From: Parasitella parasitica NRRL 2501
Lineage: Eukaryota; Fungi; Mucoromycota
DNA length: 64,000 nt
Direction of reading: 5' to 3'
NCBI GenBank assembly: GCA_025201805.1
Contig: MU619272.1
Location: 68,515 to 132,514 of the forward strand
Shown: positions 1 through 64,000 of the stretch, piece after piece
Numbering within the stretch: position 1 is the stretch's first letter
Layout: each line of letters opens with the position of its first letter
Made by a program: the position numbers and the translations under genes
The notes under the pieces: generated by a model
Database searches by the model: none
What the model was told of the DNA's origin: nothing
What the model saw: the letters and a program-made list of their open reading frames with translations, nothing else

Positions 1-15
1 CGCACACCAAATCTC

Positions 16-1033
16 CTACGCTCGACAAATAGCATGACTAGATGTGGTTAGTTGTTGCATGTGTCGATTATTCTGCAATTCGATTTGATCGACTTTCAAC
101 GGAACGGCGCTATCATTGAATAAAACTGGTTTTATAAAATCAGCAGTAAGCGATGTATCTGACAGCTTTAATTTTTTCAATTTGGTGCCTCTAGGTACGT
201 TGTTGAAAAACTCAAACAAGGTTTTGTCACTGATCTGTTGTCCCTCTAGTTCGATTTGTGTTAATTCCAAGCAAGCGGCGGGATCATGAGGAGTGAGTAA
301 TTTCGATAATGTGTTTCCCAGTTCGGCAGTGAGTAGATCTCTACAGCTAATAATTGTTAATGATTGCAGTCTTGGATGAGTCTTGCAGAAATCAAGCAGT
401 TCTTGAGGAGTGACAGCGTCCATTTGGATCAGCTTTATAGATTTGAGGTTTCTTTGTGGTAACGTCATGAAAGCAGATGCTAGTAATGGAGTTGTTTTGA
501 GCGTGACATGTTGAAGCTGTGCAAGGCCGGAAAAATCGCAATCCAACATGAATGGATAAGAATCAATGCCGCCCATCCATAACGTGTGCAGCTCAGTGTT
601 ATATTTAGTTATTTCTTGGATAGTCTCTGTTTTTAATGTAGTTGGATGTCCTAGCGTCATTTCTACGATATTTGGGCAACATCTGACTAGTTTAGATGCT
701 CTCATGTCAATGCCGTACTTGTTTACTGGGGTTAAATCGATGGACCTGATGAAGCTTCCGTACGGCAGAATTGAGTTAGGTGATGTTACAGTTTTGACAA
801 AACTGATGAAGGTTAAATAATTCTTGATGCGATAATGTCTATTTTAAAAGCTTAAGTATCAATTTGGGGAGGAGGGAGAGTGTCGCTGCATACCTATACA
901 AAATTTGACATACAAAATAGGCCCATGATTTGTTCACCGTAATAGCAACCTTTGTGAATGAGCTATCGCTATTGATTTCAAGTGCATATTTGCAAATAAC
1001 TTGTTGCAAATCTAGAGGTATTTTAGGAACCAT
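16..1033 (-). CDS. F-box-like / leucine-rich-repeat (RNI-like) protein, 2 exons
   Basis: N-terminus MVPKIPLDLQQVICKY...VNKSWAYFVCQILYR is F-box-like. A GT..AG intron at ~893-839 joins it to the LRR-like ORF 16..705 (LVRCCPNI, HPRLQSLTIISC). Confidence 0.7.
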
Positions 1034-2525
1034 TTGAACCTGGGATAATGTGTGAGAAGAATGAGAAGGCAAAGTTTCCACAAAAGCAAGACCAAAAAGA
1101 ATAGCCGCAATCCCTAGTTGTCGGACCTCCATCACAGGTCAATGCGCTTCACTTGCATCTGACACTTTTAATCTTGCCTGCATTGTGGTCACCGAAAGGC
1201 TATTTATCACCAATTCAACTGCCCATAGCTACACTAATTGGGCTTTCAAGAGTTATATTTACTATCTGGTGCATCTCTATTATGAGAATAGTAGTCAATT
1301 TTCTGTTATAGTGTATTTTAGTCGAAAGCATTCCAATTTACCCTAACGTTGATATTTATTGGCATGGAATTATCAAGCCCCGGAACATACACTGCGTAAT
1401 TTAAATGTAAATGGAAGGAATCGGCTTATATTTCTGACATGTTGAACCTAACATGTAAAAGCTTCAATATATTAAGAAAAATATAGACGAGTCAGCACAA
1501 ATTAACGCATCGGCTTCATATCAAAACATGTAACATAGGAAAACAGAGCAATTTTTTTTCACAATATTCAACGTGATTTTCTACAAACTACAATATGGAG
1601 ATTATTTCTCAACATTTTGCTAGCCATGCAAAATTGTTTATTAATTTTGCGCATGTCTTTTTTCTTTTCTTTAGCTGAGCTCGCATACCGTATTTCCGTT
1701 TTAATTCTTGATCCATTGTTTCAGCCATCTACTCCAGATATGATAAAAGTGTTCTTACAAGACCCTGCTATTTCATGAAAAAAAAGTCAAACACAATAAC
1801 AGTTGTACTGGTCCAAATGGTGTAACCAAATTGAATTTCATGCCAGTGCACAGAGCCTCCAATAAACTGCCTAGGATCTTGCTCATCATCGTTCAGTTGA
1901 TGCGATATATATTGAAAAGATAAGATAAAAGGCTTGCGAGCAATCGGAAATTCTGATCATTTGCTTTAATATGCAGTTTATGCATAAATATCTTTATTGC
2001 TGAGAAATCAAGTTCTTGTTGATTTTATATTTTATCATGGTAAGAAGACAGAAGATACGCACCTTATCCATCAAGTATTGCCATGAATACTATTTTTATT
2101 TTTTAATAAAATGAGATTGTTGCGCCATCAATAAAATGATTGCGTGCAATGTTTATTTCATCAGATATTGACGCTTTTTACACAAATCGGGCTATATATT
2201 CTTTCCCATATCTTGGATTTTAGTCTTTTAAAGGGTAGTCAGCATATATAATACTATGAATACTTTTATACGTTACAATAGCTAAATAACACAATATTTA
2301 GGCTTATTGTTCCTTGGATTAAGCAAGGACAACGAGTTTGCCAGCTACCAGTGTAACCTTTAATATCCTGATATAGAATTTGGGGCAGAATCGCGCAATC
2401 ATTTGCTAAAATCAACTAAATAATGGTTAATACTATGGGAAAATGTGATATTTCGATAGTATATATAAATAACAAGTTCAATAGGGTATTCCACTGATAT
2501 CTATCAAAGAAAAGCATACTTAAAA

Positions 2526-3811
2526 ATGGCCCCTCCTAACACTGACGTTATTATTCAAGAAATTGAAAAACTCAACCTTCAAAATCTTGCTCGCACCAAG
2601 GGAAACTATCTTGTCTACCCTGATGACAAGGTAAGCTGTTATATAATCTAACTTGAGAATGCTTACTCATTTCTATATGTATTCATCCAGTATCCTGAGC
2701 TCGAATTATTTGATCATCAAGATCCTGGACATCGTGGTGACCCTGCAAAAGCTTCCCTCTTCAAGAGTGCTGAAAAGGTCTTTGATTTAACCCCTCATAT
2801 CGGTACCGAAATCCATGGCCTTCAATTAAATGCTTTGAGCGATACTCAAAAGGATGATTTGGCCTTGCTGGTTGCTGAGCGTGGTGTTGTCTTCTTTAGA
2901 GATCAAGACATTGATGTTTATCAAGCTCGTGAATGGGCCAAGCATTTCGGCCCTCTGTAAGTTGTTATACCAAGCAAATTTAAAGGGCAATTTACTAATA
3001 GTTATTATAGTCATGTACACAATACATTCGGCCATCCTCCTGGTCTCCCTGAAGTTCACGTCGTTTATTTTGATACGGAAACTCTCAAGAAATACAAAAC
3101 TATCGGTGGTGTTAACCTTCAAGGAGCTAGAAGTGCTGCTGATGGCTGGCATTCAGATGTTACATACGACAATCAGCCTGGTGGTCTCACTTTGCTTAAG
3201 GTAACAGTTTAGCATATACATAGCTCTCATGAGTTTATTACTAATCCACTATACAGATTGATACTTTGCCACAAACTGGTGGCGATACTCTTTGGTCATC
3301 TAGTTATGCTGCCTATGACAGGCTCTCTCCTGCTTTCCAAAAATTCGTTGAGGGTTTAGAAGCTGTTCATTCCGGTCAACAGCAAGTAGATGAAGCTATC
3401 AATGCTAATCATGTTGTTCGCCGCAAGAATTGGACCTCTATCCACCCTGTTGTCCGTACTCATCCTGTTACGGGCTGGAAAGCTCTCTTTGTCCAGCCTG
3501 GATTTACTCGCTCCATTGTTGGTCTTTCTAAGCGTGAATCAGACATTGTGCTCCAATATCTCTTTGACCATATAAGCGGTGGCGTCGATTTCCAAGTTCG
3601 TTTCAAATGGGAGGAAAATAGTGTTGCCGTTTGGGATAATCGCGTAACTAACCATAATGCTGTATTCGATTATCTCGAGTTTGGAAAGAGACATGGCTGG
3701 AGAGTTACTCCTCAAGGTGAAAAGCCCTACTTTGACCCCAAGAGTAAGTCTAAGAGACAAGATCTTGCCGAGAAAGCTGAAGCAGAAGCCAAGAAGAATG
3801 CCGCCAAGTGA
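2526..3811 (+). CDS. TauD/TfdA-family Fe(II)/alpha-ketoglutarate dioxygenase (taurine/sulfonate dioxygenase, JLP1-like), 4 exons
   Basis: Motifs LTPHIGTEIHG, WHSDVTY (HxD), PQTGGDTLW, HPVVRTHP and WDNRVTNH. Three GT..AG introns. Confidence 0.92.
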
Positions 3812-4095
3812 TACAAACACAGTTGTACTATTATTATTATTATTATCCAATCCCTCGAATATCATCAATAAATAAAATGTATCCTAAATTACACATTCCA
3901 GTAACTTTACTTGCCCCAAGTGGTTCATCTATAAAATATATAATGGTATGCCTCATACCTTTGCTACAGAGCTGTCGTGTATCAATTGAGCTGCTTGAGG
4001 TGGGCCGAAACACCTGACTCGTGTAATGCGTGGCAATAAATTGTAAAATTGGACGACAGCATACCAGTACCTTTTTCTTTATCAAAGAGCAATAA

Positions 4096-5736
4096 ATGGA
4101 TCGTCTTCCACTTGAGGTGTTCAACGAAATTACTTCCTACTTGACATGCAGAGAAAAGCAAAAGCTTTTGCTAGTTTGCCAATATTGGCACAAGGTGATA
4201 AAAAATGGCAACCTATTCAACAATTTCTCGACCAAAGGCCGCCCAAAGTTTGAAGCTTGCGCATCATTTTTCGAGCAGAACGAGACTCACAGAAAACAAG
4301 TTAAAATCTTACGCTTCACCAAGCCAGAGGCTAGTCTTGATTATATCCTGACTATACCTGAACGGTTTCCTTGTTTACTGGACTTTGTTTGGGCTAATTA
4401 TGGTGCTTCCGATTACAAAAATGGTGTCCAAATCGACAATGAAAAAGTTGAGCACTGGAGGAATCTCACTCGGTTTGGCGAAATCAATCGCTATCCTCTG
4501 TCGATAGATATTTTGAAATTTGGTGGATTTTGCAACCTGACTCAATTGACAATCAACTTTCATTTCAGCGATACCGATTGCAGACCGCTTGTTGAACAGC
4601 TTGCCTATGCTCCGAAGCTTAAGCTGCTGGACTTGGCGAGTGCTAAAATGACGCTGGTTGACTTGGAATTGTTACACTGCAACACACCGCAGTTAAATAC
4701 GCTTTACTTAAGCCAAATCATGCAAGAGCGAAGCGAGGCATTCGACGCGCAACTAGAGGAACAAGAGGCAGGAATGGGAGCCGTAAGTAAGGCCAACGCA
4801 TTGACAAGCTTAAGGGTCCGAAACATGAGATTGCCTGCTGGCGGTTTTGGACTTTTGGCTCCCTGGATGACATACATGGCTGGAAAGTACCGCCACATAG
4901 AACGTTTGACAATAGACGGCGTGGGAATGATAAGGGGAAGGCAGGATTACTACGAGAGTCTATTGGCAAACATTGTAACTGGATGTCCTCATCTCACATC
5001 ATATAGAGTCAACATATTCCCAATTACACCAACCCTCTTGGCGGCAATGGACAAGAGTGGCGCCCAATTGAAACGAATCGACCTGGTAGAAGACCCAACC
5101 GTGGAGCAATTGGGCCATCTAATGAGCTCTGGCCAGAGCGATTCTTTAGAGACAATCACTATGAATGACACACACCTCGATGCGAATCAACTTTTCAAAG
5201 AGTTGGAAGGCTTCTCGAAACTCAAGCATCTGGAAGTTGGAAACAGAGTTATGAAGCCTATCTTCCTCGATGCTGCGTTTCATGGATTAAAAAGTTTGGA
5301 GACACTCAGGTTATCGACATGGGACATTTGCCTTGAATCTCACTCTGTGAGCAGTGTTCAAACCAAGTTGAGAAGCCTGACGCTGGAAAAAGTAGTGATA
5401 AACAACGAAGACATGAACGTTATGTCGTTCATATCTAAAGCATGTCCTGATTTATCCAAGTTATCAATCCAAGGGCAAATCGAGGATCTAAACAAAGTGT
5501 TCAGAGTGGAATTCCCCCACCATTACTTTACCCTGATCAAGCTCGACATCTTGAGCAATGAATACTACAAAGTGAGCAATCACCACAAAACCGTATGGTA
5601 CAGATTCAAAGACAGACGCCTCCAGGAATCATTGCAAGACGATAATGCTGTCCTAAACGAACGACCACACGTTTCAATTGTGTACGAAGGCACAACTAGC
5701 TTGGACGTTGGAGGGACCGACATCCCAAACTGGTAG
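4096..5736 (+). CDS. F-box/LRR protein (intronless)
   Basis: 546-aa ORF with an N-terminal F-box (MDRLPLEVFNEITSYL...LLVCQYWHKVI) followed by LRR-like repeats. Confidence 0.85.
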   Translation: MDRLPLEVFNEITSYLTCREKQKLLLVCQYWHKVIKNGNLFNNFSTKGRPKFEACASFFEQNETHRKQVKILRFTKPEASLDYILTIPERFPCLLDFVWANYGASDYKNGVQIDNEKVEHWRNLTRFGEINRYPLSIDILKFGGFCNLTQLTINFHFSDTDCRPLVEQLAYAPKLKLLDLASAKMTLVDLELLHCNTPQLNTLYLSQIMQERSEAFDAQLEEQEAGMGAVSKANALTSLRVRNMRLPAGGFGLLAPWMTYMAGKYRHIERLTIDGVGMIRGRQDYYESLLANIVTGCPHLTSYRVNIFPITPTLLAAMDKSGAQLKRIDLVEDPTVEQLGHLMSSGQSDSLETITMNDTHLDANQLFKELEGFSKLKHLEVGNRVMKPIFLDAAFHGLKSLETLRLSTWDICLESHSVSSVQTKLRSLTLEKVVINNEDMNVMSFISKACPDLSKLSIQGQIEDLNKVFRVEFPHHYFTLIKLDILSNEYYKVSNHHKTVWYRFKDRRLQESLQDDNAVLNERPHVSIVYEGTTSLDVGGTDIPNW

Positions 5737-5904
5737 TTTATAACCCGGGAAAAACTCGTTTTGAAATGTGTAATACTAGCGCGGCAAGACAGCGTATTTC
5801 TCACCCAAAAGTGTGGCATAATCCGAAACACCGAATACTGCCATATAATAATAAACGCTTTCTCTTTTTGCAGCCTTCTCTTTTATACTTCATTCTTCTG
5901 CGGC

Positions 5905-8490
5905 ATGTCCGACTCCAGCTCGGAAGAAGTGTTTTTCGATACACACGAGTCCATTATTCCCAGTGCAAAATGTAATTGAACGGTGTGCATATTCATAGAA
6001 TCACAAATTGACTTTTTCTTCTCCCAATAGCACAGCAATCCGTTTCTGGAGATGACTTGCCAAAACCTAGAATAGAAAATCATTTGTATTACAAGAATCG
6101 ACTTTCATTGAATTCTGACTACATATCAAGCTCATCTTCCACCAAAAACGACAAAAAGTATCACAACCGAACAAGCAGCATTACCTTTGAAGAGCATCAG
6201 CATGGCAAGCCTCCTCATTCAACACTGACAGCCAGGTAAATCCGCAAAGTAATGCATTTGTGGCTGCACGCACTAAATGTAGCCAACAGTACGCATAGTT
6301 ACCAAAAGCACACAAGAGTGCATAGTTGGTCTGAATCCAGCTACAGAAGCGCATCTCCATTTTCGTCCATTGGAAGACGAAGCCATGATTCCAACCGAAC
6401 GTCGTTATTGGTGGGTGTTCACAACCAATATCACCCTGCTAGTCAAAAAACACCGCCTCACGAGAAGCCCTATGTAAAGGTAAACACTTGCATCTATTGT
6501 GTGTCGAAAACAATGCCAAAACAAACCAAGGTGGTGACCTTTTCTATTCCCCCAAATAGATCAAGACGAAAATCAAAACAAACAAACGGTTTAGTCGCAT
6601 TGTATTGGCCCAAACATTGGCTGTTGACACAACAGAGGTGTATGCGACAACTGGCCTAAAGATAGAGGATAAAGGTGCAGAGGACTCAAAGCAGCCTATG
6701 GGAGCCATTTGGGTAAGCCGATTCAGTAAGGATGGAAAATACATGGCTACGGGCGGCCAAACCTGCGTCGTCAATGTGTGGAAAGTGCTGCGGGATTTGC
6801 AGAGAAGCAATGATGTTCAAGTGCAAGACATCTTACCCCACGAACCGTCGATTAAAGTGTTTCATGATGCGCCTGTCCAAACGTATGTGGGACATACAGC
6901 GGATGTGTTGGATATCAGTTGGTCAAAGGTAATCTATTCTGCGTGCTTGCTGACAACCGTTGAGCATTGACTGACATATCACAGAACAACTTTTTGATCT
7001 CGAGCTCAATGGATAAGACTGTGCGGTAAGTACATTGGGAGGCTTCCTTGTTGCTAGCACCGTGCACTAACCGATATAAAACTTGATGCAAGGCTGTGGC
7101 ACATATCTCAGAAAGTGTGTCTGTGCGTTTTTAGGCATATGGATGTTGTCACTAGTGCCAAGTTTCATCCAAAGGTATGTTGCATAGGATGGCAAAAAGA
7201 ACGTGGTATTGTGAAATTCATGTCAAAGACTAGGACGACCGGTTCTTTCTCTCGGGGTCGTTTGATTGCAAGGTGCGATTGTGGAGCATTCCTGAAAAAC
7301 GAGTGGCATTTTGGAATGACATACCTGCGGGAAACATGATCACGGCTGTTGGATTCACATCGGATGGCAGAACTGCCTGTGTGGGTGCGAATACAGGAGA
7401 TGTATTCTTTTTTGAAACGCAAGGGCTTAAATACAATACTCAAATTTTGGTAAAAAACCACCGACATAAACGAGGCAAGAAAGTAACAGGGATAGAGCCT
7501 ATGCCTGGTATGCCATTGGGAGAAGAGCGTATCCTAGTTACCACAAACGACTCAAGGATATGGATTATCAACATGAAGGATAAGAGCTTTGTCTACAAAT
7601 ACAAGGGTATCGAGAACCCAACACTGCAATTGCGAGCATCATTCAGCGATGACGGGCGTTACATCATTTGTGGGTCAGAAGATGGATGTGTGTATCTTTG
7701 GTGTACAGATCAAGTCAGTTACTCGCCTTTTCAGCACTGGCAAGATAGTCGCTTAAAAGCTGCTGTTGCTCTAGGGCATCTAGGCGATCAAATGCTGCAG
7801 ACAGCAATGCAGAATGGCAATTTTTCAGACGATCAACAAAGTGGTCTATCAGGCTGGCTGAAGCGAGGCGAACGACGCATGATTGACAAACTGCGAAGCA
7901 GAAACGAACACTTTACCGCTCATCAGCACGTTGTAACTGCTGCTATTTTTGCACCCACAAAAACTAGACAACTTTTAGCTAAAGCCGGAGGAGATATTAT
8001 ATTCGATAACACACCTGTATATACCCATCGAGAGCCTCATAGCGACATAGACACAGACGATAGTAGCCTAGGATACTTTGATACCCTATCAGAACCAAGA
8101 AGAAACCAAGCTCCATCACAAGTTACCAGTGTACAAAATGCTTATGAACAAGAACAAGACATAGACGAGCTCAGAAGGATATTAATGAACGAATTTGAAG
8201 AGGCAACTCAGGAGGAAAGAGATCGATTCGACTATCCTGATAGCCAAATCATTATATCTGCTGATTTACATGGCGCAATCAAAGTGTGGCGTATGGACTC
8301 GGGGTTCTACCCGAACGAGACCGATCAAGAATTGCTTAACGAAGAGGGCAACATTGTTATTAACGACGGCGGTGATGCATTGGCAGCAATGATCTCTCTT
8401 TGTAATAAGGTTGAAAACGGGGAAACTTACAATAACAATACACCTCGCAAAAAAGGGCCTTTCGCAAATTTCATTGCTAGATTCAAATGA
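5905..8490 (+). CDS. WD40-repeat protein, WDR44/YMR102C-like, multi-exon
   Basis: Motifs AIWVSRFSKDGKYMATGG, GHTADVLDISWSK, SSSMDKTVRLW, VTSAKFHPKDDRFFLSGS and LVTTNDSRI, spread across spliced exons. Confidence 0.88.
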
Positions 8491-9651
8491 TACAATATAC
8501 CGTATATCTGTTACAAGTGTTTCTAGCCTTAAAATAAAATCTGTTATTTTCATAGAAATTAGCTGCTTTTTGCAAATAAGCTTTGCTGTGATGTCTGTAT
8601 CCGATTTCTTGGCCTTGATCTGTCAGTATTCACGGGGTCTGGTGTCGATTTGAGTAAAGCGCTGATCAGAACTTGGTCCTGTAACCGTTAAGTTTGGTTC
8701 ATGATGAGCGACCAAGTTTGGAGACCGCCCATCTAATTTCGCGCAGTTCGCCAAAGAGTTCCTGGTGTGGATTGATTTGAACAAGACATCCCAATGCACG
8801 CGCACAAACCTTACGCATCCACGGACGCCGTGTCCAATCGATGTTATAGACGTTGGATATCGTATCTTTCATTTTGGTGTCCATTTAGGGTATTCTCAGA
8901 TAACTAGATGTTGTGCTGACGGTATACAAATCCTTTGCAACTTTCACATTCAAGTTGAGATTGACGTTTGTAATCATGTAATTGTTACCCTGAAACAGTC
9001 TCCTTGCATCTGAGTTGATAATTGTTGTTGTCGATCAACTTCATTGAGTGCCTCGGCAAAGGTACGTTTTTGGTAGGAAAGGAATTGCTTTGAGCTTGAC
9101 ACATTTTCCACCAGATTGTGAGAGTGGCATTTGCAACCAGAGATAAAGGAGCGAGGAAGTTGTATCCAATTTCATCATCACCAAATAAGGCCATTAGATG
9201 AATAATCATCCCTTTTGTAAATATGCATTGAAGAAAAAAAGGTTTATATTGTTATTTTGTACGTGAAATCTTTTTTATAGCAAGCCCTTATTCATCAACA
9301 AGTTGACGGAAGCCTTATGGTAGCGGTATACAAGTTATTTGATATCGCCATTGATCGTGCATCTTTCACAGATTATGGCTGCATCTCAATTTCAAGTTTA
9401 TAGAGACTGTACAACAACAGCAGAAAGCCTCAAATTTAAGGTTTCATTGCAAATCTTGCTGTAGACAGATAACGAATTTCAGCAGTGTTACAAGGTTCTC
9501 GGAACAGGATGTACTATGTATGCACAATCTTCCACTTTAACCGCCGCGTTGCTTTTGCTTGTTTCTGGCTGACAGTCGCAATCAATTGGAAATGTGGGAT
9601 TTTTTTTCGGGTGTGTGAGCAACAAAAATAAGAGATCTTACATTACAGTTA

Positions 9652-9694
<43 letters not shown>

Positions 9695-9715
9695 CGCTTT
9701 TTCCCAATTGTTAAC

Positions 9716-12700
9716 ATGGCTCATGAAAGCAGACTACGAAATCAAATCGAGCTTTCACCTGCAGAAAATGAGGAGGCCAATTTGATATCTGATAGCCATA
9801 CACATTATGGTGCAACTACGGCATCCACCGCCTCAACCAAGAATTACGAAGAGCCTTGTTCCGAGGACAGCAGTGAAGAGATGATATCAACTGAAAATGT
9901 GGCAAGTAGAAAAAAGAAACGGCTCATAAAGCATCATCATCCCAAAAGACCAAAGCTAGTGTCGACTTTATCTCACATTGTGCGAAGTGCTCGACAATCC
10001 GAGGATGAAGACGATGCTAATAATGTTGTTGAGATGCCTTCGAACGATCTTATTATTCCTGAATTGGATCCAAAGTAAATAACGTTATGCTCTAGCTAAG
10101 AAAAAAAAAAGATACAATCACTTATATGAAACAGTGCAGACGAAGTCCGAGAATACATACCTTCTCCTTTGAAGCCAACAGATGGCTGGACATTGAGGAA
10201 GCACAGTGTGAATCTCAGTAACATAAGAGAAAACTACCGAGATGCACGCATTCGCGATAGGTAAAAGGGCCTAATATTAGTGTGAATGTATCTAAATGTA
10301 TGCATTTAGAAATGGCAATGTACCTTTAACTGGCATCGCAAAGGTCAAAAGCATACTCAAGTACGATGCTTATGTATCTGAAGCCAAAAGAATCCTTTTT
10401 GCCAACCGTAGTATCATTTTATTCGTGAGTTGCGCATGAAATTTCGTAGGCAGCAGCATTCTGAACTTCAGTTTGTATAGGTTTACACTGATTTGATTGT
10501 GGATGTTTTATTGTGCTTGGCTTATCTGGTTGAAATGAAGCAAGAAGCTGATATCAATGCATACCCTCCGTGGATGTATAAATGGAGGTCTTACGATCTT
10601 TGGTTTTGCTGCACAGTGTTAAGTCTATGGAACCTGGGGTCATTCATTATGCGAATATTTTTGACTGGAAGACCGTTCTCGGTCATGTTCAGTTTTAGGT
10701 CACTGATCGAAATTTTTACTACCTACCCATTTATAATATCATTGTTCATTGACAATGGTCAATATTTATACGGTAAGACACGCATTAACCGTATGCTCTT
10801 AAAGATGATACTGATGTCCATTTTGAATAGTGCCCTACTTTCTGCGAAGTTGGGTTTTGCTATTACGGATCAAAAGTATATTAAAGATCAAAACAAATTT
10901 ACTGATGACAGATAAGCCTGTGGATCCGTTGAAGTCGAAGCTGGTTCATTTAGTCGGTACGCTGGTGGCCTTATTATATAACGGCATGTCCGCATTTCAG
11001 TATTGTGAAGTGACATTTGGAGACATAAATTATTCGATATTGGACTCTTTATATGTTGTCATGGTTACGTTGTCCACAGTTGGTTATGGAGGTTTGTATA
11101 TTACCTAATCCTTGACATGCATACTAAAAAAAAAAGCACACATCCAACAGATATTACTCCTCATACACAAGGCAGTAGAATTGTCATGATGCTGCTCATC
11201 GTCATTTCATTGGCCGTGCTGCCAAGTTTACTGGCTGATGCGTTAAATACCCTTCGAAAAAGAAATGGTAATCTCGAAAAGAATTGGCATACAAAAAGTA
11301 CTAATATGTATTGTATCTCAAGATTGGGGAGGCTATGTATCTGAATCACACATGCCGTTCATCCTTTTGGTAGGCGTATTCCACCCAGAGCAAGTGACAG
11401 AGATACTGGATGGATTCTTGAATACGGTAATTGTAAAAAGTATCAAATATTTGAACGACTGGTGTTAAGATATGGCGCATTTCAGGAGAACACAGAACCT
11501 AATTTGAATGTGGTCTTTTTGGATATCAATAGACCCAACGAAGAATTGAAATTTCTGGAAAGAAATTCAATGTGGGGTCATCGTATCCAGTTTATACATG
11601 GATCAGTGTTAGATGAGCAAACGCTCAAGAGAGTCCAAGCAAGGTCAGCAGCAGCAATATTCACGTTGTCAGATCAACACGCAGTAGATCCTTTAAAAGA
11701 GGATGAAAGGAACACAGTTCGTTTATGGTCTTTACACTGTTACACTGTAAGCCATAATGTAAATATTTATACCTACAATCTGTCTCCATCTACAGCCATT
11801 TATCAAAAAATGGCAAAAGAAATTATATGCGTTCGTGAATTCAAGCAGTACTTGTTAGCCATGAATTGTCGATGCCGAGGTGCCTCTACGCTACTAACAA
11901 ACCTATTACATCAAAGAAGACCTATGGACCACTATGACGAATCATGGCAGGCTCAATATGGTAGGCAATAGAAGTTGGGCAACAGGGTAGAATCTAACAG
12001 TTACAAAAAAAATAAAAATAGATGATGGTTCATGTAATGAAATCTACATGGACAGGCCATCTGAATCGCTTGTCAATTTGTCTTTTAAAGAAGCTGCCTG
12101 GGTTGTATATACAGAATGCCAGGTTATTCTGTTTGGAGTCAAAACGCGCTTGAAAAATTGTGAACATCGCGAGATACTACTGAATCCAGACAACAACTAC
12201 ATTATAAAACATGATGATCTTTGTGTTTACCTATGTGAAAGCCCAAGGGAGGTGGGCGATATAAACAGCTTGGTAAGCAAATATTTACAAACACTTGAGC
12301 TAATTCTAACACGATGGTAGAAATACGACTATGTTCGATCAAAAGTGGACGCAATGAAGATACGAAGAAACGCTGAGGCCAACCTCAAAGCGTCAAGAGT
12401 ATCTGAGCCACCTTATTCATCTGCTTCAAGATCGTCTTCGTTTCAAAATGAATTGCTGCACTCGTTACGAAACAGCACAAAGCTACATACCAGTGAACAT
12501 GACACACCAGATTCTGCCCCTGCTTCACCCAATTTTCATTTAGTTCAAAATACGTGTGCAAACAATAGTAATCAAGTCGCTCAGTTGGAACTACCTCAAA
12601 CCATTAACAATGATTTACTGCTCTACCCGCCTCCTTCAAGACCTCCATCCCCAGGCCTTCATCATTCTGTATCCAACGAATCGAATCAATCTCGATCGTC

Positions 12701-14128
12701 CTCTGTATACCAGTCCCCTCGCCACCAGACTTTTGCACTGTGTAAATTACCAACACCTCGCCTTGCTCTATTGACTGGCAACAGAAAGCTGCTCACGCGC
12801 TTAGGCCAGCTACCAGTTATCAATAGTGCAGATGTGGAAATCGAATCATCCCCCGTGTGTTATTTGCTTCCTAAATCTGCTACATTACAAGAATTGACTA
12901 TTACCTCAGCACAAAATATGAATGGGCATATACTGGTTTGTATGCACCACAAGGTTTCCAATATCTTTAAATTCATATACAATCTTCGGTAACGACGTTT
13001 TTAGAAAAAAAAAAAAAAAAAAAAAAAAAACTATTATTCATCAATGGCTGGATGCATGTAGGTCACCACAATTGAAGTCAAACGAGCTAAAGGACATTGT
13101 GTTTCTGTGCACATCTCTACCGAGCGAAAAAACGTTTGAACTGGTCTGTCGCTTTCCCAAAGTTTATTTCATGGTTGTAAGTATATTCTGGCCTATATTC
13201 TCCCAATTTTTTTTTTTTTTTTTTTGAAAAAACCCACACGTTAATACTATTTTAGGGTGATTGCCAACACCCAGAAGATTTAATCAAGGCAGGCGTCAAA
13301 AGAGCAAAGCAGGTGGTGGTTATGAGGTATGGCATTAAACATTCGAGCAAAAAATTATGGTATTAAAACGGGTAATAGCGAACGAGAGTGTCTTGATCAA
13401 TACCAAAGAAGCTCAGACAGCCCAGCCATGTAAGGACACTTTAATTAAATACTAAGAGTCAGATACCAACATCAATTGCGTAGTATGACGAGCCATTTAT
13501 TGGATCTCTTACTCCAAGATAAACCGCATGACTCCTCTCGCATCGTAAATTTAGGTGAGACATCATATATGAAACCAAACAGCTGCAGAATACTTAAAAA
13601 TGTTTCTTTTGAAAAGTCGAGAAATCAAACATTAGATTCATGCATTTACTGCAAGGCAAAGATGTTGCAGAAGAAGTAGACGTTTTTTACACGCCCGCCT
13701 ACGCTGCTGGTAACGTTGTAGTGGACAGCCTATTGAGCAATGTCTTGTTGAGCCAAACGTACTACAAATCAGACATTGTCTCCGTCATAAAAGCCCTTTG
13801 TGGCATGCCTGGCCCTCTGTACGATAAAGACACTGCCCATATTTTGGAATGTGGCACTAAAATACGGCACAACCTATTTCAGAATTCTCGCCATTTATCG
13901 CTCTCTGTTATGCCTCCCTGTTTTATAGATAAGAGCTTTGCGTTCTTGTTTGAAACGCTTGTCATGGACCACGAAGTGCTGCCCTTGGGTATTTTGCGTG
14001 CACCAGATGAAAATATGGGAAACGAGCTATCGTTTGTGTACACAAATCCTGTTTCCTCTCTGATTATGAAAAGATCTGACAAAATTTATTTGCTGGCTTC
14101 CCCTGGGTGGAGCTTTTTTTCCAAGTAG
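9716..14128 (+). CDS. Slo/BK-type potassium channel (TM segments, pore, RCK domains), multi-exon
   Basis: Pore TLSTVGYG|DITP across an intron. RCK-like motifs FIHGSVLDEQTLKRV, LAMNCRCRGASTLLTNL, GHILVC and YTPAYAAG; C-terminal VYTNP. Confidence 0.85.
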
Positions 14129-14665
14129 AAAGCATGGACAATACGGTATTTGTGAATAAAATACTCTTGCTGCTTACCGTATTATATGCGCATATAATAT
14201 ATATTGGCATAAAATTGACAGTATAAAAAAGTTTAGACTTTGAGTACACCAAAAGCTTTGATTTGATTGTCAAAAATCAGGTTTTGTCCAAACTGCAATT
14301 TTTCATGAGGGGTATACCTTATGCAAAATGACCAAAAAACCAAGGATTGAAAAAAGTTGAAAGGATAGAACTAAAATTACAACCTGAACAAAAGCACCTT
14401 TTAAAGCCTGACTTGTACTGGATTTTGTGACAAATTCTCACAAATCGCAGAGGTTGTCATGGAATTACCGTATTTTCGTAAAACTAAAAAATAAAGGCAT
14501 ATTGAGTTTTGTCTAAGACTGATATCCGAAAGCAACTTCGACATGTCTGCCAACTAGTCCAACACGTTGTCTTTAAACGATGACTCGTCCTCATATTGAG
14601 CTGCTGAGATCAAGATCTGCGGCAATGCATCCGTCCTGAACAAATGTTCTTTAAGAGACTTGTAT

Positions 14666-14733
<68 letters not shown>

Positions 14734-14877
14734 ACCACATGTTTCCTCAAATGCGAAAATCTCCTAGCAAAAGCAACATCACTCTGATTCTATACTCAAG
14801 ACAGTCAAAGACGAAGATATCGAATAAATAAAGCCACCATCCACTCTACATATACGATCATCACAGTTTTATTTAAC

Positions 14878-15414
14878 TTAGGCAGTTCTTAAGATCAAAT
14901 GCACACCGCTATCAGTCCAGATGGGCTTGCTTAATTCGCCCACTTGAAGAGCAAAAGTAGCATCTTCGAAAGGCTTCTGCATTTGGCCTCTCTCAAAATA
15001 ACCCAAATCACCACCACGCTTTGCACTTGAGCAATCAGAATAGTTGGTAGCTAATGCAGACAATGTTTCTTCGCCAGCTTCAATCTTTTTCTGGTATTTT
15101 TCCAAAATTTCTAATGCTTCTTCTTTGCTGCGAGTAATATTTTCCTCTTTCCATGAGCTAGGTCTTCTCGAGTCTTTGCTTTTGACCAGCAAATGACTAG
15201 CTCTCACTCGATCGATTTCCCCTTCCACTGTAGGTGCATCCCAACGCGATTCTTTGGTAACTGTGTTGAAGAAATAATCCTTGTCGTAAGTACGGGAATG
15301 ACGCACAACCCAATTCTCTGGCAGCTCCTACATGATGTGTCAGTATAGTGAGCTTTAGTGTGTTTATGCTGCTCTGCCATGTAATTATACGCGACTCTAT
15401 CATGAACTTACCAT
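14878..15414 (-). CDS. ESS1: Peptidyl-prolyl cis-trans isomerase Pin1/Ess1 (WW + parvulin)
   Basis: ATG|GTAAGT intron (15411-15328), then [21 protein letters not shown] (WW domain) and [30 protein letters not shown] (parvulin domain). Confidence 0.95.
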
Positions 15415-16728
15415 GTTGTTCCGGGTTCTAGGATATATTATTAATCGCTATGCTATAGCTGCATTATATCACTATTTACCTTCAAACAAGTTTATGTGAT
15501 ATCGGGATATAACCTCAATTATTTTTGAAAAATAACGAGATCAGTGTAAAGAAGCGCTCATGTTCAGCATGTTGCATCTCCCTTAATAACTTTTTCAAGT
15601 GTCGCCTATTGAAGATTGGCAGTGCAAGTTGGCCAATGAAAAACTCTTTCTCCTGTCAAAAGAACACTGTCTCAAGGCATAGCTGGTGATGGCTGCTCTA
15701 AAGGTCATATAATGAGTGGGCTTCTATTCTTTATCTTTTTATACTTTTATACATAAGATATCAAATAATAATTTGATCCAATTCGATGCTATCCATTGTG
15801 CCTCTAGTAGAAGTTCGAGATCGGTTTGGAGTTTGTTCGGAAGTAGGTGTTAATCTGCGCCTATCAACATCTGCTTTGTCTTTGATTTCCACAGCATCGC
15901 CCTTTTCATCAAAACCCAGCATCAAGCTTGCATTCGTTGATAGCCTTTCTGCATCCACAAGGCCATCTTCATTCAAAGCAGGCATATTTTTGACAAATTC
16001 CCGTTGCGGAGTAAATGTGCCTGATTGCCTAGGAGCTGGTTCACTTTTTTTCTGGATCTTCAAACAGGGTAGGTTTTGAATGAGGTACTATAGGTGGTCT
16101 TCCAGGGCTATCTAGTGGAGCATCGCCTTTGAGCTGTTGTTCTTGACGAGTATCTGCTTGTGCAGAATTACGGCGCATAATGCTCAGCAGTGTACGACGT
16201 AGAGTTGATGCTGTATTGCCATGATCTTCCTGATGCCTTGCATCACCGAACACGATAGAACGAGCGGTTGTCTGCTATAATAGCAGATCGAGAAGCACTT
16301 GATTTCTGGGCTCGATTTATATCTTTGGTAAAGATGGTATCATAATGCGTCAATAAATCGCGCAAAAGTTTCTTGAGATGGCGATCATGTATATTTACAG
16401 CAGATGTTACTCTTGATCTCATCAAAACAAATGCAAACATGATGATCAAATGATTGAGCAAGCCTTCGCTCTTTGTTTGTCTGAGCAACCTATGTGCAAA
16501 TACTTAGTCTACCTTTCAAATTCACCAGTGCATCGAGCTCATTTGAACAGATGATGCGATAGCGCTTTCAATGTGTGGTAATTAGGAGATGGTCAAGTAG
16601 CTAGCAGTTTATTTACAGACATCAATCGGCTTTCGACATCCTGCTGATTTGCATACAATATTTTGACAGGGTCGTACAAATCAAAAGTCAACAGACATTC
16701 AGGCAGTTCCAGCAGGTAAATTCGAATA

Positions 16729-17390
16729 CAGTGCTTCCACTCTCAGTTTACCGAATTTTTGAAAACACTGCTCACTTTTTTGAGAATAAATAACCATCTT
16801 TTACAAATATTTTGACCAACTTCTGGTCAAATAAAGTACAAAGGTTCTTTATTTGAGCATTTAAGGAAACGATTTATGGAATGCTGAATGAAATCCTGCA
16901 AATGTTTAACCGGAACTTTCAATAACCCTTAAAGTGAGGTTTCCACTTCAGTCAATTTACTTACATCTTCTGACGCTATCCTTCAAAACTTTCCAAATCT
17001 GCTCGATAGAGTTGAGCTCAGGAGAATAAGGCGAGTATCCTCGTTCAATAATTACAGGATCGGTGATATTTCGCTCTTTTTTAGAAGCTGCTTCGTCGAT
17101 ATCAGGGTCTTTGGGCTCTTGTTCTTTCACCTATTTGCGGAGATTCGTCAAATTTGTTAATGAAACGATGATTCTACAACAACGAAGGCCGACGCTTTGC
17201 CAGATTCGTCTACAATCCTACCTCTACTATCTTTGTGAAAGAAATTCATTTTTATGAATTACAGTTCTGAAGAAATGTAAATATCAAAAAGTCGGTCAAA
17301 GTATTTATATGATGTGGTTAATTTATTTTCGCAAACCTGGTCAAATTAACTTCTCGCACAAGCGGGCAGTGTTTTCAAGTGGAAGCACTG
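16729..17390 (-). mobile_element. Non-autonomous Tc1/IS630 deletion derivative, copy A (right TIR internally deleted)
   Basis: TA-CAGTG...CACTG-TA ends. The minus strand retains transposase relics PYSPELNSIEQIWKVLKD and HLQDFIQHSINRF.KCSNKEPL. Confidence 0.88.
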
Positions 17391-17556
17391 TATTTTGCAT
17401 TCATCATCATACCATTTCACTTTCATTAGTTAAAACTATATAAACCCCCGTGTGTAATATTATTTATATTTTAATCTTCTGTAAAATTTTCGGTTAATTC
17501 ACAACCTTCTTTTCAAAGGAATTTGTATTATCATTCTGTCCAGAGGAAGAAGCAGT

Positions 17557-17730
17557 TTATTGTAGGCTGCGGTTTTTTGGTCCCATTTTAAGACAATTGT
17601 CAAACACGTTCACAGAATGTTGATTCATGTACAAGTGAATAGGGACAACTCTTCTATCATATGCCTCCTTGGCTACTACTCTTGCATTAAGATCTTCATC
17701 TCCAGTGATTTTACTTCTCTTGACAAAGAA
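17557..17730 (-). mobile_element. Relic of a different Tc1-family transposase C-terminus
   Basis: VKRSKITGDEDLNARV..EAYD..V.PIHL..NQHSVNVFDNCLKM.P parallels the Tc1 C-terminus in copies A and B (VRR..K...ET...QHSINRFPKCSNKEPL). No TIRs found. Confidence 0.5.
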
Positions 17731-18099
17731 GAATGTAGCATGTTGCATTCAGACATTCTTGCATATGTGTAAAAATCGACGAAAGCGACTACGAAATCAA
17801 TGATTCAGGTAGGAACTGCCGTAGATACTTGTTGGTATCAGTCTTTAATGGATATTGCGAGATATTGTCTTGCTGTGAGTTTCCGATATAATACTTCTAA
17901 ATCTGCCGTTAACCATGGTATGGCCATGAAATTAAAAAAAATAAAATATAAAAGATGATTGTGATATTTTATAATCAGTATAATATATAATGCGCAATAC
18001 ATCAGGCAGCCTCTACATAAACAGTTTATCGTCAGATGGACAAAACAAATTTCATACACCAGCTTATTCGGCATTTATGTAGGAATATGTCCAAGGAGT

Positions 18100-18455
18100 G
18101 CGATACGATCAAGTCGTAAAGATACACTTAAACATAACGGCTGGGGCGTGACTCAATCATACAAAGAGTTTATCTGATCCTGCCATTAGGCCTTTGCAGA
18201 GCAAATAAGCAAGGGAAAACCAATACGAGCCCGTCGTAAAGATAAACTCATGCTCACCAAGTAACCTTGTAGTAATATACCTAAGAAGTGTTATACGACC
18301 AGGCCGTAAAGATAGACTTGAGTATAAAACTACGGGTGCTACTTTATCATACAAAGAGTTTCTGACCGCCCATTAGGCCTTTGTAGAGCAAACGAACAAG
18401 AGGAGAGCAATACGATCTAGTCGTAAAGATACACTCATGCTCATCGAGTAACCCT
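18100..18455. repeat. Diverged ~190-bp tandem duplication carrying four TACGA-N5-TCGTA-AAGATA dyads
   Basis: Dyads start at 18104, 18224, 18294 (one mismatch) and 18411. The block ATCATACAAAGAGTTT...GTAACC occurs twice. Confidence 0.85.
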
Positions 18456-18615
18456 AATGTACAGCATTTCCTTAGTTACTTACCAGAGTGTGAAGATGGA
18501 AAATGTTAAAAAAAAATATCGCAATCAGAGTTTTCTTTTGTTTGATGACGTTGACACCCTATAAGTAACTCTGATCTTCTTTCATGCATTTTCATCTTGA
18601 CAACTGATAAGCAAC

Positions 18616-20763
18616 ATGTCAAGCGCAAACATTTCCTTACTATGTGAAGCAAGTAAGTCTACAAGCAAACAATCGAATTTACTTCTTATAATTTTTTCCA
18701 AAGGTGAAGATGAGCTGTTTACATTTTATGAAAACTACTTCAAAATCACGCACGTCAAATCATGGAAAGTATTGGACTTGTTTAAAGCATTGCTGGCTGA
18801 ATACAAGCCAATTTCATACGATTGCGTGTCAATTTTTGTTCATACTTTCAAACGATTTGGACGAAATTATGCTTCCAATGATGTCAAGATACAACATACC
18901 ATGAATAAATTGTCAGATAAGTGCGACAGTGTTATTAACTCTGACTTGGCAAGAACGCTCGTGGTGAAAGAACATGTAGAGGTAAATATTTTATTTCACA
19001 TATATTTTACATATATTCATCTAATATTCTCTATCATGAACATTTTGGACACAGCAATCGAGACTTTTATATTGTATTCATGTTGTTGATGATGTATTGA
19101 AGGACAAGACCAATGTGATAAATCAAAATGTAGTACATCCAACTACTTCTCCATCATCCAACCGAACATCAAGTTTAAAAGAAGTGACCCCACAATCATC
19201 TTCATCGTCAAGCACATCAGCAGTGGACCCACAATCATCTATATCGTCAAGTGCAGCAGCAGCAACGACATCCACATCATCAAATAAACCATCAATGCTG
19301 AAGAGAGTCGACAATGATGATCCATCACCTTCATCTCAAAACAAAAGAAGAAGTCGTTTAAGTGTAAAATATGTCAAAGGGTTAAACTTGGATGAAAAGT
19401 TACAATGCTTAGCTGATTATTAGTAAATTTAATTACTAGAATCCCTGTATTCAGCTGCTGTTATATATTAACACATTTCTCCTCTAGTGGTAATGATAAT
19501 ATGTTGGACCTCGTATTCCCTGGTGTTATTCCTGTTCGTTTCGCAAGTATCATGAAGCGAATTTCCGATGATTTACAAATGCCACTATCACTTAAGTACA
19601 CTGAAAACGAAAGGTCAATTCTCATCAAGGTCATCAAAGCAGCATCATTGCATGATATAGAAGTAATTGTGAAGGATATCCCGCTGGTTCCTCGTGTTGG
19701 TCTTCAATCTTATCTGTACATTGCTTTATCAAAACTGTAGGTTAACTTGCTTATTTTCTGCTTGATGAACGTTAATCGTAATAATTGTTTATTATCAGGC
19801 TATTACTTTATCAACGCGATCAATTACAAGACACTACTCATAAGGAAGGGTGGTACCAAGGGCATTTGTATGCTGATGTTTTTGATGCTGTTTTCCTATT
19901 TGATCCTTGCTATGTTACAAAGAGGTAACATATATCAAGACACCCTAATATGGAAGGGGAGGAGCTAACATGCTGTCCGATTCATTTTTGTAGGACTGAA
20001 TGCCATGCGACGACTATCAAATACTTGAAAAAGATGAAACAGATTGCTAGTGATGAAAAGGACGTCAAAGTAGATCTTATCTTATTTAATACTCAATTAG
20101 GTGATATCTTTTCATGTGAGGACAAACCAGCTGAAGCAAAAGAAGCAGATGTTGAAGCAGATATCAAGAAAGCCAAGGACCTCCGCCAGAAGCGTCTCTT
20201 GTATATCAAGTCCATTCTGCCCCATTCATCACTGATCAATTCCGTTGAAGTTATCAGCTCGCAGTTTTGGGGTTTATCTTTAACAATTTATGGGTCAAGA
20301 ATGACCGAGAAAGGAACCATCATTCATTATCAAAAGGGTGTAGCAAGTCTTTCCCCAATATTCAGCATGCCAGAAGTAGCTCACTTTTTACTCACAGTCA
20401 TGTCTTTACAAGTAAGTGCAGATGCCACTTTCATTATTTTCATTCATAATTGCCATTAATACGTTTTTATAGCGAGCAATTGTATTGGATTTGAAGAAAC
20501 TTACAGCAATATACCAAGTTGGCCTTGAAGACTCGATCAGCTTCTTATCATCTAATAATGATGGCATGTTTTATCGTGATGACTCCCCTATTTCAGATAA
20601 TACTTCAGACACCTCGATCAGTAGCGATATGATGGGAATGGAAAAATTACGTAGAATATTGAAGCAAACTACTGACAAGGTTAATGCAATTGGTCTTGAT
20701 GACGACTTGTTAAGCTGTGAAGACTGGGAAGATCTCCTAGTGCTTGATGAAAATGACAGTTGA
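18616..20763 (+). CDS. Putative PD-(D/E)xK restriction-endonuclease-fold protein (CR-REase-like), 7 exons, ~588 aa
   Basis: Exons 18616-18652, 18704-18981, 19055-19422, 19488-19736, 19799-19924, 19994-20411 and 20473-20763 splice (all GT..AG) into an open 1767-nt frame. Motifs HKEGWY..RTECHA..KVDLIL..SCEDK. Confidence 0.7.
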
Positions 20764-21207
20764 ATTTGCTTGTTGTCCTCTCCCTTTCTCTGTTTTCTTT
20801 GCGGTTTTATATACCTATATTAATCACTACCACCATTATGATAAACATTGTTGTCGCCATTATATATACCATTATTATATCATTTTAATCATCAAGGTAC
20901 ATGTCTCTGTCATATGAATAAATCATTTAGTATCGAGGAGTAATTGAAACGCGCACAATCAGGATTGCATTCAGATTTTTCAAATTTGAATTTTTGAACA
21001 TTATCAACTGTGCTGTTCCTGGAACCAGATTGTCTCTAATAATTGTATAAAAACTTCAAGTAACAAGCCCTGATTGCAACATGGCTCACATACAACATTA
21101 TTCGGAAGGTGCCCCTATATCTTCTCAGATTCAAATTTTTGAAGGCAAATATTCATATTTTACCGGTTTATACTGTATACTCCTGCATAGTTTGTATATT
21201 CTATATA

Positions 21208-21947
21208 CAGTGCTTCCACTCTCAGTTTACCGAATTTTTGAAAACACTGCTTACTTTTTTGAGAATAAATAACCATCTTTTACAAATATTTTGACCAACT
21301 TCTGGTCAAATAAAGTACAAAGGTTCTTTATTTGAGCATTTAGGGAAACGATTTATGGAATGCTGAATGAAATCCTGCAAATGTTTAACCGGAACTTTCA
21401 ATAACCCTTAAAGTGAGGTTTCCACTTCAGTCAATTTACTTACATCTTCTGACGCTATCCTTCAAAACTTTCCAAATCTGCTCGATAGAGTTAAGCTCAG
21501 GAGAATAAGGCGGGTATTCTCGTTCAATAATTACAGGATCGATGATATTTCGCTCTTTTTTAGAAGCTGCTTCGTCGATATCAGGGTCTTTGGGCTCTTG
21601 TTCTTTCACCTATTTGCAGAGATTCGTCAAATTTGTTAGTGAAATCAACAACGAAGGCCGACGCTTCTTTGCCAGATTCGTCTACAATCCTACCTCTATT
21701 ATCTTTGTGAAAGAAATTCATTCTTATGAGTTACAGTTATGAAGAAATAAAAAGATCAAAAGTCGGTCAAAGTATGTGTATGATGTGGTTAATTTGTTTT
21801 CGCAAACCTGGTCAGATTAGCTTCAAACATCCGGCCAAATAAGTCTTCTTTTTATGGGCAATTTAGTCTCGCACGAGTGGGCAAATTTTTTTTAAAAAAA
21901 ATGGGCAGTGTTTTTGAAAATTCGGTAAATTGAGAATGGAAGCACTG
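21208..21947 (-). mobile_element. Non-autonomous Tc1/IS630 deletion derivative, copy B (both TIRs complete)
   Basis: Highly similar to copy A and TA-flanked. The minus strand has the N-terminus MNFFHKDNRGRIVDESGKEA followed, after a large internal deletion, by YPPYSPELNSIEQIWKVLKDSVRR. Confidence 0.9.
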
Positions 21948-24029
21948 TAATGTTTGCTAACTGATGTAAACTAAACTTTTCCAAGGCATCCGTAAGACTT
22001 GAACCTGCTAAACTATTGATAATATTGGACCATACATCCTCAATAAGCGGATCCGCCTCTTCGCTTCTTGTCATAGATATACCTTGATTTTTTTTTGTTA
22101 CATAGTGTTACATAATCGGTAATTTCTTGCATACCTACATCAATGATTTTGAGGCCCTTGTTGACAATTAGGGGTACATATGAACCATATATTTGTACCA
22201 CTTCCTCCAATGACACGCCAAAAATCTGATCTATAGCAGCTCCATAGTAATAGTTTTAATATACCATAGGCCGAGGACAGTACTCTCCAGTTTTGAATTG
22301 TTCAACAGTACAGTGGATTTCCTGCTCTGGTTTTAATGTTTCTTGGAAAAGTGCGATACGATTGTATGTTTCTTCAAATATGGGCAGTGTTCCACTTAAC
22401 TCTGTTGACATGGTTATAAAAACTTGAAAACACCATTAATATATCTAATAATGTGATGGCAAAAACTTTGAGTTAACTGAGCTCCTTAACATGCTTTAAA
22501 GCATTGATTCTGTCCACTTCCAACCGTTGTATCTCGTCGAAATGCGTAATCTATACGTTATAATTCAACATCATGCTTAAACTGAGATTATTATTATAAA
22601 GTCGTACCAACTTTTCCTCGAGCGATATTATCTTTTGGTTGACATCCATTATCTTTTTTTCTGTACACTGCATCAATCATTTCTACTTGCGTTTTTGTAG
22701 CGGAATCCACAGTGGGGGTTTTCAAGGCTTGCAGCTTCCAAAAAGTCCTTGAATTGCACTGCTAGCAATGTTAGTACTGGGCGAGGAAGAAGGCGCCTCC
22801 AAGGTCATGCTAATCTCAGTAGAACTATCAGTAGCGTGAAACTGATCATCGTACACACCTCTTTTGATACGAGTCTTTCGTAAATGCGGTTCTACGACAT
22901 TCTGCTGCACTTCGTAATACTGATCTAGATCAAACCCGCTATTATCTTTGGAAGCACATTACAGGAATTTAAGCGCCACCAAATGCTTGCATATTTCTGT
23001 CGCCTCACTATCCAATGCTACGTCCCCTTGCTGACGAGGGGATGCACAGTAATCTCGGATTCATTTGAATATGTGCTTCCCTCGGTATCGTTGAGATGCT
23101 TTTGCACTTGGTTTTGTTCCCTGAATCATCTTTTGCATTCGGATAACTGCTCTTGCCACTTGTCGATAAGGAAGTACTGTGGATTTGCCGAGCCGAACTC
23201 CACCACGATCCACATTAAGCTCTGAGGTAACTGAACTCGATCTCTGTCTACCACCCACAAACTGAGCATCTTCCAGATCATTATCTTCCTCTTCTTGAAA
23301 GCCAAAAGGCAAAGGTGGACGAAAATCCGGACATTTTTGTTCCAGAGCTCGGCACCGAGACCAATATACCGATCTTGACAACAAGGCAGCTTGAGCGTAA
23401 TGTTTAAACTCTTCAATTTCTTCCTCCAACTTTGATCTTTTTGCCCTGTATTTGTTCCTTGAATAATCGAGAGAAATTAAGGAGTGGCTCCGACACATCT
23501 TGGGCTATTATACCTGCTCTTAGTCTATAGCAATGTGCAGCTTCAGTGCTATCAGCACATATCATGTCAAATGCACTTTTCAAGCTGGCATTCATGGTGG
23601 ATTCTACCAAATCCGAGGCCGATTCCACGGCTGAGGAGAGATCAGATACCATCAAGTCGGCGCAAGCGTTTTCTGCGTTGATTCGATTCTGCAAGTATGT
23701 GGTTATGGTATCATTCTCAAGAGCAGATTTTGACAGTTTGTCATGAAGAGCATAGAGACCCGTGGTATAATTGGGAATAGCCTCTGTTGAGGCTACGGGA
23801 GACCAAAAGGAGTTGCTAGAACTGTCTTGCGTAGAGTTCACCTTATTGAAAAGTATAGGAAGAAAAAGCTTCATTTTTTTTTTCATTTACGAGACAATTA
23901 TGAACGGAAACAAAATACTTTGTTTGGTCAGGTAATTTGTAAGACAATGTTGATGTGGTACAATACACTTGCATAGCTTGACTAAATCGTCCTTCAGTCG
24001 AAACTGCGCTTCTTTGATTACTATACCAT

Positions 24030-24814
24030 ATGCCTTTTGACGGAGAGCGCCCAGCAAAGAGACGAAGAGTGAGCCTTGAACATGGACAGCGTCGACCTGA
24101 TTTTCAGCGACTCATTGCCCAGTATACCATAACGCCAGATACCCCTATTATTTTTGGAAGGTTTGTCATGTTCGTGGTATGAACAAAAAAGTAACTGGTT
24201 TTTAACAGTTAAAAATAGTTATATGAGGGTTATATTCCATATTGTAGGAATTGGCTTTGTATTATTCGTATTGTTTCAAGTACTACAGTCATTTACAACC
24301 GAAATTCAAGCACGTTATTTCTTTCAACTAGATGGTATACAACTTGTGCATTTCGTATTTATGTGGTGCTTGCTTACAAATTATATAATATTGGTTTAGA
24401 GATGGGACAAAAAGCTCGATTGTGCCATCAAAAGTATGTAAATCACAACTGTGGTCCCCATTTGAAAGGCGTCGTCTGGAAAAAATATTGTGATGAATGG
24501 GATAGATATCCTTTTTTTTTAAAAAAAAAAAAATACGCTAATGCAACATTTCGCATGGTTTGTGTCATTCTTAATTCTTCCAACACATGTAGGCAATTCC
24601 AACCAAAAACTGTGGCGAAAACCAAAATAGCAGCTCAGGTGTTTGGCGAAATGATGAATGGATTTGTTGAGCCACTCAGTTTAAAAGCAATGGTACGATA
24701 TTATAAAGCAGGCAATGAACATCGTTAAGCTAACACAGACTAAATGTCATCTAGTTGATCATCTGCTCGATGTCGTTTGGCTTCTTTGTTGTATCAAATT
24801 TGATGCAAGTCTGA
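24030..24814 (+). CDS. BRR6: Brr6/Brl1-family nuclear envelope protein, 5 exons
   Basis: TM helix YMRVIFHIVGIGFVLFVLFQ. Four-Cys loop CHQKYVNHNC...YCDEWDRC, then VAKTKIAAQVFGEMMNGFVEPLSLK and a second TM helix. Confidence 0.85.
24506..24586 (+). other. U12-type (minor spliceosome) AT-AC intron
   Basis: 5' site ATATCCTTT, branch site TTCTTAAT at 24568-75 and 3' AC at 24585-86. Splicing gives W-D-R-C, restoring the family's C-x3-W-x2-C-type spacing. Confidence 0.85.
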
Positions 24815-24930
24815 AATATATAATGTTAACTTCAGCACTTAAATAAACCTTCTGCCGTTAGTTGTGGTGCCAGCAAATTAGCTTTTCATTTTTAACAACA
24901 ACTCGCGAGCTAAAAAATTTCTTTTTGTCC

Positions 24931-26883
24931 ATGCCTTTCATTCCTGCCACTCGAAAAAGAACGCTTGCAAAACCACAGGAAGACCAACTGCAATGGAATC
25001 TAACAAAAGGGCATTACAAAAGACAGTGCCGCGAAATACCGTACCCTAGGAAACATTCCAAAGCTGCACTAACCACTGAATTTATTGCCAACAAGTTTGT
25101 ACAGTTTTTATTCAATACACGAGAGGTATATATATACCCATAGTACGAACACTTTCACCAAATTGCTAAATGCTGTAGTTGTATAGGAAAACGTAAAGTT
25201 AGATCAGTTGGCTGTAGACATCGCATCTCTCTATCAAAGCGTTGCTTTTTCATCAGTACAATTCAATAAGATTATCAGCGAACAAGCAATAAGCACTGTC
25301 CGTTTGCTTGAATATTATTACAAGCTTTTTACTCGTCTCAAAGTATTGGCTTTAACTTTGTCATCCATATTACAGCATGTCAAAAACCTGGATGAAGCAA
25401 TAGTCGAACTAATCAGTCATGATGAGTATATCGCTGCTGGTAAGTATGCAAGCGCTCCAAAACAATCAAATCTCTAACATCAAAGCATATAGCTTATATA
25501 CCACACCTGACAGACGAAAAACTGAACGAGTTCTTCGAGATAGATGGCAAACAATTAACAAACTGGTCATCATTTATGAAAATTAGCAATGCTCGACGAT
25601 TACACATCATTCTGGAGCATCACGCTTCAACATCGTCTCCTGATCAGCTGAAAAATATCATGATTCGGTTAATGAGCTTTCACAAAGTCCAGCCTAAAAC
25701 TAGCGATGAAAGCCTCAGTAAATGCTATTATCGACAGTTACGATCTGTCAAGGAATTCTTGTTTGGCAGCAAACACACACAAACGAAACAATACGACTCT
25801 TTTCTTGCAAAGAAACCCGTTTTTCTGTTGATTTCGAGCTGGTTTTTTGAATTCAACTCGAAATCTAATATCATCTTTACAGATTTTATATCTCAAATCG
25901 TCTCTGTGGGGTCTAGTCTTGAAAATGTGAGTATATTTGGATTTTCGTACATACGTTTAGGGCAAGCTGTTAAGTCATTATTTATAGGGATCTGAGGTGA
26001 TGGACATTTCCGTCTTACTGTATTCATATTTTACAGCTTGTAAAGACATAAATACCACAGAGGAAGGTGTTTTACATATTTTTGACATTATTGGAGCTAT
26101 CAACAATGCTGTTAAGCAATCGCTTGAAAGAGATGATCAGAATGACCTCTGCACTATATTAGCAATAGCCCAAATTGCATTAGAACATATGCATACATCT
26201 GTGGGATACACTTATGCTAGTTGGTTTGAGGTATTTATTTACTGTGATTCATTACATCACACATCTAAATCATTTCTTGGTAGTCCTTATTTATAAAACG
26301 CAGCTCAACTATATTGGATAAAAGGATGAGCACAGTGTTTATCAAGACGCTACAACAAATGATATTATATGAAATACCCAGTGTCCTCCAAATACATGGA
26401 AGAGCATTGTTAGACTGTACGACTATTCCGAATTCACAGCTTTATGTATCTAGTGCTCGTAAACGATTGCTAGAGTTAGGAGTAAGAAAGGTGGCAATAC
26501 ATGCAACTGAATTGTTAATTAATATTCATGTCGTATGGAAACTCTAGGTAGACCGCCACTTAAAGAGCTATCCAATATCTTTGAAGACTCCATTACGATT
26601 AGACATTATCACGGATGACAACTCCGGCGAGGGAGACGAAGTAGGAGAAATCATACAGCAGTTTATGCAAAAGGACAACACTGTACCGGTATCTCTGCTT
26701 CATGCTCATGTATTCAAGAAGCAGTGGTTTATGTCCACATTCTTACCGACACTATTGGATTGGAAAGGGCGAAATGTAGAAGCTCGAGATAAGCTAATCA
26801 TAGCTCTCAGAAAGATGAATAAGGTTCCGGATAACTTATACAAATCATTTGTACAGCAGCAAAAGCAGAAGAAAATCGCATGA
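24931..26883 (+). CDS. FANCA: Fanconi anemia group A-like protein (N-terminal FANCA domain only), multi-exon
   Basis: YASWFE...VFIKTLQQMILYEIPSVLQIH...YVSSARKRLLELGV and VPVSLLHAHVFKKQWFMSTFLPTLL...IIALRKMNKVPDNLY align by eye with recalled human FANCA segments ([60 protein letters not shown]). Confidence 0.75.
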
Positions 26884-29802
26884 TATATAGAAAATGAGCT
26901 TAATCTACTATTTAGTCAGCCATGGGTGTATATATTAGTAGAGTCTTTGAAAGCTCTGGATCAGATTTATGGTATCCATGTAATCATATGGTATTCAAGT
27001 TTAATGGTATATTGTCAATACTACAATTATAAACAATACTAATCACACAAATTAGTTGACTGCAGGTGATTGCTTATTTCTAGTTTACTAGAAAAAAGAC
27101 ACGTTTGAAGTAGCAATGCCTATCATAGCGACGTACCAAGGGGGTCGACTATAAAAAACATGTCAAGTTTTGATCAAATAAAAGTTATAAATCAGATGAC
27201 ATTATACCCGCATAATGTTTTTGACGTTCGATCTCGGTTCTGCGATTCATTTAGCAGACGTTATTAAGACCAAGTGTCTGAAAATGTCTCTTAATTATAA
27301 AATTAAAAATTGTTTTTGCACATAACTTTTGATAAACATGTCACCTGAAGGTTATCAAGTTATACTCAGATAAAGCCTTGATCATATCTGTGGAATCGGT
27401 ATAAATTGTTATATGGATTCACGGAAAAAAATTATAATAAAAAAACAATAAAGTCAACTTGATAAAGGTATAGGTTTTATTATCAAATCGACAAGTGTAT
27501 AAAGCTCCCGTTCATCTACTGGCCAGGTAGATGAACCTTTATATTGTGGATAAATGTTCTATTCTCGCAATTTAACATGTACGACAATACTGCGTAACTA
27601 GCATCTTAACTTTATGCTAACCAACATATCAGCAGACTCAAGATAACTTAAATCTATTTGAGTGAGGAGATCGACTTTACCCGAGGTAATACCCTGATCA
27701 ATCTTCTATGCGAAGATTATTAATATCGATCCATAAACGTATATCATTCCTTGTATAGTCTTATCCAGTCTATATTAATAGTACATGTCTGAGTGTATAT
27801 CACTTGGTATTCATCTTAGCATATATCGGTATATGTAGCATGTCTATAGCATGTCATAAGCATATCTATAGCATTACACATATTGTACAAGTCTGCAGTA
27901 CATGATGTATCTGTAGCTAGTATCATGGATATAAGTATATGTCTTGTAGTGCGTATCTAGAAACTGGGAATACGCATCTGAAGCATAGATCTTATATAGC
28001 ATTAGCTCGTAGCATATACTAAATCTAGTAAATGTCTAAGGCTCGTGTCGAGATATAAGTATCAGGCTATAGCGTCATCCATTCTAACGGCGCCGTCTCT
28101 AGCTTATATCTTATATAGTATAAATCTGTATTGCACATCTTATTATCTGTGCGCATATGTAGTTTATATCAATTTAAGGTAACTGGATGAATCTAGAAGT
28201 AGAATGCAGATCATCATAGTGAATGTATTTCACAATATCAGTATAATAAAAGGTTTAACAGGCTTTATTTTTCTATTTATCCAAGGCCAATCAGCGATTA
28301 TCCCATGAAATTTTGATAGATATTAATAAAAAAACAATTTATAGAATTTTCAAATAATCATACCACTTGTTTGTTACGTTAATAAGCAATAATTCCCATC
28401 AATACATTTCTTCAGCTCTCTTACAAAAATTTTATAACCTATAAAAAAGGAGGAAGTAACTTTTAATAAGCTCCAAAAACAAAAACTTCAATTGCTGATA
28501 GGTTACTATAAAGAGCAAAATAAACACTGTCTTATGCGCCATAAGTACAGGCATGATCATCGCTATCTGAGCATAACTTGATTTCCACTGGGAAATGTCT
28601 CTATCAAAAGTTATCTGCAAAAACACTTTCGCGTTTTTGGTGTCGGAATTTTAAATTTAAAATTACGTGTTTTTATTGGCTCAGGCTTGCTCAAAGAGAT
28701 TTTTTGACTTCTTATCAATCCTAATATCAGGTATCTAATGGGGATATACTCATCTAATGTGAGTAAGGTTTGAGATCTTGTAGTGTATTTTATTATGGAC
28801 AGATAATGAGATTATAGTTGGTATCATTTCGTTGAAATCATGTACAAAACTACTTTTCATTTTCATGATTTCAAACAGTTGTCCATAGGTTATTCTAAAG
28901 AAGCTGTAGAGCCTTGATCGAGCTTAGTGACTATAGCGAGAACCCAGCGCTATGGAATAAAAGCATTTCTATCCTTCATGAAAATAGATTAATAAAAACG
29001 ATTAGTTTACCACTAGATACAAACCATTAATGTTTTTGATCGATAAAAGTTGTCTATAATTTATAGAATAAATTTTGTCAATGAAGATTATATCACAGTA
29101 TTAGTCAGGGCAAGACCTGTTTATATCTAATCAGCTAATCATTATGAATGTGAATCATTCATTAATAAGTTTAGCTTTACAATTTAGATTAAGTAGGACT
29201 CAAACAGATGGTTTCTTATACAACCATTCTGTCGATTACTTCTATTTACCACATAGAATAAGCGGCGACATTTAATCTTGAATCTTATCAGGAATGGTTG
29301 CCATGACAACCGAGGAGAAATGATGTTAACCATTGTTTGTTATGGATACAGCAATAAACAATGGATTTGTTTTGTCTCAATATAAAAGCCTTGGCTAATA
29401 TAGTTTGAAAAATGGCAAAGTTGATTGATATAATCTTGTGTTGTCGTGGTAAATTACAATATTATATTTGTAGCAATACTACTCTAATATTATCAGCCTT
29501 ATGCCAGTAGACAACTGTTTCAAGTGAAATTAATTGTGAAAAATAAACAATATTTCTTGACTTCAGCTGTTGTTATGTTCTCAAGCAACTTCTTGCTCTT
29601 TGCGTTTACCGGTTATTACGATCGCACCCAACCTGCTATTTGTTATTACAGACAGCATCCGATGACGTGAATTTAAACAGAAATTTTGTTCCAAACTCTC
29701 AGAAATTAACAATAATATTGTCATCGAACAAAGGTTTTAGAAAAAAAGAAAGTGTACAAAGCTGGTTTCTTTATTATTTATATAAAGATATATGATGGAT
29801 AT

Positions 29803-31802
29803 TTAAAACTTGAACTCCTTCTTTTTTCCCTCTTTTCGAGCATCTTGTGTTTTAACTTTTTTAGCTTGTCTACTAGCATGTTCAGCATACATATCTGACA
29901 AATCCTCGTCATTCCCACTATTAGGTAATTTAGCTTTCATTTGAGCTTCATATTTAGCACGCAAGGTAGCTTCATCTAAGCCGCCCTCTAATTCACTTGG
30001 ATCAATAGCGACGTCCACATTATCTGCTTTACGTTTTCCTGTCTGAATTCTGCCTGTTGGTGGTGGTGCAATTGGTTTATCCACTGACGATAGATCGTAG
30101 CCATGCTGAGACCCCATGAAACCAGTAATGTTCTTCGATACTTCAGGTAATACTTGATAAAGCTGCTTGGGACCTTCATCTTCCTCTCTCTTACGATCTT
30201 TACGAAGCTCAATGTGATCTGGTGTTTCCAACCCAGAGGCAATAGAGGCCATGCCTGAAGGCGTAACGAGTCCATCGGCAAGATCTTCAGAGGTAGACGC
30301 CTCTTGTTGTTCCTCTTGCTCCTCCTCTTGCTCATCTTCCTCTTCGCTCTCTTCCTCCTCTTCCTCATATTCTTCTTCTGATTCAAGTTCGCCCCAAAGC
30401 TGTTTGTCAACAGGTTCTACAATTTCTGGTGGAGCAGCTGTGGGTTGAGACACGCCAAATACATCGCCATAAAGAGGACGATTATATTCATCTACGGGAG
30501 GCCGACCCCATCCACCAGGATGATAACCCCATTGAGCACCCTCAGGTATGGGTGCATTCAAGCCGGCAATTTTCAAGTTAGGGTAACTGGGAGGTGGACC
30601 ATAACGTTGCATGTTGATAAGCCAAGGAGCAGGAGCCAACGGAGGCATATTTAATGCTTCTTTCAATTCTTCTGACAGCTGTCCAGGTTTTTGTTCCTTG
30701 AGTTTGGTTTCGAATTCTTTTCCTTCGTAATATAGTTCGCCATGTAATGTGTATTTGCCGCGAGTTTGGAATCTGAAAAAAGCATCATGCAACTTTTGAT
30801 AATCGATATCCAATTTTCCCATTTTGGGTGCAACCTTCTCCTTCATCTTACTTTTTAAGCCTGCCGCACTTTCTTTCTCTTTCACTGCATCACGCATTTC
30901 CATGATACCTGTGTCCTTGATGAAATCTGGAAAGGAAAAGTTATTACAAAAGTAGGCGATAATTAACATTGTGTATTTACCAGGCAATTCCCATGGTGGT
31001 TTTTCAATACCACGCTTTCCTTGAAGATATTTACGCTTCATGCTCCAATGAGCAGGCACAGGCACAGTATTACGATATGATTTCAAGGCAACCAGTAGCT
31101 TAGGATCACTGGCTGTGACATCCCACCACTGAAAATCATATATAGTCAGTGAAATGCTTGATACTATTCGAAAATTTACACTACCTCCACAGTCTCTGGT
31201 TTTTTCACAAGCTGTTTCAGTTCTGCCACAGTCAAACGCTGAACCTTTTTCAACTTTTTCTTTGAAAGAGGCTGGTCGTCCTTTTCCTTTTCCTCTTCAT
31301 CTGAATCGCCTTCGTTTACGTTTTGTTCTGCAGTGTTGTCTTGAACAGGGAATTCCTGGTTAAGAATATACTTGAGTATATAATAGACCAAATCCACCAA
31401 ATAAGCAGAAACTTACCTCGTCATTCTCTTCAGGCTTTCCATTCTGAAAGTGCTTAAAGATGTCCGAGAATTGCTGAAGTGTGTTTTCGTCAAGATTTGA
31501 CATGCCATCCATGTTTTTCAATGCAGACATATCAACGGGCTGAACAACGTATTCGATCTGAACATCGTCGAGAGCATCTTCGTCCTGTTTCTGCTGCTCC
31601 AATTCCTATTTTCTTACAGGTCAGAAAACGCAGAAAAACACGTTTAGAGAATACTTACAGCTTTACGTTGCGCTTCTTCCTCTTGACGCTGTTTCTTGCT
31701 CTTCTTTTTGTTTCTCTTTCTCATCTTCTGCTGCATCTTCTTATTAACTGCCTTGTCATCCTTTGTAAGAGTGTCATTTATTACAGGAGCAACTGCAGAC
31801 AT
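29803..31802 (-). CDS. SF3B2: Splicing factor SF3B2 / Cus1 (SAP145)
   Basis: Motifs LTVAELKQLVKKPE, NTVPVPAHW, LDIDYQKLHDAFF, PWLINMQRYGPPPSYP and C-terminal KKEFKF. Confidence 0.95.
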
Positions 31803-31996
31803 TGTTGAAGAGTTGAATAAAGAGACGCTCAAAGGTGACCTGGCTTGTCCAAGCCTTTTACAATGAAAAACATTATTGAAATGACGCAAATACCATGTCA
31901 CGATACCCTGCCAGAAAGAGGAGTCTTCCCTAATTGAAAGAAGAGAAGGGGGTGATATTCTTAATCTCTTTTATTTCAGCTTGCTTACATTTTGCC

Positions 31997-33452
31997 ATGA
32001 CACAACCTCCAGAGCCAGGTCAAAGCAGCAGGCTACCTTCTTTTCCGCTTGCATTTTTCTCTATTGCAATGGATGGAGGAGGAAAATACCCGCCATTCTT
32101 TGATGTATGTCGTTTTTGATTGTTTGATTGTGTTGTATAATCTCATGTCGTTTTTGTTTCTACACCATAGGCTTGTATTGCTGGCGGTATAGGAGGATCA
32201 ACGGCTGATTTCATCATGCATAGGTATGAGTTGGATATGTTGAATGGTTGGGAAACCCTCTAATAAACAAAACAGCGTGGACACAGTGAAAACTCGGCTT
32301 CAAGGGCAGCCTCACAGTCGTGTGCAAAAGTATACAAGTATGGTACAAGCATACAAATTGATATTCAAACAAGAGGGGGCAATGAGAGGATTATACGCTG
32401 GCGTGACACCTGCCATGATTGGATCAAGTAAGTGCCAACAAATGTCAAAAGGGATCTACATGAAACTTACTCCCAGAACCACACGCAAAANNNNNNNNNN
32501 NNNNNNNNNNNNNNNNNNNNAAAAAAAAAAAAAAATTAAGTCCCTGGAACAACGCTATATTTCGCCATTTATGAATTAACAAAAAGAACATTGAATGAAG
32601 CAAATGTGCCCGAAGTTGTGTCTCATTTGACAGCAGGATCGTTAGGCGATTTAGCAGCATCTTTCATATACGTCCCTTCAGAGGTTTTGAAAACTCGGTT
32701 GCAACTGCAGGGGAGATACAACAATCCACATTTTGTAAGCGGATACAACTATAAAAACACATGGCATGCTACAAAAATGGTCAGTTGGAGAAAAAGAAGT
32801 AAAAAATTTGAACTGCATAGAGAACTCACGTCTTTTTGCTTTGCATAGATTGTTAAATACGATGGGTTTGGTGCATTATTTCATGGATTCAGAGCGACCA
32901 TTTTAAGAGATGTGCCCTATTCAGCAATACAGTTTGCATGTTATGGTAATTGCTGCAATCACACACTGAATTGGAAGAAAGTTACTAACAAATTGTGTAG
33001 AACAATTCAAGAAATTTGCTCAAAACAAGTGTATAAAACCTGGAGAACATTTGCCAATTGGAATCGACATGCTAACGGGTTCACTCGCAGGCGGCATTGC
33101 TGGCGCAATTACAACACCATTAGATGTAATGAAGACATTATTGCAAACACAACAAAGCAGTACAGCTACCAAAAAGAAAGCTTCGCCTGCCACGCTGCCA
33201 ACTACAGCAAACACATCCAAGCTCATTGAACCACCTGTCAAACATTACAGTGGCATTATGGATGGCATGATTTGGAACTATAAAAACCAAGGTTTAGCTG
33301 GTTTGTTCAGAGGAATTGGTCCCAGAGTTTTTTGGACTAGCCTACAAAGCGCAATCATGTTTGTTGTCTACGAGCAAGTTTTACATGTACAATCAAAGCT
33401 AAGAGAAAAAGATGAATGGCCTCCATCAAAAATCGTCGAAAAATTCGTGTAA
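31997..33452 (+). CDS. Mitochondrial carrier (SLC25), Mme1/YMR166C-like; spans an N gap in an intron
   Basis: Three carrier signatures: MHSVDTVKTRLQ, VPSEVLKTRLQ and TPLDVMKTLLQ. Alternative start at 32069. Confidence 0.88.
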
Positions 33453-33819
33453 TATATAACCCCAATCTCACAGTTCATCTCTGAATACCTTTTTTTTTTC
33501 TGCCACAAATGACAACAAATTGTATTATAACGTTTCGAGCAGGAATAAAAAAAAACCAAATAGACCTGTATACATTTAATATAAACCCTTCTCCTCTCTT
33601 TTTTTAAATAAACTCAATAAACTACTAGTCAAATATCCTTACACTGAGTGACACTTGCAATAGGCAGCAAGTTGCCTCGCCTCTTTCCAAGACATTTTGC
33701 TATTCTAATGGCAATTATTGTCTTGGATGTCTTGCCTCTTCAATCACATTGTATCGAGATATATGCCTGGTGAGTTGTTACGCAGATTTATTGGAAAGAA
33801 ATCAGCAAAGATGCACACA

Positions 33820-36800
33820 TTACAAGTCTGGTAATGCAGTCAATAAACTCTTTACAATACGTCTACCAGCATGAAGATTTAGTAGACGAATACGTTCATT
33901 ATGCAAATGAGCTTGATCTGACGACTGGCCGAATGGAATATGAATAGCAGGCGCATTACAAAACTTCTCCAGCCAACGCACAGCAGGGATCGAGCCACCC
34001 TCTCTTATGTAAAGAGGCTTCATATTCCATTCATTATAAATAGCATTCTCGACAGCTTTAAAGTACTTTCCATTTAGATCACCAAGCCAATATTCTGCTG
34101 CGCTTTGGATGTTTACAGAAATAGAGTTGTCGGATTCAGTGCTTTCGTAAAACACCCTTTTCACGTATTCTTCGAATTGGGCACAAATATCTGTAATAGT
34201 TTGATCCGGGACTACGCGCATACTGACGGCAGCTTGCGCGCTACGGGGAATGATAGTAGGATTATTGATGGAAACGTCTATTTTGTGCACCGTGAGAGTA
34301 GGATATCTCCAACGAGACATCAGCTGTTGCTTCATCTTGTCAGCGTCTAAAACTTCGTTATTCGCTGCTGCAATTTTACACTGTGTTTCGCAGCCAGTTT
34401 GTTCTTCTGCTTGTCTTCCTCCCTCACTAAGGTTTGGAGATGTAACGGTAGAATGATGAGCGCGCGTACTTGATTGTGCAGTCTTGGAAGTGCGCATCCA
34501 TTCCACAATAGGATCATACAACTTTTCCTCGGCCTCTGTTACAGGTCGAACTTGATTGTAAAATCCCGGAATCAGCACCTTTTTGTCACTATCTACAAGT
34601 CTTCCCAGTACGTGGATCAAGTCAATTAATGGTTCAGATACAGCGCCTCCCTCTACACCAGAATGAAGGTCGGCACGCTTATTGCAGATAGAGATAGTGG
34701 CATGAATTACACCTCGCAGACCATAGGTGATGCAAGGTACGTCTTCTCCTAGCCAGTAAGAATTGCTAAGCAGCACCATGTCAACGTCTTTGAATAGTTC
34801 CTTGTTTTTGTCTACAGCCTCATAAAAGCCAACGCTGCCACTCTCTTCCTCGCCCTCAATCAGAAATATGACATTGACATCCAAAAGCCCTTCCTTTAGT
34901 AGCTCATTCACAGCAAAAATGGTTGCTAAAATAGGTCCCTTTGATATCAAAATTACGATTAGGCTCAACCATGTACCCTCGTTCTTGCATATTACCTTAT
35001 TGTCGCTTGTTCCACGGCCATAAAGGTATCCATTCTTTCCTGTTAGGCTGAAAGGATCGCTTCCCCATAGATTCTTTTCATTGTCTGCAGCAATTACATC
35101 GTAATGACCGTAGATTAAAACTGTCGGAACACGCTTTTCTGATGACCTCTTTCCTGTAAACTTGCCATACACCAAGGGATTGCGACCAATGGCACCAGGA
35201 ATCTAACAAAGTTTTAGATTGTGTGCAACACTTGTACATTGACGAAAATGCCATAGTCTCACCATCCGGCTCACAGCTCCCAATTGCTGGAGAATATTCT
35301 TTAAAAATCGAGCACCTCTTCTGCATTCCTCCATGTACTCTGGATTTCCACTCACTGTACGCATTGCAATCCATTTTTCGAGCACATACAGCATCGTATT
35401 ACTTGAAGGAACGTCTTGAATGCTTCCGCTAGGTCTTCTAAAAGATTCAAAGCAGCTATGCAAGGCGGATGGCATATCCCAAAATTTGATTGTATGGTCA
35501 TTGCTCCCTGAGATCAGACAGCTCTCAGTGCTGGTTAATGAAAGCACAATGCCTTGATGATCGCTCAAGCTTTCTTTGAACTGAAAACCCTCAGTCCAGA
35601 TTTTGATAGAGCCGTCAGCAGACGCGCTTACAAATCCTGAACCTCTGATTGAAATCGCCAATACATCCTTGGTATGTGCCATGACAGAGCGAATCATTTG
35701 GTGCGTCTCTAAATCCCAGATTTGAACATCTCCACCCTGAACGCCGCAGAACAGGTATCCGTCTTCAGAAAGAGCTAGGCACAGAATGCCCTTGTCCAGG
35801 TTGCCTTTCAATGTGTGCAGTAACTTGATACCTGATTTGTCAATCGTCCAAATCTTGACATTGCCGTCTCCAGACCCACTGATGAGGACTTCACCCTCGA
35901 CGTTAGGAATGTCTTTGGCATGCAATAGGCAGTAGATATAACCATCATGAGCATTTCCGTAAACGTTCCTCTCTCGAATGACACATTTAATGACATTCTT
36001 GTCCAGCTCTTGTTGTAGTCGTTCATATTCGTCGTCAGCCTCCTCGCCATCTTCAAAGAAATTGATGCCGTTTCCCATCTTTCGAGGCGAATCAGGGATT
36101 GCGGGAATATCCAAGGTCGATCCATGGGTTTGAGGATCAGCAAAGTTGTACCACTGTCAACGAGAAAGCCAGCCGTCAGTGCACATGTGCCAAACAAATA
36201 TAGCTCTTGTACAAAACTTACTTGGATGCTCGTATTTTGGCTACCAAAATAAATCGTATTGTGTGTGTCCGAATAGCATATCGAAAATATATCACCGACA
36301 TCATGGCAAGATTGGATGAGGTAAGCGCATTTCAATGTTTCGGTATTCCACACCTATTTATGCAAGTTGAGACGAGGGTGGTTAATTCGTATCCCCGTTT
36401 TCGATACTTACTCGGACAGTGCCATCGCCAGAGCTGCTGAACAAATACTGCTCGTCTTCCGATAGCGTCAGACCAAGCACGCTTCCTCTATGGCCTTTTA
36501 AAATGGTAACCAAGGTAAAATTTTGGAGATCCCACACCTGGGCATTTTGAGTCATCCAAAATGCTATCACATACTAATTGTTTCGTTTTCTTTTCGCTTA
36601 CATGAATTTGAGAGCTCTGACTACCGCTGAACAGGTATTTATGACTAGCTGCTAATGACAATACTGAATTTCTATCCTCTTGGGAAATTGTATGAATGCA
36701 CCTTGTAGGATATAAAGGCTTGCTGTTGGATAATTGAGAAAGACTTCCTACATGTGATACATTAATAGCAGATCATACGTTGGTTCTGTTGCCATACAAA

Positions 36801-36844
36801 CCTAACGGGATTGGGCTTTCTGTCCTCAAGAATGGTGAATCCAT
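33820..36844 (-). CDS. DUG2: Dug2: WD40 + M20 peptidase (glutathione degradation)
   Basis: N-terminal WD repeats, then IYGHYDV, LYGRGTSDNKGP, IEGEEESGS, DLHSG and REGGSIP. Confidence 0.92.
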
Positions 36845-37076
36845 TGTTATGTGTATGTAGCAGAAGAAGCAGAAGAAGAAGAAAAAAAACAAAAAACAAA
36901 AAAAAAGCCTTGTATGAAAGAAGAGGAAAAAGATTGAGGTGAGCTCAAGATGTCAACAAGGTCAACTATGAGCGGAGATGTGCATCAAATGAGTACATCG
37001 ATAGCCAATTATACTTTGATAAAGGCAAGGTACCCCCCCTTCCTCCCAAGAGTCACAGTTGGTTGTCCTTTTCTTT

Positions 37077-38931
37077 ATGTTTATTAATCGATATCGAGCC
37101 ATGTCAACGCCAAGATCATTAGCAGCTCTACTTAATCGGCGCTGTGTTTCCCTTGACAGACATTTGTTACAGCGAAATTTTACTCAATCTGGTATGACTG
37201 AGACAAAAAGAACATTTGTCCATCCATAATGTCCTAACCTCTGCTCGTAGCAACTCGATGCGAAAGAAGTCTCAAGTACCCTCGTTTCGACATACAACCA
37301 GAAAAGCACGGAAAATGGATTACAGCTAAAGACTTACAAAAGTACCAGCCATTGGAGAAAGGCAAAAAGGCCGAAGACGATCTCGTTACCCTGACAGGCC
37401 GAATTATATCGAAAAGAGAGTCCAGCGCAAAGTTAATATTTTACGACATTGTGCAGAATGGCGAGTCGGTACAAGTGGTAGCCTCTCGAGGACGATTCAA
37501 TAGATCCCCGGAAGAGTTTGCGGATAAGAATAGAGACCTTTGCCGAGGCGATATCGTATGTAAGTAATCTGCAGATCAGACAAGTGTGAAATGTCTCTCC
37601 CCATTAACTAGACCAGCATTTACGGGTATTCCCGGCAAAACAAACCATGGGCAATTGAGCGTATTCGTAACCAAGGATATGAAGGTGCTGACACCATGTT
37701 TGAAAGACATCCCCCGAACAGGCCTCAAAGACCCAGAGAAAAGATTTCGTGCCAGGCACTTGGATTTATTAGTCAACCCGGAATCGTCGAAAATTTTGCG
37801 GACCAGATCAAAAATAATCAAATTTATTCGAGATTTCCTTGACAAGCGAGACTTTTTAGAAGTAGAGACTCCAGTTCTGTCAGGAAAGGCTGGTGGAGCG
37901 AACGCACGGCCCTTTGAGACCCACGCTCACGCATTAGACATGGATATGCAGCTTCGAATTGCACCCGAATTATACCTGAAACAATTAGTCATTGGAGGAA
38001 TGGATCGAGTTTTTGAAATCGGAAAGCAGTTTCGCAACGAAGGGGTTGACGCAGACCACAATCCAGAGTTTACCACGTGCGAATTCTATCAAGCATTTGG
38101 GAATCTGGAGAGTTTGATGAAGGATACAGAGGCATTGCTGTCGGAGATGGCATCTGCTGTCTGCGGATCAGATCAGATCATTACTAAATCAGGGGAAAAA
38201 ATCAGCTTCAGTGGTCCCTTTAAAAAAATCAACGTAATGGATAGATTAGGCAGTGAATTGGGCACGTCATTGCAGTTTTTAGAGTCTGAAGGTATTGTTT
38301 GGCTTCGAAAAGATGGAAGTGAGGATTGATCCAGTTCTTTATAGATGCGTTATCCCAATTGACCTCGCTTTGCCAACAGAGAGGAATCATGTTAACTGGT
38401 CCATTGACGATAGGACGTGTCTTAGATAAGCTTATTTCCGAACTTATTGAACCAGAATGTGTACAGCCTACATTTTTATTCAATCATCCACTTGCACTGA
38501 GTCCATTAGCCAAGGATGCCATTGATGACAAGGTTGGTTTTATCCTTTCGTACATTGCTATTTTGCCACTTTGCTACTTTGCTACTTTGCTAAAACTTGC
38601 AATTTAGGGCCAGACAGTGGCAGCAAGGTTCGAACTATTCGTCTGTGGAAAAGAAATTGTGAATGCATATGAAGAGTTAAACGATCCTAAAGAACAACGC
38701 AAACGTTTTAGACTGCAACTCCAAGATAGACAACATGGAGATTTAGAGGCGCCTTTGCCCGATACAGACTTTTGTGATGCTTTAGAGTATGCATTACCTC
38801 CAACAGCTGGCTGGGGAATGGGAATTGATAGAGTCGTGCAATTGATGACAGGCGCTACACACATTCGTGAGGTATTAGCGTTTCCAGTAATGCGCCCAAA
38901 TAGTCTTGCCAACGACCGAAATCAAAATTAA
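37077..38931 (+). CDS. Class II lysyl-tRNA synthetase, probably mitochondrial
   Basis: Motifs [35 protein letters not shown] and [12 protein letters not shown]. Arg/Ser-rich N-terminal presequence. Confidence 0.92.
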
Positions 38932-38994
38932 ATATAATAAATACTTTTTTTTTTTTTTTTTATTTCTCATACAGTGGCCAGAGACAGCCCATGT

Positions 38995-39800
38995 TTTATA
39001 CTTCCTCCCCTCACGCGTAATGGATAACTCCCGCATCGAATTTGTTATAGGCACGACTTGGACAACCGTAGGGGATAAAGGCATTAACCAACCCGGCGAT
39101 GAAATAAAGTAGGCAAATATTGTCCATTCCTAAATGATGTCCTTCTTTCCAAGAATGACGCTCGTTCGGGGGGGGGGCATAATGCGACAAAAAGGAGAAT
39201 TTTCATCAAATTGCTCAAGAACAAGAAATTCTAGTACAAAAAAGAGCAAAGGCAGACAGACCTTGTTTTGTCTTTCGCAAACAGGAAGGGCGGATTGAAT
39301 CTACAAGCGCCCAATCACTGTTGCGATGAATGTAACTGAATGTATCACAAGTGACAGAATCAGTCCCTGGTGGAAGGATTGAAGAGCACGAGTTTCGATA
39401 GCAGTTCTATCCTTGGTCCGAGAACGTTCTTTGCTCGGTAGATTCTTTTGAATCAAGTAGCAAGTGCCCTACTTGCAAAATGTTTTTTTTTGAAGTCGCG
39501 ACGGCATGCAAATACAGAGCCTCAAAAAGCAACAAGGATTATTGACACCATGTTGCCTGGAAGATGGAACGCAGCAACCAGACGGGCCAATGCAGCTAGC
39601 CTACCTTGATTTCTTTTCGTTATCTTTTGCTAGCTTAGCTTGGCCCGTTTATGAACGCTTTCCGCTGTAAGAGTCGGTTTCCTGAGAGGGTGATTCGAGA
39701 CCAGTTCCGTTGTCTATCCTTGAGATGTCATTAATAGCAGACACCTAAAGGGTATTTTGGGTTAAAACAATTCATAGATCAACGGATCTAACGTAATAGC
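38995..39800 (+). ncRNA. Candidate structured non-coding RNA (identity unresolved)
   Basis: No credible ORF, and many hairpins and nested stems. Several need G-U pairs, which favours the + strand. Confidence 0.35.
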
Positions 39801-40207
39801 CGTACTTACAAATATGCAAAAAAGTGCCCCTATTTATATTTCCTATGAGTTTATTCAAATAAAACTCAAATAAACATAATCGAAGCGTACAATACTATAT
39901 CAAGAAAAGTAGAACAAAATCAAGAATTGGAGAATTATTCCCAAATGTTAGGATGATTATTTAATTCAAGTCAACTTGGCACTTTACGTAGAAATCTTCT
40001 GTTCCTGTGTCTTGAAGATTGGATTACGGAAATACTGTCTGAAAATCAAGACGGAAGTAATAAAGGATAAGAGGAAAGAGGGTTCCCTTGATGAAGGAGA
40101 GTTTTTTCGTGATTAATAGTGACTGTGCGGTTTGACAAGATGCACTTCAAGTCGTGGGGACGGGGGGGGGGAGAGGGAAGGGGAGATCGTCAAGCTAGCA
40201 ACTCATA

Positions 40208-40661
40208 TCACAATTTGCGATATTTTACGTAATATTGATCAAGCATGCTGATGATGGACAAAGACAAAACTTTGATCACATGGCGTCGATTTTTCTCATC
40301 CAATCGAAGATGCTTGGGTATTTCGACTTGAATTACGTCGAGCCCGTTCCAATAATTGTGATAACGCTGTGTTGTGAAACCTCCTATAAAGTAATTTGCG
40401 TCCAAAGGGATTGGCAGGTGAGATGATGGTGAAGCAGCAATGCGATTTTTACTCGACGAAGCAACAATTGAATCACCGAAATAGTAAAGGGGCGGTTGAG
40501 ATGTTGTGGTTTTGCAATGTCGTTTTGCAAACGGTTGAATGGAGCTTTTTTCCAAGACTGCTTGGTGTAATTGGGCGCTGCTTGATTGGAGTTCGTCGCG
40601 GGAGAGTAGATAACCCAATTCAATTACACCATTAGAGTGCGTGTGTCCTATTCATATAGCC

Positions 40662-40692
<31 letters not shown>

Positions 40693-41145
40693 CAAGATCA
40701 ATGGCCTTCTTGTTCAAATCAATGTATTACCATGGATATCCACAAGCAAACCACATCTATTTGAGTTTAATACGCTCTCTACTGAGCATTGGATGCGATG
40801 GTGGTATTCCCTCCAAACCTTTTCGCTTGCTTCTGTTTCTGTGCCATCTTGTAATGATCTATTTACATCGGCCTTTCGGCGAGAAATGTCATTTGAAATG
40901 ACATGAGGAGCACTTTTATAATGATCGCTGATGATTTCACCTATTCCTAATGCAATTTCCTTGGTGTGCATGTCAGCTAAAAGTAAACTGCCATCTCGGG
41001 TTCTATCAGGTATCGCCGCTGGTTTGGATAGCCCTCCATGAGGAGCAGTGATGATAAGAGGAAGATTCCCTGATTTTGAGTACACTCCGTGTCTTGTATA
41101 CGCCTTTTCCTGGAATCTTTTGATGTCTTTATTTGCGTCTAGCAT
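40208..41145 (-). CDS. N-formylglutamate amidohydrolase-like Zn-dependent hydrolase, 2 exons
   Basis: Motifs PLIITAPHGG, SRRKADVNR, WREYHHRI, LLVDIHG|HTH..ELGY and IQVEIP. Intron at 40730-40648. Confidence 0.75.
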
Positions 41146-41678
41146 TGTAAAAAGAGAGAAGACAAAAGGTAGCGCCAATTGATAATTGGTTATGTTATAT
41201 GAGAATGGTACGACAAGTATGATCGGTATAATAATAGTAAAAGCGTCCATCATGATGATTTTTGGCATGTGGCATGAAAAAGTAGGATTTGCAATTAGCT
41301 AATATATGCGAAACATGGCCAGTAACATGTCTTTACATTTAACGGTGCAAGGCAATCCAAGCATGCACAACTAGTCCTAATTTTTAAATAATCGTTGAAT
41401 TGAGCTTTACGTAGCAAAACAGAATCTGGATAATCAGATCTGGGAAAAGTGGCGGATAGAGGTTTTAGCACCTAATAGCTTCCAAAAAGTGGTACTAATT
41501 TTTTTAGCTTGCAATGATACAACAACCCTTGGAATGGCAAAATTTGGCAGCACAGGAGCTCCGATGTAGAACAGCTTTATGTCATGGCTTCAATTGGCAT
41601 TTTAAGCATGTATAAATACACTGTTCGAGTATTCAAACCGCTGTTAAAATTCTTTGTTCCTTTTCTTCTTTTTGGAAA

Positions 41679-42755
41679 ATGTCTTCTGTTACAAAAATCA
41701 CTCAATTCCCTTCCACTGGTGAGCGCGGCGTCTTCAAGCAAGTTACTATTGATAAGCCTGCTCTCAAGCCTCACGATTTTATAATGAAAATGGTGGCATG
41801 CGGTGTTTGTCACACAGATTGTTTATTCATGGGTTCAGATGGTATGGTTCTCGGTCATGAGCCAGTCGGTAAGGTAGTTTCTGTTGGCGAGAAGGTAGAC
41901 AACATGAAAGTAGGCGATTTGGTTGGCGTTTCTTATTTAAAATGGTCTTGTATGGAATGTCGTTACTGTTTATCTGGCGAAGATTGCATGTGCGAAAAAC
42001 GAGTTATGTTTCCTGAGGGAAATATGAATGGTTTTGCTAGCCATATGATTGCTGACAGCCGGTAAGTTTGTTGGTTTATGCAGTAGGTTAAACTAGTTCA
42101 TTGACGCAACAATATGCTAGGTGGGGCTTCAAAATCCCCGAGGGAATGGCCGCTCGAGATGCCTCTGTATTTATGTGTGCAGGCATCACTGTATTCAACG
42201 CTTTGTACAACTCCAAGGTCTTGCCTACCGCTCGTGTCGCAGTTGTTGGTATAGGTGGATTGGGCCATTTAGCTCTTCAATTTTCCAAGGCATGGGGCTG
42301 CCATGTTACGGCGATCTCGCATAACTCTGACAAGAAGGATGAGGCATTAAAGTTTGGAGCCCACGACTTTTTGTGCTCCAAAGATTTCAACAAAGATTTT
42401 ATTGCTGGCATTGAGCCGTACGATATGATAATCGATACTGTTTCTGCTAACATTGACTTTGATGAATACATGTCACTCCTCAAACGCAACGGCTATTTCC
42501 TTCTAATTGGTTTGCCTGATGCCCCAGTTACAGTCCAAAATACACTTCCTTTTTTGCAAAATCAACTCTCTCTAAGAACTTCTATTATTGGTGGTCGTTA
42601 TTCTGTTGGTTTGATGCTGGAGTTTGCCAAACGTCACGACATTAAACCTATGATTGAGGAATATTCGTTTGATCTTGAAGGACTCCATAAGGCTATCGAG
42701 CGTTGCGATAAAAGCAAGGCTAGGTACAGAGCTGTTTTGGTTGCTAAGGACAATT

Positions 42756-42757
<2 letters not shown>
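41679..42757 (+). CDS. Zn-dependent medium-chain alcohol dehydrogenase (CAD/Adh6-like), 2 exons
   Basis: Motifs ACGVCHTD, GHEPVG, CMECRYC..C, MCAGITVF and GIGGLGH. Confidence 0.93.
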
Positions 42758-42794
<37 letters not shown>

Positions 42795-43784
42795 CATTTT
42801 TTTTTTTTGTATACACAGACATAATAACATTTTTATTCATCTATAGTTTTCAATAAATTACAGCGTAATCATTTTTATCATGCAATAGGGTAGCAGATAC
42901 TGAAAGTTATTGGCTTTGTTGATATATATTTACCATCATAGACGTTATGGTTTATCATAATTACATGTCTACCTACTTTTTCTCTCTGTAATAAAGGGCA
43001 AGATTCATTGAAATTCATTGACCCTCCAGCCAAAAAAATATATATTTTGTTTCAAGAAAACAAATTGTTATTTCACGGATATAGCCCCAGCATGAATATT
43101 TGATGTTGTCTAATTCACCTCGAATATAGGAGGCAGTGGAAACAGTGAGGACAAAGAGCAATCTTGCGCATGGCTCAACTTTTTGAATCAAGTGCTAAGG
43201 GTCGGTTTCTCAGATGCTACTAGATTGTCTTTATCAGAATACAATTGGCGCTATCATAGAGCAAGTATTTGATAAATCCCTGATATAAGCAAGCAGGTTC
43301 TCAAAAGAGTTCTGCTGTTTGCTGAATGCACAGCTATATCAGACGGCCGCAACTTTGAACTTGTCTCTTTGCAACCTCAGCAACGAAATGCGTGCATTTA
43401 TCGGTGAGTGGTCCTGTCATAATCTGATTTATACTAAACAGGCCCAATAGAGAAATGCAAAAGATTTTATGGTTAATATCAGCTTACATTCAACAACACA
43501 TGATAGGAAATTCTTGTATATTCGTTACAAAATAGAGAATCTGTCAAGAAAGAAAGATCACAGTGTTTGTTTTACATTTATTTGTGGTAATATTCAAAGA
43601 TCTAAGTGGCAAACTGCAGTATATAATAATAGTTTTTACGGACAACAATATGCAGCTTATTTCATTCACTTAAAGGCCATTATACGAAGTGTTGCAAGCT
43701 ACAAGACCAAGATTAAATATGGAATCCAATCGATTTCAGCTACACAAAAGGTTTGTTTTATTACGTTACAAAGGACGTATCTAG

Positions 43785-44800
43785 TTATCTTCTAGTGCCT
43801 GGCTCTTCAGATGCACTGCCCATGGTCATCAGCATCAATGCGCCAGCTAGAATCAAATACCAATACTTTTGAAAGAACGATTTCTCTTCTATCTCGTTAT
43901 CATCTGGAATTTCATCATTGACCTTGACTGCAGGTTTTTTAGACGTAGGTTGGGTCTTCTTTTGCGATGCAAAATTTCCAATCAACGGCCTGTTATTAGC
44001 GTTACTATCAAAGTCTTGTCAACCTCATGATATGATGCTTACTTGGGGCCAGGAGTGGGCGTTTTGACTTTGATAACAGTAGTGAATGGCTTTGTGACGA
44101 TAGGATACTGACAGGTGATAGAGCGTTTACATTCGACCTTCTAATACATATTTTTTTTTTTTTTTTTTNNNNNNNNNNNNNNNNNNNNNNNNNNNNNNNN
44201 NNNNNNNNNNNNNNNNNNNNNNNNNNNNNNNNNNNNNNNNNNNTCATGTAGCTACGTACCTCAATATCTTGTGGGCAATTATCTGAACTAGCATAGTAAC
44301 TAAAATAGTAGAATTGATTGTTTTCATCCAAATTCAAAACAAACTCATCGCCCCAATTGCTTGCGACCATTTGACACTACTTGATCTTTTTAGCTTGTGA
44401 CAAAAGCGCTGCAGCTTCCATAGCTTATTACCATCTTAACTGATTGCAAAAAGACATTTCCAGTACGCTCGTCTTTGAGTTTGATCTGGTAATACTCGTC
44501 TTTCTTACTCTTGAATTCGACAAATTCATTACTAGAGGGGATATATTCTGCAAGACCTGGGAGACCAACTATTTCGCCACGTTTAATATAGTGTCCATCT
44601 TTCTGATGATAGACTATCAACGTTGTAGATGGCTTTTTATTTACCAAGTCAATAAAAGGGATCTTGCGTTTTCTCTGATATTGTACATTTCAACTTACTT
44701 GCTCGGATTCCTCTTGTTGTGCTAAAGCTAATTGACAGACAAACAGAATTGCTAATAGCATGCTGACTGTAAGCAAAGATAAACGCGACATAGCTAGCAT
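43785..44800 (-). CDS. EMC10: ER membrane protein complex subunit 10-like; spans an N gap
   Basis: Signal peptide, luminal domain (KRGEI...F.LNLDE) and C-terminal EEKSFFQKYWYLILAGALMLM TM helix. Confidence 0.75.
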
Positions 44801-45166
44801 TGCCGAGATATCAGTATATTTCGTAGCTGAAATCCCTTCTGTACTATTCCAGCCTACCTATACAATCTTTGCCGATGTTTTTGTTTATGTTGGAAAGATA
44901 TCTACTGCACATCAGGGCAAAATGAGTGCAAGCAAATTTTGTCGCGTAGTTTAAATCGACAAAACCATCTGCAACGGTAAACAACATGTCAGGAATGCAA
45001 ATTGTTTAATAACTTTAATGTTCTGATATGCGCCATTGTATACAATTATTGGAATAATCCAAGCTGTTTCTCAAGGGCAAACTCTTGATTTCACGTTCCA
45101 GCAAAGGCGTATAAAAGCATCACTGTTCCATTGGGCTTCTGTTATCTTTCAAGTTAGATTTAAATT

Positions 45167-47391
45167 ATGACTCGTCCATTGTCAATTGTGCTGTCAGTCT
45201 TACTTGTGGCATCTACTACTTTAGTGCAAGCAATAGGTGGTAGAAGCCGCATGATGTTCTTGAGAGATGTGGACGAGAACTTTGATCAATGCAGAGGCTC
45301 TGGCTGGGAAAATGACATGGAAAAAAAAAAAAAAAAAAAAGGCCTTGCTTGAATCGAGCAAAAGAGCTGCAATTCACTGTATCATGCTTGCTTAGTTGAC
45401 TAGATTTACTGGTATCTTTTTTGGCGATTTTTACACTGGCGGCTCTCAAGACATTTTGGGTTCTCTTGCTGTGGAGGGCAACATGCATGCCCCTAACTAC
45501 ATTGTTAATGCGAACCATGTAGAGCTCTTACCAAACAGGATTACGCACATGTGCTAATAGTCTGGCAAATAGGGTGCCGACTGTAGTAGTCCTGGCTCTT
45601 TGAATTCATACGGTCTAGTCGTTGGTGGCACCATTGATACTTTTAATACGCATGTACACGGGAACGCCTACATTGCTGGCGGTGGCACCACTGAAGAGGT
45701 TTTGGAACTGGAAAAAGGCTGTTTTGTCACTGACCAAGAAGGAACAGGTATATTTGACTTTGTCCTAGTGAAAGATTTACTTCAATCATCTTCTGAGGAT
45801 TTCGCCAGCTATCCTGCCACCTCGATTCTGGAACCAGACGGATCGCTCACTGAGCTTCGAAATAGCGAGCTGGGTTATTACGAGATTTTAACATTCAATA
45901 CCTGTGGAGAAGCTGCCTGCAGCGCTGATCCAGACACTGAATCTGATCCTAATGCTATTTTCTTGAATATTGGTAACTGGAACGGCGTGCAAGGCCCCAA
46001 AGTTAATCCTAACAAAACCTACGTGTTTAATGTATGTAGATGCAAAAAAAAAAAAAAAAAACTTCTATACCAAACCCGCTTGCTGATCTACCAGTGTAAA
46101 AATCACAGATTCCAGTTAAAAACGGTGCTACTTTCACAATGAGCTCAAATCACCCTTCTAATGGCTTCAACCCCTGTAACGTAATCTATAACGTTTACCC
46201 TGTTGATGATAATGGTGCATTCTTGGCTGATGGCGAATTCACTTTTGTCCGGAAAACTTCTAATCAACTAGGCGGTTTTGTGTTGGCACCCAGAGGTACA
46301 TACATGGTATCACTTTTGCATATTATTCTTTTATTGGGCTAAACTTTACAACAAACATAGGACATATCGTGGATGGTAGCACTGGTAATTTTGCAGGCAC
46401 CATTGTCGGTATGGATTACACTTGGGAAAACATGAATGCCGGCGTCGAAATCCATGATTATGCATCGGCAGGTGGCAATTGTGATCAATACTTGGGCTGT
46501 ATTCCTAACCATGTAACCACCACACCATCGATGACTGTAACTCCCACTGAGACATCAACAAAAAGCAAATCCAGAACTCGCACTTGGCCGACTACTATAT
46601 CCGTAAACACCAGTGCTCTTACCAGGTTTCTCTTTTGGAATGCAATTGCAAAGCCCACTATTGAAGTTGACTTTACTGTTAAAGAAACGACCACAGAGAC
46701 AACAACTAGAACTACCAGTCTGCCATTATCCACAACTGCCATTGACACCTCGTACGAACAAATAACGTCTGTTCCAATTACATTGGAAACGACTTCCACT
46801 ATCGTCATAACAATCGTTACCACGGATTCAGAGGGAGACCCCACAGTCATCACAACAACCTCAATTAATATCGACGACATCACCAGCTTTACAGAGGAAA
46901 CTACAACCATTACCGAGCTGACTTCCACCATCTACTCTGAGACTACAGTTACTGAAGAAATAACAGAGGTTGTTACAACGATTGAAACTATGGAAACATT
47001 TCCAGAAACGACCTGCATAGAAAATAGCCCCAACGTGGTCACCGTTGATTCTACAGTTACAGAAACCATTGCCGATGTTACAGACAGAGCCACAGCCACG
47101 GTGCCAAGTGATATTAAAACTGTCACTGTCACCACAGATGTTGTCAAGACAACCGAGGCCGACGCTGTTTTTTCTGTCACTGACTACGTGACGACCAAGG
47201 AAAAGTACCAGATCGACCGTGTAACTGGAACAGTGACAGAATGTGATGCTAACTTGAACACTTGTGCTACCATCACGTTTGATGACGGGAAGCATTCCAA
47301 GACGTACGGTGGTGAACATGACGGACATCACCACGGGTTTGGCAAAAAATGCGACGAAGAGGATGATGATGATAGTAACGATAGATACTAG
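45167..47391 (+). CDS. Secreted choice-of-anchor-A/ice-binding-like domain protein with Thr-rich stalk and His/Asp-rich tail (paralog 1)
   Basis: Signal peptide, FTGIFFGDF..DILGSLAVEGN, YGLVVGG..VHGNAY, GFVLAPRG and a Thr/Val/Glu-rich region. The first intron donor reads GA before a poly-A run. Confidence 0.65.
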
Positions 47392-47597
47392 ATTACGGCA
47401 CAATAAAATTACATACATAGTTAAAGTTTAATTTGATCGAGGAATGTTGGCTGGCATTGTTGTATTCAATAATACCTGAAGCGTGAGTTTGTTTGTTTGC
47501 TTGTTGCAGATAGAATTTTGACGGAAGGCCTATAGGCCTTGCATAAATACAGCAGAATTTCAGTTTTTTTTTTTGCAGTATCACTATATTCAACACT

Positions 47598-49434
47598 ATG
47601 GGTCGTATTTTATCCTCAATTCTGACCGTATTTTTCATATCGTCGAGCTTTGTCCAAGCTCAGCGAGGCCTTTTTCCTCGTGCCGTATCATCGAGTATAG
47701 AAATATGTTTTGGAAACGATTGGCAATTTGATGTAGTAAGTTGAGAGAGTGCTTTCACACTAGGCAATATTCCAATTCTAAGCAAATGCATAGACAACCA
47801 GATTTACTGGAATCTTTTTTGGTGATTTTTACACTGGCGATGGCACTGACATCCTTGGTGGTCTTGCTGTAGAAGGAAACTTTCATGCTCCAGATTATGT
47901 TGTCAATGCTAATCATGTAAGTTTTTTTTTGTACCATATCGCTGATGACATAATGTCAACACATGTATGTAGGGCGCAAATTGTTCAGCAGTCGACTCTT
48001 TAAACTCTTATGGCCTCGTTGTTGGGGGTATCACTACCACGACCAATACCCAAGTACATGGTTCTGCTTATCTCAGTATGGGTGGCACTGTCAATGAAGT
48101 GAAAGAACTGGAGGGAGGATGCATTGTCACAGACGAATTAGGCACTGGTATCTTTGACTTTAAACAGGTCAAAGAAATGGCAATTGTATCCAATGCGGAT
48201 TTTGCACATTTTACGCCCACTGCAATTTTAAACCCTGATGGAACCATCACTTATACGCGCGGCGATGAGTTGACTCTATATGAAATTTTCGGGTTTCATT
48301 CGTGTGCTGGTCAAATCTGCAGCCAGTATACTTCGTTGGAGTCTGATCCTAGCGCTATTTTCTTTGGTGAAGGCAACTGGAATGGTGTACAAGGCTCAAC
48401 CATCGATCCACTGAAAACTTATGTAATGAATGTAGGTCGCTTTCGCCAAAAACAGTATACATCTCGATGTTAAACGTCGCTTTAGATTCCTGTATTAGAT
48501 GGCGATACTATTGTGATCGACAGCAATAATCCATCTCTCGGATTCAATCCCTGTAAACTGATTTACAACTTTTATCCCGTGGATGCTTTCGGCAACTACT
48601 TGCCAGAAGGAGAATTCACGCTTATTCGAAGAACTGCTAATCAGTTTGGTGGATTTACACTGGCCCCTAGAGGTAAATATCAGCGCTCCTAAACTACGAA
48701 TGCCGGGACTAAATTCAACTTGTACCGTAGGCCATATCGTTGATGGTAGTGTCGGCAACTTTGCTGGCAATATCGTTGGTCTCGACTATACCTGGGAAAA
48801 CTTGAATGCAGGTGTTGAGATTCACGATTACCATGCTGCAGGCGGTGATTGCGATTACTATGAGGGTTGTATCCCAGTGCACGTTGATGAGCCTTCAATC
48901 AGCATAACAATCCCCACCTATACCTTTAGTAGCACTTCATATTCGCCCTCTGATTCCGTTATCACCTGGAGCCGTCCTTCGATTGACATCAGTACCTATG
49001 ATTCTTGCACTGCAGACATAACAGACACCGAAACAGTGACAACCACTGACACAGATACAGTCACTGTAACAATCGCCTCCAGTATAGATACCATCACTCA
49101 AACGGTTGGTACTGTAACCGAGACTGAATCTATCACTGAAACAGATGTGGTCACGAAGACCCTAATCGTTATCAAGCCAACCACTATCATACGTACCTAT
49201 ACTTCATGCGGTCAAGCAACTGAGACTGTTACCGAAACTGTCGTTGAACAAGTAACTACTGATTGCGATTACCATACACATCATCACGATGACAGCCATA
49301 AAGGACATCATCATGGGCCCGATGAAGAGTGCGATGAAGATGATGACCAAGATGATAATTACAAGCAGGCCAAGAAAGATGGCAAAGACGATGAAGACGA
49401 GGAGGATGAGGAGGATGAGAAAGATTATAAATAA
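47598..49434 (+). CDS. Secreted choice-of-anchor-A-like protein (tandem paralog 2)
   Basis: Signal peptide MGRILSSILTVFF. Same motifs and four intron positions shared with paralog 1. Tail HTHHHDDSHKGHHHG followed by an acidic run. Confidence 0.7.
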
Positions 49435-49501
49435 AGCATTGAATTTTTTTTTTTCTCTCTCAATTCCGCCGTTTTCATTAGTGTTTTTTTACTCCCATAT
49501 A

Positions 49502-50410
49502 ATGAGCAGAGATATACCAGCTGACAAAGACGAACTCGCAATTGGAACTGTAATATTCACAGCAGGAGATACCAAAGTAAATGACCATAACATTCGTGAA
49601 TGACCAGCACAGCCTTGACGCTTTCCGCCCTTTTTTTTTTTTTTTTTTTTTTTAAAAAATAGCAACAAGCTGATTATTGGGACGACAGCGAGCTAATAGA
49701 TCACTGGGATAAAACAGTGGAAGCGTACAGAGTAAGACAGACGTCTGCGCTTGGTTGATACGTACAACTAACACGCAGACCATAGAAGCAAAGCTCTAGT
49801 CAAACTGAGCAAGTAGCGACGGATCCACCTTATCACAAAAGAAAAGCAGAGTATGGGTATGGGTATGGGTATGGGGTTTTTTTTTTAAGTTGGCAATAGC
49901 AAAGCCAATCAATAGATTAACATCAGATTTTTTAACAGCAATAAATTTAGGCAGGGCCACGTAACAAAAAAACAGGTAATGAATGTACAATGGGTTCCTA
50001 GCTACAAGCTTAAACGATTGACATGTCAGCTTTTAGCCCTCACTGCCAAAGAAAATTGTTCAAACATCCAGACCCGCAGTAAGCCCAAATGGACATTTCA
50101 TAGTAATATGCTGTTTGCGAATTTAAAAACCAATACTTACATAGCTGCGGAAAGAGTTTGAATCAAACGCTAGACAGCAAGGATCGATCCCGACTACTAA
50201 TACACTTACTAATGCTCAAGGTAACTACGGCTGTTGTTGCAACATTGTAAAGTCTCATTCCGAGAATATTAATCTAGATGATCTTTCTAATCTAATGATG
50301 GCCTGGTACTACTGTGGATACTACACTGGCCTCCATCAGGTAAAAGTGCATGATTGGCACGGAAATTGCAATTACTGCTACTAACCATTTGGCATTAGGG
50401 ACAGCAGTGA
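49502..50410 (+). CDS. SMN1: Survival motor neuron protein (Tudor-less fungal type), many small exons; absent from the ORF track
   Basis: Gemin2-binding motif DYWDDSELIDHWDKTVEAY (from 49663) and YG-box DLSNLMMAWYYCGYYTGLHQ (~50278-50339). Confidence 0.88.
49851..49876 (+). repeat. (GTATGG)x4 microsatellite at an SMN intron donor; G-quadruplex motif
   Basis: GTATGGGTATGGGTATGGGTATGGGG. Confidence 0.85.
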
Positions 50411-50533
50411 TAGCGATGCAAACCGCAGCAGAACCAACAGAATTCATCTGCACGCCGCAGTCACCCAAGACGCCCACTCATTTATAAGAATAAAGACTTG
50501 AATCCATACATTTTCCTGTTGTAAAGCATTTTC

Positions 50534-53500
50534 ATGAGTAGCTCTGAACAAGTTGCCGTCTCTCAAAGAACGGCTCATGCCACTAATCACGGCAATCACG
50601 ACACGGCAGGTCCCTCTAAACCACAACCAGCACCTGATGCTGCTCCCAAGAAGAACAGAAGACGAAACAACAGAGGGAAAAAAAAGGATCCCAATGCTTT
50701 GAATGCTACAGAAGCTGGAGCACCAAAAGCGGAAGAAATCTCTGCAGATAACGGCTCGAAAAAACCAGCTAATAACAACGACAGCAAACCAAACAGAAAG
50801 CCAAAACAACAAGACAGTTCTTCGCCATCTAGTGCCCGCATCAGTAAAAATCGAGCTCAAGGCCGGTTAACTGAACCAGACAAGTCGCAAATTGAGGAGC
50901 CCAACAGCAACAATGATACAGCCTCAACTTTGTCTAAATCCCAAAAGAGAGGCAACCACAGCAGATCCCGAAAGAATCATCGCTTGCCCAAATTGCCTTC
51001 TGGCGACCACGACATGGCCACTGTCCTGTCTCACGACTTGAGGACATCGACTTACGAGTGCATGGTTTGCATGGATGTTGTCAAGCCAGCGCACCACGTC
51101 TGGAGTTGCGATTGTTGTTGGGCCGTATTCCACCTGAACTGTGTGCAGACTTGGGCTGGCAGATCGTTGAAAGGTAAGTAATATTGATTTTTGGGTTGAG
51201 GCGGCCTTTTCCTGAAAATGGGCTGTAGATACATCATCAAATAAAATGATAACCGGTTGGAGATGTCCTGGCTGTCAGAATAGCAAAATGGTAGTTCCCA
51301 AGGACTACTTTTGTTTCTGTGGCAAGCAGCGCAACCCAGAACTATCGAGATACAATACACCTCATAGCTGCGATCAGCTGTGCAAAAGACATAAATCATG
51401 TCCTCATGAATGCGTCCTGTAAGTGATATATTATATATACATATATATATAATATATTTATTAGTGATCCCTCTGCTAACTGCCATGTACACAGACCTTG
51501 CCATCCCGGTCCCTGTCCTCCTTGTAGCTTGATGGGTCCTGTCATGACCTGTTTCTGCGGCACAAATACTCGCCAAGCAAGATGTGTAGACACAGATTAC
51601 TCGACCAAAGGATTTTCATGTGCCGAGGTTTGTGATGAATTGTTGGGCTGCGGTAAGCATCGATGTGAACAGCCTTGTCATGCTGGTGTGTGTGCCCCTT
51701 GCCAAATGCAGGAAGTACAATCGTGTTACTGCGGACGTCATGAAAGAACTGCTCGTTGTGGAAGTGGAAAACAAGTTCAATTGCGTGGTCATATAGGCTA
51801 TTATAGTTGTGCAGAGAAATGCGATACGTAAGTAAATTATTGGGAGAGAGAGAGAGGGAGAGAGAGCTTTGCCGAGTACTATATGCTAAATTCGGCCCTC
51901 TTATTAGTGTATATTTATGTGGCCAACATCATTGTCAAAAGTCATGTCATCCGTGTTCTGCCAATTCACAGGTGTGTCCTTTTGACCCAATTATCATCAA
52001 GAACTGTCCCTGTGGAAACCATTCCGTTGTCGAGTTGCTAAAGGGTAAAAGTAGAGAAACATGCACAGATCCCATACCTACATGTAAATCCACCTGCAAC
52101 AAGTTATCCGCCTGCGGCCACCCTTGCTCCGAGAAATGTCATTTGGGAGACTGCCCACCTTGCCAAGTTGATGTTGATATCCCTTGTCGCTGTCAGTCTA
52201 GCACTTTTAAAGAATCCTGCGCCGATGTATGCGAAGCTACCGGTGGTGAACCTCCTCTCTGCGAGCGGGTTTGTAAATCCATGCGTAACTGCGGACGCCA
52301 TCAGTGTGCTGTGAAATGCTGTACGGCTATGAAGCTAAACGGGAAAAGAAAGCCTGGCTACGAGTTTCTGCATGATTGTCCTGAGAAATGCAACCAATTG
52401 CTTTCTTGCGGTAATCATCGCTGTCAAGATATGTGTCATAAAGGAAAGTGTCTGCCTTGTCTGGAGGCTACGTTTGACGATGTTACGTGTAATTGTGGCC
52501 GCACACGACTTGAGCCTCCTGTTCGCTGCGGAACCAAGCTGCCAGCTTGTCCTCATCCGTGTATTCGACCTAATCCATGCGGTCATATTCGCTTTTTGAA
52601 TCACAATTGTCATCCTGATGATGAACCCTGCCCGCCATGTCCTGCTTTGGTTATGCGTCATTGTCTTTGTGGTAAGACTGAATTGAAAAATGTGCCTTGT
52701 TTTCGCGAATCTCCTCGTTGTGGCAGGCCTTGCGAAAAAGAATTAAGCTGCGGTAAGCATGTATGTCTCAAATCGTGTCATAACGGTCCCTGTATCACAC
52801 AAAAGGAAAGTTGCACGCAAACCTGCGGTGGCCAAAGAGCAACGTGTGGACATCCTTGTCAGCAAAAGTGCCATGCCGGTGCTTGCCCTGAGGATGAACC
52901 TTGTACTACTAGAATCAAAGTTGCCTGCAAGTGTGGTCAAAATAGCCTGGAAATCCCTTGCAATGTAACATCAGAGTCCAGCGGCTCCAAGAGGGATCTG
53001 GATTGCAATGATTTTTGTGTCAAGGTTTTGCGCAATCGACGTCTAGCTTTGGCCTTCGACATCAAACGCGACAACTTTGGTACACCCACTTTGCCCTCTT
53101 TATCCGGTACTTCAAACTTGGAATCCAGGCATTTGTCTTCTGATGATCTTGGTTACTACGATGACTCTTTGTGTGAATTTTACGTGGAAAATGCAGTATG
53201 GTGCAAGCATATGGAGAACTCAATGATGGAGTTTGCACAGGATACTGAAAAGAAGACCTTCCACTGCAAGCCGATGCGAAGCGAATATCGTCGTTTTATT
53301 CATCGTTATGCAGTCCATTTCAACATTGCTACAGAAGCTATAGACCAAGAGCCCAAACGCTCTATCATCTTGCGCAAGTCGCTCGGTCCTTGCAGAATTC
53401 CTTCCATCCTATTGTCGCGCGCCGCTCGTAATCCCTCCCTGAACCGTGCGCCCACTACAGTACAAGGCATCCAAGCTGACACTCGTGGACGCTCTGCTTC

Positions 53501-54212
53501 CAGACAGCCCGTAAACGCATTGTATTTGTCAGACATGGCATTTGGATTAACAAAGTTGGAGCTGGATGCTGATCTAAAGCCTCTCATAAAGATTGGGGAC
53601 GATACAATCCACTTTAGTTCCAACTGGGTCAATGAAAATGATGCCATAGTCATCCCATCCATCAGCGATGATATTTCAATGGACGAAAAAGAATCTATCA
53701 TTTGGCAACTCAAGAAAACCGTGAAGGCTGCGTTTGTGTCCAGTAATGGCTCCGCTGAAAGTAAGGCTGCACGCATTGATTGCTGTTGGGTAAATCAAAA
53801 GGGGCAAGTAACCTGGAATGAAAAGCATCTGTTAGCGGCCAAGACTGATGTTAGCCCATCAGCAAGTACTTTAACTGGTGCCAAATATCGATTCGTAAAC
53901 ACGTATGAAGCCCTCAAGACTGTGGATGATGATGGTTGGATGAAGGTCGGTGGGGACAACCCTTATAGACCTGTCAAAGACGCCTGGATTGAATCACCCA
54001 AGAAGAATGTCAGTCCATCAATGTCTCCTGTTATTATTGCTGCTGCTGCTCCCGATGTGTCATCTTCTGGACAGAATGTTGATGATATTGAAATCGTCGA
54101 TAAAGAGACTGCTGTTCATGGTGGAGAGTCGGCTGCATCCAGCAAAGAAGAGCAAGAAGAAGAAGACTCCAATATTTCTGATGATTGGGAAACTCTGTTG
54201 AATGACGAGTAG
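50534..54212 (+). CDS. NFX1: NF-X1/Fap1-type zinc-finger protein (RING/PHD, NF-X1 repeats, R3H)
   Basis: YECMVC..WSCDCCWAVFHLNC, repeated CGxHxC..CH.G.C units and R3H motif PMRSEYRRFIH. Confidence 0.92.
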
Positions 54213-54363
54213 TTATATACATAGAACATACCACCCCTTTTTTACACTGTAATTTTTTTTGCATCGTCCCTTTTGTTTCGAATAAAGTAAATACACATGA
54301 AATTAAACGACGATGTATGTGCTGTTTTATTCAATGGCCAAGATAAAGACGATGTATTTGCCG

Positions 54364-55154
54364 CTATGATAATCCCACCCGTTTGCGCGCATGATGTACC
54401 AAACGTACAGAATTCACCAAAACACTCTCATCCGCCGTTTTTAAATTTGGTAATGGTATACTAAAGGTTGCCGGTGGGATATAACAGTTGTTTTCCAAAG
54501 GCTTAATAAGGACGCCTGTTACCGGGGTGAGTCGGATTGTTTGTGAAGCATCTGGCAACTCTGGTGAATCCGCTGGCAAGTCAGAATCTACCATAGAGGC
54601 GCTTGAAGATGAACTTGCTGGTGATGTTGTTGCATTTTGGGAACGGTTTCTGGCAGCCTCGCATACACTGCACTTGCAATTCAGCTTAACCTGCTTTGAT
54701 TCGCTCGACGCATCCAGCCAAATCAAATGTTGCAAAAAGGACGCTAATATAGAGATGCATTAACTATTTGGATATTTGAACCAGCTTTATCGAAAATGTA
54801 CATGCCTATGCTGTAAAACGACTTTTTAGATGGGTGTCCAGTGATAACAAATCTACCTTTATACTCCAAAATATATCCCTTTGGGAGTGATTTTAAAATG
54901 ATCGAAACTTATACAGGCATACACGGAAATCAGTTTGTAACAAGTTGAAAACTATAAATAGGCCTTTTATAATTACCCTTCTTAGGCTTATGCTTTCGTC
55001 GATGTTGAAACAGGCCCACCCCGAGTCTCTGCATAGCATTCCTACTTTGTTTTTCAGTTGGTTGACGTCTTTGATTTGGTGCAGCATGTGGCAATCTTGC
55101 ATCAGATTTGGAGGGGGGATCCAACTGAATAATCTCTTCGTGTGATTTGGGCAT
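54364..55154 (-). CDS. Clr2 (cryptic loci regulator 2) N-terminal-domain protein, 3 exons
   Basis: The spliced product contains LKSLPKGYIL...ITGHPSKKSFYSIASFLQHLIWL...CKCSVC. The second intron is GC..AG (54805-54744). Confidence 0.65.
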
Positions 55155-56502
55155 TGACCGTGCGTGCTTCTGGAAGTTGAAAAAAAAAAAAAAAAAAAAG
55201 TGAAAAACACAGGTCGATTTGAAGTCTCCCCCTCCTCTTTTATTGGCGATTTCGCGCCCAAAAAACATTTGATGTTCTGAAGACTGCGCTGAAGCTCCAT
55301 CTCTTATATTTTATCAGCAAATATCTTCACGTGAATAAAAAGAAGGAAAAACGATTATATCAAGATGTTTGAATTGAGGAACAAAAAGTTCGAATTGCTT
55401 CGTCAAGACTTCAACACCGAGATGTTTGCATACTGTATCGTCTTTTTTTTGTAATTCACGGACGGCTCAGTCATTGTCCTGGTTTACAAAGACCAATATT
55501 AGGTTATCAATATCCAAAGGGGCAAGGGTCGCTCGATGATACCGTAAACAATACATTACATTTGCATTTGATTGCTTGTTGTGCTATGACGTTCAGCATA
55601 TAATAGAGATTGAATTTAGCTCGAACTTAAGTGTTTTTCCTTTCGTAAATCGGTACTAGTATGAATTCATTCGAAAATGTGCTTGATTCTTAAATATTGC
55701 ATCACCAAATGAAAAATTAAATCCATCTTTAAAGCATTTTAAGGTAGCAAGACTCATAGCAACCATTAAATCAAAATTAAATGGACTTTATAGTATCTTC
55801 GCTGGTTTACAAAGACGGCAGCTTTTTTTTTTTCTGCATTTCGCAAACAGAGTGTTCTGTATCTTCCAAAACATCCTATTTTAGTTTATCCAAAAATTCA
55901 ACCTACGGATGTGGAATTAGTGGTCTAGACATGTAAAGGTGATCCTTGCAGTCATTTTCATCTATAAATTCATTGGTAAAAACTTTTGTTTAAGAGGTCA
56001 AAACCTGAATTAAAGGGATTTGACGGATTTTCGCCTATACTTGTAAGGGGCTGAAGGCCCAAAAGGCCCAAAAAAAAATATGGATCGTTCCTTCGAGATG
56101 TGGTACGGAGTTCTGGCTTGGTTAGAGCTCCAGAAAATGCGAATAAACGGATTTAAAATCGTCTAATTGAGGGGATATCTTGACAAAAATGAGTATAATA
56201 CACTGCCAACATTCCTAAAGAAGGTTGTGTTATGGCGTAGTACTTGCTGTGGTTTAAAGACATTCAATGGATAAAGTAAAACAAACCTCAGAAAGAATGT
56301 TATCTAATATATAGAGTCAAAGGCGTAATGAGATCGTAAACCATTTCAATGAAATAATCATATTTTTGTTATTGGGAACGCATATGGGTAATGTTTTGCA
56401 TGTTGTTATAATGTGCGGATGAGTTGTGCAATAAAAGAGGAAAGGTAATATACAAAATATTGGGGAAAAAAAAAAAAAAAAAAAAGGCTAGATGTGCTGG
56501 AT

Positions 56503-56952
56503 TTAACGTTCTTCAAAATCCCAAAAGATGATCATATCATGGGAATTCAATTCGAATTCAAATTCTACGTCCTCCAAGAACTGAATTTCATGAACTAACA
56601 AAGCAGGTATAACGCAATCCTCATTTTCACGCAGCAAGTATGCTTGACTTGTTTGCAAATCATCGATTTGAATTGAGCCAGAAAGAATTGTTATACGAGA
56701 CATTGTTGGGAAATGATGGGGAGGCTGAATTGGAACAAACTCAGTATGACAGACAAAAGCAAACAAACAGATGATCAAGCTTACCAATGAAGTTCCAGCT
56801 CTAAATTTCATTGTGGTCTTAAGAAAAGGTGTCTTGATGATATTTTTCCATTCACCACCCAAACAAGCAGGAAAATGAGGGATAGGAGTATATTGATCTG
56901 TGGTGGGAGTAGCCTTGCTGACAGAAGTTGAGGCAGATGTTGAAGAAATCAT
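56503..56952 (-). CDS. Small cupin-fold protein, 2 exons
   Basis: After removing a GTAAGC..CAG intron: FRAGTSLPPHHFP..ITILSGSIQI...CVIPALLVHEI. Confidence 0.6.
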   Translation of the reverse strand: MISSTSASTSVSKATPTTDQYTPIPHFPACLGGEWKNIIKTPFLKTTMKFRAGTSLVSLIICLFAFVCHTEFVPIQPPHHFPTMSRITILSGSIQIDDLQTSQAYLLRENEDCVIPALLVHEIQFLEDVEFEFELNSHDMIIFWDFEER

Positions 56953-57947
56953 GTCTTTATTGTTATTTTTGTGTAGAGAAGAAGAACAAACAAGATGCAA
57001 TGAAGTCTTATTTATATGATGAAATCCTTGATTCAAAGCATTAAATGTGACCTTCCATCGTTTTTTTTTTTTTTTTTTCTCGAGTTACATGTGCGATGTA
57101 CTAATTTAGATCCTATGTTCTCGACCTCAACCCCCCCATTACCACCTACTTTTTGTTTTTCCATGTATACCTTAAAAAGAGCAAAAACTTGTTTAGTCGT
57201 TATGCATTTGGAATCAAAAATATATGTAATTGGTACATATTGTCAAATATTGCAGCTATACTCGAATTGGATTGAATGAAAAAAGGAGGCATGGAAGTTA
57301 TATCATTGCAAATGTGTAGTGATGGGAGAATCGCTAAAAGACAGATAAAAAAACTTTTTCTTTTTTTTTTTTTTGGTATTATTATCAAAGCATCTCCGAT
57401 TTCGAGTTTTGCATCAAAAGCATTTCATTTACTATAAAACACAAAACGTTTGTTGTCATGGTAACAAGACATATGCTGCTGTTTTGTCATATGTCAACTT
57501 TCATTGTTGAGGCATATGAGTTAAGAGTGTATATTCTATACACTTGATAAAACATGAGACTTGTTGGACACTGTATTTGATATGTTCCAGGAACGATTGG
57601 CATTTCTCATGGATACAATAGCACCTTCCAATCTGTAACATCCTCCCAATAAATAAATACAGTATTTTGTGGGGTAGACTCTGTTTGGAACCAACTCGGA
57701 GTTGGATCAAAATAGAAGCATTTACTGACTCATCCAAAATCTAATCTTTATTTGAAAACTGCCTAAACCAAAACTAAATCCCCTTAAAATGAGGTATTTT
57801 ATACAATATTTTATATATAACGTTAAACAACATGATGGCATTATATGATATTTTATTGTCATTTGATCCAGCTTGATACATTTTTTTACAGTGATATATT
57901 TATATTGTGGGAAAAGTAGCTAAAAAAGTAAATTTACCGAACCAATT

Positions 57948-60900
57948 TTATACAAGCAATTTCTGGAAGCTATTCAAGATGCGTTCAGTTGATAATTTTG
58001 ATCCCTTACTTGACACCAAGTAAGCCAAGTCAGCAATAATAGCGGGCGTCATGTTGATAACTTCGTTGCCGTCAACGGCCATCTTATAGGTGGTGTCTTT
58101 AGCTCGGTGTACGATCTCTGTTTCCTCTGCTATCTTGGTCGCTCTAGTAACAACAGATTGAGGAATGCCTGCCATTGTCGCGACATTCATACCAAATGAT
58201 TTTTCACAAATGCCAGTAGTCAACTTGTATAAAAAGGTTACATTTTGCTCATCTTCGTCCATGATGTATCCCCTGATTGTATTGAGAAAGCGATGAATAG
58301 ATTATCTTGTATTACCACAGCCAACTTACATGTGCATATTATTAATTTCAGGACTTCGCTCAAACTCTTTGCAGAGTGTTTGATAATGAGTTGCAAACAT
58401 TCCCAAACAGCCGATATGGGTGGATAGATAATGCAATACGGAATAAGCAATAGCATAGCCATCAAATGTAGATGTTCCTCTGCCAAGTTCGTCCAAGATG
58501 ACCATGGAACGAGGAGTAGCTTCCTTTAAGATCTTGGAAGTCTCTGCTAATTCAACCATAAACGTCGATTGCCCTCCCATGATGTTGTCATTTGCTCCGA
58601 TACGGGTATAGATACGATCACAAGGCGTAAGTCGGCAAGATCTCGCAGGTACATAGCCACCCAATTGCGCCATGATGATAGCTACGCACGTTTGCCTCAA
58701 TAGAGTTGACTTGCCACCCATGTTGGGACCAGTTAAGACAATAACGCTTGCTTGCTGTCCACCTAAGCCTACATCATTAGGAATAAAGTCGGCTGCGACA
58801 CTAATACAGGTGAGGAGCACGATTAGATAAATACTATAAATTGCTTATATGCATATATTACCCAGGTATAACACATGGATGTCGTAATTCTTCAAATTCA
58901 ACAATACTCTTTTCTTGATCTAACAAGACAGGTCTGCAAGCAGGTTCTATAAATGGTACTGGAATGTGAGTGTACTGCTATCTTTATAAGGACATATACT
59001 TACCTCCCAAGTTCATTGAGCCCTTGGCCAAGCCCATCAGTGCATCTAATTCAGCAATGCTCTGCACGGCAGATAACCACATGGTATATGATTGATCAAA
59101 AGTTGCGTATACTTCCAGCGAGAATTTCTTAACAAAGGCATTCTTGGTCTCCAACAGTTCTTTATACTCAACCACCAAATTCTTGACAGTGCTATCCCAA
59201 TATCGGTTCACTTTCTATCATTTGGCATAAGTAAAACTATGACACGCGCACTCGACTCTCCTGTATCTTACGCTTGTGTTTGAGAGTGTGATCCAATCAC
59301 GGGGTACTTTTACGGCTTTAGGCACTTCAAGTTGATACAGATCTTTACCAAGATCACGGTATACAACAGTGGAACATTTGAGTTCCCTTTTTACTGTCTG
59401 TAAATGTGACAAAAACTGTGCTTCTACGTCTTTGATCTGCTCATTGATGCCGTCCCATTCTTGATTCATGCCGTCTTTTGGAATCATTGTCTTGATTTTT
59501 TGATCTAGTAATATTGTTAATAGTTGGGATCATCTTGCTCTTCTCTACTTACAATCCACGTCCACATCTGCAGTAATAAAGGAGCTGTTTATATGCTCCA
59601 GTTTACTATCAATGTGAGGGAACTGGTCGATCAAGTGGCTCAACAGACTTGACTTGAATTCGCCTCGACTTTGTGTCAAGGTATGAACAATGTCACGTGT
59701 CGTCTGGAATCCTTCCAGTGAAATCAAGAATTCCTTGACCTTGATCCTTCCTGAATGGATACGAGAAATCAATCTTTCTAAATCAGGCATGCCATACATT
59801 TGTTTTGAGATGGCTTCATGCAAGTCAACAAGGCGCATCAAGTCCTCGATTGCATCTAGTCTGTTGTTTATGTCTTCAATGCGACGCAGAGGATGGCACA
59901 GCCATTGTTTGAATAATCGTTTGCCAAAGGGTGTAATGCTGTTTGCCAGCAGCTTGAACACAGTACCTTCAGTACTGCCATCATATGAATTTTGAAAGAT
60001 CTCAAGATTAGCCAGCGTTTGGCCGTCGAGTACCAACGATGTAGCATTGCGGATAGGATCATACATCAGCACATGCTTGGCTGATAGAAGCTCTTGATCC
60101 AACTTGAGCTGTGAAAAAAAGAAAAAAGTGAGCATACATAATATATACAGGGCATGAAAGACGTACTTACCGAGCGAAGATACCATATTAAACCACCAAA
60201 CGCAGACATTAGTAAAGGATCTTTGCGAGCCTCAGCAATGGCTTGATCTAATGCTTCATTTGTAGGCTGACCCTCAGCGCCAAAATACTCGTGAATATTG
60301 ATTTCATCCTCTGTAATACGAGCATCCCAAAACTCAGTATCAGGCTGCAGCATATTCCAGAGTGGCGCATTCAGGATGTTCTTGAGCAAGCGAGTTGTCG
60401 TCTTTGACAGTCTACCCTTCTCTGTAACAAGCTCGCGGGGCTTGATTTGCATGATCAGTGTTTCGAATTTGGTTCGATGCACGTCGTCTTGAAAATGGAC
60501 AAGGTTGAACTCGGCAGTAGCTGTATCGACAAAGCAAATACCAAAGCTTGGAGGTAGGGTTTCATCACCACAGTGCTCCTTGATGGACATGCAGTAAGTT
60601 CCCAGTTCATTTGTCAAGAGCCCAGAATCAACCAAGGTGCCGGCTGTCAGCACAGATGTCAATTCACGACGAATCACTTTGTCTGCCTTGCTAGACTTGG
60701 CATTGCCCTTTTCGCGCATGGATTTTCCAATGGCTGTCTCCATTTGATCCACCTTGGCCACTTTATGGCCTTTTGCAATGAATTGTGCTGTCCAGTAGTC
60801 AAACGACATTTCAGGAACACCCACCATTCTCATATTGACACGGTCGGTCATCTTCAAGTCAAAGTCTTTGTGGCCAATATCTGCATCCTTTTCGTATAGT

Positions 60901-62017
60901 TCTGTTTAGGCAAATGTTAGTCAATGGATACTTTTCCAACATGCTACTCTTACCATAGAATTTGCCCTTTTTAAAGAATACAATCTAATTTATACTTAGT
61001 CGTGAGTCGTTTGTTCTTGTACGCTGCCTAGTCAAGTCGTTTCTTACCGTATCCCAGTGCTTATGCTTAACATCCCAGTATTGCTTTTCGAAAGGAGTAA
61101 ACTTTTGCCAGGCAGATGGAGGTATATACAAAGTACGAGGATTATAATCTGGAGATCCAATATGATTTCCTTCCAAATCCTTTTGATTTTGAAGCCAATG
61201 GTATCGCTCATCGTTCTTTTCTTTGAACTTTTGATTGCGTTCTTGCTGTTTTTCAGACTTGGATGTCATATTCATTCTAGCAAAAGCACTGACGGAGGGC
61301 TTTTCATACATGGTCGAACCGACTGAAATTTTTCCAAATCTCTCGGCTAATGGGGTAACAGGTGCCTTCCTTGGAGCAGAGTTGTTACTGGATAAATCAT
61401 CATCATCGTCTTCCATCAAGTCGTCCTCATCACCAAATATGGCCTCCAAATCTTGATCTTTCAAGGTATCGTCTTTGGATGGTACAAATTCCGCTTCACT
61501 GTCATCATCTTCTATCTTGCGTACAAGGCGTCGCTTTTTTTCTGTTACATTGAATGAATAAGTCATGTTGCGCACAAATTACATCCACTTACGAGCAAAG
61601 GGATTAACTACTTTTTTAGTTAATGGTTTATCATCTTCGCTATCAGAATCAGATAGTTTGTAACTGATTCTTTTACGATTACGTCCCTGTACTTTGTTAG
61701 CGTACCATGCTTTTTCTAGTCTACCATCAATTTACCGATTTCGAGAATAAAGGTGTTTCATCATCATCCTCTTCTTCTTCTTGATTATTAATATTTTGAT
61801 CTATATCCATTCTGTCGTCTTTATGAGCGATGCTGGATTTTTTTGCAACCGGTGCCTGCTGATGTTGTTGTTTGACAGGTTTAGAAGCAGCCTCTTTCAC
61901 TGCTAATTGCTCGGTTGTTACCTCTTTCTGGATGATGCTTTCAGAATGCTTCTTGTTGAAAAATGAGAGCAATGAGCTCTGTTGCTGAGGCTTCTTTGGT
62001 GAAGGATTTGGTGCCAT
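57948..62017 (-). CDS. MSH6: DNA mismatch repair protein Msh6
   Basis: PIP box [45 protein letters not shown] and DELGRGTST. Confidence 0.96.
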
Positions 62018-62486
62018 AATGGTTTTCAATCTGATAGAAAGATGGATGAGATTGTGCGCGTGTTTATTACTCTCGGCGCGCTTCTTTTTGTCGACTTGTC
62101 AATGTGTCACGGAACAAAAGAGTCACTGTGGGACCTGGGATGCATTGATAGTAAACGACTTGATGCATCATGTAAATGTAGCGCGATCCAGTTGTATCAT
62201 GGAGCTTCTGCTTGGGATTTTGATTTACAGTACAACATCTAATGATTTGGCACGCAGTTTCTACAGCTCAGTAACTAATGTATTGTGTACAAGTGTAAGT
62301 CGGTGGATGATGGGTTTGTTGGTTGTCGAATAGTTTACATATCTGGATTTCAGGAACAGTTGCCATGGAAACAAGATCAAAATGCTGCAACGAATATTTG
62401 CCCTTCAACGGCATTGAGGCAATTTATTATATTACAGTTGACGAAACTAGGTTGGGCTAATGAAAATAAATTTGGTCATTTCCAAA

Positions 62487-62600
62487 TTAAGTTGGGTCAC
62501 GAATACGAAAATGGGACAACAAGATGAAAATGGGACGTTAATATGAAAGTGGGACATCAACATGAAAATGGAACACATAAGAGAATACGGGACACGAACA
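62487..62600. repeat. Six degenerate 19-bp tandem units (consensus GAAAATGGGACA..AA.AT)
   Basis: GGGAC-like cores at 62494, 62513, 62532, 62551, 62570 and 62589. Confidence 0.85.
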
Positions 62601-62887
62601 CAACTGTGGAACTATACCGAATAGATTCAAAGGGGTTTTTTTTTGGTTCAATTCAAGGGCGCAGCCCTGAAAACAGCAACCCTTTATAGAACTTGTATCA
62701 TATTCTAGTACTTTATGATCGAAGTGCCAAAGTCAAAATTTATTTGTGTACAATTTTTACTTGGCTAACAAGGCCTTCAAGTAATAGCTGAAACAATTCT
62801 GCTTTGGTCTAAAAATGAATTGAATATGTTATCTTGTTTTTCTATTATTGTTATACCCAATGCCAAAATGGGTGCTCTTACCAAAAA

Positions 62888-63092
62888 NNNNNNNNNNNNN
62901 NNNNNNNNNNNNNNNNNNNNNNNNNNNNNNNNNNNNNNNNNNNNNNNNNNNNNNNNNNNNNNNNNNNNNNNNNNNNNNNNNNNNNNNNNNNNNNNNNNNN
63001 NNNNNNNNNNNNNNNNNNNNNNNNNNNNNNNNNNNNNNNNNNNNNNNNNNNNNNNNNNNNNNNNNNNNNNNNNNNNNNNNNNNNNNNNNNNN
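62888..63092. other. Assembly gap (other gaps at 32491-32520 and 44169-44243)
   Basis: Runs of N. Confidence 1.
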
Positions 63093-63362
63093 ATCTGAAT
63101 GAGGATATTCTCGATGAAAACTAGCTAGGTATTTATAATTTATTAAAAACAGAGTCTGGTCTTGATATACAATATAACAACATTGGCAGCCGGGCGATAT
63201 CAGTAATTGGATTAGAGAATATATCAACAGGTGGGATCCATGTGTGTGCATTCTCTTTCAGAGTTGTCTCATGTATATATCTCTCGATCGGGTTGACAAG
63301 ATTTGATCTAGTTGACAGACAAATGTTGCCTTGAACTCTTTTTACTTCTTTTCAATTAACCA

Positions 63363-64000
63363 ATGCCACGCATACCTATTTACCCTGAAGTGGAGAAGTT
63401 CATCATCCTCAAGAAACGTACAAAGCTAGAGGAGGTCGAATCTGATAACAAGAAGGAAAACTCTACCACTCAGACCCCAAAGAGAACATGTAAGTAAAAA
63501 GAAACACTTTATGTAATTCCAAGGTTTTACAAGCTAATGCATATAAAGCTACCAAGAGGAAGGACTCTCCTGCTTTAATAACAGCAAAAAGGAATGCAAA
63601 GAAAAGTCGCCAAGCTAGTACTTCAGCAGCATCATCCTCTAAGAATAATTGTAGCTCTTGTCAAGAGGAAGGGCATAGCTCTGCAAGAAGTTCCCAATGC
63701 AAAAACTATAATCCAAAGCTACCGGAACGTCTACAAATCAGACTTGGATCCCATCAAAGATACACTCTCTCTGTTCCATTTGAAACTCTTTGTAATGATA
63801 CTCCAAACAAAGCCAATGCTTTAAAAAAAGTCAAGGACATATCAAGCTTTGTCCGTGAAGTCTTGTTCAAAGCTCAACTATTTGTAAATCATTTTATTCT
63901 GCTACATCCAACCAAGCTGACAAATGACTTCTTTGATCAAAATTTTTGGTATACTATTTCAAGAGTTATTAGGGGCAGCTCAGATAAAGTAAAGCCAACT
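63363..64000 (+). CDS. Probable Fanzor1 (TnpB-related RNA-guided nuclease), 5' part; runs off the window
   Basis: Exon 63363-63489, GTAAGT..AAAG intron, then an open exon from 63549 to the window end. CCHC-like knuckle CSSCQEEGHSSARSSQC, then VKDISSFVREVLFKAQLFVNHFIL...FFDQNFWYTISRVI. Confidence 0.7.

Follow-up and report, generated by a model that had tools for sequence, protein, structure and literature searches.

A probable natural Tc1-family composite transposon carrying a nuclease-like gene in a RhoGAP pseudogene of a Mucorales fungus

In a stretch of DNA of 64,000 nucleotides (the window), we found a 5.2-kb block that we regard, with moderate confidence, as a natural Tc1-family composite (macro-) transposon moved via its two outer ends, this being the most economical mechanism for the structure observed. 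The block, read from the assembled contig sequence, consists of two directly repeated modules, A and B, each of the form TA-CAGTG...CACTG-TA, which bracket a 3.8-kb segment, the cargo (Table 1). The original prediction had described two such elements around unrelated DNA, and its coordinates hold; when the whole 32.8-Mb genome was searched, the cargo was unrelated to the modules and present in one copy. CAGTG or CACTG beside a TA occurs only at the four TIR ends of A and B, the cargo ends have neither repeats nor TIRs of their own, and the outer ends of the block (16727-16791 and 21885-21949) are inverted copies of each other over 65 nt, with 86% complementarity.

Table 1. Features of the 5.2-kb block and of the locus that harbors it (window coordinates).
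Feature	Position	Strand	Basis or remark
F-BAR/RhoGAP pseudogene, 3' part	15761..16726	-	Colinear with Parasitella L075 8644-9632
TA target-site duplication, left copy	16727..16728		Direct reading; single TA in Parasitella
Module A, 662-bp internally deleted Tc1-type element	16729..17390	+	Repeat and TIR comparison
Inner TA adjoining right end of A	17391..17392		Direct reading
Cargo, 3.8 kb	17393..21205	+	Single-copy in genome
Two ~190-bp tandem units, 5' part of cargo	18078..18453		Families D3 and D4, 73-83% identical
Cargo gene, intron-containing, PD-(D/E)xK nuclease-like (predicted)	18616..20763	+	tblastn of R. delemar P0231
Inner TA adjoining left end of B	21206..21207		Direct reading; unoccupied in Rhizopus delemar
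Module B, 740-bp internally deleted Tc1-type element	21208..21947	+	Both TIRs long form
TA target-site duplication, right copy	21948..21949		Direct reading; Parasitella alignment
F-BAR/RhoGAP pseudogene, 5' part	21950..23886	-	Colinear with Parasitella L075 6723-8645

The Parasitella parasitica orthologue of the host locus, L075, is annotated as a RhoGAP of 894 aa and adjoins Pin1. It aligns to window positions 26884-21948 and 16728-14842, and the RhoGAP-Pin1 locus is colinear with the window apart from a break at exactly 16728/21948, where the two alignments overlap by 2 nt, i.e., by one TA. The Parasitella locus is a true empty site with a single TA. That the whole 5.2 kb fills one TA site, and that an empty RhoGAP allele with a lone TA should exist, had both been proposed from the window alone, and both are borne out by this alignment. 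Removal of the block plus one TA had also been claimed to restore a RhoGAP reading; joining 16728 to 21950 indeed gives ...SLHQLANIIRIYLLELPECLLTFDLYDP... on the minus strand, in agreement with the Parasitella orthologue. The locus has the hallmarks of a composite transposon, namely, two complete elements around unrelated DNA, one target duplication, and an empty site. A search of other assemblies for the empty-site ORF, with the 60-aa junction ORF as the query, returned no candidates, and an exact look-up of the window's own Pin1 protein had no hit.

The host RhoGAP turned out to be a decayed pseudogene with at least seven stops and three frameshifts. Its 3' part has two frameshifts within a region that is one 275-aa ORF in Parasitella, as well as an in-frame stop in ...KLLAT*PSP..., while the 5' part, which has a weak Pfam FCH match, is interrupted by at least six in-frame stops and one frameshift and lacks 12 aa when compared with the Parasitella frames. 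Three observations made here go beyond the original prediction: the RhoGAP is long dead, the cargo is nuclease-like of the PD-(D/E)xK type, and a horizontal signal toward Rhizopus is present in both cargo and modules.

In addition to the TA duplication and shared TIRs, the modules show a remnant of a DDE transposase, all typical of Tc1/mariner elements. A 57-aa minus-strand ORF of module A (16957-17130) matched Pfam DDE_3 with an E value of 2.2e-5, below the gathering score, aligned with the C terminus of the full-length Tc1 transposases of the same genome, and contained the block ...YSPELN.IE..W... also present in those full-length copies. The terminal 53 to 57 nt of the modules are 86 to 91% identical to the ends of ~1.7-kb Tc1 elements on contigs C187, C14, C33, and C27. 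These resident full-length copies begin with CTGTG, not with the CAGTG of A and B, and reach no more than 88 to 90% identity across the terminal 55 nt; the anticipated autonomous Tc1 with the same TIR did not materialize: none with ends identical to those of A or B was found in this genome. Near-full modules of the CAGTG subfamily number exactly two in the genome (A and B), and the only other pieces are two short end fragments, on C84 (241 nt) and C70 (~160 nt).

The TIRs of module B are 65 nt long and 85% complementary. Module A has three deletions, one of which accounts for the 19 nt by which its right (inner) TIR is shorter; its left (outer) TIR is of the long form. The original prediction was right about this shortness and about the completeness of the outer TIRs, but not in describing the 19 nt as lost through decay, since a Rhizopus delemar copy has the same short form at one of its ends, beside a TA. 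A private decay of A is thereby ruled out; its short inner TIR is a shared allele and not necessarily a product of decay after insertion, and, because it occurs at an element end beside a TA in R. delemar, it may not be inactive. Identity between the two modules is 97.9% for B positions 51-440, with 8 differing sites in this shared left part, and 88.5% for positions 441-640, the right parts being strongly different; the longest exact stretch they share is ~150 nt. Measured against the Rhizopus copy, A and B form a sister pair: over B positions 51-440, they share 26 differences, versus 5 and 3 private ones. Their divergence rises from 2% on the left to 11.5% on the right and shows an excess specific to A; this unevenness implies later conversion or repair.

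An intact intron-containing gene had been predicted in the cargo, and this was corroborated by a tblastn search with the 557-aa R. delemar protein P0231, whose residues 1-557 were all covered, colinearly and without stops. The coding blocks lie at ~18616-18993, 19106-19420, 19489-19806, 19809-20411, and 20473-20760, with approximate limits. A script-based codon comparison with R. delemar, which used exon-wise alignments with the exons of the window gene searched singly, covered 543 codons and gave 0 stops, a dS of 0.10, and a dN/dS of 0.44. By these codon-level measures, the cargo gene is intact and under purifying selection.

The predicted product belongs to an unnamed Mucorales family and resembles restriction endonucleases of the PD-(D/E)xK type. 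The fold was modeled for the R. delemar orthologue, the database protein P0231, and not for the window's gene; the AlphaFold model, obtained with a family alignment, had a pLDDT of 79, and its residues ~270-470 gave VIA-align Z scores of 10.1, 10.0, and 9.0 against the nuclease domains of BpuSI, DrdV, and HsdR, respectively. Foldseek alone returned weak matches for the model. Across 26 family members, residues D349, E364, and K366 show little or no variation, and the window's copy has all three.

We then compared the block with Rhizopus DNA. The cargo was 90.5% identical to R. delemar DNA over 18574-21208, and module B was 89% identical to two R. delemar copies. For the remainder of the cargo, 17393-18573, there was no Rhizopus match, and its positions 17964-18216 were 88% identical to DNA upstream of a homologue in a Logan contig. 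Ordinary genes of this genome are far more distant from those of R. delemar, with a saturated pS of 0.79 for Pin1 and 66 to 75% identity for the M20 peptidase. In a midpoint-rooted tree of 156 columns, the cargo and the R. delemar copy group as sisters (support, 97/85), with the R. delemar copy falling inside a Mucor clade (100/98). Similarity above the level of vertical genes is thus accompanied by phylogenetic incongruence. As judged from these comparisons, the cargo and modules resemble Rhizopus DNA much too closely to be explained by vertical descent, and they share a history apart from that of the surrounding genome. The similarity, together with the nesting in the tree, indicates a horizontal exchange of the cargo gene and the Tc1 subfamily between a Mucoraceae lineage and the Rhizopus delemar/arrhizus lineage. 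This exchange took place long after the two lineages had diverged, and its direction was probably from Mucoraceae to Rhizopus. The horizontal event and the composite are not to be equated, however, since the R. delemar gene has no flanking modules at the corresponding TA. That the Tc1 composite was itself the vehicle which carried a functional, host-maintained nuclease gene between Mucoraceae and Rhizopus delemar/arrhizus is a tentative suggestion, and we rate it as possible but doubtful.

The formation of the block may be pictured as follows. Two sister non-autonomous Tc1 copies would have landed as direct repeats 3.8 kb apart, flanking the nuclease-like gene and each at its own TA, with local hopping as the likely source of the pair; such hopping before joint mobilization would make A and B closer to each other than to the Rhizopus copy. 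A Tc1 transposase, which must have acted in trans because the modules are non-autonomous, would then have brought the left end of A and the right end of B together in a synapse, the inner right end of A being 19 nt shorter and devoid of the subterminal stretch. Finally, the transposase would have excised the block in its entirety and reinserted it at a single TA within exon sequence of the F-BAR/RhoGAP gene, with duplication of that TA. We infer the transposase action and which transposase was involved, as well as a preference for the end of B brought about by the short inner end of A. A single cut-and-paste event would leave exactly two modules and one cargo copy, which is what the genome inventory contains (two near-full CAGTG modules and one copy of the cargo). 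The case for mobility of the composite is weakened by the fact that the resident Tc1 copies start with CTGTG and that no matching autonomous partner is known here.

The module-cargo-module unit had been expected at further TA sites; no second copy of it was found in this genome, nor was a donor site with a footprint. Metagenome scans with the cargo/B junction and with the right end of the cargo came up blank, and neither the 54-nt stretch just after the Rhizopus TA nor the whole 16-kb Rhizopus interval had another match in this genome. The C84 fragment was considered as the solo module of a donor but gained no support, as its flanks match none of the relatives of the cargo. A candidate native locus of the cargo gene, suggested by synteny with the homologue of Mucor lusitanicus, lies on contig C52 near 65 kb, on the downstream side of the FYVE gene.

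The same final structure, including the single TA pair, would also result if a solo module had occupied the RhoGAP TA and the cargo with a second module had been added later by homologous recombination. Recombination or conversion has been at work on the modules, as is plain from the uneven A-B identity (97.9 versus 88.5%), and integration of a circle made of one module and the cargo, popped out between direct modules elsewhere, is expected to give direct repeats. This two-step course nevertheless demands several rare steps in place of the one needed for composite transposition, as well as a third module (the donor's solo) or a retained second cargo copy, neither of which the genome has, and we hold it to be unlikely, whether the added DNA came from such a circle or from ectopic gap repair with a module-cargo-module locus as the template.

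We see even less reason to believe that the cargo is a selfish nuclease-encoding element which inserted at a TA between adjacent modules, or that the parts inserted separately. The nature of the predicted product would fit such an element, as would the subfamily's patchy occurrence, horizontal transfer, and pseudogene copies in Mucor, and a Tc1-derived element of the same genome, on C161, encloses a nuclease-like passenger. Against this stand the cargo ends, free of repeats and TIRs, the lack of common boundaries at which homology to the copies from Rhizopus, Mucor, and Logan stops, and the paralogues in this genome, since none of the eight examined has an A/B-type module in the stretch around it and one has ordinary vertical orthologues; on these grounds, a selfish cargo is quite improbable. 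Hardly credible, finally, is a false assembly path, taken through the leftmost 440 nt in which A and B are nearly identical, that joined a single-module RhoGAP locus to a tandem or circular module-cargo molecule. It is true that the structure is that of the assembled contig and that A and B have an exact stretch of ~150 nt in common, but the differences between the modules (8 sites in the shared part and strong divergence to the right) and the colinearity of the rest of the 236-kb contig with Parasitella speak against it, as does the need for a double switch together with a circular or tandem cargo-module molecule.

In bacteria, composite transposons such as Tn5 and Tn10 are a classic route by which paired insertion elements spread cargo genes. 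A composite of the IS630 family, Tn630-NC1, for which an "asymmetric TIR" model was put forward, was claimed in 2024 as the first of that family (PMC11544213). The block described here resembles the bacterial composites in that unrelated DNA lies between two complete copies of one element, the mobile unit is delimited by its outer ends, a single target duplication surrounds the whole, and an inner end has degenerated in the way the asymmetric TIR model envisages. It differs in being eukaryotic, in having non-autonomous deletion derivatives in direct orientation as modules, and in its intron-containing cargo.

Among eukaryotes, macrotransposition or alternative transposition of maize Ac/Ds (Huang & Dooner 2008, cited in PMC3744419; PMC4270019) likewise is a cut-and-paste process that uses ends of two closely linked direct elements and moves the DNA between them. 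Ac/Ds, unlike the present Tc1/mariner case with its TA duplication, belongs to hAT, makes 8-bp duplications, and could be followed in real time by genetic means, whereas our reading comes from a fixed, old insertion. In the Sleeping Beauty "sandwich" (Zayed et al. 2004, described in PMC4229213), two complete elements were moved when their inner ends had been disabled. There, too, a Tc1-family transposase mobilizes cargo between two complete elements via the outer ends, but the sandwich is engineered and head to head, while the block is natural and head to tail, with one inner end altered. Tc1/mariner elements with passengers (Fanzor-bearing ones and the C161 element with its Rpn-like gene) also enclose a non-transposase, nuclease-like gene between Tc1-type ends; they are, however, single elements with one TIR pair, and not two modules that each have their own. 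Their Rpn-like family has no detectable relation to the cargo family (nothing in BLASTP; hhalign probability, 0.2%). In the literature searched, we found no natural Tc1-family composite with a whole working gene.

Of the fungal transposons, Tc1/mariner elements are transferred horizontally most often, particularly in Mucoromycotina, and a survey reports that such transfers are especially frequent in that group (bioRxiv 10.1101/2025.06.16.659975). The ~89% identity between lineages at synonymous saturation of ordinary genes seen here is of the same kind, except that a non-transposon gene carries the same signal. Mobilization of genes by paired elements in eukaryotes has been documented genetically in maize Ac/Ds and by engineering with Sleeping Beauty; the present locus adds a clean anatomical case, with a relative whose site is empty, a cargo that selection keeps intact within a dead host gene, and a shared horizontal signal. 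A Tc1 composite could account for the passage of non-transposon genes from one species to another in these fungi. If the composite did serve as the vehicle, paired non-autonomous Tc1 elements would be a route of horizontal gene transfer in fungi that reaches beyond the transfer of the transposons themselves.

The window corresponds to C36:68515-132514 of a mucoralean genome (32.8 Mb, 450 contigs). Modules A and B, the two short, internally deleted Tc1 derivatives on either side of the 3.8-kb cargo, are direct repeats of the form TA-CAGTG...CACTG-TA, as had been described. Their outer ends are inverted repeats of each other over 65 nt (86% complementary), and the modules are 97.9% identical at B positions 51 to 440 and 88.5% identical at 441 to 640. 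A carries three deletions, one of which removed 19 nt inside its inner right terminal inverted repeat (TIR). Both modules retain, on the minus strand, part of the C-terminal region of a DDE transposase (Pfam DDE_3, E 2.2e-5); it aligns with full-length Tc1 copies (~1.7 kb) at other sites in the genome. The ends of A and B start with CAGTG, as do those of the Rhizopus copies and of two small fragments (contigs C84 and C70); the resident full-length copies start with CTGTG and an Rpn-carrying element on contig C161 with CGGTG. Over B positions of about 50 to 300, the best match to A and B elsewhere in the window's genome is only 74 to 76% identical; relative to the Rhizopus element, the two are sister copies.

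Joining 16728 to 21950 restored the minus-strand RhoGAP frame, reading ...LANIIRIYLLELPE.... Decisive was the same locus in the nearest named relative at this position, reached via the neighboring Pin1 gene, on Parasitella parasitica contig LN731193.1 (L075), where an 894-aa RhoGAP adjoins Pin1. The two loci are colinear (77 to 83% identity), and their alignment stops at exactly window position 21948 and resumes at exactly 16728, the two parts overlapping by 2 nt. The site in Parasitella is thus empty, with one TA, and all 5.2 kb are a single insertion, which bears out the original reading of one occupied TA and provides the empty RhoGAP allele it had proposed to look for. Compared with the Parasitella reading frames, the RhoGAP of the window has at least seven in-frame stops (e.g., at Parasitella W, R, E, and L positions), at least three frameshifts, and a 12-aa deletion, so either the insertion is old or the target gene was already dying when hit. 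A RhoGAP paralogue is present on contig C76.

Features of the window and of other loci, with similarity to R. delemar where compared
Sequence	Feature	Position	Strand	Observation
Window	BK-type channel gene	9698-14191		Parasitella synteny extends on through it
Window	Pin1-type gene (WW + rotamase)	14878-15306	minus	Intact, directly downstream of dead RhoGAP; DNA 68.8% identical to R. delemar; synonymous sites pS 0.79, saturated
Window	Module A	16729-17390		Starts CAGTG, ends CACTG, TA on either side; 89% identical to two R. delemar copies near the Rhizopus gene
Window	190-bp tandem units	17964-18480		Upstream of cargo gene
Window	Cargo, introns and 3' flank included	18574-21208		90.5% identical to R. 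delemar, 95% in centre
Window	Cargo gene	18616-20763	plus	Colinear with full 557-aa R. delemar protein P0231
Window	Module B	21208-21947		As module A
Window	Unclassified repeat	27861-28234		374 bp, 95% identical to DNA beside Tc1 end fragment on C84 (L062)
Window's genome	M20 peptidase gene			66-75% identical to R. delemar
L058 (G000 contig C85:53929-59181)	Inverted arms	501-969 and 5285-5753		469 nt, 99% identical, made of Tc1 end sequences
L085 (R. delemar RA 99-880, CH476732.1:2920724-2942481)	Inverted Tc1 modules	977-1753 and 18002-18758		Same Tc1 module as A/B, 16 kb apart
L086 (Mucor lusitanicus, JAAECE010000008.1)	Cargo homologue	10045-10905		3' half only; in-frame stop + frameshift

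The 543 codons of the cargo gene compared with P0231 contained no stops, with 91% amino acid identity, a dS of 0.10, and a dN/dS of 0.44. That the gene is still open while the surrounding RhoGAP gathered many lesions argues for its maintenance by selection. A Pfam search assigned it to no family. An AlphaFold model (pLDDT 79), for which 26 family members were aligned, matched the PD-(D/E)xK nuclease domains of BpuSI, DrdV, and HsdR and several restriction-endonuclease-like proteins over residues of about 270 to 470 (Z about 8 to 10); Foldseek by itself gave a weak match. D349, E364, and K366 are conserved in the family alignment. The window's genome holds eight further paralogues (33 to 54% identity), none of them beside A/B-type modules within the stretches fetched around them, and the one on contig C35 has ordinary orthologues across Mucorales. 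The 190-bp units are 88% identical, inverted, to DNA upstream of a homologue in Logan contig L088, versus 81% for the gene itself, and 72% identical to contig C201; a small repeat that is mobile or has a regulatory role is one possible reading.

Other Tc1-ended elements also carry non-transposase DNA. L058 is a young carrier of 5.25 kb with a 4.3-kb interior of short ORFs only, some with CCHC-like motifs. In the 2.9-kb element on C161 (L059, C161:31790-34708), CGGTG-type TIRs surround a 455-aa Rpn-like PD-(D/E)xK ORF; membership of the cargo gene in this Rpn-like passenger family was rejected, the two being unrelated.

A search of one cargo exon against 1.8 billion representative proteins returned a 95% identical protein whose cluster includes Rhizopus delemar and R. 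arrhizus proteins. The similarity of cargo and modules to R. delemar is anomalous beside that of Pin1 and the M20 peptidase gene (for scale, the Pin1 dS between window and Parasitella is 0.56). In a tree of the exon 4 region, the Rhizopus copy is sister to the cargo (97/85), and the pair is nested in sequences of Mucor bainieri, M. lusitanicus, M. velutinosus, and an unnamed Logan sample, which are 71 to 81% identical in DNA, in line with vertical Mucoraceae divergence. The similarity and the nested position together make horizontal exchange of the cargo gene and modules with Rhizopus well supported; on this short alignment, the direction was probably from Mucoraceae to Rhizopus. R. delemar has an unoccupied TA at the cargo's right end, and the DNA beyond it is without a counterpart in the window's genome, so the Rhizopus copy is not the window's composite. 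The L085 modules, between which the Rhizopus cargo homologue lies, form the innermost parts of a larger inverted duplication, in which a 391-aa gene is likewise present twice. The interval is filled with LINE reverse-transcriptase fragments; this arrangement may be a transposition-linked rearrangement. The M. lusitanicus copy indicates that the cargo subfamily is decaying in some Mucor genomes.

Composite mobilization is classic behavior of bacterial IS elements. It is known as macrotransposition for maize Ac/Ds (work cited in PMC3744419) and was engineered in the Sleeping Beauty sandwich vector (PMC4229213). We consider it fairly probable that the module-cargo-module unit was inserted by composite transposition: one module would be the product of a local hop of the other over the cargo gene, from which their sister relation is expected, and one cut-and-paste event moving the entire unit would have left two modules and one cargo copy. 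This is the content of the genome, and only the four TIR ends, not the cargo's own, resemble transposase substrates. Recombinational integration, either of a circle or by ectopic gap repair, seems unlikely, as a third module or a second cargo copy would then be expected, and neither was seen; the remaining probability falls to other routes or an assembly artefact.

Also in favor of composite transposition, the short inner end of A fits the asymmetric-TIR idea for IS630-family composites (PMC11544213) and the sandwich vector logic (PMC4229213). The 19-nt loss noted earlier was confirmed. Other observations weaken the case. The short form of this end also lies next to a TA in Rhizopus, so it may not be inactive. 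Neither a second copy of the unit at another TA site nor a donor site was found in the window's genome, where the cargo is single copy, and an autonomous Tc1 with ends matching A and B was likewise not found.

Our literature search found no naturally occurring Tc1-family composite carrying an intron-containing gene that is intact and under selection. Horizontal transfer of Tc1/mariner elements is reported to be frequent in Mucoromycotina (bioRxiv 10.1101/2025.06.16.659975), and the horizontal-transfer signal with Rhizopus is a new result at this locus.

Follow-up and report, generated by a model that had tools for sequence, protein, structure and literature searches.

We conclude with good confidence that the window analyzed here, a stretch of 64,000 nucleotides of Parasitella parasitica NRRL 2501 (contig MU619272.1), ends inside a multi-copy, TA-flanked transposon, likely of the Tc1/mariner type, that carries a spliced Fanzor1 gene and was likely transferred recently between Parasitella parasitica and Mucor species. 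That the gene at the window edge is a Fanzor1 we regard as almost certain. Fanzors are eukaryotic kin of the RNA-guided CRISPR nucleases, and the protein encoded here is predicted to cleave DNA. It is a eukaryotic gene in a eukaryotic transposon: its introns are removed, and the boundary of the repeat lies beside a fungal MSH6 gene. An initial annotation of the DNA had already proposed a Fanzor1 at this position; added here are the transposon end 930 bp upstream of the start codon, the multi-copy state of the element and the near-identity of the gene across species (Table 1).

Table 1. Features of the Fanzor1 element in the window.
Feature	Positions	Strand	Details
TA dinucleotide at insertion point	62433..62434	+	likely left copy of TA target-site duplication
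Transposon left end, CAGT start, Tc1/mariner-like	62435..62887	+	depth step, contig starts
Sub-terminal array, 4.6 degenerate 19-bp repeats	62507..62594	+	TRF period 19, 74% matches, score 83
Assembly gap within element	62888..63092	.	205 N; L001 bridges with 142 nt
5' untranslated region intron	63129..63189	+	61 nt, GT..AG; X15 joint on L001, transferred to window
Fanzor1 coding exon 1	63363..63489	+	127 nt, phase 1, aa 1-42, ATG 63363
Coding intron 1	63490..63548	+	59 nt, GT..AG, GCTAAT branch-like site
Fanzor1 coding exon 2, 5' part	63549..64000	+	stop-free up to window end
CxxCxxxGHx7C zinc-knuckle-like motif	63650..63700	+	aa 77-93, N-terminal to Fz1 core

In this copy the window covers only amino acids 1-193 of the Fanzor1. 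Spliced, they are encoded by 193 codons with no stop, whereas the unspliced sequence runs into a stop after 44 codons; at the local stop frequency, an open frame of 150 codons has a chance probability of about 4e-4. The junction of intron 1 is the exact break point seen in protein homologues, and three other AG dinucleotides close to the acceptor would likewise hold the frame. The arrangement first described for this locus, an ATG exon, a 59-nt intron and an open exon, thus proves exact, with both the breaks in the homologues and the splice joints from the probable RNA runs in agreement. The product of exon 1 comprises a predicted N-terminal helix and the beginning of a basic segment, and shares 42 of 42 residues with one Mucor flavus model. 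Exon 2, which in the sister contig L001 is 261 nt longer than its window part, encodes a basic linker, the CCHC knuckle, the first WED strand and the first REC helices. The knuckle, RYTLSVP (encoded at 63758-63778) and the helical motifs quoted earlier for this locus were all found there.

Searched alone, the window fragment yielded nothing significant against Pfam (best match zf-CCHC, E 0.45) and no matches among PDB sequences, and its fold model (pLDDT 91, pTM 0.57, with pLDDT 94-97 over the knuckle) matched only generic helices (best Z 4.8), a result that is uninformative either way. The Fanzor1 identity holds through relatives, namely the motifs of L001, the match of a family profile to SpuFz1 of Spizellomyces punctatus and the predicted fold of the family. 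L001 is a metagenome contig of 3,214 nt that is identical to window positions 63093-64000 at 890 of 908 nucleotides (98%). It was one of three loci matched in the metagenome search; the other two, L002 and L003, were weak matches of 37 residues and were set aside. Its gene has six exons, five GT..AG introns and at least 803 codons without a stop, and the contig edge falls about 18 codons before the expected stop. The initial annotation had pointed to RuvC motifs beyond the window edge as the feature to look for, and in L001 such motifs are present. The catalytic set of L001 consists of D515 (in DPG), E732, CxxC-CxxC and D777 (in NRD), with E732 six residues ahead of the CxxC and the fingerprint positions C739 and C767 in the C4 zinc finger. 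The RuvC-I DPG is likewise present in full-length relatives, and for the Parasitella copy its position lies beyond the window. Fanzor fingerprints, among them Ealt, are used here as defined in the accessible part of Yoon 2023 (PMC10711439); the pattern of Ealt, C4 finger and RuvC-III D occurs in eight of the nine sequences tested, the sole miss being a mis-spliced model.

The wider family gives the same picture. A representative protein search produced 140 matches, and the 11 longer homologues of exon 2, all hypothetical proteins from Mucor and Rhizopus, form one family. A 773-aa M. saturninus model matches SpuFz1 at E 4e-7, and a family profile built from 19 sequences and searched against the PDB matches SpuFz1 at E 4.8e-17. 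The C, C, H and C of the knuckle are almost invariant across 64 aligned relatives, and the motif is present in 73 of the 140 matches, many of those matches being fragments; the relatives named here are mostly broken or fragmentary gene models. No further loci of the family were found in the viral contigs or prokaryotic genomes searched.

Several other properties of the relatives deserve mention in their own right. A tail peptide resembling ATSNV follows the last RuvC motif in 10 of 11 complete relatives, some of which are only about 50% identical overall; it may reflect an omegaRNA that overlaps the last codons. Past the bridge-helix region, at positions 2546-2770 of L001, lies a long basic insertion that intron 4 interrupts and that is predicted to be partly disordered; it might be akin in position to the FRI insertion of PpFz1. 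In addition, the M. atramentarius and M. circinelloides models P0003, P0005 and P0308 combine the N-terminus of the family with the C-terminal motifs of another Fanzor1 type, which would result from nested insertion, from recombination or from a gene model joined in error.

The fold was assessed with an AlphaFold model of P0298 (821 aa; pLDDT 79, pTM 0.73), which is 79% identical to the L001 product. It matches the SpuFz, PpFz and GtFz structures at E 1e-15 to 9e-20, and Fz2 at E 1e-3. In structural alignment it scores Z 23.7 with SpuFz (rmsd 4.2, 542 aligned), 21.7 with PpFz and 20.8 with GtFz, and the next family follows at 13.5. On this model, the family is predicted to have the Fz1 fold, with its REC/WED N-terminal lobe, distinct from those of Fz2 and TnpB. 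Because the Fz1 structures align to P0298 from about residue 111, the Fz1 core would open with RYTLSVP as its first strand, preceded by an N-terminal extension made up of the basic segment and the knuckle, in which the knuckle is likely an accessory nucleic-acid-binding module. It could be argued from the weak zf-CCHC likeness, and from a fragment without a fold match of its own, that the knuckle is that of a gag-like protein from a retroelement, or of a DDE transposase, and not of a Fanzor. However, all 11 of the longer homologues are members of a single family whose sequence runs on into RuvC/TNB, and the L001 motifs and P0298 fold settle the assignment as Fanzor, so we consider such an origin extremely improbable.

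Transcription and splicing were followed in X15 and X16, whose RNA status is probable only and whose contigs were mapped on L001, 98% identical and maybe not the window copy. Joints in X15 have introns 1 (59 nt), 2, 4 and 5 spliced, and intron 3 is represented by matching loose ends; introns 1 and 4 are also spliced out in X16 contigs, and no intron is skipped in the DNA run X1. Because X15 joints or loose ends cover all five coding introns, at least one data set appears to contain transcripts of the family with every intron removed. The X16 contigs carry one frameshift and two internal deletions. Contig depth in X15 is greater over the 3' half, which was given no weight, contigs being unable to rank parts of a gene, and the raw RNA run X21 gave no reads in a sample of 6% of the run, which is too little to count. 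Upstream of the ATG, the window, L001 and an X15 RNA contig have a 17-nt stretch (window 63260-63280) that the majority contigs of the X1 and X3 DNA lack, so the element occurs in at least two sub-types.

The left end of the transposon was placed by means of contigs from other loci. In four runs these begin to match at 62432-62436, and their loose ends ahead of 62430-62433 are unrelated to one another, which puts the element boundary TA/CAGT at 62435. Marks of the Tc1/mariner type are thus seen on the left side, the TA at 62433-62434 and the CAGT from 62435. At this boundary the depth rises from 110.6 in the flank to about 2,100-2,600 in the element in X1, and from 32.1 to about 630-680 in X3; the element-to-flank ratio of 19-24 in these two runs is a rough figure, as depth does not equal copy number. 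In X1 and X3 alike, a single contig reproduces window positions 60000-62458 with no differences and runs into the terminus. The two runs have different organism codes and identical flanks and were not taken as two species. X6 and X8 also contain the element, with the MSH6 flank nearly uncovered at 80% likeness, an observation that was not used as evidence. The right end of the element falls past the window and past L001, and no second TA, omegaRNA or partner transposase was found. Within the 64-kb window there is no second copy of the terminus, and an isolated 18-nt viral match to the terminus (L004) was treated as chance. No transposase-sized ORF lies in the 930 bp between the terminus and the Fanzor ATG and, as none would fit there, the element is likely non-autonomous. 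From its sequence, the 19-bp array near the terminus is a possible set of transposase-binding sites. Separately, the summed contig depth at the terminus (62412-62545) far exceeds that of the element body (13,600 versus 2,600 in X1), and single-copy contigs have only the first 20-90 bases in common with the terminus; the excess depth and the short shared stretch together suggest that related ends occur on many further elements or on copies that have no gene.

The relationship of the Fanzor1 to its counterparts in other species differs from that of the neighboring host gene. Compared with M. circinelloides models, the window protein has identities of 94.8% and 94.1%; the figure for M. atramentarius is 93.1%, and those for four M. 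flavus models are 93-100% (42-127 residues each). For whole MSH6, the identity of Parasitella is 84% with M. circinelloides and 71% with M. flavus, and the MSH6 exon adjoining the element agrees with Parasitella parasitica at 244 of 245 residues (99.6%). In a Fanzor tree of 26 rows, from which more distant homologues were excluded and in which two chimeric models were trimmed to their N-terminal parts, the window and L001 fall into a single clade (100/99, paths of 0.06-0.09) together with M. circinelloides, M. atramentarius and four copies from M. flavus; the sister clade holds M. saturninus, M. mucedo and a further five copies from M. flavus. In the MSH6 tree, M. flavus lies far from Parasitella, with a path of about 0.6 (summed by hand, under a different model from that of the Fanzor tree). 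An AU test rejects the M. flavus, M. saturninus and M. mucedo copies as one group, named post hoc (p 0.00016); M. saturninus and M. mucedo we take to be kin to M. flavus. Since the transposon gene is closer across species than the MSH6 repair gene, a slender standard of comparison in being a single host gene, and one that leaves the direction unreadable, these sequence comparisons make recent horizontal transfer between Parasitella parasitica and Mucor species highly probable.

The same near-identity would be expected from vertical inheritance of a domesticated gene under strong selection, or from contamination of an assembly. The host comparison comprises MSH6 only; strong purifying selection on fungal Tc1/mariner elements is reported in the available portion of a preprint (10.1101/2025.06.16.659975), and Parasitella lives on Mucor hosts, which makes mixed cultures plausible. 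However, the introns and untranslated DNA of the window and L001 are about 98% alike as well, synonymous divergence is 3 in 126 sites, and the gene is multi-copy with a transposon end as its boundary. Likewise, at 16 listed sites nothing but scattered changes separates L001 from the Parasitella-like X1, the M. flavus copies are spread over several contigs of 0.5-3.3 Mb, and contigs of both X1 and X3 join a Parasitella-type flank to the terminus. We therefore consider selection or contamination an improbable explanation, and prefer recent transfer. As to its route, Parasitella delivers nuclei into its hosts by fusing with them (PMC4241652), and it grows on M. circinelloides according to a figure legend in the accessible text of PMC3734967, which makes it a plausible vector. 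The available portion of the preprint also reports horizontal Tc1/mariner transfer as common across Mucoromycotina (10.1101/2025.06.16.659975). The fuller proposition, that a knuckle-bearing Fanzor1 element, expressed and still mobile, has Parasitella parasitica, itself a fusion parasite, as its vector among Mucorales, is one we advance tentatively and regard as unlikely.

Whether this particular copy is complete and intact is a separate matter, for which we see an even chance. Its 193 codons are open and its splice sites intact. Beyond the window edge, an X1 contig that represents collapsed multiple copies extends for a further 477 nt. X1 contigs cover L001 in 30 of 30 bins; the indels listed all fall outside the coding exons, and there is no difference over positions 2885-2960, which include the E codon. 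Among 29 listed codon changes (40 of the 107 substitutions being listed) there are no stops, and X1 may differ at the two aspartate codons of the catalytic set. It is only slightly less probable than even that the family is Fanzor1 and this locus is truncated, internally deleted or mis-joined, with no active nuclease and with the transcripts arising from other copies. Relatives are frequently decayed, and at 63903 the window alone encodes Leu, against Gln in the three majority contigs, in X8 and in L001. Furthermore, bases private to the window number 10 in 453 to the left of the assembly gap and 3 in 908 to the right (Fisher p 0.002), and since they are denser on the left, the scaffold may be a composite, with a different copy on each side of the gap. 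On the other hand, only four bases and a 17-nt non-coding indel distinguish the sequence on the right side from the majority contig of X1.

Elsewhere in the window, the gene neighboring the element is MSH6, whose start codon (62017, minus strand) lies about 415 bp from the element, which is upstream of it and points away (62017-62435); an influence of the element on the promoter of this mismatch-repair gene is conceivable. Exons of a BK/Slowpoke-type calcium-activated potassium channel gene occupy 11345-14125. An ORF at 45573-46139 encodes a putative ice-binding-like adhesive domain (PF20597, E 1e-8), and another at 40717-41298 resembles N-formylglutamate amidohydrolase (PF05013, E 2e-7), a mostly bacterial family. 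Six long ORFs (19-843, 19929-20456, 25444-25992, 46264-47388, 48562-49431 and 56506-57084) gave no Pfam match at E 0.01.

One can imagine how such an element would maintain itself. By analogy with SpuFz1 and TnpB, a transposase supplied in trans would excise the element and reinsert it at a TA. The Fanzor, of about 820 aa, would enter the nucleus through its basic segments, load an omegaRNA from the 3' end of the element and, if it behaves as its analogues do, cut the vacated donor site, using a TAM ending in TA and a guide derived from the flank. Repair from a copy still holding the element would then restore the site, and copy number would rise. The analogy with SpuFz1 follows the available text of Saito 2023 (PMC10432273), where a role of Fanzors in transposon maintenance is only proposed. 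Introns and nuclear-localization signals are described as general Fanzor traits in the accessible part of Jiang 2023 (PMC10530073), which makes it plausible, by analogy, that the basic segments are such signals.

The family is young, multi-copy, spliced and found in some culturable Mucorales, and could serve to test the part in transposon maintenance that has been proposed for Fanzors. It offers sites with and without the element, a TAM that can be predicted and a path by which transfer may occur, and adds an Fz1 clade whose zinc knuckle precedes the part that aligns to solved Fz1 structures. If Parasitella is indeed the vector of a still mobile element, this would be a culturable natural system in which to watch the selfish role of a Fanzor, that is, empty-site cutting, copy gain and genome invasion. 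The surprise is limited in that Mucorales Fanzor1s and, in the portion of the preprint available, common Tc1/mariner transfer in Mucoromycotina (10.1101/2025.06.16.659975) have already been reported.

Comparison with known Fanzor1 systems helps to place the family. With SpuFz1, encoded by the Spu-1 element of Spizellomyces punctatus (PDB 8GKH, 9CEU-9CEZ), the Parasitella/Mucor family has the DPx/Ealt/NRD catalytic layout in common and, by prediction over residues 111-804 of P0298, the Fz1 fold. As described in the part of the literature accessible to us, Spu-1 is TA-flanked, has terminal repeats and no transposase of its own, and can be likened to the Parasitella element, whose left end is seen. 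The two proteins are only about 17% identical, however, and differ in length (about 630 aa in SpuFz1, about 820 aa here). Relative to SpuFz1, the Parasitella/Mucor family adds about 110 N-terminal residues with the CCHC knuckle, a basic insertion of about 45 residues after the bridge-helix region, and five coding introns.

PpFz1, also from Parasitella parasitica (ID58, 849 aa; PDB 9CF0, 9CF1), has the host species and, by prediction, the fold in common with the window family (Z 21.7). That the window gene is the published PpFz1, or ID59, was considered and rejected: the N-termini differ, the structural identity to PpFz1 is 14-17%, and the family profile misses PpFz1. Given the differing N-termini, the window family is separate from PpFz1 and from the second tested Parasitella Fz1 (the N-terminus of PpFz1 being taken from the available parts of Xu 2024, PMC11423790, and Saito 2023, PMC10432273).

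No published account of the window family or of its transfer was found in the literature covered; the element may be listed in supplementary files outside it, namely those of Jiang 2023, of Yoon 2023 and of the preprint on transfer. In the zinc-knuckle literature searched, no mention of Fanzor was found. Saito 2023, so far as its tables and supplements were available, contains pieces of the family. Among the FZ1 rows of Supplementary Table 1, the M. circinelloides entries EPB91797.1 and EPB92523.1 are, by eye, C-terminal fragments of the window family, and CEG80323.1 (R. microsporus), KAG2202060.1 (M. saturninus; our P0338) and CEP20192.1 (P. parasitica) are knuckle-bearing relatives. These entries are tree tips only, the nearest ones being partial models; a Parasitella copy of the window family is absent from the five Parasitella rows of that table, and the tested orthologues of supplementary file 5 include no Mucor or Rhizopus protein.

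Other Mucorales Fanzor1s are carried by ROr-1, ROr-2, ROr-3 and MCi-1, described in the accessible text of Bao and Jurka 2013 (PMC3627910) as Mariner-type, TA-duplicating elements. According to that text, ROr-1 and ROr-3 begin with CAGT, as the window element does, and have TA duplications, and ROr-3 is without a transposase. In contrast, the ROr and MCi elements described there have two to three exons and a terminal sequence unlike that of the window element, and none of four window-family motifs occurs in the 12 of 14 supplements searched. The gene at the window edge thus belongs to an uncharacterized Fanzor1 family, in an order whose Fanzor1s have been known since 2013 and with fragments of the family already present in a published table.
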